NCBI RefSeq assembly: GCF_014396165.1
Contig: NZ_CP060715.1
Coordinates: forward strand, 1,680,001 to 1,712,000
Direction: 5' to 3'
Origin: Erysipelothrix inopinata
GTDB taxonomy: Bacteria > Bacillota_I > Bacilli_A > Erysipelotrichales > Erysipelotrichaceae
Length of the DNA stretch: 32,000 nucleotides
Shown: positions 1-32,000 of the stretch, one piece after another
How positions within the stretch are numbered: position 1 is the first letter of the stretch
Layout of the letters: the number at the start of each line of letters is the position of its first letter
Translations under genes and position numbers: made by a program
Notes under the pieces: model-generated
Told to the model about the DNA's origin: nothing
The model's database searches: none
What the model saw: only the letters and a program-made list of their open reading frames with translations

Positions 1-571
1 TTGCGAAATCAATCTCATCAGGGTTGATATCACTATTCATGATGGCATCCCGTTCTTTTTCTAATTTTAAGTATTGACGATATTCGTCACGGTAATCTTG
101 ATGTAATGAACCATTGCCTGCGTACCGATCTAGTAAGAGTCCGTGGTTCTTCGCATCCAATAAATATTGAGTTTCGTGCTGTGAATGAATATCTAAGATA
201 CCTTCTAAGACATCTTTTACTACAGATAAATTCACAAGTCTTTGATTTATGCGGCACACACTGCGCCCTTCTTGACTCATTTCTCGTGAGACAATCATGA
301 CATGATCTTCTTCGTATAAGCCGTATTCATGAAGCTTATCATGAATGGGATCATTATCACTCATAATAAAGATTGCTTCTACACGTGCAAAAGTGTCGTG
401 GTTTCCCACGACATGAGCGCCACTACGTTGCCCTGATATAAAATTCAGAGCATCAACGAGAAGTGATTTCCCTGCGCCCGTTTCACCAGTGAAAACATTA
501 AACTGATTAGAGAGTTCGACATCAATATTTTGAATTAATACATAATTATGTACACTGAGTTGACTTAACAT
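1..571 (-). CDS. recN: DNA repair protein RecN, N-terminal part (gene continues beyond window start)
   Basis: Reverse translation from the ATG at 571..569 gives MLSQLSVHNYVLIQNIDVELSNQFNVFTGETGAGKSLLVDAL, the typical RecN N-terminus with Walker A GETGAGKS. The frame stays open to position 1. It sits downstream of dxs as in Bacillus. Confidence 0.85.
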   Translation of the reverse strand, partial: MLSQLSVHNYVLIQNIDVELSNQFNVFTGETGAGKSLLVDALNFISGQRSGAHVVGNHDTFARVEAIFIMSDNDPIHDKLHEYGLYEEDHVMIVSREMSQEGRSVCRINQRLVNLSVVKDVLEGILDIHSQHETQYLLDAKNHGLLLDRYAGNGSLHQDYRDEYRQYLKLEKERDAIMNSDINPDEIDFA

Positions 572-587
572 AGCGGTATCCTTTCTT

Positions 588-2357
588 TTAGTTCAAAGTG
601 AAGAGTTTTAATGCATCATCAACATGAAGATGATTGCGTGTTTTGATATCCTTTGAGGATGCATTGAGATCGACATTGCTTAAATCAATTAACTTAAGAT
701 TGAGAAATTGGTGGGTTGCTGCACAATATTCTTGAATATTATGATACAACGCATTATTTGTCGACTCAGTATTATATACGACGACAAGTTTATTAAGTCT
801 GATAAGGGCTTCGATCACTACATCATCGACATGATTCATATCAATAGCATTATATAATGCTATATTTAACTCATTATTAGAAATTCGTGATTTGAATTGT
901 TGAACAGAATTGCCAAATGTTATTACAACACCATTTGAGTCATCATTTAATGGAAGTGCAAAGTATCCTTCTAATAAATTATCAGGTGCTGTTTCTACTA
1001 CAAGTTTTTCGTATCCGGAACTGTAGTTTAAAACATTGATTCCAGGTTCATTCAATAATAGTTGAAGCAATTGGTAATTTTCACCAATTGAGGAACCCGT
1101 GTACATATTAATATTATCAAAATAATTAGGGTTCATAATCCCTTGTTTATAATACTCTCCTTGTGGCGAAAGTCCTGAATCAGAAATCAAAATTGTAATG
1201 GGGAGTTTGTTTAAAACAAACTGATTTACAAGTTGCGGATAACTTTCTAAGAATCGGTATGATTTCATCATCAAAACGACCTGTTTTCCAGATTCTACCA
1301 TACCTGCTGCTATTGTAACTAAGGATTGTGTAGATCCTGATGTACTCAGATAACTCTGTGTATTTTGCAATGCAAAATCAATAAAGTGATCCTGAATTGA
1401 AATGGTATCTGCTAATACGAAGAGATTATCGCGTACTTTAGCTTCAGCTGATAGCAATTCATCAAATGCTTCTTGAGTCGTGGTGTAGTTTTCAGGACGT
1501 GTCATATCCGTTTTGAAAGCTGGGAACTCTAGTTTTCTTTCACTTCGGTGTTTGAGTCGTGTCTGGACGTGAATAATATTGGGTCCACTGAACTTTGTTG
1601 ATAATTCAAACACTTTGATAAGCTCATTCATATTTTGTCCATTAATTGGCCCATGATAGTTAATTCCGAATTGGGTAAAAATTGTAGGTTCAAGGACTGT
1701 TTCTTTAACAGCATCTCGAATCTTTGTAAGTGTCGTAAGTAACGGTCTTGAAAAGGCATTGGAATCTAAAATGGCTTTCATATCTTTTTTTAATCCAGTA
1801 TAGGTTTTACTAATACGGATTGATTTAACCAAAGAATCTACAGACGAGTAATGACGTAGTAAAGATTGTTGTTCATCAATCAAGATGATTGTAAGATCTG
1901 GTTGCAAACGACCAATTTGCATTAATGTTTCATATGTTAAGCCATAATTGAGTGCATTATCATCCATCATAATAACAGTTCTACCATTATCATTAAGTGC
2001 ATAACCCAGTGCAACACCTAGACCCTCTCCAATGTCTCCTCCTTTATATGCATCATAAGGATTAGTCGGATCAAGATAGATAGGAGTATTGGTTCTTAAT
2101 TCAAGTTCTGAAGCTCTACCAGTCAAGATTTTATGAACAAGAACTTGAGTACCACCATCAAAAATTAAATGATCTCTTTGAAAATCGTAAACATGATGAA
2201 GTGCTACTGTAGTTTCAAGAACATTTAAATTTTTAATAATTGTTTCAATATCAAAACGAGATTTCGAAGCTAAAAAACTAGCGATTTCATCACTAATTTT
2301 ATTCATTTCTTTAACTGAAAGTTCTTTTAAGTCGATTGGATTTTCGAATTGATTCAA
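588..2357 (-). CDS. 1-deoxy-D-xylulose-5-phosphate synthase (Dxs) homologue with degenerate cofactor and catalytic motifs
   Basis: 589 aa with a TTG start 8 nt after AGGAGG. It is collinear with Dxs (LETTVALHHVY, HKILTGR, GINYHGPINGQN, IIHVQT). The canonical GGH, DVGHQ, GDG...NDN, AEQH and DG.THQG blocks are all substituted. It occupies the dxs slot between ispA and recN. Confidence 0.75.
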   Translation of the reverse strand: MNQFENPIDLKELSVKEMNKISDEIASFLASKSRFDIETIIKNLNVLETTVALHHVYDFQRDHLIFDGGTQVLVHKILTGRASELELRTNTPIYLDPTNPYDAYKGGDIGEGLGVALGYALNDNGRTVIMMDDNALNYGLTYETLMQIGRLQPDLTIILIDEQQSLLRHYSSVDSLVKSIRISKTYTGLKKDMKAILDSNAFSRPLLTTLTKIRDAVKETVLEPTIFTQFGINYHGPINGQNMNELIKVFELSTKFSGPNIIHVQTRLKHRSERKLEFPAFKTDMTRPENYTTTQEAFDELLSAEAKVRDNLFVLADTISIQDHFIDFALQNTQSYLSTSGSTQSLVTIAAGMVESGKQVVLMMKSYRFLESYPQLVNQFVLNKLPITILISDSGLSPQGEYYKQGIMNPNYFDNINMYTGSSIGENYQLLQLLLNEPGINVLNYSSGYEKLVVETAPDNLLEGYFALPLNDDSNGVVITFGNSVQQFKSRISNNELNIALYNAIDMNHVDDVVIEALIRLNKLVVVYNTESTNNALYHNIQEYCAATHQFLNLKLIDLSNVDLNASSKDIKTRNHLHVDDALKLFTLN

Positions 2358-2369
2358 GATAACCGCCTC

Positions 2370-3206
2370 CTATAAATTACGGATCATCATTTCTTCAATG
2401 AGGTCTTTTAAATAAGAATCTTTTAACTCAAGTTTTAAAAGTAACGATTCAATGTCGTTAAAATATGATTGTGTAAGTTCTTGAGCTGCCTCAAGTCCTA
2501 ATAAACTCACAATGGTAACCTTTTCTCGGTCAGCATCACTTTGGACACTTTTTCCAATTTCTTCACTTGTTTTCGTTACTTCAAGGAGATCATCCTGGAA
2601 TTGGAAACAAACTCCCAATTTAAAACCTAAATCATGAGCGTCTGTTTGTTTTTCAGGTTGACCCGCAATGACCGTCGCCATTTCGAGCGCTGAGGCAAAG
2701 AGACATCCTGTCTTTAACTCATAGCAAGCTATTAACGCATCCAGATTGTGTATCTCGTTTTTAATATCATATTCTTGACCTAATATCATGCCTAATGAAC
2801 CAGCATTACGAGCAAGAATTTCCATACAAGATGCTTTGATATTTGAGTTTAAATCAGATTGTGCAAGGGTCGTAAAGGCAGCAGTAAGCAAACCGTCACC
2901 ACCTAGTATCGCCATTGCTTCACCGAATACATTATGATTTGTTGGTTTGTGACGTCTCATGTCATCATCATCCATCGCAGGAAGATCGTCATGTACTAAT
3001 GAATAAGTATGAATCATCTCGAGCGCACACCCAGGATAAAGTCCTTGATTCATATCGCCACCGAGATCGTTCAATAACGATAATAGAAGTCTGGGACGAA
3101 TACGTTTACCACCACTCATTAGTGAGTATGTCATTGAATCTTTAACAGTCGATTCAGGATAAATCTCTAAAGTTTTCAGTAAATTTGTTTCAATTAAGTT
3201 AATCAT
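2370..3206 (-). CDS. ispA: Farnesyl/geranyl diphosphate synthase (polyprenyl synthetase family)
   Basis: Both aspartate-rich motifs are present (LVHDDLPAMDDDDMRR and FQFQDDLLE). The likely start is the ATG at 3206 (MINLIETN), 5 nt after GGGGAG. That ATG overlaps the xseB stop, so the longer ORF start at 3233 is unlikely. Confidence 0.85.
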   Translation of the reverse strand: MINLIETNLLKTLEIYPESTVKDSMTYSLMSGGKRIRPRLLLSLLNDLGGDMNQGLYPGCALEMIHTYSLVHDDLPAMDDDDMRRHKPTNHNVFGEAMAILGGDGLLTAAFTTLAQSDLNSNIKASCMEILARNAGSLGMILGQEYDIKNEIHNLDALIACYELKTGCLFASALEMATVIAGQPEKQTDAHDLGFKLGVCFQFQDDLLEVTKTSEEIGKSVQSDADREKVTIVSLLGLEAAQELTQSYFNDIESLLLKLELKDSYLKDLIEEMMIRNL

Positions 3207-3408
3207 TTTTCTCCCCTTGATTTTTTTGAACAAGTTCTTTGACTGTTTCCCCGTATTCAGAAAGTTTCTCTTGGCAAATCTTCGATAATTCTAAACCTTC
3301 TTCAAAAAGTTTTATCGCATCATCAAGAGGCAAACTGTCTTTTTCAAGTTCATCAGCAATTGTTGTAAGACGAGCCATTGCTTCTTCAAAATTAAATTTA
3401 TTTTCCAT
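3199..3408 (-). CDS. xseB: Exodeoxyribonuclease VII small subunit
   Basis: A 69-aa protein beginning MENKFNFEEAMARLTTIADELE...LDDAIKLFEEG, which is XseB-like. Its ATG at 3408 overlaps the end of xseA, and the order xseA-xseB-ispA is conserved. Confidence 0.85.
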   Translation of the reverse strand: MENKFNFEEAMARLTTIADELEKDSLPLDDAIKLFEEGLELSKICQEKLSEYGETVKELVQKNQGEKND

Positions 3409-4876
3409 TTTTATAATCCTTTCGAATGACACGTGACGTGAGAATACCATCTTCAAATTCAAGTGTCAATTCATCATCGATTGAGACCTGATGAGCACTT
3501 GTGATCAGTGTGTCGTTTGATTTTGTTAGAGCATATCCTCGAGCCATTATAGCCAGTGGATTACGACTGCTCATTACCTTAAGTATATCGGTAAAACGGC
3601 TTTGTTTCAAGTTGAGAACCCTTCTCATTTGTGTGATGTTATGGGCATCTAATTGAGATATTTGTTTTTGGTTCAAGACAATTTTTTGGTCCAGTTGAGC
3701 CGTGATTCTTGAGAGTCTTGTATCTAAAATTTGATACTTATTTTTTTGATGGGTTAATTGTTGATTTAGGTAGAAGCCAAAGTCTCTTTCATGAGATACG
3801 AGCATTTGTTCTCGGCGCATAATTTTGGTATTCATAAGGTTAGTTAAATTTAATTGTGTTTCATTTAATTCCCTTTTCAAGCTATCAAAAATACGAATTT
3901 GATGAGTTATTCGACCTTGTAACATATCAAGTTGATATTGCTTGAGTTCAACAAATTTAACGGGGTCAGCGAGTTTACTTGATCCGATAATGTGTTTGAG
4001 ATTTTGAGATTGTTTAAGATATTTATTACGCACCGCAATGTAGTAACGATTTTTGTAATCACGGAAAACTTGTTCGAGTTCTTTAGCATTGGGAGTTGCA
4101 TATACGGCAGCTGCAGTCGGTGTCGCTGCACGATAGTCGGAGACGTAGTCGCTAATTGTTTCATCCGATTCATGACCAATCCCAGTCACGATAGGAATCG
4201 TACAATTATAGACAGCTTCAATAACCTCAAGTTCATTGAAAGCCCATAAATCCTCGATCGAACCTCCCCCACGTCCTAGTAGAATGGTGTCTACTCCAAG
4301 GTTTTGTGCTTTTTCAATTTGAGTCACAATACTCTTAACTGCAAACTCTCCCTGTACGTATGCTAATAAATCAATTTGTTCAGCAAGTGGCCATCTTTCT
4401 TTTAAGGTTCTGCTGATATCTGCATACGCTGCAGAGTTCTCTCCAACAATGACTGCAATGCGTTCTGGAAATTTAGGAATTGGTTTCTTATGAGCAGCAT
4501 CAAAATATCCTTTTTGAGCAAGTTCTTTCTTGAGGGCATCATATCGTATATAAAGATCACCCAGTCCATCCAAATTCATACGTGATGCGTAAATCTGAAC
4601 ACTACCATTAGCCTCGAACACTTCACATGCGCCACTAATAATTACTTTATCGCCATCTTTCGGCTTAAAAAGAACAGACTGTGCTTTACTTCGAAACATG
4701 ACACAGTTAATCCGACTTTTATCGTCCTTTAAACTAAAATAAAAATGTCCACTATGATGAGCTTTAAAGTTTGAAAGCTCACCGATCAGTGTGACATTAT
4801 TAAAAGAAGGATGATTTTGTATCACATGTTTCAAATCACGTACGAATTCCGATACGGTTTGAGCATCCTTTATCAT
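3398..4876 (-). CDS. xseA: Exodeoxyribonuclease VII large subunit
   Basis: 492 aa with an N-terminal OB fold (GELSNFKAHHSGHFYFSLKD), a catalytic core (RGGGSIEDLWAFN, GIGHESD) and a C-terminal coiled coil. It shows ATGA overlap with nusB. Confidence 0.9.
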   Translation of the reverse strand: MIKDAQTVSEFVRDLKHVIQNHPSFNNVTLIGELSNFKAHHSGHFYFSLKDDKSRINCVMFRSKAQSVLFKPKDGDKVIISGACEVFEANGSVQIYASRMNLDGLGDLYIRYDALKKELAQKGYFDAAHKKPIPKFPERIAVIVGENSAAYADISRTLKERWPLAEQIDLLAYVQGEFAVKSIVTQIEKAQNLGVDTILLGRGGGSIEDLWAFNELEVIEAVYNCTIPIVTGIGHESDETISDYVSDYRAATPTAAAVYATPNAKELEQVFRDYKNRYYIAVRNKYLKQSQNLKHIIGSSKLADPVKFVELKQYQLDMLQGRITHQIRIFDSLKRELNETQLNLTNLMNTKIMRREQMLVSHERDFGFYLNQQLTHQKNKYQILDTRLSRITAQLDQKIVLNQKQISQLDAHNITQMRRVLNLKQSRFTDILKVMSSRNPLAIMARGYALTKSNDTLITSAHQVSIDDELTLEFEDGILTSRVIRKDYKNGK

Positions 4877-5355
4877 AGAGCGTCTAAGACTCCATTAATA
4901 TATTTATATGAATCGGCGTCGCCATACTCTTTAGCAAGGCGTACTGCTTCATTGACAATAACTTCCTTAGGTTGGTATGCCAATTCAAGCTCAGCACATG
5001 CTAAAAGTAATACAGATTGTTCGATAAATCCAAGACGATCAAAGCGCCAATTTTTAAGATAATGCTGAATCGCACGACCATAAATTTCTTTACGTGATTC
5101 AACACGACTCACAATTTCATGCATTTCAGCACCTAATTTAAAACGAGGTAAAAATGTTTCAATTTTGAATTCTACTTCGTCTTCATCTTGTAAATCCAAA
5201 TATGAATCTACAGGATTGTTGTCTTCTTCAGACATAACATAACCAATTGAAGTCACAAACTTATTATCAGCGAGTATTTCTTCAACTGACATTTCACGCA
5301 TTAAGTGAATATAGATTACTGACATTGCATTTTGGCGTTCGATAACACGCGACAT
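4873..5355 (-). CDS. nusB: Transcription antitermination factor NusB (with an internal acidic insertion)
   Basis: 160 aa with NusB-like N-terminal (RQNAMSVIY) and C-terminal (LLLACAELE...VIVNEAVRLAKEYGDADSYKYINGVL) regions. It sits between asp23 and xseA as in Bacillus. Confidence 0.8.
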   Translation of the reverse strand: MSRVIERQNAMSVIYIHLMREMSVEEILADNKFVTSIGYVMSEEDNNPVDSYLDLQDEDEVEFKIETFLPRFKLGAEMHEIVSRVESRKEIYGRAIQHYLKNWRFDRLGFIEQSVLLLACAELELAYQPKEVIVNEAVRLAKEYGDADSYKYINGVLDAL

Positions 5356-5393
5356 AACTAACCCTCCACAGTAAAAGAAGCAGATATCTGCTT

Positions 5394-5723
5394 CTAGTTA
5401 AACTTAAATCCTACAACACTGATGTTGATATCAACATCATCAAAATCAACCATTGTAGCAATGCTACGATGTAGTTCATCTTGTAATCCACGGCAGACTC
5501 TTTCAACGTCTCGACCATATTGCACTCTTACTTTTAAGTCAACTTTAGCATGACCATTTTCACTTGTAACTGACAACGACTTTTTGCCGGTTCCGTCTTC
5601 AAAGAAAACATACTTACTTTCGTTAACTGTAATCGCAGCAATGTGATTGATTACATTAATTGAAACTGCAATTTGTCCCAATCCTTCTGATTGAGGTTGA
5701 ATTAATACATATTCATTTGCCAT
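5394..5723 (-). CDS. Asp23/Gls24 family envelope stress (alkaline shock) protein
   Basis: The sequence MANEYVLIQPQSEGLGQIAVSINVINHIAAITVNE...VDINISVVGFKF is typical of Asp23-family proteins such as YqhY. The ATG at 5723 lies 7 nt after AGGTGA and is preferred over the GTG at 5732. Confidence 0.8.
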   Translation of the reverse strand: MANEYVLIQPQSEGLGQIAVSINVINHIAAITVNESKYVFFEDGTGKKSLSVTSENGHAKVDLKVRVQYGRDVERVCRGLQDELHRSIATMVDFDDVDINISVVGFKFN

Positions 5724-5931
5724 ATTTATCACCTACTAAAGTCATTATAACAGAAATATATTAGAAACTAAAGAAGTTTCCTAAGAAGCCTTAGGCTAAA
5801 TAACCAGGAAATCTATTTTCAGAATTACTTAAAGAAAAATATATGTAATTCTTTAAGTAATCTCAGACGAATGTTATTAAGTTATATAGTCTCAAGTTAA
5901 ACTAGTTTGACTGAATCAGAATGTGTTATTT

Positions 5932-6324
5932 TCAATAAACTTTGAGACGATTTGCCAAAGTACCTGTATGGAGCTCAAATAAGTGATTATCATAATCATA
6001 AAAATACAAAGATGAAGCCTCTCCATCAATTCTTGGTCGTCCTGTTTTGATTTCTAGTCCCAAATCTGTAATCCGCTGGTAATATATATTAAAACTGTCT
6101 TCGTCAATCTTGAAAGCTGTATGATTGTATGATCTTTCTACAGATTCGCCTTGCATCGCACAAATCCAGATATCCCCAATCAAGAAAAACTTTTCTTCAG
6201 ATATGGAAAAGTATTTACCATCTGAAGAGTAAACTTCTTTAGCGCCAAAAACACCCTCAAAAAATGCTTTTGCTTTATCTAGATCTTTTACTATAAAAGT
6301 TAAATGACTTATTCCTTCAATCAT
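5932..6324 (-). CDS. fosX: Fosfomycin resistance protein, FosX/FosB-type VOC metalloenzyme
   Basis: 130 aa. The blocks MIEGISHLTFIVKDL, YSSDGKYFSISEEKFFLIGDIWICAMQG, YNHTAFKI, RPRIDGEASSLYFYDYDNHLFELHTGTLANRLKVY match, from memory, the Listeria FosX pattern. This includes the metal ligands (H7, H of YNH, E of FELH) and the acidic residue in SEEKFF. Confidence 0.7.
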   Translation of the reverse strand: MIEGISHLTFIVKDLDKAKAFFEGVFGAKEVYSSDGKYFSISEEKFFLIGDIWICAMQGESVERSYNHTAFKIDEDSFNIYYQRITDLGLEIKTGRPRIDGEASSLYFYDYDNHLFELHTGTLANRLKVY

Positions 6325-6498
6325 ATGTATTTCGACTCCTTAAGTTATTTAATGTTTCTCCCCTTACCGTTATTTTTTTAAAAAAATGACAGTATCATCT
6401 CAATTCCCACGCTTAGGTAATTTCTAATTCAACTCAAAGAAAATAGAAACCGGTACGTTCTCACTGTATCAAGTAGAGGTTTAGGAAATAAAAACCCC

Positions 6499-7032
6499 CT
6501 AAACATTCCCTTCTTGAATTGCAAATGTTTGAAGCGAAATCTCCGTTCTATTGCAGTATGCTTCAAGCGATTCATGATCAATTCGAACCAACAAATTGAA
6601 TGGGTCTGTTTTGGGAATTCTCTTAAATACGGGTGTTTTCTTAAATTCACGGACAACACCTTCAATGACCTCAAGATATCCATCAGGGTCATTTGCATAG
6701 TAATGGCTATACAACTCCGACTCTACCGGCTCAATACTTCCAATACCTTGATAATTCCAGTTCAAAGTATCGAAGCGCATATTCATTTTCCACAGGTCGC
6801 AATCACAGTTAGCTTTTGGGTCATTGACTTCGAAATATCGCAACTTTCTATAAAAATCAAAATCAGTGTTCATTGATAAATCAATTTCCCCTGTCTCTGT
6901 ATTAACATCTAATGCAAACGCATAAAAACGCAAAGACTGGTGATCTTCAAGGAATAATGCAACGACTTCTTTGGTATAATCTAATAAATTATTTCGTATA
7001 TTTGTATTTACTGTTCGTTTACTAACTACCAT
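6499..7032 (-). CDS. Hypothetical cytoplasmic protein
   Basis: A clean 177-181 aa ORF with no signal peptide or TM segment. The ATG at 7032 lies 5 nt after GGAGG and is preferred over the ATG at 7044. It vaguely resembles DUF4303-type proteins (FYAFALDVNTETGEIDL), but I cannot verify this. Confidence 0.5.
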   Translation of the reverse strand: MVVSKRTVNTNIRNNLLDYTKEVVALFLEDHQSLRFYAFALDVNTETGEIDLSMNTDFDFYRKLRYFEVNDPKANCDCDLWKMNMRFDTLNWNYQGIGSIEPVESELYSHYYANDPDGYLEVIEGVVREFKKTPVFKRIPKTDPFNLLVRIDHESLEAYCNRTEISLQTFAIQEGNV

Positions 7033-7065
7033 ATCGTCCTCCATAACCTCATTTTACCATATTCT

Positions 7066-8364
7066 TTAATAAGAATAGTCTTCAAAACGATTACGAAGTC
7101 CTTTTGGATAGCGATTGTTTCCACGTTTCCCATCCCCTTTTACAAACCCTAGTGAAAGTCCGTTATAGGTTACACAATGTATTCCTTTAATGGGTGTGTT
7201 AATTGGATGACCGTACAGATAGCGATAAGCATCTTCAAGGGAAAGTTCAATACTCTCAAAATCATTTTTAAAGGAAACAGATTGAGAAAGTGCATGATCG
7301 TAATCAAAGTGCTTTTTCTTCATAACACCCATAAGGACACCGTCACGTTTGATATTTAAAGAGGATTTAAATGCACCTCTATTTTTGAGTCCATAAACAA
7401 CATCCCCTTTAGAAATAAAATGGCCTTCAATTTTACGATCAAAAAAGTCGAACGATGATTCTTTGAATGGCTTAAATGTTAATTCGTTTTCTGACTCATG
7501 CTTATGAATCTTAAGTGCTGCGATAAAATGACCTTCCGCATCAGCAGATGGGAAATATCGTGTAACACTCTTTCCAAAACCTTCATACCCTTCACGACCT
7601 TCAGGTAAATTGAGAGGAATTAGAGAACACTCAGGATGACTCTCTAAGAAGTGTTTAATCACACCTTCGTTTTCATGAAGGTTTAGCGTACAGGTTGAAT
7701 AAACGAGTGTTCCACCATCCTTAACGCACTGATAGGCATCCTCCAGTAATTCTTTTTGCAGTTTTGCAAATCCCATTGCATTTTGAGGCTGATACTCAAG
7801 TGCGAATTCGGGATCACGACGGAAAAGGCCTTCCCCACTACACGGAGCATCAAGAAGCACTTTATCGAAGGAATTGGGTAATGCTTTTGCAATTTGTTCA
7901 GTACTATTTTGAACCACCACCACATTTTCATGGCCCCAACGGTCAAAATTATGACAAAGCTTTTGATTCCGTTTGCTATCCACTTCATTTGCAACTAAAA
8001 AACCTTCAGATATTTTAGTTAAAATATACGTAGATTTACCACCTGGTGCAGCACACAAATCAAGCACTCGATCAGTTGGCTGTAAATTCAAAGCTACAAC
8101 TGGCATTGAGGCAGATGGGTCTTGAATATAATACCCTCCTGCATGATGAAAAGGATGTGTTACCAACCGACTGTATTGATTCGGAAGGTACACATCACTA
8201 TTTAATGGCGATGGTATGTCGTTTTCAAAGGGGTTAACCATTTTTAAAGAATTCATACGATAACCATGTACAGATTCTAAATTATATGCTTCTTCAATTT
8301 GGTGTGATAAATCGGCACCAAATGTAGATTCGAGCATACTCTTATATTGCGGATTCAATTTCAT
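7066..8364 (-). CDS. NOL1/NOP2/Sun-family rRNA (cytosine-C5) methyltransferase, RsmF/RsmB-like, with a C-terminal PUA-like extension
   Basis: The SAM-binding motif DLCAAPGGKSTYI is present, as are the catalytic-cysteine motifs LLDAPCSGEGLFRRDPE and LVYSTCTLNLHENEGV. Length is 432 aa. Confidence 0.8.
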   Translation of the reverse strand: MKLNPQYKSMLESTFGADLSHQIEEAYNLESVHGYRMNSLKMVNPFENDIPSPLNSDVYLPNQYSRLVTHPFHHAGGYYIQDPSASMPVVALNLQPTDRVLDLCAAPGGKSTYILTKISEGFLVANEVDSKRNQKLCHNFDRWGHENVVVVQNSTEQIAKALPNSFDKVLLDAPCSGEGLFRRDPEFALEYQPQNAMGFAKLQKELLEDAYQCVKDGGTLVYSTCTLNLHENEGVIKHFLESHPECSLIPLNLPEGREGYEGFGKSVTRYFPSADAEGHFIAALKIHKHESENELTFKPFKESSFDFFDRKIEGHFISKGDVVYGLKNRGAFKSSLNIKRDGVLMGVMKKKHFDYDHALSQSVSFKNDFESIELSLEDAYRYLYGHPINTPIKGIHCVTYNGLSLGFVKGDGKRGNNRYPKGLRNRFEDYSY

Positions 8365-9292
8365 CGAATAATTTCACAGCCTTTTCTTTATCTTCGTTCA
8401 TTTGCACAATTAATGCATCGATTGAATCGAACTTGATTTGTTCACGAAGGCATGAAACAAATGTTTGGGATATCACTTCTCCATAAATATCTTCGTCAAA
8501 ATCAAGCAAATGAGATTCTACAGATAACTTAACAGAATGATTAAATGTTGGGTTATGACCAATGCTAATAAGTGAGCGGTATGTTTTACCTCGAACTGTT
8601 GCGTACCCTGCATAGACACCTTCTTGAGGTATCACGTATTCATCAGTGATTTCAATATTCGCAGTTGGAAATCCAATTTCACGCCCACGTTGATGGCCTT
8701 TCACAACGAAACCAGATAGATGATACTCACGTCCAAGCATGTCATTCGCTGATTCGATATCTCCTTTAAGTAAGGATTGAACAATAGCTGTAGTTCCAAT
8801 TTTTTTATTAACAGAGTAATCAATTTCCATGATATGTGTATCAAAATAATAACGAGCATGTTCTTGTAAGAACGCAACATTACCAGCACCACGGTATCCG
8901 AATCGGAAATCTTCACCACAAACGAGTACTCGTACATTCAGAGGTACTAAAATGGTTTCTACAAATTCAATGGGTTCAAGTTTGGAGATATCTTTCGTAA
9001 ACTCTATAATTATTAAATGATCAATGCCCATTGATTCAGCAAGTGCAATTTTATCGCGCATTGGCGTTAAATGGTTAACGTGTGATTTATTATTGACGAC
9101 TGTCCACGGATCTGGATCAAATGTAATAATTGCGGATTTGAGTCCACGTTCTTTTGCTACGTCCTTAACTTCATTAATAAGAAGTTGGTGACCCTTGTGA
9201 AGTCCATCAAAATAACCAATACATGCGACAAGTTCATCGCGTTTTTCTACAAGTTGTAAACGATCTTTAATACGTGTTTCTTTCATCACCAT
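8342..9292 (-). CDS. ribF: Bifunctional riboflavin kinase / FMN adenylyltransferase
   Basis: The N-terminal adenylyltransferase motif GYFDGLHKGHQ and the C-terminal riboflavin kinase motifs (GFPTANI, SIGHNPTF, ESHLLDF) are present. It lies directly downstream of truB as in the conserved operon. Confidence 0.9.
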   Translation of the reverse strand: MVMKETRIKDRLQLVEKRDELVACIGYFDGLHKGHQLLINEVKDVAKERGLKSAIITFDPDPWTVVNNKSHVNHLTPMRDKIALAESMGIDHLIIIEFTKDISKLEPIEFVETILVPLNVRVLVCGEDFRFGYRGAGNVAFLQEHARYYFDTHIMEIDYSVNKKIGTTAIVQSLLKGDIESANDMLGREYHLSGFVVKGHQRGREIGFPTANIEITDEYVIPQEGVYAGYATVRGKTYRSLISIGHNPTFNHSVKLSVESHLLDFDEDIYGEVISQTFVSCLREQIKFDSIDALIVQMNEDKEKAVKLFDEIESAI

Positions 9293-10119
9293 AACCCTCT
9301 CACTGACTTAAATGTCTCATCTTTCTCTCGTTGGTAAACAGCATAGTACTCCCCTGCATCAACCAATACCTGATCATGAGGCGTGTTTAATTTAAGCCGT
9401 TTACCGTTTTTTACATAATCTTCCAATTTATCGTTTATGATTTTCGGAAGTGCAATCGAATCTTTGACATTCCATAGCTTTGTATCCGGTTGAATTTCAT
9501 CAATAGAAATAGCATCGTCCAAAGTTAAGTTACCTACCCGAGTACGTTCTAGATAACTCATTGAACCGAGGTTATTTAGCTTCTCAGCGATATCTTCACA
9601 CAGGGTTCGAATATACGTTCCATTTGAGACATGTGCTAAGAATTCTATTGTGTTTTCATCAAATGACAATAACTCTATTTTATAAATTTCAATATCAGTA
9701 TACAACTGTTTTACTTCTTTATTCTCAAATACATAGTCATAGGAACGCTTTCCGTCGACTTTTTTCGCAGATACTTTCGGAACTCTTTGATTTAGAGGAC
9801 CAGTTAGTGATTGAAACACTTCTAAAATTTGTGCTTCAGTGAATGGTTGTACTGGCTTTTCTTCAATAACGTCTCCCCAAATATCTCCAGTCGAAGTTTT
9901 TTGTCCCATCTGACACTTTCCGTGATACACCTTATCTTCAAGACCAAGATAAGGTAAAGCCTTGGTGGCTTGATTCACAGCGATAATAAGTAAGCCTGTT
10001 GCCATTGGATCCAAGGTTCCGGCATGACCCACTTTCGCATTCATGATTCGTCTAACTTTAGCTACAACATCAAATGATGTCATGTCTTGTGGTTTGTTTA
10101 TACATAAAAGTCCCTTCAT
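9286..10119 (-). CDS. truB: tRNA pseudouridine-55 synthase
   Basis: The sequence GLLCINKPQDMTSFDVV...GHAGTLDPMATGLL carries the catalytic Asp of the TruB family. A C-terminal PUA-like region follows. Confidence 0.9.
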   Translation of the reverse strand: MKGLLCINKPQDMTSFDVVAKVRRIMNAKVGHAGTLDPMATGLLIIAVNQATKALPYLGLEDKVYHGKCQMGQKTSTGDIWGDVIEEKPVQPFTEAQILEVFQSLTGPLNQRVPKVSAKKVDGKRSYDYVFENKEVKQLYTDIEIYKIELLSFDENTIEFLAHVSNGTYIRTLCEDIAEKLNNLGSMSYLERTRVGNLTLDDAISIDEIQPDTKLWNVKDSIALPKIINDKLEDYVKNGKRLKLNTPHDQVLVDAGEYYAVYQREKDETFKSVRGLW

Positions 10120-10177
10120 AACGACCTCTTTTCCTTATAAATTATAGCCTTTTTTATTTTATAGTCAAAGATAAACT

Positions 10178-10204
10178 TGACAATTATTCAAGCAGTGCTA
10201 TCAT
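10178..10204 (+). promoter_or_regulatory. Candidate sigma-A promoter for the riboswitch-ABC operon
   Basis: TTGACA lies at 10178-10183 and an extended -10 TGcTATCAT ends at 10204. The spacer is only about 15 nt, which is suboptimal. Confidence 0.4.
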
Positions 10205-10224
10205 GAATACGAAAAGATAAATAT

Positions 10225-10359
10225 TAGAGGTAGCGGTGCAGATGAGTACTTACTGGAGTCGACAGACTGTGAAAGTAAGAAAAGGCAATCACCGCCGAAT
10301 AGATTGTTTTGGTAAAAACAATCTATGGGGTTATGAGGAATACTTATAACACTCCTTTG
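10225..10359 (+). promoter_or_regulatory. Lysine (L-box) riboswitch aptamer, candidate
   Basis: L-box signature blocks occur in the canonical order: AGAGGtaGCG, GATGAGTA, GGAG, GTGAAAG, CGCCGAA. These are followed by a perfect 11-bp hairpin (10300-10325), TGGGG, a hairpin with a GAATA loop (10330-10350) and CACU. The closing P1 strand CCTTTG pairs with TAGAGG. The element sits in the 5' leader of an amino-acid ABC importer. Confidence 0.65.
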
Positions 10360-10390
10360 TTAAGCAAAGCGGCGCTAGAATTCTCCCAAT

Positions 10391-10417
10391 AAGGGCCTTC
10401 TAGTGAGGTCCTTTTTT
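10391..10417 (+). terminator. Intrinsic terminator / expression platform of the lysine riboswitch
   Basis: AAGGGCC ttctagtga GGTCCTT is followed by TTTT, just before the RBS AAGGAG (10424-10429). An upstream CTAGAA (10375-10380) can pair with TTCTAG in the terminator loop as an alternative structure. Confidence 0.6.
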
Positions 10418-10434
10418 ATCTTTAAGGAGCAAGT

Positions 10435-12036
10435 ATGAAAAAAATATTAATAGTATTAGCCTCACTTTTACTACTTACAGCCTGTTCTCAAACAAGTCCT
10501 AAAGAGAATACTTTAAAAGTGGGTATGGAGTGTAATTACGCACCTTTTAACTGGACTCAGAAAAATGATTCACCTGAGGCTGTCGCATTACCAAACAACC
10601 AGGGATACTGTGATGGTTATGATGTTCAAGTCGCTAAACATATCGCAAAAGATCTTGATATGAACCTTGTAATCAAAGACTATCCTGTATTTAAAGGATT
10701 GCTCGAAGGGGCAAAAGTTGGTGATATCGACTTAATTATTGCAGGAATGACGAATACAGAAGAACGTCGTCAAGAAGTTGACTTCACAGATATCTATTAC
10801 AAGAGTGATATGGTTCTGGTTGTTAAAAACGACAGTACTTATGCTAATGCAACATCCATTAATGATTTCAAGGGAGCCCATGTTTCAGCTCAAATTGGAA
10901 CAATGCATGATCAGCTAATTGATCAAATCCCTGATGTCAATCATGGAGTTCCACTTGAATCTTTCCCTTCGTTGGCAACAGCTTTAAAATCAAATGCGAT
11001 TGATGCCTTCGTATCGGAAAAACCGGTTGCTCAATCAATTATCAGTAGCAATCCTAAACTCAAATATGTTGAATTCGCAGAAAACCAAGGATTTACTGTC
11101 GCGGATGAAGAAGTAACGGTATCTATTGGTCTTGCAAAAGGCAACGATAAACTTAAAGAAGCAGTGAATCAATCATTATCTTCATTAAGTAAAGAAGATC
11201 GCGATAAACTCATGTTGGAAGCCATTGAACGCCAGCCAACATCAGAAGAAAATGAATCTGCACAAATGCCGGCTGGATTCATTGCAGGAACATTATTTTT
11301 ACTACAACATTACGGTTCACAATTTCTTAAAGGTGTTTGGGTAACGCTTCTTATTGCTTTATTAGGTACAGCATTTGGATTGTTTATTGGTCTTGTAATT
11401 GCAGGCTTACGACAAATTAAAATACATCCTCGAGACCGTGCAATGAAACGTGTCTTAAAACGTATTAATTCAGCAATTACAACTGCCTATGTTCAATACT
11501 TACGGGGAACTCCAATGATGGTACAAGGTATCTTAATCTATTACGGACTTAGAGGTATGGATGTAGCCATATCCCCTACTGTTGCTGCGGTAATCATTAT
11601 TTCAATCAATACTTCCGCGTATATGTCAGAAATACTTCGTGCGGGTATCCAAGCCATTGATTCAGGTCAAAATGAAGCAGCACGATCTTTGGGACTCAGT
11701 GAATTCCAAACGATGTGTTATGTAATCCTTCCACAAGCAATCAGAAATGCCCTACCTGCAATTGGTAATGAATTCGTCGTAAATATTAAAGATTCCTCAG
11801 TATTAAATGTAATCACCGTTACAGAACTATTCTATCAAGGTAATAAACTGACAGGTATCTACTACCGTCAAATGGAGCCATTCTTCATTGTTTCCTTAAT
11901 TTATCTATTCCTTACAATTGTTTCAACACAAGTACTTAATATGATAGAAAAGAAAATGGATGCTCCTAAAGGGAACTATCCAAAATCAGTAACTCACACT
12001 GTACATTATGACAGTTTGAAAGGAGATCAAAAATGA
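10435..12036 (+). CDS. Amino-acid ABC transporter, fused lipoprotein substrate-binding domain + permease domain
   Basis: It has a lipobox signal peptide ([17 protein letters not shown]). A family-3 binding-protein domain follows ([26 protein letters not shown]). The C-terminal polar-amino-acid permease domain carries the EAA loop ([23 protein letters not shown]). It overlaps the ATPase gene. Confidence 0.85.
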
Positions 12037-12773
12037 CATTCCTAAAAATTGAACACTTAAGCAAATCTTTCGATGATTTAGAAGTCTTAAAAGATATTAA
12101 TCTCAATATTGAAGAAGGAGAAGTCGTATCTTGTATCGGATCCAGTGGATCGGGAAAGTCCACCCTTCTTCGTTGCATCAACCTTCTTGAAGAATTTGAC
12201 GAAGGAAAAATTTTCTTTGAAGGAAAAGATATTTCGGATATCAATATGGATATCAATGAATATCGCTCTCAAGTCGGTATCATCTTTCAATCTTTCAATC
12301 TTTTTAATAATCTTACCGTCTTAGAGAACTGCACTCTGGCACCAATCAAAGTCTTGAAAATGAATCCAGATGAAGTTAAGAATAATGCCATGGCCAACCT
12401 TGAACGAGTTGGAATGGCAGACTTTGCAAATGCAAATGTTAAAAAGCTATCAGGCGGTCAAAAACAACGTGTTGCGATTGCGAGAGCACTCACGATGAAA
12501 CCTAAATTCTTATTACTAGATGAACCAACATCGGCATTAGACCCCGAAATGGTGGGCGATGTCTTGGACGTTATCGAAAGTCTTGCTAAAGAAGGCTATA
12601 CGATGTTTGTTGTTACACACGAAATGTTATTTGCAAAACAAATTAGTACTCGAATTCTATTTATGGATAAAGGAATCATTTTGGAAGAAGGAACTCCTGA
12701 TGAAATATTCAACCATCCGAAAGAAGAAAGAACAAAGCAATTCCTTGCACGATTCCACAATCAAAACGACTAA
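12033..12773 (+). CDS. Amino-acid ABC transporter ATP-binding protein (GlnQ/ArtP-like)
   Basis: Walker [11 protein letters not shown]-loop, signature [15 protein letters not shown], Walker [12 protein letters not shown] and H-loop VTHEM are all present. Confidence 0.9.
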
Positions 12774-12794
12774 AAAAAAGGCGGTCATATAATT

Positions 12795-12835
12795 TGAACT
12801 GCTCCCTGTCAAGTAGACAGGTGAAATAAATAAAA
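12795..12835. repeat. IS3-family terminal inverted repeat (end distal to orfA)
   Basis: TGAACTGCTCCCTGTCAAGTAGACAGGTGAAATAAATAAAA matches the reverse complement of 14572-14612 at about three quarters of positions. Confidence 0.75.
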
Positions 12836-12876
12836 TACCCAAGATGATTTATCGCTTTACGATGAATCATCTTTTC

Positions 12877-13782
12877 TTATGCTACAGTCGCCTGCATTTG
12901 CTTTTCTCTAATGTTTGACCAATAAGCTTCAATTTTCTTGTTGGTTGGAATTGAATAACTTATAGGTGTCTCTGATCCTAATGCTTCAGTTCGAACCATC
13001 ATTGGTGTTTTGTTTTTAAATCGTTTTTGAAGTCTCTTGTTGTTATAAAAATCAATATACACATCAATTGCTTTCTTTAACTCGCTTTTAGTATTGAATT
13101 CATTAGGATAGTACATTTCTGATTTGATAGTTCCCCAGAATCCTTCCATAGGACCATTATCAATACAGTGTCCCACTCTAGACATACTTTGTATCATTCC
13201 TTGATCTTCTAGCTGTTTTCTAAATACCCTACTTGTATATTGGAATCCTCGGTCACTGTGAAATAAAGGTTTTGCCTCTGGATATCTCGTGATAGCTTTA
13301 TGATAAGTATCAAACACAAGTTGATTATTGTTACGATCACTTATGTGGTACGCCACAATACTCAAATCATAAAGATCAATAATCGCACTGAGATACAGCT
13401 TCTTACCTGAACCTTTAATCTTAAATTCTGTGACATCTGTCAACCATTTTTCATTTGGTTTAGAGGCAAAGAAGTTACGATTTAAAATATTTTCAGCTGT
13501 GATTTCAGGAGTGCTTCGTGAATACTTTTTAGACTTTTGCCGAATCACTGATTTCACACCCAGCTTCTTCATGAGTCTTCGAATTCTCTTTGGATTGTAC
13601 TGAACTCTATTAAACTCATTAATCCAATCTGTCATTCGTCGATAGCCTAAGATATGTCCAAACATTTCATCATAATCAAGAATGAGATTACAAAGCTCAT
13701 GATTCTCAATTTCATTGCTTGTTTCAACACGGTGCGTCCATTTATAATAACTACTTCTTGCGATTTTAAGTACTTTACACAT
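12877..13782 (-). CDS. IS3-family transposase OrfB (DDE integrase core), expressed as an OrfAB fusion
   Basis: The rve-type DDE core is present (WLTDVTEF, HSDRGFQYTS, DNGPMEGFWGTIKSE, YNNKRLQ). The reading frame is open upstream of the first Met back to the slippery site, in the -1 frame relative to orfA. Confidence 0.85.
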   Translation of the reverse strand: MCKVLKIARSSYYKWTHRVETSNEIENHELCNLILDYDEMFGHILGYRRMTDWINEFNRVQYNPKRIRRLMKKLGVKSVIRQKSKKYSRSTPEITAENILNRNFFASKPNEKWLTDVTEFKIKGSGKKLYLSAIIDLYDLSIVAYHISDRNNNQLVFDTYHKAITRYPEAKPLFHSDRGFQYTSRVFRKQLEDQGMIQSMSRVGHCIDNGPMEGFWGTIKSEMYYPNEFNTKSELKKAIDVYIDFYNNKRLQKRFKNKTPMMVRTEALGSETPISYSIPTNKKIEAYWSNIREKQMQATVA

Positions 13783-13835
13783 CCATTGAATACTCCAACC
13801 ATGTTTATGATGAAGTTCTTGGACTGCGAGATACT

Positions 13836-14540
13836 TTACTTCTTGTTTTGCTTTGGAGAATATCGCCGCCCTTCTATTTCCTTCACTTTTTTTAATAGAA
13901 TATTCTCACGTTCTTTCAGTTCAAGTTCTCTTTCGAGTTGTTTGATTTTACGTTCTAAACGTTCTTCATTACTGAGTTGATCTTCTTGTTTTCGTTTGCC
14001 ACGTTTATCAAGAAGCCCTTCATATCCTATCTCGTTATATTTTTGAACCCACTGGTAAACTTGAGCATAGGAAAGCCCGTAGAGTTCGGCTGTTCCCTTA
14101 TAATCGTAGTCATGTTCAATACAATGTGCGACAATTTCTTGACGTTCTTCAATCGTTGTTTTTCTACCTTTTGTCATATAGACTTCTCCTTTAGGATCGT
14201 AATCCTTTATGGTTTCAAGTCTATTATACTTGTTTATCCATCCACGCAAAACCTCATCGGAACTTATATCGTATTTGATAATAATATCTGCGAGAGAACC
14301 TAGTCCTTCAAGGTAATCTTGAATAGCAGATTCCTTAAGTTCTTTCGAATAACTTTTATTTCGAGGTTTATATGAGAATGCTTCAACACCGACGATTTGG
14401 TATTTTTTCACCCATCTACGCAATGTCCCAGGATTAATCGATAATTCTTGGGATATTTCCATTGCACCTTTTATGCCGTTCAAATATTCTTTAACTACTT
14501 GTTCTTTTATTTCCGCTGGATATTTATTCTTTCTACCCAT
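13836..14540 (-). CDS. IS3-family transposase OrfA (two HTH domains plus leucine-zipper-like C-terminus)
   Basis: Two HTH segments are present (ISQELSINPGTLRRWVKKY and TAELYGLSYAQVYQWVQKY). A coiled-coil follows (LERKIKQLERELELKERENILLKK), as is typical of IS3/IS150-group OrfA. Confidence 0.85.
   Translation of the reverse strand: MGRKNKYPAEIKEQVVKEYLNGIKGAMEISQELSINPGTLRRWVKKYQIVGVEAFSYKPRNKSYSKELKESAIQDYLEGLGSLADIIIKYDISSDEVLRGWINKYNRLETIKDYDPKGEVYMTKGRKTTIEERQEIVAHCIEHDYDYKGTAELYGLSYAQVYQWVQKYNEIGYEGLLDKRGKRKQEDQLSNEERLERKIKQLERELELKERENILLKKVKEIEGRRYSPKQNKK
13887..13893 (-). other. Programmed -1 ribosomal frameshift site A AAA AAA (followed by G)
   Basis: The minus-strand sequence TTA AAA AAA GTG is in the orfA zero frame. 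Slipping -1 gives KKSEGNRRAAIFSKAKQEVKYLAVQELHHKHGWSIQWMCKVL, which runs into OrfB without a stop. Confidence 0.7.
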
Positions 14541-14571
14541 AGAAAAAGCTCCTCCTTTTTGTAGTACCCGT

Positions 14572-14612
14572 TTTTATTTATTTCGGGTGTCTACTTTAAG
14601 GGGAGCTTATCA
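14572..14612. repeat. IS3-family terminal inverted repeat (orfA-proximal end)
   Basis: Its reverse complement TGATAAGCTCCCCTTAAAGTAGACACCCGAAATAAATAAAA pairs with 12795-12835. Confidence 0.75.
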
Positions 14613-14624
14613 ATTGATCGCCTT

Positions 14625-14918
14625 TTATAATGTCTGATAAACAGTTTGTGTATCTCTCAGTTGCATTTGTAGTCTTGAGATTTCATCTTTTAAAGCATTT
14701 CTACCATCTCGAGTTATAGAGTAGTATCTTTGATTATTATCAGAGGGTAATTCCTTAATCATACCACTCTTAAGAAACTTCCCTGTAATGCCATATAACG
14801 TTCCAGGTGGCAAACTAATTCTCTCATTCGTTAACTCTTGAACATAACTTGCAATTTCAGACCCACATCGAGCCTTCTCTAGTAATGATAAAAGGACATA
14901 AAACATCGGTTCGCTCAT
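14625..14918 (-). CDS. PadR-family transcriptional regulator (short, single-domain)
   Basis: 97 aa. The winged-helix pattern FYVLLSLLEKARCGSEIASYV...LPPGTLYGITGKFLKSGMI...RYYSITRDGRNAL is characteristic of PadR. Confidence 0.8.
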   Translation of the reverse strand: MSEPMFYVLLSLLEKARCGSEIASYVQELTNERISLPPGTLYGITGKFLKSGMIKELPSDNNQRYYSITRDGRNALKDEISRLQMQLRDTQTVYQTL

Positions 14919-15000
14919 AATTTCTCCTATCGTGTTGCGACATCGCTTTCCGATATTATATCATATATACACTCCTAATGCTATATTCCCTCGACTCATC

Positions 15001-15042
15001 TTAAATATAAAAATAAGCGGAATCGTAACGATTCCGCTTATT
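15001..15042 (-). terminator. Rho-independent terminator after rbfA
   Basis: A perfect 14-bp stem AATAAGCGGAATCG / CGATTCCGCTTATT (15012-15025 / 15029-15042) with loop TAA. On the minus strand it is followed by TTTATATTT. Confidence 0.85.
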
Positions 15043-15045
15043 CTA

Positions 15046-15387
15046 TTACTTTTTATTGTTTAATTCTTCGAGAATTGAATCAATATGTGATCCATATTCT
15101 GCAGATTCATCAAGTTTAAAGATGAGTTCTGGAGTTCTTCGAGTTGATAGAGCTTTACTTACATCTGTACGTAATAACCCTTTTGCTTTCTCTAAAGCTT
15201 CCATACCAGGAACTTTATCCTTTTCATCAAAGAAGCTGATGAAAATTGTTGCGAATGAGAAATCGTTCGTTACTTCCACATCAGTAATTGTTGCGAAAGA
15301 TAGTGATTTGTCATTTAATTTATTTTGAATTGAACTTGCAATTTCTCGCTTAATAATTGATTCAATACGTTCTTTTTTAACTGTCAT
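15046..15387 (-). CDS. rbfA: Ribosome-binding factor A
   Basis: 113 aa. The sequence RIESIIKREIASSIQ...TITDVEVTNDFSFATIFIS...RTPELIFKLDES is the RbfA pattern. It lies directly after infB. Confidence 0.9.
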   Translation of the reverse strand: MTVKKERIESIIKREIASSIQNKLNDKSLSFATITDVEVTNDFSFATIFISFFDEKDKVPGMEALEKAKGLLRTDVSKALSTRRTPELIFKLDESAEYGSHIDSILEELNNKK

Positions 15388-15393
15388 AATAAA

Positions 15394-17250
15394 TTACTCC
15401 TGTTCTACTTGGATTTCTCCGTGTGATTCGATAACATCGCCCTCTTTAATATCATTAAAGTTTTCAATTGTAATACCACATTCATATCCTTGAGCAACTT
15501 CTTTAGCATCGTTTTGGAAACGTTTAAGTGATCCCAACATTCCTTCATAGATTACAACACCATCACGCATCAAGCGAACTGATGAATCTTTAACGATTTT
15601 ACCGTCTGTAACCATACATCCAGCAATTGTTCCCACTTTGGATACTTTATAAATTTCACGAACTTCAGCTTGACCATGGATAACTTCTTCAAATACTGGA
15701 GCAAGCATCCCTTTCATAGCTGCTTCCATTGCTTCGATTGCCTTATAGATAATGTTGTAAAGGCGGATTTCAATACCTTCTTCTTCAGCTTTCTTACGAA
15801 TTGCTGCAGTCGGTCTGATATTGAAACCAATAATGATAGCATTGGATGCAGAAGCAAGCATAATATCATTTTCAGTAATTCCACCCACTGTGGCACGAAT
15901 TACTTTAACACTAACTTCTTTACCGTCTCCAACTTCAATACGTTCTAGAGCAGCCTTAACTGCCTCTGCAGAACCTTGTACGTCAGCTTTTAGGATGACG
16001 TTGATATCTTGGATATCACCATCAGCGATTTGTTGTGATAAATCATCAAGACTTAATGCACTTGATTGATTACGATCATGTTCAACACGAACAACATTAC
16101 GTTTTGCAGCAACTGCACGAGATTTCTTTTCATCATCAAATGCTTTGAAGAGATCTCCAGCGATTGGAACTTCGCTAAGTCCGATAATTTCAACTGGCAT
16201 TGAAGGAAGTGCTTCATTTAACTCACGATTTCTGTTGTCAACCATCTTACGGACACGTCCGTATGTCGTACCAACAACAATTGGATCACCTTGACGAAGT
16301 GTTCCCTTTTGAACAAGTAATGTTGCAACAGGGCCACGGCTCTTATCAAGTTTTGCTTCAATAACGGTACCAAATGCTAAACGGTTTGGATTAGCTTTCA
16401 ATTCTTCAAGTTCAGCACTTACAAGTACTGTCTCAAGGAGTTGATCAATTCCTTCTCCAGTTTTAGCTGAAATCTTAACAAATACTGTATCGCCACCCCA
16501 TTCTTCAGGCATAACACCTAAATCTGAGAATTCTGAGTAGACACGATCAATGTTTGTATCTGGTTTGTCAATTTTGTTAATTGCAACGATGAGTGGAACA
16601 CCAGCTGCTTTAGCATGGTCAACCGCTTCGCGAGTTTGAGGCATAACCCCATCATCCGCAGCAACAACAACGATAACAATATCAGTAACACTTGCTCCAC
16701 GAGCACGCATTGCTGTAAAAGCCTCGTGACCTGGAGTATCTAAGAATGTAATTTTTTTACCTTTATGTGTGATTTGGTAAGCACCAATATGCTGTGTAAT
16801 ACCACCAAATTCACCTTCTACAACAGCACTGTTACGGATTGTATCAAGTGTTGTTGTTTTACCATGGTCAACATGACCCATGATTGTAACGATTGCAGGT
16901 CTTTCTACAAGATCTGCAGGATCATCTTCGATTGAATCTTCTAACGTTAATTCGTCAACAGGTTCAACCTTCGTAGCTTCAACATTGTATTCCATACAAA
17001 TAAGTTGAACTGTATCATCATCAAGTGATGTATTGATGGTTACCATAGTACCCATCATAAAGAGAAGCTTAATAACATCTGCGGGACTTTTATTGATAAG
17101 TTCTGATAAATCTTTAACAGTAATTCCTTCTGTATATTCAATATCAGTAACTACAATATCTTTCGGTTTAAAAGTCTCTTGAGTTGGTCGCTTACCTCGT
17201 TGATTGTTATTGTTTCTCTTCTTTGTATTTGGTCTCTTTTTATTCGTCAC
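15394..17250 (-). CDS. infB: Translation initiation factor IF-2 (short N-terminal region)
   Basis: The GTPase motifs [17 protein letters not shown] and NKID are present, together with the C-terminal IF2 domains. The GTG start lies 8 nt after AGAGGTGG. Confidence 0.95.
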
Positions 17251-17569
17251 TATCTACGCCACCTCTTTCTGTATGAGCTTTTTTAACCAGGTTGCCCAAT
17301 CCTGTATCACTAACCCCTACGGCAACACGATTCATTGTCCCAATCGCTTGAGAAAGTTCATCACGTTTAAGGCCAGTTACTACTGTTATCTTGTAGAAAG
17401 CACATTTATCAAGAATTTGCTTACGTGTGCGATCCGATGCATCATCTGCAACAACGACAACAGTTACATTTCTTTTTTGAATTGCTGGAATGAGTTCATC
17501 ACCATGTACAAGTTTCCCTGCACGTTTACACAAACCTAAACTGTTAAGTAGTTTTGTGTTATTGGACAT
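17240..17569 (-). CDS. ylxQ: L7Ae-family RNA-binding protein YlxQ
   Basis: The sequence [15 protein letters not shown]...[20 protein letters not shown] is the L7Ae/YlxQ pattern. It holds the conserved position between ylxR and infB. Confidence 0.8.
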
Positions 17570-17813
17570 AATTCATCAGCTCCTCAAATATTTCGTCATC
17601 AATCTTAGTTTTTAATGCTCGATCTAATGCACGATTCTTTTTCGCTAGTTCTACAGCTTCAATTGTTTTAGAAAGATAAGCTCCACGCCCATTCTTTCTT
17701 CCTGATTCATCAATTTCTACTGTACCCTCTGGTGTCATTACAACTCTTAACAATTCATTTTTAGGAAATTGTTCCTGAGTTACAACGCATTTTCGCATTG
17801 GTATTTTACGCAT
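17559..17813 (-). CDS. ylxR: YlxR-family (DUF448) RNA-binding protein
   Basis: The sequence PMRKCVVTQEQFPKNELLRVV...GRGAYL is the YlxR signature. It lies immediately downstream of nusA. Confidence 0.85.
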   Translation of the reverse strand: MRKIPMRKCVVTQEQFPKNELLRVVMTPEGTVEIDESGRKNGRGAYLSKTIEAVELAKKNRALDRALKTKIDDEIFEELMNYVQ

Positions 17814-17830
17814 TATCCACCTCCTATTTA

Positions 17831-19450
17831 TTACTCTTGATCATAGTAGTCATCATACTCGTCAAAGTCGATTTCTTCCTCATACCATGAGTTTTCTTCG
17901 GCTTGTTCGCGTTTTTTGACTTCTAGCAACTCTTCTTCCGTATATTCTGGAACAATTTCATATTCCATTTCTTTTAGAAGTTCACTTGTATTTACAGGTT
18001 TTTCTTCTTCACGGTTATCGCGTTTGTTATATCTACGACGTGCTACAGGTTCTTGTTGTTTTGGAGCCCCAGCTAGTTGTTCAAACTTAGATACATAATC
18101 TGTACGTGGTTTGAATACATCTTTACGAGAAACCTTAACTTTTTCTTCTGCAGGTTCGTCTGTAGACTCTTCTTCAACCGCTTCTTCGATTGTTTCTTCA
18201 ACAACTGCTTCTTCGACAGTTTCTTCGATAGCTTCTACTTCCGCTTCGACTTCTTCTACAATTTCTACTGCTTCAATTGTTTCAACAACTGCTTCAGTCG
18301 CTTCTTCAACGATTTCGTTTTCAACTTCTTCGACAACTGCTTCTTTAGCGAGTTTTTCGTTAATTTCAGCTTCGTACGCTGCCATCTTACCGAGATAGTC
18401 AATACCATCAGCAGTTGCATCCGATACTGATTTAATATCAATGCGTTGTTTTGTTAAACGAACAGCAAGACGTGCATTTTTACCACGTTTACCAATGGCA
18501 AGTGATAATTGAGAGTCATCAACAATTACAATTAATCCCTTGTTTTCATCATTTGGGAAAACAGCAACAACTTCTGCTGGAGCAAGTGCATTATGAATTA
18601 ATTCAATCATGTTTTCGCTCCACTCAAAGATATCAATTTTTTCACCTTTAAGTTCTTCAATAATTGTTTGGACACGTGCACCACGTGGTCCAATACATGC
18701 TCCAATTGGATCAATATCTGGATCATGTGAGTAAACAGCAATCTTTGTACGTTCACCTGCTTCACGAGCAATCGCCTTAATTTCAACTTGTCCATCGAAA
18801 ATTTCAGGAACTTCTGCTTCAAAAAGACGACGTACTAACATTGCATCTGCACGAGACACTAGAATTGGTGCCCCTTTAGCATCTTTATTTACATCTGTGA
18901 TAACAACTTTTAATGTTTGACCTTCTTGATAGATTTCTCCTTCAATTTGTGCTGCGCGTGGCATCACCGCAAGAGATTTACCAAGATTTAAAACAACAAA
19001 TTTATCTTCAACACTTTCAACCATAGCGAAGATCATTTCACCCAGTTGATCAATATATTCATCGTAGATTCCTTGTTTTTCAGCTTCACGAATACGTTGT
19101 TTAATAACGTTTTTCGCAAGAATTGCTGCAGCGCGACCTAATGAATCAATAGGTTGTTCAATCTGGTAGTAATCACCAACAACAAGTTCAACATTGTCAT
19201 CATCTAATTCATGGATTCCAACTTCAAGTTCATCATCCATAACTTCTTCCACAATTTTATATTTATGGTAGAGTTTAATATCTCCTGATCCCTCAGAAAT
19301 CACGACGTCTACTAACGCGTCAGGAACCCCTATTTGACGGCGGTAAGCCTTAGCAAGTGAGTCTTTTAAAGCGTCAATTACTATTTCTTTAGGAATATTC
19401 CGGTCGTTTTCGATAGCTTGCATCGCGAGCATTACTTTATCAACGTTCAT
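17831..19450 (-). CDS. nusA: Transcription termination/antitermination factor NusA with a long acidic C-terminal extension
   Basis: The N-terminal domain, S1 domain and two KH domains are present (CIGPRGARVQ, AIGKRGKNARL). About 170 further residues are rich in E/V/A (EEVENEIVEEATEAVVETIEAVEIVEEVEAEVEA...), ending in DFDEYDDYYDQE. Confidence 0.9.
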   Translation of the reverse strand: MNVDKVMLAMQAIENDRNIPKEIVIDALKDSLAKAYRRQIGVPDALVDVVISEGSGDIKLYHKYKIVEEVMDDELEVGIHELDDDNVELVVGDYYQIEQPIDSLGRAAAILAKNVIKQRIREAEKQGIYDEYIDQLGEMIFAMVESVEDKFVVLNLGKSLAVMPRAAQIEGEIYQEGQTLKVVITDVNKDAKGAPILVSRADAMLVRRLFEAEVPEIFDGQVEIKAIAREAGERTKIAVYSHDPDIDPIGACIGPRGARVQTIIEELKGEKIDIFEWSENMIELIHNALAPAEVVAVFPNDENKGLIVIVDDSQLSLAIGKRGKNARLAVRLTKQRIDIKSVSDATADGIDYLGKMAAYEAEINEKLAKEAVVEEVENEIVEEATEAVVETIEAVEIVEEVEAEVEAIEETVEEAVVEETIEEAVEEESTDEPAEEKVKVSRKDVFKPRTDYVSKFEQLAGAPKQQEPVARRRYNKRDNREEEKPVNTSELLKEMEYEIVPEYTEEELLEVKKREQAEENSWYEEEIDFDEYDDYYDQE

Positions 19451-19461
19451 TTTTAATCTCC

Positions 19462-19893
19462 TTACAACTTAACTGCTAATCTTAGCATTTTAATGTTTAA
19501 ACGTTCAATTTTCACTTCTTTTAAAGCGTGTTTTTGTCTATAGGAAATTACGATATCTTGGTCATCCACAGATACGACAGTTCCTTCAACATAATCAGCA
19601 CCCATAAATGGATTAACGAACTGCACTAAGACATATTGATCAACAAGGCTATCAAAGTCTTCTGCATCAATTTCTCGCTCAGCACCAGCTGAACCAACAT
19701 CTAAACCGATTTCGTAATCTAAAGCTTCGCCAAAAGCTTCTGCTGCACGGGTGCATGTATCTAAATCAATAGGTTCATAGTTTTTATTCGCAATACTTAT
19801 TTCCAATAAATCCTTGTTAATAAGTTCTGTTTCAATAATGTCTAATCCTAAAGAATCAGCTACAGGCTTAATAAGTTCTACATACTTTTCCAT
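19462..19893 (-). CDS. rimP: Ribosome maturation factor RimP
   Basis: 143 aa, first gene of the nusA operon. It shows a RimP-like pattern (LIKPVADSLGLDIIETEL...). Confidence 0.8.
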   Translation of the reverse strand: MEKYVELIKPVADSLGLDIIETELINKDLLEISIANKNYEPIDLDTCTRAAEAFGEALDYEIGLDVGSAGAEREIDAEDFDSLVDQYVLVQFVNPFMGADYVEGTVVSVDDQDIVISYRQKHALKEVKIERLNIKMLRLAVKL

Positions 19894-19915
19894 ACTCGCT
19901 CCTTAGACAATATAT

Positions 19916-19938
19916 AAGGAGTGGTCTGACCACTCCTT
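19916..19938 (-). promoter_or_regulatory. Leader hairpin between the rimP promoter and the rimP RBS (possible attenuator)
   Basis: The stem AAGGAGTGG / CCACTCCTT (9 bp, 5-nt loop) lies about 10-30 nt downstream of the predicted start site. On the minus strand it is followed by an interrupted U tract (AUAUAUUGU) and then AGGAG-N5-ATG. Confidence 0.5.
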
Positions 19939-19954
19939 GTTAAAGTATATTTAA

Positions 19955-19983
19955 ATTATAGCTTAACTCATAGTAAATATCAA
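19955..19983 (-). promoter_or_regulatory. Sigma-A promoter of the rimP-nusA-infB operon
   Basis: On the minus strand, TTGATA (19983-19978), a 17-nt spacer and a consensus TATAAT (19960-19955). Confidence 0.75.
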
Positions 19984-20145
19984 GGTTACAATACTTACCA
20001 ACACGATTTAAACTTGGAGTTGTTAAATCACAACTCTATTTTACCACAAACTCTTCTAAAATACCTAGATTAATGTCTTATAAGATTGTTTGTGACCCTC
20101 TTTGTATCGATAACTATGTTAAAATGAATCCAAGGAGGATTTACT

Positions 20146-21039
20146 ATGTCAAAGATTGCTTTACCAAAAATGCTTGAGTCAGTAAGTCATGACTATGATT
20201 GTGTATATTATGATGAGACTTTAGGGGCTATGGATGATGTTGAAATTGTTGTTGGATATCCGAAAGACCTTATCGAATACATTGCGAACTACCCGTCCCT
20301 CAAGTTGGTTCACCTTGTTTCTGCAGGGTTTGATTATGTTGATTTGGAAACTTTAAAAAATCACGGAGTTGAGGTTTACAATGCACGGGGTGTTTATAGC
20401 ATTCCTATTGCCGAGTACATTGTAGGTCATTTGTTATCGTTAACAAAACAAATCCCCTATTATCGTGATATGCAATCACAACAGCTTTGGGAACCCCAAG
20501 TAAGTCACGAACTCTTCGGCAAATCAGCACTCTTCTTAGGCGCAGGAGATATTGCTCAAGAAACTTCCAAACGATTAAGAAGTTTTGGCGTCACAACTAC
20601 CGGTACCAATCGCAAGGGTAATCTAATTGAAACGTTCGATCAAGTGTATCCACTTGATAGCCTAAATGATTTGTTGCCAAACTACGATATTGTCATTAAT
20701 ACATTGCCGGCAAATAACCACACAATTCATATTCTAAATAAGCAGACCTTAAGTTTGATGAAAAAGGATGCGGTACTCATTAATATCGGAAGAGGAAATG
20801 CTCTATGTACCGATGATCTTCTTGAAATTTTAGATAATCATCTTGATCATGTTATTCTTGATGTATTCGAAGAAGAACCGTTACCCCAAAACCATCCTTT
20901 ATGGAAACACCCCAAAGCAACCTTAACACCTCACTGCTCGGGTCGCTCTGACGCTATCGATTTGCGACTCTTTAATCTAATCAGCAAAAACATCGACGCC
21001 TTTATCCGAAAAGAACCAGTTGAAAATAAAATCATTTAA
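20146..21039 (+). CDS. NAD-dependent D-isomer-specific 2-hydroxyacid dehydrogenase family protein
   Basis: The nucleotide-binding motif LGAGDIAQE and the catalytic triad context (IGRGN, DVFEEEPLP, TPHCSG) are present. The RBS is AAGGAGG. A possible extended -10 TGtTAAAAT lies at 20117-20125. Confidence 0.8.
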   Translation: MSKIALPKMLESVSHDYDCVYYDETLGAMDDVEIVVGYPKDLIEYIANYPSLKLVHLVSAGFDYVDLETLKNHGVEVYNARGVYSIPIAEYIVGHLLSLTKQIPYYRDMQSQQLWEPQVSHELFGKSALFLGAGDIAQETSKRLRSFGVTTTGTNRKGNLIETFDQVYPLDSLNDLLPNYDIVINTLPANNHTIHILNKQTLSLMKKDAVLINIGRGNALCTDDLLEILDNHLDHVILDVFEEEPLPQNHPLWKHPKATLTPHCSGRSDAIDLRLFNLISKNIDAFIRKEPVENKII

Positions 21040-21066
21040 AAAAGTAACCTTACGGTTACTTTTATT
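21038..21066. terminator. Bidirectional intrinsic terminator between convergent genes
   Basis: AAAAA AGTAACC ttac GGTTACT TTTATT. The 7-bp stem is flanked by an A run and a T run, so it can serve both the dehydrogenase (+) and the ECF S-component gene (-). Confidence 0.7.
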
Positions 21067-21634
21067 ATGCATTCTTTATAATCTTCTTCAGCGCAAAGAC
21101 AAGTGGTGTCACAATCAATGTTACGATTATCGTCTTAATCAAAGTGGAAACTGAAATCGCACCTAAAATATATTGGAACGCGGGAATACCGGTTGTTTCA
21201 TAAATCGGTTTTGCATACAACAGATACAACATTGCGTAGACTGCGAATGTATTGGTTAAATTCCCTACTACAGCAGAAATCCCAACAGCAAATTTTGAAT
21301 TGATTTTCCCAGAAAGAGCTTTATAAACAAAATATGTTGTTACTGGAATAAGAACTCGCGGCAAAATAGATATCAGCGGATTAACAAAGAACGGATCCAG
21401 AACACCTGTGGGTGTCGTCAATGCAATAAACAAGCTAATCAACCCAAATACAAATGCTACAGCAACACCTTGCCACAATCCCAGCACCATTGCCGCAACA
21501 ATCGCTGGAATATGAGCAATTGTCACACTAACCATTGGAAGTCGTAATGTTCCAAGTGGCGTAAACATCATTATTACTGTCAATGACACGAGCATTGCAG
21601 TAAAAACTAAATCTCTAGTTTTATTTTTTTCCAT
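21065..21634 (-). CDS. ECF-transporter substrate-specific (S) component, solitary, substrate unknown
   Basis: 189 aa with about six TM segments and the S-component-like motif TIAHIPAIVAAMVLGLWQG. No EcfA or EcfT genes are adjacent, which is the group II arrangement. I saw no riboswitch in the short leader. Confidence 0.65.
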   Translation of the reverse strand: MEKNKTRDLVFTAMLVSLTVIMMFTPLGTLRLPMVSVTIAHIPAIVAAMVLGLWQGVAVAFVFGLISLFIALTTPTGVLDPFFVNPLISILPRVLIPVTTYFVYKALSGKINSKFAVGISAVVGNLTNTFAVYAMLYLLYAKPIYETTGIPAFQYILGAISVSTLIKTIIVTLIVTPLVFALKKIIKNA

Positions 21635-21715
21635 AAAGAAACCCCTTTAGCGCAAACATTGTAACATAAACAATCTCGAATTTCATTGATATCGCGTAAT
21701 TCAAAAGTTCGAAAG

Positions 21716-21747
21716 AAAAACAGCGACTTACTTGAGACGCTGTTTTT
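21716..21747 (-). terminator. Intrinsic terminator after the MucBP surface-protein gene
   Basis: AAAAACAGCG-(12 nt)-CGCTGTTTTT. On the minus strand a 7-bp stem is followed by TTTTCTTTC, starting 8 nt after the stop codon. Confidence 0.7.
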
Positions 21748-21754
21748 AACTTAA

Positions 21755-23818
21755 TTAGAAGTCAATGATGACAGGAATATACATGCAAGTATACGTTACA
21801 TATACAGTCTTAGAATTTTCATCATAAGTAATAATTGGAGTCTCAGCCAAACTTGCTTTGAAATCAACAAATCCACCATATTCGGTTGAGCCATCGCCTA
21901 TGTACCCATTTTGACTTTGAGAGTAAGATCCAAACGATTCTTTTTCGACCCCATTCTCATCTAAATAGAACGTATTCAATTGGACTTCCTTAGGTAAATC
22001 ATTAATATTGAATTCCCAGTTAGATAACGTTACTGATTCCAGTTCTTCTCCGTACTTAACCACTACTGTGCGATTTGTGATGGGTTCATTGAATTTCAAA
22101 TAGTAATTTGAAAAATCAATAACCTCCGCTTGGTAACGTGATAGATCAGGGACTGCTATAAAGTCCTTAGTTGGGTAACCGTTTTGAACATGTTTAAATT
22201 TCACAACAGTTGTCATATATTTAACGGCCTTATCATAAACCACTGTAACTTCTTGATTTGATGCAGTGAATGTTCCTTCAAAGTTCCCTTGAAATTCTTT
22301 GAATTGATAACCATCTATAATTGGCGCTTCAACTTTATAAGAACTCCCTGTCACCCCAGTAAGAGTTACAGGATCTTTGATTTGATTGCCTAGCATATCG
22401 TGATAATTAACTAAAACAGTACCTTCAGTTAGAAGTTTGTTATATGTAATCGTAATGATTTGATCTTCAACTAAGAATGTATTGTTGCCAGGATTAGAAA
22501 TTTCTTTAAATTTATAGCCATCAATTTCGGGGATATCTACTTCGAAACCAGTACCTACTTCCCCAGACAAAACATTATTTGGTTTGAGCGGTGTTCCAGT
22601 TTCATCACGATATTCAATCGTTACCTTACCTATGGAAGAAACAATTTTTCTATATTGAACGATGACTTCTTGTTGCTGTTCAGTAAAGAGTCCTATGTTA
22701 TTGCCGACAAACTTAACAAACTCATACCCGTCAATCATATCAATTGAAACAGTATAAGTACTGCCTATACTACCAGTCATAATTTTAGTAGGTCTGATTG
22801 TATTTCCATCAATGTCTTGGTAATTAACAGTCAAGTTTCCATTCTTTATTACTTTATCATATACAAGAGTTATCACTTGATGTTCTTTAGTGAATAAGGC
22901 ATTACCTAGATTTTCAATATGATTGAATGTGTAGTTTGATATTTTAGGAATATCAACCTTAAATACAGATCCAATGCCACCTGTTAGCTTCATCTCAGGT
23001 TTGATAGCATTTCCTAAGGTATCGTGATAACGAAGTGTAACGAATCCAACTTTCGAATCGTTTTTTCGATAAATTGCAGTTACAGTTTGTTTTTCGATTG
23101 TGAAGCGCCCTTCAGAGTTACCTCTAAATTCTATAAATTGATATCCTTCGAGATCAACCACCTCAATTTTAAACGGTTTATTAACAACTCCTTTAACTTG
23201 AGTTTTGTTTGCGAGTACATTGCCAGTTTCATCTTGATAATGGACTTCAACTATGCCTTCTTTGTCTTCCACAACTTCATCAGGATTATCCTTTGCTGCA
23301 ACTATATATCCTAGATATTTATAACCCTGAATATGTTCTGGTTTTGGAGTAAAGGCTTCACCCTTAGTGACTGTAAGCGTAGTATCTTGAATTAGCGTTG
23401 AAGCATCAGCATAAATGTTCATAGCACCAATTGCGCCTACAGCAATAATGGTTCCAAGAATAACCAATCCAAACAAATTACCTTTTCCTGTTTTTTTGAA
23501 GAGTAACATTAAACCAATTGCGAGAAGTGCGACTCCTATAAATATAAAGGGAGATACAGAATTGAGTCCTGTATTAGGAAGCTCATTACCTCCAGTAATT
23601 TTCGAATAGATCATCCGAATATTGTAAACGTCCTGAGTAACACTAATCTCAGAAGAATCTTTAATTATAGAAGCTTTCTCAGAATCTGATAAATTATCGT
23701 AATTTATATGTGATACTGTTATTTCAGATTTTTTCGTATCACTCAACGCAAATGTTTGAGTGGCACCCATCAGCGACATTACCAAGACCATACACAATAA
23801 TCCAATCTTCTTTCTCAT
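21755..23818 (-). CDS. Secreted MucBP-repeat surface/adhesin-like protein with an internal LPNTG sorting-signal-like segment
   Basis: It has a signal peptide (MRKKIGLLCMVLVMSLMGATQTFA). An LPNTG + hydrophobic stretch + KKTGKG occupies residues 80-113, followed by a second hydrophobic segment. Five MucBP-like modules of about 69 aa follow, then a 153-aa C-terminal region without an anchor motif. Confidence 0.8.
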   Translation of the reverse strand: MRKKIGLLCMVLVMSLMGATQTFALSDTKKSEITVSHINYDNLSDSEKASIIKDSSEISVTQDVYNIRMIYSKITGGNELPNTGLNSVSPFIFIGVALLAIGLMLLFKKTGKGNLFGLVILGTIIAVGAIGAMNIYADASTLIQDTTLTVTKGEAFTPKPEHIQGYKYLGYIVAAKDNPDEVVEDKEGIVEVHYQDETGNVLANKTQVKGVVNKPFKIEVVDLEGYQFIEFRGNSEGRFTIEKQTVTAIYRKNDSKVGFVTLRYHDTLGNAIKPEMKLTGGIGSVFKVDIPKISNYTFNHIENLGNALFTKEHQVITLVYDKVIKNGNLTVNYQDIDGNTIRPTKIMTGSIGSTYTVSIDMIDGYEFVKFVGNNIGLFTEQQQEVIVQYRKIVSSIGKVTIEYRDETGTPLKPNNVLSGEVGTGFEVDIPEIDGYKFKEISNPGNNTFLVEDQIITITYNKLLTEGTVLVNYHDMLGNQIKDPVTLTGVTGSSYKVEAPIIDGYQFKEFQGNFEGTFTASNQEVTVVYDKAVKYMTTVVKFKHVQNGYPTKDFIAVPDLSRYQAEVIDFSNYYLKFNEPITNRTVVVKYGEELESVTLSNWEFNINDLPKEVQLNTFYLDENGVEKESFGSYSQSQNGYIGDGSTEYGGFVDFKASLAETPIITYDENSKTVYVTYTCMYIPVIIDF
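22226..23260 (-). repeat. Five tandem divergent MucBP-like coding repeats (about 207 bp each)
   Basis: The repeated protein pattern is G.V.V.Y.D..GN.I......TG..GS.Y.V....I.GY.F..F.GN..G.F......V.V.Y.K. The modules begin EGIVEVHYQDETGN, VGFVTLRYHDTLGN, NGNLTVNYQDIDGN, IGKVTIEYRDETGT and EGTVLVNYHDMLGN. Confidence 0.8.
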
Positions 23819-23920
23819 GTATTATTTCTTCCTTTCATATCGAGTCAGATCATAGCCAATTTAATCTTATTATATACGATGATTTCTTTACGTTGATGAT
23901 ACTTAAGTGAAATCATCATG

Positions 23921-23957
23921 AAACATAAGAAAGAGATGGTAATGAATACCATCTCTT
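23921..23957 (-). terminator. Intrinsic terminator after the nucleoside hydrolase operon
   Basis: A 10-bp stem AAGAGATGGT / ACCATCTCTT (23931-23940 / 23948-23957) with a 7-nt loop. On the minus strand it is followed by TCTTATGTTT. It begins 3 nt after the stop codon. Confidence 0.75.
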
Positions 23958-23959
23958 CG

Positions 23960-24898
23960 CTATAATATTTTGTTAATAGTTGTAATGACTTCGTTTTTAA
24001 ATCCCTCAACATCTAAATCTAATGCGACTGAAACATTGGGTTTTTTTAGTTCGTTTTGAATGTTTACATCCATTACGGTTCTTCCCCACTGTTTTTCATC
24101 GGTTAACACATCAATCTTAAATTTTGATGTAGAAACAAGATCTGGTCTCAGCAATGCAATTACCGCTAGTGGGTCATGCATTGCTGCTCCATTCCAAGCT
24201 GGATAGATCAGTTCATGGGCTTTGAAGTAGTGATCCATAATTGCATAAACTGTTTGCGCCTTAGCACTGCCCTGTTTCCATGATTCTAAGTCGTTTCTCG
24301 AGAAAATAGCTCGGGATGTCACATCGAGGCCAACCATAATAATCTCCATATCACTTTGAAACACAACTTTTGATGATTCAGGGTCTTGCATGATATTTGC
24401 TTCAGCAACAGCACTTACGTTACCTGGAACACATAGAGCACCACCCATAAGCGATAGTTTGCCGACCCGACTCATTACATCTGGATCCATTTTGATTGCA
24501 TCTGCTAGATTAGTTAATGGTCCTGAAGCAATGATGACAAGTTCTTGACCATACTTACGAGCGGATTCTACAAGAAATGATGCTGCATCGAGCGCTTCAT
24601 ATTGGCGTGTTACATCAAGTGTAACGTTACCAATTCCATTATCTCCATGAAATATTTTACTTCCACGTTGTTGTTCATACGTGCTATTCTGCGAAGCATG
24701 CCCTGCTCCTCGATAAACAGGAACATCTGATCTTCCAAACAAATCAAGAAGTCCTAAAGTATTCCGAGTTGCTTGGTCTACATCCGTGTTACCATAAACA
24801 CACGTTACCCCAATAAGTTCCACATCTTCAAGCGCGGCAAGGTATGCGAGGTTTAAAGTATCATCAATGCCTGTATCAACATCTAAAATAACTTTCAT
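23960..24898 (-). CDS. Inosine-uridine-preferring-type nucleoside hydrolase (IUNH family)
   Basis: The N-terminal aspartate cluster ILDVDTGIDDTLNLAY (DxDxxxDD) is present, along with other family blocks (IASGPLTNLA, AEANIMQDPES, MHDPLAV). Confidence 0.85.
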   Translation of the reverse strand: MKVILDVDTGIDDTLNLAYLAALEDVELIGVTCVYGNTDVDQATRNTLGLLDLFGRSDVPVYRGAGHASQNSTYEQQRGSKIFHGDNGIGNVTLDVTRQYEALDAASFLVESARKYGQELVIIASGPLTNLADAIKMDPDVMSRVGKLSLMGGALCVPGNVSAVAEANIMQDPESSKVVFQSDMEIIMVGLDVTSRAIFSRNDLESWKQGSAKAQTVYAIMDHYFKAHELIYPAWNGAAMHDPLAVIALLRPDLVSTSKFKIDVLTDEKQWGRTVMDVNIQNELKKPNVSVALDLDVEGFKNEVITTINKIL

Positions 24899-24900
24899 AA

Positions 24901-25383
24901 TTATCCTGCAATCATAATTCCAAGTTGCGCTAGAATAGCACGACCGAGATAACTACCTAAGAATACAAAGAGAGCCACAATAATGTATTTCCATGAGTTT
25001 TTTGATAAATCACCGAGGTTATCTGCGACAGAAATTCCTGCGAAAGCAAGAACAGGCGTCGTGATTGAAAGGAAATCGACACCACTGATTGCTTGAATAA
25101 AGAAATCAGAAATGAGGCAGAAAATCAATGATGTCACGGATACCCAACCTAAAACCGGGAAATCAGCCAATACTTTAACACCTGTCTTTTTCATAAGTTC
25201 CGCAATCAGTAATCCAATGTACGCAAATAAGACAAGGACTATCAATCCCATAATAGTATTCATTGTAATCGGTGTTGAAGCTGGGTTTTTAATAAGTTTC
25301 ACAAATTGAGTGAAGAGAATTAATCCTGCTCCTAAAAATAACATTTTTAATTTTGGTAATTGTTCTTTTATAATCGTAATCAT
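24901..25383 (-). CDS. Uncharacterised small polytopic membrane protein (about 5 TM), operon partner of 25392-26186
   Basis: 160 aa and almost entirely hydrophobic helices. The RBS AGGAGG lies 4 nt before the ATG. Only 2 nt separate its stop from the hydrolase ATG. Confidence 0.7.
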   Translation of the reverse strand: MITIIKEQLPKLKMLFLGAGLILFTQFVKLIKNPASTPITMNTIMGLIVLVLFAYIGLLIAELMKKTGVKVLADFPVLGWVSVTSLIFCLISDFFIQAISGVDFLSITTPVLAFAGISVADNLGDLSKNSWKYIIVALFVFLGSYLGRAILAQLGIMIAG

Positions 25384-25391
25384 GGGGCCTC

Positions 25392-26186
25392 CTAGTTAAT
25401 AGCTCTTTCTTTTTTAAATACACGATACATGGCATTCATCAATGGAATTGAAACAAAGACCATTACATAAGTACCCATGAAACTTGTAACTAATTGACTT
25501 GCTCCTGCAAATGAAGTAATCGTACTTGCATGTTCTGGATAAAGACCTACAATCGCACTTGATGAAGCTGTCATCATACTTGCAGAACCCAACCCTGACG
25601 CAATAGCAAGCGCACGATAGTCAAATCCTACTGCACTTAATAGTGGTGGAATAAAGCTAAAGAATAACGATCCAAATAAGGTTCCTACAAGATACATTGA
25701 TAGAACACCACGACCTTCATCGCCATTCAATCCAAATTTTTCAGTAATAAATGCAAGTTCACCTTCACGACCAATACCCAGAGTCGCACCGATTGCTTCA
25801 CGATTTAAGCCTAATAACAGAGCTATTGGTAATCCTAAAATAACGGTACCGATATTTCCAACAGATTGGAGTAAGAATACCCAACCAAGTTGTAAAATTT
25901 CATTGATTTTAGGCGCAACATCCGCACCATAGCGTGCCATAAGTGGCAACATAATAAAGATTAAATTACTTCCTGCAAACTTGATGTTTTCCTTAGAATA
26001 TACTGATTTCAAAGGCCCTTTTCTTAGTGCTGGTATTCCAATAATCATCGTTAGTAGCACAGCAAATACAAGTGGCAATACTAGAATTGTAATACTCCCT
26101 ACTTTGATGAATTGCATACCAATCATTTCTGATATAAAAATAATTCCCATTACATATAGTAAAAATACTATTTTATCTTTTTTCAA
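25392..26186 (-). CDS. Uncharacterised polytopic membrane protein (about 7-8 TM), candidate transporter subunit
   Basis: 264 aa and Gly/Ala/Ser-rich (GLGSASMMTASSSAIVG, GREGELAFITEKFG). Its start overlaps the end of the GNAT gene by 14 nt. In size and pairing it recalls two-subunit carriers, but homology is not verifiable here. Confidence 0.7.
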   Translation of the reverse strand: MKKDKIVFLLYVMGIIFISEMIGMQFIKVGSITILVLPLVFAVLLTMIIGIPALRKGPLKSVYSKENIKFAGSNLIFIMLPLMARYGADVAPKINEILQLGWVFLLQSVGNIGTVILGLPIALLLGLNREAIGATLGIGREGELAFITEKFGLNGDEGRGVLSMYLVGTLFGSLFFSFIPPLLSAVGFDYRALAIASGLGSASMMTASSSAIVGLYPEHASTITSFAGASQLVTSFMGTYVMVFVSIPLMNAMYRVFKKERAIN

Positions 26187-26634
26187 TGTGTTGTCTCTCC
26201 TTAAAGTCTGAATACTTAATCATCTCAACATGTTTAATCCCAAATTTTTGTATGGGATCACTTTCCGCAATAAATCCTTCTGATTTATAAAAGCTTTGTA
26301 AATGCGCTTGTGCACAAATCGTTGCAGTATTAATACCAAGTGTAAATGCCATATCAATTGAATCTTTCACAAGACGTCTTCCCAAAGATTGCTTACGGTA
26401 ACTGTCTTTAACGCAGATTCGCTCTATATAGCCCCTTCCATCTACAATTCGTATTCGTGAACTGGCGGCAACTTCACCATTATTCGAATAAACAAGATGC
26501 ATGCAATCGTCATCTTCCTCGTCTTCAGGATAGAAGTCAATCAAAGATTGTTCTTGAATGAAGACGGAGTTCCTTAGCGCAACAACGTCATCCCAGATAG
26601 GTTGTTGTCGGACATTACCAAAAAATCGTTCCAC
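26173..26634 (-). CDS. GNAT-family N-acetyltransferase
   Basis: 153 aa with the acetyl-CoA-binding motif A (ICVKDSYRKQSLGRRLV) and the C-terminal FYKSEGF. The GTG start lies 4 nt after AAGGAGG. Confidence 0.8.
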   Translation of the reverse strand: MERFFGNVRQQPIWDDVVALRNSVFIQEQSLIDFYPEDEEDDDCMHLVYSNNGEVAASSRIRIVDGRGYIERICVKDSYRKQSLGRRLVKDSIDMAFTLGINTATICAQAHLQSFYKSEGFIAESDPIQKFGIKHVEMIKYSDFKERQHIEKR

Positions 26635-26651
26635 TATTCCTCCTTAAAATT

Positions 26652-26673
26652 AAAAAACTGCCATGTTCGGCAG
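26652..26673 (-). terminator. Expression-platform terminator of the purine riboswitch
   Basis: Minus-strand CTGCC gaacat GGCAG followed by TTTTTT, then AAGGAGG and the start codon. The CTGCC arm can alternatively pair within a 12-bp helix (one bulge) with GGCAAAAGAGAA, which immediately follows and overlaps the aptamer P1 3' strand. Confidence 0.65.
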
Positions 26674-26718
26674 AAAGAGAAAATAGTAAAACGATTTGCA
26701 ATTGCAAATTCTCTTTTG

Positions 26719-26783
26719 CCATAGTTCGTATCTTTACGGGACACAAGTAGAGACTTCCGGACCTTATTACCAGAAATATATGG
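26719..26783 (-). promoter_or_regulatory. Purine riboswitch aptamer, guanine-type (C at the specificity position)
   Basis: The minus strand reads CCAUAUAUUUCUGGUAAUAAGGUCCGGAAGUCUCUACUUGUGUCCCGUAAAGAUACGAACUAUGG. It aligns nearly position for position with the B. subtilis xpt aptamer. P1 is CCAUA/UAUGG, L2 is AAUAAGG, J2-3 is GUCUCUAC, L3 is CCGUAAA and J3-1 is ACU. Confidence 0.8.
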
Positions 26784-26798
26784 AGTTTTTACGAGACA

Positions 26799-26827
26799 AT
26801 AGTATCATTTACAAACGTGAGAGTCAA
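26799..26827 (-). promoter_or_regulatory. Sigma-A promoter of the riboswitch operon
   Basis: On the minus strand, TTGACT (26827-26822), a 17-nt spacer and an extended -10 TGaTACTAT (-10 at 26804-26799). Confidence 0.7.
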
Positions 26828-26884
26828 CCAAACGACTCCCTTTTAACTTGACTAAGATTTCACTTAGTTTTTATAGGTTTCAAC

Positions 26885-26912
26885 AAAAAATAAAGACGAG
26901 CTATTGCTCGCC
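26885..26912 (-). terminator. Intrinsic terminator after the XRE/membrane-protein pair
   Basis: Minus-strand GGCGAGC aata GCTCGTC followed by TTTATTTTTT, starting 8 nt after the stop at 26920. Confidence 0.75.
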
Positions 26913-26919
26913 GTTGATA

Positions 26920-27345
26920 CTAAATTTGATTGTGAATTTCTTTTGACTTACGCCATGCAAGAATAGCGTAACTGCTTGTAGCGATTGCCTCTACAATAAT
27001 TGTATGAGTGTTTGTTATCGTATACAAACCACGAGCTTCATCGGGCATAATTAATGATAAAACAGATCCAGCTACAAAAAATACAGCGATAATAGTCATA
27101 ATAATTTTAGATTTATGAACAACTTGATCATCCAAGCCGTCTCGAATCATCATATAACTTACAACAAAGAAGAGACAGGCGTATATCATTGCGAAGTCAA
27201 AACGTGTTAGAGACTCAATTGTTAATCCAAAAATGTCGACACAGAAATCTTTCACTACAATCATGACGATTAGCATCAAGAAACCGTATAATACCCCTTT
27301 ACCTCTAATAGCCAGCATTCTTTCATCCATTTCACTTGTAAACAT
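26920..27345 (-). CDS. Small 4-TM membrane protein co-transcribed with an XRE regulator
   Basis: The ATG at 27345 lies 5 nt after GAGAGGAGAA and 1 nt after the XRE stop. The N-terminal MDERML motif followed by four hydrophobic helices is typical of the widespread small membrane proteins paired with short HTH regulators. Confidence 0.7.
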   Translation of the reverse strand: MFTSEMDERMLAIRGKGVLYGFLMLIVMIVVKDFCVDIFGLTIESLTRFDFAMIYACLFFVVSYMMIRDGLDDQVVHKSKIIMTIIAVFFVAGSVLSLIMPDEARGLYTITNTHTIIVEAIATSSYAILAWRKSKEIHNQI

Positions 27346-27346
27346 A

Positions 27347-27532
27347 CTAATTCTCCTCTCTCCAGAATAAATCATTTAAAGTAACCTCCAACGCCTTACA
27401 TATCTTAATACATAGATCCAAAGTTGGATTGTAATCTCCGTTTTCAACACTGACTATCGTTTGTCGTGATACTCCAACAATTTTCGCCAGTTCTAATTGC
27501 GAGTACTTCTTAGATAGTCGCAACGTTTTCAT
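27347..27532 (-). CDS. XRE-family (Cro/CI-type) helix-turn-helix transcriptional regulator
   Basis: The sequence MKTLRLSKKYSQLELAKIVGVSRQTIVSVENGDYNPTLDLCIKICKALEVTLNDLF is a classic HTH_3 pattern. The start is uncertain. The ATG at 27532 lacks a good SD, whereas an in-frame ATT at 27547 lies 8 nt after GGAGG. The ORF-track start at 27601 would overlap the predicted promoter and is rejected. Confidence 0.8.
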   Translation of the reverse strand: MKTLRLSKKYSQLELAKIVGVSRQTIVSVENGDYNPTLDLCIKICKALEVTLNDLFWREEN

Positions 27533-27557
27533 GGTTTCATTTTTAATGACGACCACC

Positions 27558-27605
27558 TCCAATGTCAAATATAGTATACACCGGGTTATTTCCGATGTCA
27601 AATAT
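27558..27605 (-). repeat. Two 15-nt direct repeats ATATTTGACAT(C/T)GGA, candidate operator sites
   Basis: The copies lie at 27591-27605 (overlapping the -35) and 27558-27572 (around the start site, overlapping GGAGG). They are spaced 33 nt start to start and match at 14 of 15 positions. Confidence 0.5.
27573..27601 (-). promoter_or_regulatory. Sigma-A promoter of the XRE/membrane-protein operon
   Basis: On the minus strand, TTGACA (27601-27596), a 17-nt spacer and TATACT (27578-27573). Confidence 0.7.
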
Positions 27606-27611
27606 ATTTTA

Positions 27612-27638
27612 CATAATAAAAGAGAGCCTTTGCTCTCT
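27612..27638 (-). terminator. Intrinsic terminator after polC
   Basis: Minus-strand AGAGAGC aaag GCTCTCT followed by TTTTATTAT, starting 5 nt after the polC stop. Confidence 0.8.
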
Positions 27639-27642
27639 TTAT

Positions 27643-30600
27643 TTAGAATAAACTCATTTGATTACTTTCTTGAAGATGATCAGTTACTTTCAATTCATCG
27701 AGTTTCTTAACAGTTGTGGAACTGATGCCACCTCGAGACATTAAATCTTTTTTAGAAATAAACATTTGTTCTTCTCGAGCTTTAACAATTTGATTTGCAA
27801 CGTTATTTCCCAAACCATCTACCACGTTAAACGGTGGTAAAATCGCTTTAGGATCTCGTGGATCTAAACAGTATTCTGTTGCTAGTGAAAGATTCAAGTC
27901 AATCGGACTAATATGGAAGCCACGACTGATCATCTCTATCGTAACTTCTAGAGTGTCGATGAGATTCTTTTCTTTAATGGATACATCCTTTTTAGTTTCG
28001 AAATCTTTAAGTCGCATATTAATAGAATTAAGGCGGCTTTGAACAACTTCGAGAGATTTGGTTTGTGTTTCAATTTCATGAGCATTTACCCGTAGTGTGA
28101 AGTACACTGCATAATATGCCAATGGATAATGAACTTTAAACCAGGCAACTCGTATCGCCATCATAACATAGGCAACAGCGTGAGCTTTCGGGAACATATA
28201 TTTGATTTTTAAACAGGAATCAATGTACCACTGCGGTACAGAATTTTTATGCATCGATTCAATCCAGTTATCACGAAGGCCGCGTCCCTTACGAACACTT
28301 TCCATGATATCAAAGGATTCTTTTGCTTCTAAACCTGCATGCATGAGGAAAACCATAATATCATCACGACAACCAATAACATCCGTTAACGTTAATCCAC
28401 CGCTTTTAATCAAATCTTCGGCATTGGTACGCCAAACGTCTGTTCCGTGAGAAAGTCCGGAAATTCGTACCAAATCAGAGAATTTATCAGGCATTGTAGC
28501 CTCCAACATTCCACGAACAAATGGCGTGCCAAACTCTGGTAATCCCAATCCACCTGTCGCTTCATGATACGTTCTCTCATCAACTTTCAATGCATCTGTT
28601 GTATTAAATAATGAAAGTGTTGCTGGGTCATTCATTGGTACATCATGAATATCAACTCCTGTAAGTCTTTCTAACATTTTCATTGCTGTTGGGTCAACAT
28701 GACCTAAAATATCTAGTTTTAAAACGTTATCGTCAATATCGTGGAATTCAAAGTGCGTTGTATACCACGGAGAATCAGGGTTATTTGCTGGAAATTGAAT
28801 GGGAGTAAAATCATGGACATCCATATAATCAGGAACAACAATGATTCCCCCAGGATGTTGTCCAGTCGTACGTTTAACACCTTCAGCACCCGAAGCAAGA
28901 TATGTATTCCAAGCGTTATTTGTGTTTGAAATATTCATGCTTTCGTTATATCCCAAGACATAACCAAAGGCAGTTTTTTGAGCCACTGTAGAAATAGTAC
29001 CCGCACGATATACATATTCGTCACCAAAGATTTCTTTGGTGAAGTTATGGGCGTGTTCTTGGTAATCTCCTGAGAAGTTCAAATCAATATCAGGAACTTT
29101 ATCCCCTTCAAATCCAAGGAAAGTCTCAAATGGAATATCTTGCCCTTCACAAATTAGTGGTTTACCACAATTAGGGCAATCTTTGGCTTCTAAGTCATAA
29201 CCACTCGATACTTCTCCATTTAAGAAGAACTCATTGTAATGACATTCTTTACATACATAGTGCGGTGCAAGCGGATTAACTTCCGTAATTTCAGCCATGG
29301 TGGCTACAAATGATGATCCAACCGATCCTCGCGATCCAACTAAGTATCCATCATCCAATGATCGTTTAACCATTAGGTGAGAAATATAATAGATAACGCC
29401 ATATCCATTTCCAAAGATAGATTTCAATTCACGTTCGAGACGTTTTTCTACGAGTTCTGGTAATGGATTGCCATAAAGAGCATGCGCATTTTCATACACA
29501 ATTTCTCGAAGGTTTTCATCAGAGTTTTCAATTTTTGGTGTGAACAGATCACTTTGTTTTGGTGAAAAATCCTCAATTTTATCGAGTAAGGCTACAGGAT
29601 TATCAATTACAAATTCTTGAGCCTTTTCTTCTCCAAGCCACATGAACTCATTTAGCATTTCCTCAGTTGAACGGAAATGTTGATCGGGAGCTACAAACTT
29701 CATACGGCGTTCTTCATTAAAAATATAAAGTGGATGTCGTGATCCTCCAATACCTTGTGAATGAATATAAACATCACGAACAACTTTCTCACGAGGATGA
29801 TTGTAATGTGCATCGCCCACAGCAAGAATTGGTTTGTTTAAGCGTTCTGCCGTACTAATAATTCGATTTAAAATTTCTTCAAGACGTTCTTCATTTTGAA
29901 TTGCGTTATTTTCAATTAAAGGAGCATAATTTCCCAGTGGCATAATTTCGACATAGTCATAAAATGATACACATTGGTCAAGTGTAGCTTGGTTTTTATT
30001 CATAGCTATCTCAAAAAGCTCAGAATTGGTGCAGCCAGCACCAATTAATAAATTTTCACGATGTTCCATGAGATGACGGCGAAGAATTCTTGGTTCCGCC
30101 ATAACAGCATCCCCTTTGCTCGTCTTGCCAAAGAACGCTAAGTATTCGGTATGTGACAATGAAATCAATTGATACAACGTTTTAAGACCCGTTCTATTTT
30201 TAGCAATAACGTTAACGTGTGAGTTGCGAAGTTTTGTAAAAGCATTTTTGCCACTCAACGTTTGAAGCTCATCAATCGTTTTCATGTTTTGAAGGCGATC
30301 ATCACGTAAAAGCGCAAGATAAACAAGACTTAGAACTTCCGCATCATAGTCAGCACGGTGAGCAACACCTTCGTCATAAGGGATACGTAGCAAGCGAGCA
30401 ATACTTCCCAATCGATAAGAACGTCTGTTATCAAACATGGCTCTCGAAAGATCCAATGTATCAACAACACTATTTGTGATGGGTTCACGACCAATACGGC
30501 GTAATGATTCTTGAATAAAATCAATATCAAACTGTGCGTTATGGGCAATAAGTGTTGCATCACCAATAAAGTTTAAAATATCATCAATACCTTCTTCAAA

Positions 30601-31944
30601 AGATTTCGCATCTTTTAGATCTTCGTTGGTAATATTTGTGAGTTCTTGAATGAATGGTCGTACAGGAACCGGAGGTTTAATAAACATCTGCATTTTTTCA
30701 ACCGTTTTACCTTTAACGATACGAACAGCACCAAATTCAATAATATGATCGTAGTAGTTAGAAAGTCCTGTAGTTTCCAAGTCAAAAGAGATGTATTCAG
30801 TCATATGTAAATCTTGACCCTTAACATTTGATGCAATCTTAAGATTTTCTTCAACCATATTCATTTCCACACCGTAACCGAGCTTAAACTGATGGTCCGG
30901 ATACTTCTTGCGAAGACCCTTCAATGACCCATAAGCTTTAGGGAATGATTGAACCGCAGTATGATCAGTAATAACCATACCAGGGTGTCCCCATTCAAAA
31001 GCTTGCGCCATATATTCTGAAGCATCAGAAATACCGTCCATTTCAGAATACTTAGTGTGAAGATGAAACTCAGCACGCTTGCGCGGTGCATGGTCGTAAC
31101 GTTTGAAAATATCCTCAACAACTTCGTAGCGGTCCATTTTGAAAATATAATCTTTTTCGTAGCGCGCATCAAAGATATAATTCCCCATTGCTTTAATACA
31201 TGTGTTTTTCGGAATAAACTCATCTTCAGAGTTCACAAATCCAGATACTACTAATGCACCTTTTCCGTCAGTTAAATAATACTTAACGATAAAAGATCCG
31301 GAGCGAGTTTCCCTTGTTTCAACTTCAAACACTTTCCCAACAATCGCAACATCATGAGCTTCATCAGTTAAAGCAGAAAGAACAATGTCTGTATATTCTT
31401 TCTTGCCACGTCTTTGCGGTTTATTAAAAGTCTGTGGCTTTTCTTGCTTTACAACGCGTTCACGCGGTGCAACCATCACAGTTTCTTCTTTAATTTCCAT
31501 TTCAATCATACCTACTGCCACAGGGTATGTAATACCATAAACAGAAATCATCTCAATAAATTGAGGCAAAGATCTTTCGATTGCTTCAAGATGAGAATCA
31601 TCACGACATAAGAGTCGAATTTCATTATTAATGAGTTGGTAAGAGGCATCCATAAGCGCCGAAATTCGTGAACTCCGAGCAACAAAATCAACATAATTAG
31701 AAACATTTAAAAAATCAAGGTTACAAGAATCTGAAACGACACTGAGTTTTACTTCACATTTAATAAATAGTTTTAATTTCTTTGCGAATTCACGGTAAAC
31801 AGAAAAAGGTAAGGTTTCTCTTACCTTTATTTTTAATTCTAAAATATTATCATGACGATGGTAATCTGAAACGAGGAGTTCTGAAGACTCAAAATAGGAA
31901 TAATACTTTTTATTAAAATCAATTTTATCTAACAATTCAAACAT
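27643..31944 (-). CDS. polC: DNA polymerase III alpha subunit, PolC type (Gram-positive replicative polymerase)
   Basis: 1433 aa with a PHP domain (FHLHTKYSEMDG) and an inserted DnaQ-like 3'-5' exonuclease (YISFDLETTGLS, AHNAQFDIDF, HRADYDA). The polymerase core (PDIDLNF) and a C-terminal HhH region are also present. Confidence 0.95.
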   Translation of the reverse strand: MFELLDKIDFNKKYYSYFESSELLVSDYHRHDNILELKIKVRETLPFSVYREFAKKLKLFIKCEVKLSVVSDSCNLDFLNVSNYVDFVARSSRISALMDASYQLINNEIRLLCRDDSHLEAIERSLPQFIEMISVYGITYPVAVGMIEMEIKEETVMVAPRERVVKQEKPQTFNKPQRRGKKEYTDIVLSALTDEAHDVAIVGKVFEVETRETRSGSFIVKYYLTDGKGALVVSGFVNSEDEFIPKNTCIKAMGNYIFDARYEKDYIFKMDRYEVVEDIFKRYDHAPRKRAEFHLHTKYSEMDGISDASEYMAQAFEWGHPGMVITDHTAVQSFPKAYGSLKGLRKKYPDHQFKLGYGVEMNMVEENLKIASNVKGQDLHMTEYISFDLETTGLSNYYDHIIEFGAVRIVKGKTVEKMQMFIKPPVPVRPFIQELTNITNEDLKDAKSFEEGIDDILNFIGDATLIAHNAQFDIDFIQESLRRIGREPITNSVVDTLDLSRAMFDNRRSYRLGSIARLLRIPYDEGVAHRADYDAEVLSLVYLALLRDDRLQNMKTIDELQTLSGKNAFTKLRNSHVNVIAKNRTGLKTLYQLISLSHTEYLAFFGKTSKGDAVMAEPRILRRHLMEHRENLLIGAGCTNSELFEIAMNKNQATLDQCVSFYDYVEIMPLGNYAPLIENNAIQNEERLEEILNRIISTAERLNKPILAVGDAHYNHPREKVVRDVYIHSQGIGGSRHPLYIFNEERRMKFVAPDQHFRSTEEMLNEFMWLGEEKAQEFVIDNPVALLDKIEDFSPKQSDLFTPKIENSDENLREIVYENAHALYGNPLPELVEKRLERELKSIFGNGYGVIYYISHLMVKRSLDDGYLVGSRGSVGSSFVATMAEITEVNPLAPHYVCKECHYNEFFLNGEVSSGYDLEAKDCPNCGKPLICEGQDIPFETFLGFEGDKVPDIDLNFSGDYQEHAHNFTKEIFGDEYVYRAGTISTVAQKTAFGYVLGYNESMNISNTNNAWNTYLASGAEGVKRTTGQHPGGIIVVPDYMDVHDFTPIQFPANNPDSPWYTTHFEFHDIDDNVLKLDILGHVDPTAMKMLERLTGVDIHDVPMNDPATLSLFNTTDALKVDERTYHEATGGLGLPEFGTPFVRGMLEATMPDKFSDLVRISGLSHGTDVWRTNAEDLIKSGGLTLTDVIGCRDDIMVFLMHAGLEAKESFDIMESVRKGRGLRDNWIESMHKNSVPQWYIDSCLKIKYMFPKAHAVAYVMMAIRVAWFKVHYPLAYYAVYFTLRVNAHEIETQTKSLEVVQSRLNSINMRLKDFETKKDVSIKEKNLIDTLEVTIEMISRGFHISPIDLNLSLATEYCLDPRDPKAILPPFNVVDGLGNNVANQIVKAREEQMFISKKDLMSRGGISSTTVKKLDELKVTDHLQESNQMSLF

Positions 31945-31955
31945 GTCTCACACCC

Positions 31956-32000
31956 CTATTTCACTAATTTCTCAAATGCATCCTTTGCAGCCATTTGTTC
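31956..32000 (-). CDS. C-terminal end of an unidentified upstream CDS (partial)
   Basis: The minus-strand frame ...EQMAAKDAFEKLVK stops at 31956-31958, 11 nt before the polC ATG. It is too short to assign. Confidence 0.3.
   Translation of the reverse strand, partial: EQMAAKDAFEKLVK

Follow-up and report, generated by a model that had tools for sequence, protein, structure and literature searches.

A dxs-like gene retained in the ispA-recN operon of Erysipelothrix probably encodes a Dxs-derived pseudoenzyme

The dxs-like gene and its operon

The sequence analyzed here is a 32,000-nucleotide stretch of the Erysipelothrix inopinata genome (NZ_CP060715.1, positions 1,680,001 to 1,712,000), hereafter the window. 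Close to its start, an open reading frame for a protein resembling Dxs (DXP synthase) lies in a block of genes read from the (-) strand in the order nusB-xseA-xseB-ispA-dxs-like-recN:

4873..5355, (-): nusB, first gene of the terminator-free block
3199..4876, (-): xseB and xseA, small and large subunits of exonuclease VII, overlapping one another and ispA
2370..3233, (-): ispA, farnesyl-diphosphate synthase (profile matches), directly upstream of the dxs-like ORF
2366..2371, (-): ribosome-binding site AGGAGG, read directly from the sequence, 8 nt 5' of the dxs-like TTG codon and overlapping the ispA stop codon TAG
588..2357, (-): dxs-like ORF, 589 residues, TTG start, a predicted Dxs-fold protein without the ThDP, Mg and substrate residues
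1..571, (-): 5' part of recN, starting 16 nt past the dxs-like stop codon

Genes of the nusB-to-recN block overlap or are separated by 10-16 nt. No terminator-like site was found between nusB and recN, and the sole site of this kind on the (-) strand of the stretch, 5395-5376, lies upstream of nusB. The SMC_N protein seen in locus L003 is the recN product. The conserved xseA-xseB-ispA-dxs-recN position and the good ribosome-binding site that had been proposed for this gene are both borne out, with nusB added at the head of the order. The original prediction was wrong about ispA, which was said to keep both DDxxD motifs; the second Asp-rich motif reads DDLLE. The dxs-like gene occupies the same slot in every locus long enough to show its flanks, and in relatives that carry a true Dxs the gene for that Dxs holds this slot. 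This operon context is inherited and therefore says little about any new role of the protein.

Based on name, a true Dxs from Erysipelothrix was found neither in the homologue searches nor in a search with a profile of the clade. A search with P0125, the nearest true Dxs, returned only Firmicutes matches, at identities of at least 61%, and none of these was named Erysipelothrix. These results hint that the genus has no second bona fide dxs. The original prediction linked a protein of this kind to IPP that is made by the mevalonate (MVA) route or scavenged. Scanning the compared loci (about 300 kb) for motifs of MVA and MEP pathway enzymes gave no hits, as expected at such a length, and a literature search on which of the two pathways Erysipelothrix genes encode found nothing usable. 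Upstream of polC the window strain has rnc/recG/fakA instead of uppS-cdsA-dxr, so the polC region is uninformative on dxr.

Predicted fold and the cofactor and substrate residues

Sequence searches placed the protein in the Dxs family. Pfam matched DXP_synthase_N only (1e-48), with no match from the domain II and III models, and the best PDB sequence match was E. coli Dxs (2o1s, 1e-35). Scores fell well short of the equivalog cutoffs of both NCBIfam dxs models, TIGR00204 (177.3 bits against 465.95) and NF003933 (176.9 bits against 395), and neither Pfam nor NCBIfam matched the protein to any other enzyme family. The AF2 model has a pLDDT of 87.3 and a pTM of 0.82. All of the top 50 Foldseek matches to this model were Dxs/DXPS or DXPS-like proteins (query-normalised TM 0.67-0.78), the best being Dxs structures at a TM of about 0.77. 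The model thus predicts that the three-domain transketolase-like fold is kept in the Dxs domain order, in agreement with the proposal of a full-length homologue of 589 residues at 588-2357. The protein further resembles canonical Dxs in its length, its slot after xseB-ispA, its Y-GP-xG core and its fork aromatics, F278 and F281, which correspond to F298 and F304 of E. coli Dxs. The protein and its relatives form a discrete family: members score 561-889 bits against the clade profile, whereas the best true Dxs scores 358 bits.

The motifs that bind cofactor and substrate in canonical Dxs are replaced at the following positions (E. coli numbering for the Dxs residues):

2238..2261, (-): SRFDIETI, residues 33-40, replaces KTGGHLxS; H49 is T39 and S52 is K42
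2145..2159, (-): DGGTQ, residues 67-71, replaces DVGHQ; H80 is T70
2022..2039, (-): GDIGEG, residues 107-112, replaces GHSSTS, the ThDP-contacting loop of Dxs
1953..1964, (-): DDNA, residues 132-135, replaces GDGA; both glycines are gone and the Mg-ligand aspartate (D152) is D133
1326..1337, (-): GSTQ, residues 341-344, replaces (I)AEQH; the cofactor-activating E370 is T343 and I368 is G341
1140..1184, (-): SDSGLSPQGEYYKQG, residues 392-406, replaces DRAGxVGxDGxTHxG; R420 is D393, D427 is G400 and H431 is K404

Additionally, IDEQ stands at residues 160-163 in place of NDNE, converting the asparagine ligand N181 to E162, H299 is an arginine or deleted, R398 is E371 and Y392 is K365. Sorted by role, the losses comprise residues for binding ThDP (H80, the GHS loop, both GDG glycines, N181, K284, I368 and E370) and residues for the binding and turnover of pyruvate and GAP (H49, H299, Y392, R398, R420, D427 and H431). 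The substitutions agree in three independent alignments (phmmer to PDB, MAFFT with n=28 and MAFFT with n=258). All the replacements listed in the original prediction are present, with the catalytic His, the catalytic Glu and the GDG-N motif all lost, but its statement that every motif had been substituted goes too far, as the Mg-ligand aspartate of GDG is retained as D133.

The same pattern extends across the clade, which we represented by about 45 sequences (40 clusters at 90% identity plus five extra 50%-identity representatives) spanning 31-100% identity. In 45/45 representatives, replacements affect 12-15 of the 15 key residues for ThDP, Mg and substrate, while 195/212 other representatives of the Dxs family have lost 0-2 of the 15; this contrast indicates that the motif loss is not due to chance. 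Both GDG glycines are replaced in all 45. The aspartate at D133 is conserved in 43/45, and the N181 position is glutamate in 44/45 and asparagine in none. The lost key sites are mostly variable: the E370 position is T, V, P, I or Y, R398 is replaced by D, E, Q, Y or G, and the H431 position holds N, K, H or D. A minority of the 45 retain H431 (9), D427 (7) or R398 (at most 2).

GDG glycines, an isoleucine enforcing the V-conformation of the cofactor and an activating glutamate are general needs of ThDP enzymes. Since all of these are absent along with the pyruvate and GAP residues, the protein should be unable to act as a ThDP-dependent DXP synthase, as judged from its sequence. The Dxs fold, the dxs locus and the adjoining ispA would fit a genuine DXP synthase in which the catalytic residues have moved elsewhere or were misaligned. 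We consider this very improbable given the identical substitutions in the three alignments and scores far under both equivalog cutoffs. The NCBI name of the E. rhusiopathiae protein, "DXP synthase N-terminal domain-containing protein", likewise cites the N-terminal domain only.

Purifying selection and the shift of constraint

An unbroken dxs-like ORF is present at the same place in 14/14 Erysipelothrix genome loci, two of them cut by contig ends. Three close pairs were used to estimate dN/dS; between-species pairs (40-55% amino acid identity) were left out, as dS exceeded 1.7 or was undefined, as were loci L003 and L004, which are identical to the window. The gene of the window strain and that of a 97%-identical MAG gave a dN/dS of 0.032 (23.5 non-synonymous and 146.5 synonymous differences), E. 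anatis and E. aquatica gave 0.039, and two E. aquatica strains gave 0.066. Neighboring genes gave values of 0.012-0.093, with ispA at 0.056, and the divergence rate of the dxs-like protein equals that of xseA and recN. Purifying selection on the dxs-like gene is as strong as on its housekeeping neighbors.

These values bear directly on the possibility that the gene is a relic, decaying since the MEP pathway became dispensable and open only by chance. Missing catalytic motifs, variability at many former active-site positions and the lack of Pfam matches for domains II and III are what such a relic might display. Its dN/dS of 0.03-0.07 in three independent pairs, on a par with recN, xseA and ispA, and the lack of frameshifts in close relatives refute plain decay, as the original prediction had anticipated, and the unbroken ORF in 14/14 genome loci, the spread of about 45 representatives over 31-100% identity and residues invariant within the clade leave this explanation with hardly any probability, less even than a displaced active site. 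Catalytic and cofactor residues are thus absent from a gene that is intact and under purifying selection across relatives.

The distribution of conserved positions within the protein also differs from that of canonical Dxs. Mobile lid and fork elements of Dxs close over the active-site cleft; this region is poorly understood, and constructs truncated for crystallization remain active without it. In the dxs-like clade the most conserved stretch corresponds to it:

1473..1880, (-): residues 160-295, equivalent to the Dxs mobile lid and spoon/fork region

This stretch contains the motifs IDEQxSLLRHY, RISKTYTxLKKDxK, KETVxEPTIFxQFG, GPIxGQN and FPxFKxD, in that order, and the clade has invariant residues of its own. 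A role of the spoon/fork in Dxs has been described (bioRxiv 10.1101/2025.10.24.684457). Mean pairwise identity within the clade is 0.59 over residues 136-295 versus 0.29 over domain II, which forms the half of the site for pyrimidine and substrate and is less conserved than any other part of the clade protein. The corresponding values for true Dxs are 0.50 and 0.57. Conservation is therefore inverted relative to canonical Dxs, with the lid and fork conserved and domain II relaxed, and the identity values indicate that constraint has moved from the active-site half formed by domain II to domain I residues at about 136-295. Parts of the stretch are modeled with low confidence (pLDDT below 50 at residues 165-190 and 213-221). 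A function in nucleic-acid binding, considered from charge and pI, was rejected: a basic lid is shared by true and degenerate Dxs, and the overall pI is unremarkable.

Possible roles and comparable proteins

Loss of the catalytic residues combined with strong genus-wide selection implies some other role for the protein. We propose, with a probability of roughly 0.6, that a vertically inherited Erysipelothrix dxs, still in its ancestral operon, now encodes a non-catalytic pseudoenzyme derived from Dxs. The motif loss and the purifying selection thus favor the earlier suggestion of a maintained, repurposed protein that is probably no longer a DXP synthase. In the mechanism we envisage, the protein would be free of cofactor, and the conserved lid and fork would form its functional surface with a remodeled pocket on the diphosphate side, putatively lined by D133, D161, E162, Q163, S165, R168, H169 and Y170. 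It may be co-translated with IspA, exonuclease VII and RecN from one tight operon and may work by binding, scaffolding or sensing. The simplest candidates for what it binds are IspA as a partner or, as a ligand, a metal or isoprenoid diphosphate in what is left of the Mg site.

D133, the conserved E162 and R168-H169-Y170 could equally constitute a new catalytic or ligand site. One alternative, which we regard as unlikely but well ahead of both decay and retained DXP synthase activity, is that the protein has remained an enzyme and catalyzes a new, ThDP-free reaction, in which D133, D161 and E162 would bind a metal and R168, H169 and Y170 would serve the substrate or catalysis in a pocket of the PP domain. 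The near-invariant acidic residues at the D152 and N181 positions and the DEQxSLLRHY motif, at least 90% conserved, are in keeping with this idea; the very low dN/dS is compatible with it, and DXPS-like ThDP enzymes with different reactions are known (e.g. PDB 9kpq). However, the domain II half of the cleft is the least conserved, no other enzyme family is matched in Pfam or NCBIfam, and in the AF2 model the conserved stretch consists mostly of helices predicted to be mobile (pLDDT below 50) with no pre-formed pocket.

The pseudoenzyme reading can be extended to a more general and tentative proposal, to which we give somewhat more weight than to a new chemistry and well below even odds. Dxs of the Erysipelotrichaceae, perhaps of Firmicutes more widely, may have a second, non-catalytic function in its lid and fork; after the MEP pathway ceased to be needed, catalysis would have been lost, independently or progressively, in several lineages (among them Erysipelothrix and Holdemanella) that kept the protein for that function. 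To our knowledge, Firmicutes that use the mevalonate pathway, such as Staphylococcus, have no dxs at the corresponding locus, so a second function of this kind is not universally required. Were the proposal correct, these proteins would be natural separation-of-function alleles that show the purpose of the Dxs lid.

The closest precedent is the class-3 DXS of plants, which we regard as an analogue rather than a member of the same group. These proteins show no TPP binding or activity and yet are conserved (PMC10675008). Citing de Luna-Valdez 2021, that article gives their function as unknown and as presumably unrelated to the synthesis of isoprenoid precursors. SlDXS3 and AtDXS3 share with the Erysipelothrix protein a derivation from Dxs, the lack of a predicted TPP site and evolutionary conservation, a likeness drawn from published description. 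Their origin appears independent: the plant proteins are paralogues beside active DXS1 and DXS2 in plastids, whereas the Erysipelothrix protein is bacterial and is the syntenic orthologue itself. Our literature search found no report of a bacterial Dxs pseudoenzyme. If our reading is correct, Erysipelothrix offers a clean bacterial case, in which strong selection accompanied the conversion in situ of an orthologue, rather than of a spare paralogue, into a pseudoenzyme, and the parts it keeps (the lid, the fork and what remains of an acidic metal site) point to an unrecognised role of the least understood region of Dxs. Dxs is also among the foremost targets for antibacterials, and in genome-scale models its gene is routinely taken to prove that the MEP pathway works. 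If the whole genus carries a dead Dxs, the records that still label it DXP synthase would lead both pathway reconstruction and lists of drug targets astray; E. rhusiopathiae, a pathogen of pigs and humans, belongs to this genus.

Degenerate Dxs copies also occur in other Erysipelotrichaceae and relatives, including Holdemanella sp. (P0221), P0148 and P0127. They share the slot nusB-xseA-xseB-ispA-X-(tlyA)-recN, have lost 6-14 of the 15 key sites and retain the lid motif R-x-S-K/R-x-Y...K-x-D-x-K. Unlike the Erysipelothrix protein, most still match Pfam Transket_pyr or Transketolase_C, and they lie on separate long branches. Some of them, at least, are independent losses. The neighbor-joining branches are long and star-like, and a single origin of most degenerate lineages is therefore not resolvable by the tree. 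The recurrence of such copies in the same slot suggests a general route over an oddity. Co-variation of IspA with the loss of Dxs function was considered and rejected: the DDxxE form occurs in Erysipelothrix and in locus L021 and is absent from Holdemanella, where Dxs is degenerate too.

Homology and loss of the active site

By sequence and predicted fold, the protein encoded in the dxs slot is a Dxs homologue. The relevant genes are:

588..2357, minus strand: dxs-like ORF, 589 aa, TTG start
2370-3233, minus strand: ispA, second Asp-rich motif DDLLE
4873-5355, minus strand: nusB, 160 aa

DXP_synthase_N is the sole Pfam match (1e-48), with no Pfam match to Transket_pyr or Transketolase_C, and the closest solved structures are all Dxs (E. 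coli 2o1s, 1e-35). The AF2 model, for which 88 sequences were aligned, is confident (pLDDT 87.3, pTM 0.82) except at residues 165-190 and 213-221. Foldseek's best 50 PDB matches are without exception Dxs/DXPS (or DXPS-like) structures, with query-normalised TM-scores of 0.67-0.78 (~0.77 for the top match) and 17-20% sequence identity. Length, Pfam, Foldseek and gene order agree with the original prediction of a full-length Dxs homologue in the xseA-xseB-ispA-dxs-recN position.

The protein scores 177 bits against the NCBIfam dxs equivalogs, which have cutoffs of 466 and 395. Residues were numbered from a phmmer alignment to E. coli Dxs, complemented by a MAFFT alignment of 258 sequences. In the window protein H49 is replaced by T39, S52 by K42, H80 by T70, G151-D152-G153 by D132-D133-N134, N179-D180-N181 by I160-D161-E162, M183 by Q164, K284 by L268, I368 by G341, E370 by T343, Y392 by K365, R398 by E371, R420 by D393, D427 by G400 and H431 by K404; the G121-H-S loop is deleted or replaced (GDIGEG) and H299 is lost. 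The earlier claim that every cofactor and catalytic motif is substituted is largely upheld, as 12-15 of the 15 key ThDP, Mg and substrate sites are replaced across 45 representatives of the Erysipelothrix clade, but D152 is retained as D133. Key-site losses over 257 sequences are bimodal, with 0-2 in 195 and 6-15 in 62, a group made up of the 45 clade representatives plus 17 other degenerate proteins. Most former active-site positions vary within the clade (E370 is T/V/P/I/Y, R398 is D/E/Q/Y/G, H431 is N/K/H/D), which indicates relaxation, not retuning. Domain I holds the exceptions: D152 is retained in 43/45 representatives, N181 has become Glu in 44, H49 Thr in 36 and H299 Arg in 37. At the level of residues, these alignments show that the window protein would be no DXP synthase and that canonical ThDP binding would be impossible.

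Maintenance by selection

A scan of species-representative genomes returned 14 loci with the dxs-like gene, all named Erysipelothrix (E. anatis, E. aquatica, E. tonsillarum, E. urinaevulpis, HDW6A and MAGs). The ORF is uninterrupted at all 14, two being cut by contig ends, and the order nusB-xseA-xseB-ispA-X-recN-dinB is constant at Erysipelothrix loci reaching the flanking genes. The E. rhusiopathiae orthologue (including Fujisawa BAK31940.1) is 51% identical, present on hundreds of contigs, and named 'DXP synthase N-terminal domain-containing protein' by NCBI.

Nei-Gojobori dN/dS for three close pairs was 0.032 (window strain against a 97%-identical MAG; 23.5 non-synonymous and 146.5 synonymous differences), 0.039 (E. 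anatis against E. aquatica) and 0.066 (an E. aquatica strain pair). Values for xseA, ispA, recN, dinB and other compared neighbours at the same loci were 0.012-0.093, and between species the protein diverges as fast as xseA and recN. As judged from these substitution patterns, the gene is shown to be maintained by selection and not decaying; both low dN/dS and the lack of frameshifts in close relatives bear out the proposal of an intact gene rather than simple decay. Clade members score 561-889 bits against the clade profile and the best true Dxs 358 bits, so the family is discrete; neither Pfam nor NCBIfam has a curated model specific to it.

An AGGAGG lies 8 nt 5' of the TTG and shares bases with the ispA stop TAG. 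The same-strand genes upstream (nusB, xseA, xseB, ispA) overlap or almost abut one another, the start of recN is 16 nt downstream (gap 572-587), and no terminator-like sites were found on the minus strand from nusB to recN.

Shifted constraint and proposed role

Mean pairwise identity over aa 136-295 is 0.59 in the clade vs 0.50 in true Dxs, and over domain II (aa 296-470) 0.29 vs 0.57. The conserved stretch, DEQxSLLRHY-S-D--IKS-RISKxY---K-D-K--L-SN--S-P----L---RD--K--V-EPTIF-QFG--Y-GPI-GQN ... FP-FK-D, matches the segment of Dxs that crystal structures show as disordered or proteolysed, together with the spoon/fork loop. In true Dxs this loop varies in sequence and takes on an ordered structure only when the enzyme closes, occupying the active-site cleft and bringing H299 into position; closure needs an aromatic cluster, Y288, F298 and F304 in E. 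coli (bioRxiv 10.1101/2025.10.24.684457). The window protein has F278 and F281 as the counterparts of F298 and F304, whereas H299 is gone. F278, kept in at least 90% of clade members, and F281 adjoin the clade-invariant P279 and K282. The lid motif R-x-S-[KR]-x-Y...K-x-D-x-K is shared by the clade, the nearest true Dxs (P0125) and other degenerate lineages, and is therefore older than the loss of catalysis. Residues 165-190 and 213-221, the only parts of the model with pLDDT <50, lie within the clade's most conserved stretch; conservation this strong in a region predicted to be mobile would suit a binding segment that becomes ordered on contact with a partner.

We infer that the protein works non-catalytically, through a surface comprising lid, fork and a remodelled diphosphate-side pocket (D133, D161, E162, Q163, S165, R168, H169, Y170), and its cleft may always be plugged. 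It is unlikely that the remnant acidic site has gained a new catalytic activity independent of ThDP. Isoprenoid-linked regulation is the most economical guess, a speculative one, given the predicted co-translation with IspA and the binding of IPP and DMAPP by Dxs.

IspA is itself intact and under constraint (dN/dS 0.056), and there is also a murG, so some IPP source must exist. The claim that ispA keeps both DDxxD motifs fails at the second, which is DD[IL]LE at every Erysipelothrix locus and in the relative L021 (compared: window, L001, L005, L008-L017, L020, L021) and DDILD or DDLFD in relatives L022-L025. Against NCBIfam FPPsyn, IspA passes narrowly (282 vs a cutoff of 275).

Other degenerate lineages, precedent and remaining features

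A further 17 representatives of 50%-identity clusters are Dxs-like proteins that have lost 6-14 of the 15 key sites. Three of them occupy the same ispA-X-recN slot:

P0221: L025 4591-6381, Holdemanella MAG
P0148: L021 3231-4973
P0127: L022 8001-9842

A tlyA-like gene and then recN follow P0221 and P0148; recN directly follows P0127. Faecalicoccus and 'Firmicutes bacterium GWE2_51_13', true-Dxs relatives, have the same gene order but an intact dxs. In the relatives L021, L023, L024 and L025 an S4/FtsJ (TlyA-like) methyltransferase gene separates dxs from recN; all Erysipelothrix loci lack it, and there recN comes directly after the dxs-like gene. In a neighbour-joining tree the Erysipelothrix clade is monophyletic, three degenerate proteins nest within true-Dxs clades and the tree elsewhere lacks resolution. 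This nesting implies that degeneration arose more than once, and at least some of the other proteins seem to have lost their key residues independently.

The closest parallel known is plant class-3 DXS, which is without the TPP site, inactive in complementation, conserved and of no known function (PMC10675008). It is independent and paralogous, whereas the Erysipelothrix protein is a bacterial, orthologous version of this phenomenon. The literature searched yielded no description of a bacterial dead Dxs.

NusB is 160 aa in the window and 125-134 aa in relatives. Its Pfam match covers residues 76-159 only, preceded by an acidic extra segment of ~35 aa, and gene callers differ on the start (160 vs 142 aa). 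The remaining window is ordinary chromosome (polC, rimP-nusA-infB-rbfA, truB-ribF, rsmF, an ABC transporter, an IS3-type element) and includes:

12877-14540, minus strand: IS3-type insertion sequence, between amino-acid ABC transporter genes and rbfA
13836-14540, minus strand: its HTH transposase ORF
12877-13782, minus strand: its rve integrase-core ORF
21755-23818, minus strand: MucBP protein, 687 aa, five MucBP repeats

The MucBP protein is likely a surface adhesin; its gene adjoins an ECF-transporter S component and a nucleoside hydrolase.

Follow-up and report, generated by a model that had tools for sequence, protein, structure and literature searches.

The operon and its leader

The window analysed here is a stretch of 32,000 nucleotides from Erysipelothrix inopinata (contig NZ_CP060715.1). 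On its minus strand lie, in order, a promoter-like site, a riboswitch, genes for a GNAT acetyltransferase, two membrane proteins (DUF3100, then one of 160 aa) and an IUNH nucleoside hydrolase, and a terminator. The features are:

26827..26799, minus strand: sigma-70-like promoter, TTGACT-17-(TG)TACTAT with an extended -10, from a consensus scan only
26803..26702, minus strand: purine riboswitch aptamer, guanine class (RF00167)
26701..26648, minus strand: riboswitch expression platform, from fold prediction and a terminator scan
26673..26658, minus strand: leader terminator, followed by TTTTTT, from a scan
26634..26173, minus strand: GNAT acetyltransferase, 153 aa, GTG start with AAGGAGG just upstream
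26186..25392, minus strand: large membrane subunit, DUF3100 (PF11299), 264 aa, TTG start with AAGGAG upstream
25383..24901, minus strand: small membrane subunit, 160 aa, without a family in Pfam or NCBIfam
24898..23960, minus strand: IUNH nucleoside hydrolase, 312 aa (PF01156)
23958..23930, minus strand: operon-end intrinsic terminator, 12-bp stem and T-rich tail, from a scan

The tight coupling of the four genes, described in an earlier sequence-only reading, was confirmed. The GNAT and DUF3100 genes overlap by 14 nt, the gene for the 160-aa protein starts 8 nt past the DUF3100 stop, with AGGAGG within that gap, and the IUNH gene starts 2 nt past the next stop. The same reading placed the genes between a single riboswitch-controlled promoter and a single terminator, and these elements could each be located: a promoter-like consensus immediately 5' of the aptamer, the RF00167 aptamer itself and the terminator at 23958..23930. 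The arrangement is not due to chance: the gene order is found again in related genomes.

The aptamer matches RF00167 at 69.8 bits against a gathering threshold of 37 (cmscan, E 1.4e-12), over model positions 1-102 of 102, and the pocket nucleotides U22, U47, U51 and C74 are kept in the alignment. J2/3 reads GUCUCUAC and J3/1 reads AC-U, the sole change being at the flipped-out U48. The score, the three-stem junction and C74 with the other pocket nucleotides place the element in the guanine class of RF00167, and the aptamer class on which guanine-responsive control had been proposed is therefore upheld as the canonical C74 guanine type. In 2'-dG-III variants each of the three joining regions departs from the guanine consensus, and ON logic is predicted for them (PMC9295807); such a variant was ruled out here, as the joining regions fit the guanine consensus and the platform reads as OFF-type. 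Within the leader, an antiterminator can form between GGCAAAAGAG, a segment overlapping the 3' strand of P1, and CUCUUUCUGCC, and this pairing is present in the minimum-free-energy fold (z = -2.6). The alternative hairpin, CUGCC-GAACAU-GGCAG followed by U6, is a terminator. From these alternative folds the leader is predicted to be a guanine-type OFF switch. In E. anatis, E. aquatica and one Logan contig, a guanine-type aptamer again stands 5' of the module, with another gene order; purine riboswitches at the module are confined to such Erysipelothrix-type loci, which represent one genus-level lineage.

The hydrolase and the acetyltransferase

Assignment of the last gene to the IUNH family stands: its product matches PF01156 at 2e-84 (284.2 bits) and carries DVDTGIDD at residues 6-13, which fits the DXDXXXDD calcium and ribose-binding motif, together with the HD motif AAMHDPLA. 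The best NCBIfam model is RihC (NF008036), at 206.6 bits and below the 382 cut-off, so that the protein is not a RihC equivalog, and the best PDB match is 6BA1, a RihC-type enzyme of Gardnerella vaginalis (5.6e-74). The hydrolase is closest to non-specific RihC-type enzymes. It is of the His-containing group I, a type that can act on pyrimidine nucleosides too.

The GNAT call proved equally sound, with matches to PF13673 (51.4 bits), PF00583 (48.6 bits) and also PF13508. Among PDB entries, SACOL1063 is the best match (2.2e-18) and ElaA is matched at 9.4e-09; against the ElaA equivalog NF007644 the protein scores 42.9 bits, short of the cut-off of 171. By sequence it is ElaA/SACOL1063-like, and it appears to be a conserved accessory of the module.

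The membrane pair

The 264-aa protein matches PF11299 at 5.5e-84, scoring 281.7 bits (cut-off 27) over model positions 2-234 of 235. A database protein of equal length is 100% identical (P0121), and homologues occur across Bacillota at 58-84% identity. For the 160-aa protein there was no family match at E<=10 in Pfam or NCBIfam, and neither membrane protein matches any Pfam family besides DUF3100 at this level. The models for CNT, NupG/MFS, NCS2, AzgA and Bmp-ABC carriers are included in this, in agreement with the sequence-only reading, which had recognised no signature of a known carrier. The pair had also been called functionally undescribed. This holds for the searchable literature, in which nothing was found on DUF3100 or PF11299, or on a guanine riboswitch with a nucleoside hydrolase and a transporter, but the larger protein does have a family in Pfam.

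The gene for the 160-aa protein lies directly downstream of the DUF3100 gene in all 80 genome loci. In-frame fusions of the two occur in three Brachybacterium genomes, and fused proteins of 430-490 aa are present in several distant lineages. Nine diverse representative fusions, with about 30% mutual identity, were found among the top 150 proteins, and in these the layout is always DUF3100 with the small domain at its C-terminus. The small subunit is an obligate partner of DUF3100, and the invariable adjacency and the natural fusions elsewhere argue that the two membrane proteins act as one unit. Invariant charged residues are abundant in the family, for example in GREGE and RYGADVAP. Comparison of three segments with hhalign, for internal repeats or homology between the subunits, gave non-significant E values of 0.1-0.35, and the N-terminal half of DUF3100 and the small subunit have in common a parallel motif, 'P-x-L/M-A-x-x-G-x-x-V-A', and nothing more.

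Hydropathy and AlphaFold gave helix counts near those first estimated, with about 6-7 long helices and additional short or broken ones in DUF3100 (about 7-8 TM helices had been proposed) and about five in the small subunit. DUF3100 alone was modelled with a pLDDT of 73. A natural fusion homologue (P0241) reached a pLDDT of 88.6 and a pTM of 0.89, and its model shows a compact, polytopic bundle made up entirely of helices, some of them broken, and no soluble domain. Foldseek found nothing in the PDB at E<=0.001 for either model. The weak top matches are all secondary carriers, CitS (probability 0.82) being followed by SOS1, GltPh/EAAT and NapA, and the best statistics for the fusion model are weak (E>=0.008, TM<=0.27). 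Membership in the elevator-type (CitS/2HCT, GltPh) or NhaA-fold carriers was considered and rejected, as no significant superposition was obtained. PDB sequence searches with three family profiles gave no meaningful relative. Clear homology to a characterised non-nucleoside transporter, which the sequence-only reading had named as evidence against its proposal, was found neither in Pfam, nor among PDB sequences, nor by Foldseek. A confident AlphaFold model without a significant PDB neighbour makes the family a reasonable target for structure determination. We infer that DUF3100 and the 160-aa protein form a transporter.

Genomic context

Across the wider family, the pair is accompanied by a gene for an M20 amidohydrolase, which lies beside it in about 90% of relatives: in 69 of the 80 genome loci, in 45 metagenome loci and in every long-enough metagenome locus but one. 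Fusions with only about 30% identity have this neighbour too. The survey of these cassettes covered the adjacent M20 gene only, whose product bears a weak PDB resemblance to an aminobenzoyl-glutamate utilization protein entry, ILR1 and HmrA. No relevant riboswitch was found upstream of 10 diverse M20-linked loci.

M20 and IUNH are mutually exclusive at the loci of the pair and never occur together. In the clade of the window, IUNH takes the place of M20 and is present in every locus. This IUNH-linked clade is monophyletic and comprises Erysipelothrix, Clostridium paraputrificum, Olsenella uli and a Eubacterium, spanning Bacillota and one actinobacterium, with six operon architectures in at least four genera. 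The operons also recruit adenine deaminase (above the TIGR01178 equivalog cut-off), ribokinase (above the TIGR02152 cut-off) and GNAT. Some architectures lack adenine deaminase and some lack ribokinase, the window's own operon having neither, whereas all contain IUNH. Co-occurrence of the pair with purine genes, put forward earlier as a check, is therefore seen within the window's clade, where IUNH is constant, but not in the family at large, where M20 is the usual neighbour.

The carriers of the clade are 60-67% identical to their M20-linked relatives, with approximately 12 discriminating positions. Among them, the large subunit has lost a family-wide Glu (E108 to S, in the motif LLQELGN) and the small subunit has acquired Arg148 (S148R), substitutions that are consistent with a change of substrate. 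Position 51 of the small subunit (V against W) also discriminates the two groups.

Proposed function

The pair always lies beside a cytoplasmic hydrolase, either M20 or IUNH, which fits a role in substrate delivery. The best reading of the locus, and on balance a modestly probable one, is purine nucleoside import followed by hydrolysis, encoded by a guanine-repressed operon. At low guanine (or hypoxanthine), the antiterminator would form in the leader and all four genes would be transcribed. Together, DUF3100 and the 160-aa protein would make up a single secondary carrier with about 12-13 helices, and this carrier may take up ribonucleosides, with adenosine, inosine or guanosine as the most likely substrates; we infer both the direction of transport and the substrate. 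The RihC-like IUNH would split the imported nucleosides into base and ribose, with the base passing into salvage. In sister genomes, the module would add conversion of adenine to hypoxanthine by adenine deaminase and of ribose to ribose-5-phosphate by ribokinase.

Several observations weaken the purine nucleoside reading. Neither structure nor sequence links the pair significantly to a characterised transporter, and for a shift of this kind the carriers are unusually similar to their M20-linked relatives, which presumably carry a quite different substrate. Simple nucleoside salvage leaves the GNAT unexplained, and adenine deaminase and ribokinase are absent from the window's operon. In addition, a group I IUNH may also cleave pyrimidine nucleosides, and the riboswitch association is limited to one genus-level lineage.

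One alternative, which we regard as unlikely though worth weighing, is that the substrate taken up is not a plain purine nucleoside but a modified or conjugated one (amino-bearing, N-acylated or amino-acid-linked), which IUNH and GNAT then process or detoxify. A GNAT gene accompanies the module in five of the six clade architectures and is also present at a distant M20-linked fusion locus. Moreover, such a substrate would offer chemical continuity with the M20-linked relatives (amide or acyl-amino-acid conjugates), in keeping with the close identity and few discriminating positions between the two groups of carriers. Nevertheless, the riboswitch is of the standard guanine class, adenine deaminase and ribokinase belong to ordinary adenosine catabolism, and no amidase or deacylase was found at the clade loci.

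Nucleobase permeases are common targets of guanine riboswitches (PMC9295807), and ribokinase is found in three of the six architectures, as might be expected if the pair instead moves a product or neighbouring metabolite, by uptake of a purine base or ribose or by export of base. This is quite unlikely, as the neighbour throughout the family, whether M20 or IUNH, is a hydrolase that requires a conjugate as its substrate and is often translationally coupled, and as IUNH, unlike ribokinase or adenine deaminase, is present in every architecture. A role other than transport for the pair, as a membrane enzyme, as a sensor or in anchoring the hydrolase, would fit with the lack of significant similarity to any solved transporter and with the invariant charged residues, which could in principle be catalytic. 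It is nonetheless improbable, given the compact all-helical bundle without a soluble domain, the weak structural neighbours, all of them carriers, and an IUNH module of cytoplasmic catabolic enzymes only, which would otherwise have no uptake step. Incidental adjacency of IUNH, with the pair carrying the non-nucleoside substrate of its M20-linked relatives, is suggested by the high identity to them but is disfavoured as very improbable, since M20 and IUNH never share a locus, the IUNH-linked clade is monophyletic, the linkage outlasts six rearranged architectures in Bacillota and an actinobacterium, and a guanine riboswitch controls the module in Erysipelothrix-type loci.

The pair is accordingly a candidate new nucleoside transporter family. 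A broader proposal, plausible but tentative, is that DUF3100 and its partner represent a new two-component or fused secondary transporter family, possibly with a fold absent from the PDB, which provides interchangeable uptake modules for cytoplasmic hydrolases, and that the IUNH clade was recently re-specialised from amide conjugates to purine ribonucleosides. Were this so, the clade would provide a sixth type of bacterial nucleoside importer, unrelated to the others, and the change of substrate would rest on about a dozen substitutions, such as E108S and S148R. If the pair is a nucleoside importer, an unrelated family would join the short list of bacterial nucleoside carriers, a function would be gained for Pfam DUF3100 and for its family-less partner, and purine acquisition in Erysipelothrix and some gut Clostridia would become clearer. 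The closely similar carriers, paired with either M20 or a nucleoside hydrolase and differing in few discriminating residues, also offer a natural experiment in substrate switching.

Comparison with known systems

MadL/MadM, TRAP DctQ/DctM and TTT TctB/TctA are secondary carriers built from two subunits, and fused forms of them also occur. The DUF3100 pair resembles them in having adjacent large and small subunits, fused in some lineages, but is ordered large then small and has no conserved solute-binding protein alongside. The likeness to MadL/MadM noted in the sequence-only reading persists as an analogy of two-subunit layout only; neither MadL nor MadM Pfam models were matched at E<=10, which ruled out membership.

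The DUF3100 motif 'ALAMASGxGSaSMM' resembles 'ALAMASGFGWYSLSG' of the lysine exporter LysO/YbjE (DUF340, PF03956). Alignment of DUF3100 with E. coli LysO by hhalign gave one short motif of 35 columns with an E value of 0.008 and a probability of only 4.8%. Its score of 26.9 lies above those of 20 shuffled controls, which reach 18.2 at most. The LysO homologues retrieved were all >=86% identical, too close for a sensitive profile. The small subunit aligned with LysO no better than shuffled controls. Some UniRef entries label small-subunit homologues 'DUF340 domain-containing'. No member tested, including these UniRef-named homologues, matched PF03956, and homology of the pair to LysO/DUF340 is not established.

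AbgT is a secondary carrier encoded beside the M20 hydrolases AbgA and AbgB, which cleave the imported conjugate. By analogy, the wider DUF3100 family adjoins an M20-family amidohydrolase gene. Neither DUF3100 nor the small protein was found to be related to AbgT in sequence, and the clade of the window has IUNH in place of M20.

Guanine-I riboswitches control purine uptake and salvage units in Bacillota (PMC9295807). The window's operon shares with these units a three-stem C74 aptamer and an intrinsic terminator predicted to lower expression of uptake and salvage genes at high guanine. It differs from them in that the membrane part is DUF3100 with an unnamed partner, and not NCS2, AzgA, NupG/MFS, CNT or a Bmp-type ABC system, and in coupling a hydrolase and a GNAT. 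With 2'-dG-III units (PMC9295807) it has in common an aptamer of the purine riboswitch fold 5' of a nucleoside hydrolase gene; unlike these, the window's aptamer keeps the guanine-I core, is predicted to act as an OFF switch and has the membrane pair and the GNAT under its control as well.

Organisation of the operon

The elements of the operon lie in the following order:

26827-26799 (minus): promoter-like TTGACT-17-TGnTACTAT
26803-26702 (minus): purine riboswitch (Rfam RF00167, 69.8 bits; gathering score 37)
26673-26658 (minus): leader terminator CUGCC-GAACAU-GGCAG followed by U6
26634-26173 (minus): GNAT acetyltransferase gene
26186-25392 (minus): DUF3100 gene, with a TTG start and its own AAGGAG, overlapping the GNAT gene by 14 nt
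25383-24901 (minus): gene for the 160-aa membrane protein, 8 nt further on, with AGGAGG in the gap
24898-23960 (minus): nucleoside hydrolase (IUNH) gene, after a 2-nt gap
23958-23930 (minus): operon-end terminator, 12-bp

This order on the minus strand, together with the upstream gene's separate terminator (26912-26895), bears out the sequence-only reading that the four genes form one riboswitch-controlled transcription unit. Directly upstream of the operon (26920-27601, minus) are an XRE-type HTH regulator of 84 aa and, overlapping it, a multi-pass membrane protein of 151 aa with weak DUF7641/TMEM164-like matches only.

The hydrolase belongs to PF01156 (2e-84), carries the DVDTGIDD and HD motifs and is closest to non-specific RihC-type enzymes; its best NCBIfam model, NF008036, scores under cut-off, and PDB 6BA1 from Gardnerella matches at 5.6e-74. 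The acetyltransferase is ElaA/SACOL1063-like, a group for which we know of no established acceptor.

Elsewhere in the window, a 687-aa MucBP-repeat protein (21755-23818, minus) has an odd layout: a signal peptide and about 50 residues are followed by a complete sortase-type signal at residues ~80-115 (LPNTG, hydrophobic stretch, KKTGKG), then another hydrophobic helix and the five MucBP repeats, with the C-terminal anchor absent. It may be a two-gene fusion or have an unusual topology. A lysine riboswitch (RF00168, 82.4 bits; 10217-10385, plus) immediately precedes the genes of an ABC amino-acid transporter (10435-12773, plus), in which an SBP_bac_3 solute-binding domain and permease share one 533-aa protein and the ATPase gene is next. 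Between this transporter and the infB-nusA-rimP cluster is an IS3-type insertion element (12877-14540, minus) with HTH transposase and rve integrase ORFs.

Two membrane proteins as one unit

In neither membrane protein had the sequence-only reading recognised a signature of known nucleobase or nucleoside carriers. The 160-aa protein is 100% identical to H9L01_08280 of E. inopinata and matched nothing in Pfam or NCBIfam even at E<=10; the 264-aa protein does belong to a family, Pfam DUF3100 (5.5e-84). The claims that the pair falls outside the known nucleobase and nucleoside carrier families and appears functionally undescribed stand: neither protein matched any such family, or MadL/MadM, in Pfam at E<=10, and DUF3100/PF11299 was not found in the literature searched. 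Family profiles of the pair found no sequence relatives in the PDB.

These two proteins behave as a single unit. In all 80 genome loci recovered with the DUF3100 profile, the small gene is directly downstream of DUF3100 on the same strand, and three Brachybacterium genomes encode both in one fused reading frame, with about 45 residues of linker between them. At these high-GC loci (L052, 6074-8344; L056, 4634-8341; L062) the ORF call also shows the upstream M20 frame continuous with the in-frame fusion, with no stop between, and M20 may be part of the fusion too. A small-subunit profile search of 1.84 billion representatives found 246 relatives; among the best 150, all nine proteins of 429-488 aa consist of DUF3100 followed by the small domain, and since these nine share only about 30% mutual identity, the fusion is widespread. 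One natural fusion, P0241 (56% identity to the window pair), was modelled by AlphaFold2 as one compact all-helical bundle (pLDDT 88.6, pTM 0.89); DUF3100 modelled alone reached a pLDDT of 73 only. Short or broken helices in the fusion model coincide with the invariant DUF3100 motifs PLMARYGADVAP, GxGREGE and GSASMM, and with the invariant TTPxLAFAGxSVA of the small domain. A parallel invariant motif is seen, by the numbering of the window's proteins, in DUF3100 (residues 76-104, LPLMARYGADVAPxxxExxxxGW) and the small subunit (residues 105-133, TTPVLAFAGISVADxLxDLxxxSW), which could mark pseudo-symmetric broken helices, with a hhalign E of 0.1-0.19 that is not significant.

Gene neighbourhoods across the family

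Neighbours at the 80 genome loci were counted by tblastn and ORF clustering. An M20-family amidohydrolase (about 420 aa) is immediately upstream of the pair at 69 and IUNH is beside it at nine; the two never occur together (0/80), and two neighbourhoods are cut by a contig end. The M20 protein is TIGR01891-like, with distant similarity to ILR1, Xaa-Arg dipeptidase, HmrA and AbgA. Among 65 metagenome loci, M20 accompanies the pair in 45 and IUNH in one, the remainder being too short to tell. M20 genes likewise adjoin two fused relatives of about 30% identity, in one case together with a GNAT gene: at L086 (metagenome contig ERZ28669879, 3004-6290) the order is M20, GNAT (Acetyltransf_3 type), carrier, so that association with an acetyltransferase is not confined to the nucleoside-linked clade. 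No riboswitch was found upstream of the M20 cassettes examined. Given the predominance of M20, the family's ancestral and dominant role is linked to the amidohydrolase, not to purines.

The IUNH-linked DUF3100 proteins are monophyletic in a neighbour-joining tree and show six gene architectures:

E. inopinata: riboswitch-GNAT-DUF-small-IUNH
E. anatis / E. aquatica: riboswitch-adenine deaminase-GNAT-DUF-small-IUNH
Logan contig: IUNH divergent from riboswitch-adenine deaminase-GNAT-DUF-small
Uncultured Eubacterium: ribokinase-DUF-small-IUNH-adenine deaminase
Olsenella uli: ribokinase-adenine deaminase-DUF-small-IUNH-GNAT
C. paraputrificum group: LacI-ribokinase-GNAT-DUF-small-IUNH

The adenine deaminase and ribokinase both score above NCBIfam equivalog cut-offs, and guanine-type (C74) riboswitches precede every Erysipelothrix-type version and no other loci among those examined. 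On an Olsenella uli-type contig (L081, 8988-9416), a PTPS/QueD-family gene just downstream of the nucleoside module might connect it with 7-deazapurine metabolism. Only about a dozen positions discriminate the IUNH-linked from the M20-linked group, among them S108 in the DUF3100 LLQELGN motif (family-wide Glu) and, in the small subunit, R148 (Ser in the M20-linked group) and V51 (Trp).

Function and substrate

The pair is constantly beside a cytoplasmic hydrolase, M20 or IUNH, whose substrate is a conjugate that must be imported; the IUNH-linked module has no other uptake step, and the predicted fold is carrier-like. For these reasons, the pair is probably one heteromeric secondary importer. 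With moderate confidence, its substrate in the IUNH-linked clade would be a purine ribonucleoside, a reading favoured by the presence of IUNH, adenine deaminase and ribokinase and by the predicted repression by guanine. This assignment must be set against the conserved GNAT of the clade modules and the very high identity of the clade carriers to M20-linked carriers, and a modified nucleoside is a possible substrate. The elements described in the sequence-only reading are confirmed, and its interpretation is supported in part: the survey of phylogenetic co-occurrence that it called for gave a positive answer inside the clade and a negative one for the family as a whole.

Comparison with known systems

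The window aptamer matches the purine model over its full length and retains the ligand-contact nucleotides including C74, its only core deviations being A24U and the flipped-out U48C. In the minimum-free-energy fold, GGCAAAAGAG, which overlaps the P1 3' strand, pairs with CUCUUUCUGCC in the terminator 5' half as an antiterminator, so that ligand-stabilised P1 should free the terminator; the alternative folds predict the usual guanine OFF logic. The 2'-dG-III variant is specifically tied to nucleoside hydrolase genes, departs from the consensus in each of the three joining regions and is predicted to be an ON switch (PMC9295807), whereas the window aptamer keeps the guanine-type C74 core and is predicted to be OFF; the 2'-dG-III identity was accordingly rejected. 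E. coli lysine exporter LysO has a motif-level likeness to DUF3100 (ALAMASGxG), above 20 shuffled controls with a probability of 4.8% only, which is taken as a lead and not as evidence of homology. On balance, the operon appears to belong to a known kind of system, in which a riboswitch represses purine salvage and uptake genes; at its core is an uncharacterised candidate two-component carrier family that is possibly structurally novel.

Follow-up and report, generated by a model that had tools for sequence, protein, structure and literature searches.

The minus strand of the window (the whole 32-kb stretch of Erysipelothrix DNA analysed here) carries a four-gene operon preceded by an RNA element that matches the purine riboswitch family, and all features described below lie on this strand unless stated otherwise. 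The first gene encodes a GNAT acetyltransferase of 153 aa (GTG at 26634, stop at 26173; 26173..26645 including the Shine-Dalgarno sequence AAGGAGG at 26645..26639), which is matched by Pfam Acetyltransf_10, Acetyltransf_1, and Acetyltransf_7. The closest solved relatives of this protein are S. aureus SACOL1063, B. subtilis YjcF, and E. coli ElaA, the physiological substrates of which are unassigned. The second gene (25392..26186), encoding a 264-aa DUF3100 membrane protein (PF11299, 281.7 bits), begins inside the 3' end of the GNAT gene, with an overlap of 14 nt. It is followed by the gene of a 160-aa membrane protein (24901..25383), which has no Pfam or NCBIfam match, with Pfam giving none even at E <= 10, and for which we coin the name TM160; searching the PDB by sequence with DUF3100 and TM160 found nothing. 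The fourth gene (23960..24898) encodes an IU-type nucleoside hydrolase of 312 aa (PF01156, 284.2 bits vs a cut-off of 34.2), whose translation displays the DVDTGIDD (residues 6-13; N-terminal DXDXXXDD) and HDP motifs. The best NCBIfam match of the hydrolase is RihC, under the equivalog cut-off. These Pfam assignments bear out the gene list of a preliminary description of this DNA, namely GNAT, DUF3100, the 160-aa membrane protein, and IU_nuc_hydro.

The four genes are tightly packed or overlapping and therefore probably form one transcript, at the end of which the terminator scan located a terminator-like hairpin of 12 pairs (23930..23958). On the other side, the preceding genes are closed by an upstream terminator at 26912..26895, so that a separate transcription unit begins with the riboswitch element.

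Architecture and class of the aptamer

The RF00167 (Purine) model matches 26803..26702 over its entire length (model 1-102 of 102) in cmscan, with 69.8 bits (gathering score 37) and an E-value of 1.5e-10, which refers to a search of the entire 32-kb window with 4227 Rfam families. This is the covariance search of the minus strand that the preliminary description had suggested for its proposed purine riboswitch, and the proposal is upheld. According to the sequence reading and a scripted helix check, the guanine-I aptamer core extends from P1 to P1 over 26783..26719, which is exactly the 65 nt given before. P1 is composed of five pairs, formed by CCAUA (26783..26779) and UAUGG (26723..26719), and is connected through J1-2 (UAU, 26778..26776) with P2, in which UUCUGGU (26775..26769) and UCCGGAA (26761..26755) form six pairs and a closing U.U beneath L2 (AAUAAGG, 26768..26762). 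The 8-nt J2-3 GUCUCUAC (26754..26747) leads into the seven pairs of P3, UUGUGUC (26746..26740) with GAUACGA (26732..26726), capped by L3 (CCGUAAA, 26739..26733). J3-1 comprises A26725 and C26724 (AC, 26725..26724), followed by U26723. When checked base by base, all pairs of P1, P2, and P3 are canonical or G-U, the sole exception being the U.U that closes L2.

The residues of the binding pocket are complete, with U22 at 26778, U47 at 26753, U51 at 26749, and C74 at 26724. J2-3 conforms to G-U-Y-U-C-U-A-C, the pattern of guanine-I, in agreement with the reported guanine-I consensus UYUC (PMC12342879). In addition, GG of L2 (26763..26762) and CC of L3 (26739..26738) are present in the sequence as the loop-loop partners G37-C61 and G38-C60. 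The features listed earlier for J2-3, the L2 GG and L3 CC, J3-1 as AC plus U, and C74 are thus all found. The preliminary description further held that the element matches the guanine aptamer at nearly every conserved position, which is true of the pocket but passes over three deviations. J1-2 is UAU instead of the consensus UAA, placing U at position 24 (26776); L2 is AAUAAGG instead of AAUAUGG, with A for U at position 36, a position that alternates between A and C among strains; and P1 has only five pairs, as the three outer model pairs are mismatched in the RF00167 alignment.

U24 and C48 are both scored positively by cmscan. In the add structure, A24 stacks between A73 and the G72-C54 pair (PMC3683926). 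The A24 position makes no ligand contact, and the sister lineage keeps the usual A (UAA). U24 is accordingly read as a lineage-specific substitution rather than a change of class, although the affinity might be lower.

The adenine class is defined by U74, and the C at this position (26724) rules it out here. The 2'-dG-I and 2'-dG-II classes, in which a cytosine instead of U51 reads the sugar edge of guanine (PMC12342879), are excluded by the U51 kept at 26749. Xanthine-II and guanine-II riboswitches carry insertions in J2-3 and J3-1, and xanthine-II also has U51G (PMC9295807); both are ruled out by the 8-nt J2-3, the 2-nt J3-1 (AC), and U51. The 8-oxoguanine riboswitch lacks U47, is linked to 8-oxoG deaminase, and acts as an ON switch (PMC10556655), and it is ruled out by the U47 at 26753 and the full 8 nt of J2-3. 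At the sequence level, all features of guanine-I membership were found and the defining features of every variant class were absent, 2'-dG-III (discussed below) included. Judged from its sequence, the RNA is a canonical guanine-I member (C74) of the purine riboswitch family, with guanine or hypoxanthine as the predicted ligand. Given this canonical pocket, the atypical downstream genes signal no change of ligand; such genes alone do not imply one.

Promoter, terminator, and predicted switching

A promoter-like site, TTGACT-17-TACTAT with a TG extension, is located at 26799..26827 and matches 9 of 12 consensus positions. The -35 element TTGACT occupies 26827..26822, the TG 26807..26806, and the -10 element TACTAT 26804..26799. 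Transcription would start near 26792, around 6-9 nt before P1. The consensus-like promoter described earlier is thus present, but a scan of the window for such promoters returned 28 sites against 29.5 expected from shuffles, no excess, so that the support for the site comes from its position. The -35, TG, and -10 are unchanged in the near-identical locus L007, whereas the spacer and the sequence 5' of the -35 vary. An inverted repeat GAGTC..GACTC over the -35 (plus strand 26821..26838) is not conserved in L007 and was therefore treated as chance.

The hexamer AUGGCA occurs twice, as noted previously, at 26722..26717 and at 26664..26659. The second copy lies in the intrinsic terminator (26652..26673) found by the terminator scan, in which CUGCCG and UGGCAG pair around the loop AACA and are followed by U6. 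In the DNA, the hairpin CTGCCGAACATGGCAG and T6 cover 26673..26652, with the stem at 26673..26658 and the U-tract at 26657..26652; the isolated hairpin has a folding energy of -7.7 kcal/mol. The competing antiterminator (26669..26720), identified by folding, joins GGCA-AAAGAGAA (26720..26709) with UUCUCUUU-(C)-UGCC (26681..26669) into a helix of 12 pairs with one bulge, which encloses the palindromic hairpin UUUGCAAUUGCAAA (26708..26695). The pairing of CUGCC proposed in the preliminary description is therefore correct, but it forms only the tip of this longer helix.

Constrained folding of the 143-nt leader up to the U-tract was compared under three conditions. In the unconstrained fold (-36.4 kcal/mol), the antiterminator is the minimum-free-energy structure. 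When the 5' strand of P1 is blocked, the antiterminator forms again at -31.1 kcal/mol and the terminator does not. Enforcing P1, P2, and P3 (-31.3 kcal/mol) keeps the helix of AAAGAGAA and UUCUCUUU while UGCC moves to GGCAG, creating the terminator next to U6; among the three conditions, only the enforcement of P1 allows the terminator to form. The constrained states are nearly equal in energy, so that the free energy gained on binding the ligand would tip the balance. The leader as a whole is much more stable than its shuffles (-36.4 vs -23.4 +/- 3.4 kcal/mol; z = -3.85; 0 of 200 shuffles as good).

These results reproduce the competition for CUGCC and the OFF logic put forward earlier, and the expression platform is predicted to be a transcriptional OFF switch that terminates with ligand bound. 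In the proposed mechanism, guanine or hypoxanthine would fill the pocket, pairing with C74 and contacting U22, U47, and U51, and would stabilise the 5-bp P1. The GG of GGCA would then be held in P1, leaving UGCC free to pair with GGCAG, and the resulting hairpin with U6 would terminate transcription before the GNAT gene. In the ligand-free state, the 12-bp antiterminator, GGCA plus AAAGAGAA paired with UUCUCUUU(C)UGCC, would block the terminator and the operon would be transcribed. The mutually exclusive helices are computed structures, from which we infer actual termination by the candidate switch. Given the 5-pair P1 and the 6-pair terminator stem (-7.7 kcal/mol), the dynamic range may be small. 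Working guanine riboswitches with weak terminators are known, for example that of B. anthracis pbuG (PMC5393184).

Compared with the G-box of xpt-pbuX (B. subtilis, RF00167 C74), the element has the same three-stem junction, GG/CC kissing pairs between L2 and L3, U22/U47/U51/C74, and GUYUCUAC form of J2-3. It likewise shares P1 with the antiterminator, uses an intrinsic terminator, and follows OFF logic. It differs in U at 24, A at 36, and the P1 of five pairs, as well as in the genes that follow, which are GNAT, DUF3100, TM160, and hydrolase instead of xpt-pbuX, pur, or pbuG. As an RNA, the riboswitch is ordinary, a textbook guanine-I aptamer joined to a textbook termination platform that holds nothing new for riboswitch biology; its sole unusual feature is the operon under its control.

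Conservation in Erysipelothrix and purine context

The leader is shared by seven near-identical loci (L001-L007), and the metagenome-assembled genome JAVWLP010000027 encodes a DUF3100 protein 99% identical to that of the window. Two substitutions separate the 143-nt leader of the window from that of L007, one in L2 and one that converts a G.U pair of P3 to A-U, whereas about 20 changes are found in the 100 nt 5' of the -35 and the hydrolase proteins are 86% identical. Purine riboswitches scoring 52-56 bits also precede the orthologous operon in E. anatis, E. aquatica, and strain HDW6C. The helices of this sister lineage have other sequences with full pairing (P1 CGUUAUA/UAUGACG, P2 UGUCCA/UGGACA, P3 ACUUAA/UUAAGU), and its J2-3, L3, and J3-1 are identical to those of the window. 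Pairs were compared between the lineages by hand-built segmentation, as the MAFFT alignment misaligned the 5' half, and with just two independent aptamer lineages the covariation evidence is thin. The comparison of leaders across orthologous operons that had been recommended thus finds the riboswitch retained in sister Erysipelothrix, with compensated helices. In the E. anatis lineage, conservation between species is limited to the aptamer and about 85 nt 3' of it. Folding there gives a terminator-like hairpin with or without P1, so that this lineage does not independently distinguish ON from OFF.

Outside Erysipelothrix, no purine riboswitch was detected when 40 genomic and metagenomic DUF3100 loci were scanned with Rfam, nor by a motif and nhmmer scan of 183 loci (1.67 Mb). 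A motif match in loci L113-L117 fell below the Rfam threshold in the two of them that were scanned, L113 and L116. The metagenome scan returned no loci of the Erysipelothrix lineage (best identity 74%). Within the sampled loci, the link between the riboswitch and DUF3100 is restricted to the genus. In other taxa, the DUF3100 module appears to be under the control of protein regulators, such as the LacI regulator of locus L103, which accompanies the module without a riboswitch.

In the sister species, the operon starts with an adenine deaminase (TIGR01178, 485.8 bits vs a cut-off of 472.5), and the riboswitch is located directly 5' of it. Every complete locus of the nearest sub-clade, 72-84% identical to the window, has a nucleoside hydrolase 3' of DUF3100-TM160. 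The modules of this sub-clade variously combine, in differing gene orders, ribokinase, adenine deaminase, GNAT, and an RbsR/PurR-like LacI regulator, and the ribokinase scores above the TIGR02152 cut-off in three of the four tested. In view of the adenine deaminase, ribokinase, and RbsR/PurR-like neighbours, the operon looks like a purine-nucleoside salvage operon, with end-product repression of nucleoside uptake and hydrolysis. The gene set had been called non-canonical, which applies to the names of the genes alone.

In such a pathway, DUF3100 and TM160, as two halves of one CitS-like secondary transporter, would import nucleosides, and the hydrolase would split them into base and ribose. 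In related modules ribokinase would phosphorylate the ribose, and in the sister species adenine deaminase would turn adenine into hypoxanthine. The purine-base products would then act back on the route that supplies them and repress it, in the manner of the nupG/nupC guanine riboswitches. Guanine riboswitches are known to shut off nucleoside transporter genes, including B. subtilis nupG/yxjA and B. anthracis nupC (PMC5393184). The present system resembles these in its guanine-bound OFF switch and in the repression of uptake by a salvage product (PMC5393184). It differs in that the presumed transporter is split into DUF3100 and TM160, belongs to neither the NupG nor the NupC family, and is co-transcribed with the hydrolase and GNAT. 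Taken together, we consider it likely that a canonical guanine-I riboswitch heads the GNAT/DUF3100/TM160/hydrolase operon as a transcriptional OFF switch for nucleoside supply.

Two other readings concern the RNA itself. The hydrolase in the operon could point to a nucleoside-sensing variant similar to 2'-dG-III, with the operon turned ON by the build-up of guanosine or 2'-deoxyguanosine. [quoted passage not shown] The two also have in common the scaffold and a C that pairs with the guanine moiety. However, in 2'-dG-III CAA replaces UYUC in J2-3 and nucleotides are inserted in the junction (PMC12342879), whereas J2-3 here (GUCUCUAC) has the guanine-I form and no insertions. Moreover, 2'-dG-III riboswitches are ON switches with the hydrolase gene immediately 3' (PMC9295807, PMC12282948, PMC12342879), while the platform of the window folds as OFF and its hydrolase is the fourth gene rather than the first. 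As J1-2 UAU is the only diagnostic feature in common and the sister lineage keeps UAA, the canonical form, 2'-dG-III is ruled out as a class and a nucleoside-sensing variant of this kind is highly improbable. The same departures from the consensus, positions 24 and 36 and the P1 of just five pairs, together with the weak terminator hairpin (-7.7 kcal/mol), might instead mark the aptamer as a decaying relic that now regulates nothing. Against this stand a score well over the Rfam threshold, the folding z-score of the leader, and the near invariance of leader and platform in strains that differ in their flanks and proteins, with pairing preserved by one of the two changes. Unstable terminators also occur in functional guanine riboswitches such as B. 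anthracis pbuG (PMC5393184), and we regard decay as highly improbable.

A third reading accepts the riboswitch as described and questions the operon: DUF3100/TM160 may transport something else, such as an N-acyl compound connected with GNAT, with the purine control inherited from an ancestral gene order headed by adenine deaminase. In other taxa, M20 peptidases adjoin most of the DUF3100 pairs, as in Paenibacillus and Enterococcus, GNAT has no known purine role, and the place of the riboswitch immediately 5' of adenine deaminase in the sister species would suit such an order. Yet the pair is accompanied by a 3' nucleoside hydrolase throughout the complete loci of the closest sub-clade, where the module recurs with ribokinase, adenine deaminase, and the RbsR/PurR-like regulator in varied gene orders, and the tight packing or overlap of the genes in the window speaks for one transcript. 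A non-salvage role of the operon is thus unlikely, though less so than either alternative for the RNA.

The DUF3100/TM160 pair as a candidate transporter

DUF3100 and TM160 are adjacent in all 80 of the 80 genome loci recovered. In addition, an exhaustive TM160 search retrieved six proteins (429-471 aa) in which TM160 is fused to the C-terminus of DUF3100. By these sequence relationships, the two appear to behave as one protein, with TM160 as the obligate partner of DUF3100. The structural model of a natural fusion (pLDDT 78, pTM 0.80) has as its best Foldseek match the Na+/citrate symporter CitS, which it aligns with over the full length (probability 0.9-1.0, E 1.4e-3 to 3e-2). The TM-scores of 0.23-0.43 are borderline, and no Foldseek match reached E <= 0.001. 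Nearly all the remaining top matches of the fusion model are transporters, and DUF3100 alone gave no significant match (best E 0.24). In comparison with CitS and the other 2-hydroxycarboxylate (2HCT) elevator-type transporters, the tentative resemblance lies in this full-length alignment of the fusion model with CitS chains; the pair has no sequence similarity to them, is split over two genes, and gives borderline E-values (1.4e-3 and above). The model is suggestive of a CitS-like secondary transporter, whose putative substrate is taken from the gene context.

In the open-access literature searched, DUF3100 is unmentioned, and we found no open-access paper linking Erysipelothrix to purine riboswitches. 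Nor did open-access text describe a guanine-I riboswitch in front of an IU-type hydrolase operon; links between purine riboswitches and hydrolases of this type appear there only in the work on 2'-dG-III. The value of the locus lies in its use as a functional pointer. Through a ligand-defined switch, and through the adenine deaminase, ribokinase, and RbsR/PurR-like genes nearby in related loci, purine-nucleoside salvage is linked with a widespread uncharacterised DUF3100/TM160 pair and with a GNAT that is conserved. DUF3100, a domain of unknown function, thereby gains a specific and testable annotation.

A further and more tentative proposal, which we hold as possible but somewhat short of even odds, is that DUF3100 and TM160 constitute an unrecognised split CitS-like family, the hydrolase-linked sub-clade of which imports purine nucleosides or a related compound, with the ElaA/YjcF-like GNAT working in the same pathway. 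If this is true, the Erysipelothrix guanine riboswitch would be the first regulatory evidence tying DUF3100 to purine metabolism. GNAT is conserved in the module, and one conceivable role for it in this pathway would be the acetylation of a co-imported amino-nucleoside or of a pathway intermediate.

DUF3100 and TM160 as halves of one membrane protein

The DUF3100 gene and its partner, the 160-aa membrane protein gene TM160 (24901..25383, minus strand), encode the two halves of a single membrane protein of roughly 430 aa. TM160 matched no family in either Pfam or NCBIfam, both of which were searched. It adjoins DUF3100 in all 80 of the genome loci recovered, and in natural DUF3100 fusions of 429-471 aa (proteins P0121, P0166, P0177, P0185, P0235, and P0249) it forms the C-terminal part.

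In the window operon, DUF3100 starts with a TTG codon at 26186 (minus strand), its first 14 nt (26173..26186) overlapping the 3' end of the GNAT gene, and the gaps before the next two genes are only 8 and 2 nt. This tight spacing suggests, from the gene arrangement, translational coupling along the operon.

The DUF3100-TM160-hydrolase module is also found in loci from other taxa (L103, 3316..8259; L100; L101; L092), where the gene orders are shuffled. Across these four loci its companions comprise ribokinase, adenine deaminase, GNAT, and an RbsR/PurR-like LacI regulator. None of the four contains a riboswitch, and the L103 intergenic region carries the palindromes AACCGGTT and AAACGGTTT.

Aptamer junction and riboswitch leader

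The J1-2 strand of the window aptamer reads UAU, with its last U at 26776 (minus strand), while the remaining pocket is that of guanine-I. The same UAU is shared with the 2'-dG-III riboswitches, in which this last U pairs with an inserted A (PMC12282948). In the sister lineage (E. anatis, E. aquatica, and strain HDW6C), J1-2 is UAA.

The sister-lineage aptamer and the adenine deaminase gene lie about 420 nt apart (L008 of E. anatis, 3340..3780; also L090 of HDW6C). Only the first ~85 nt of this spacer are conserved; they include a hairpin with AAGGAG-N7-AUG and, after it, a U-run. An 85-aa ORF that begins at the hairpin AUG lacks conservation. Another stem with a U-run is located near L008 3588..3662.

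Surroundings of the operon

The palindrome CTAAG-N6-CTTAG (26852..26867, minus strand) precedes the -35 element by some 25 nt and is identical in the near-identical Erysipelothrix locus L007, whereas bases nearby differ between the two. It may be either a protein operator that contributes an additional level of regulation or a chance occurrence.

Just upstream of the operon, an 84-aa XRE-family HTH gene overlaps the gene of a 151-aa membrane protein without confident family (26920..27601, minus strand), and this pair is closed by a terminator at 26912..26895. Small HTH genes likewise precede the GNAT-DUF3100 operon in L100. Directly downstream of the operon lies the gene of a surface protein with five MucBP repeats (21755..23818, minus strand), which has 687 aa in the window but 678 aa in otherwise near-identical strains.

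Other riboswitches

A lysine riboswitch (RF00168, 82.4 bits) at 10217..10385 on the plus strand of the window lies upstream of the genes for a 533-aa fused solute-binding/permease protein (SBP_bac_3 + BPD_transp_1; 10435..12036, plus strand) and an ABC ATPase (12033..12773, plus strand), which presumably constitute a lysine-repressed amino-acid ABC importer. In Erysipelothrix sp. HDW6C, L090 contains an M-box (magnesium) riboswitch (11774..11931, minus strand; 107.8 bits), with a P-type ATPase gene nearby.
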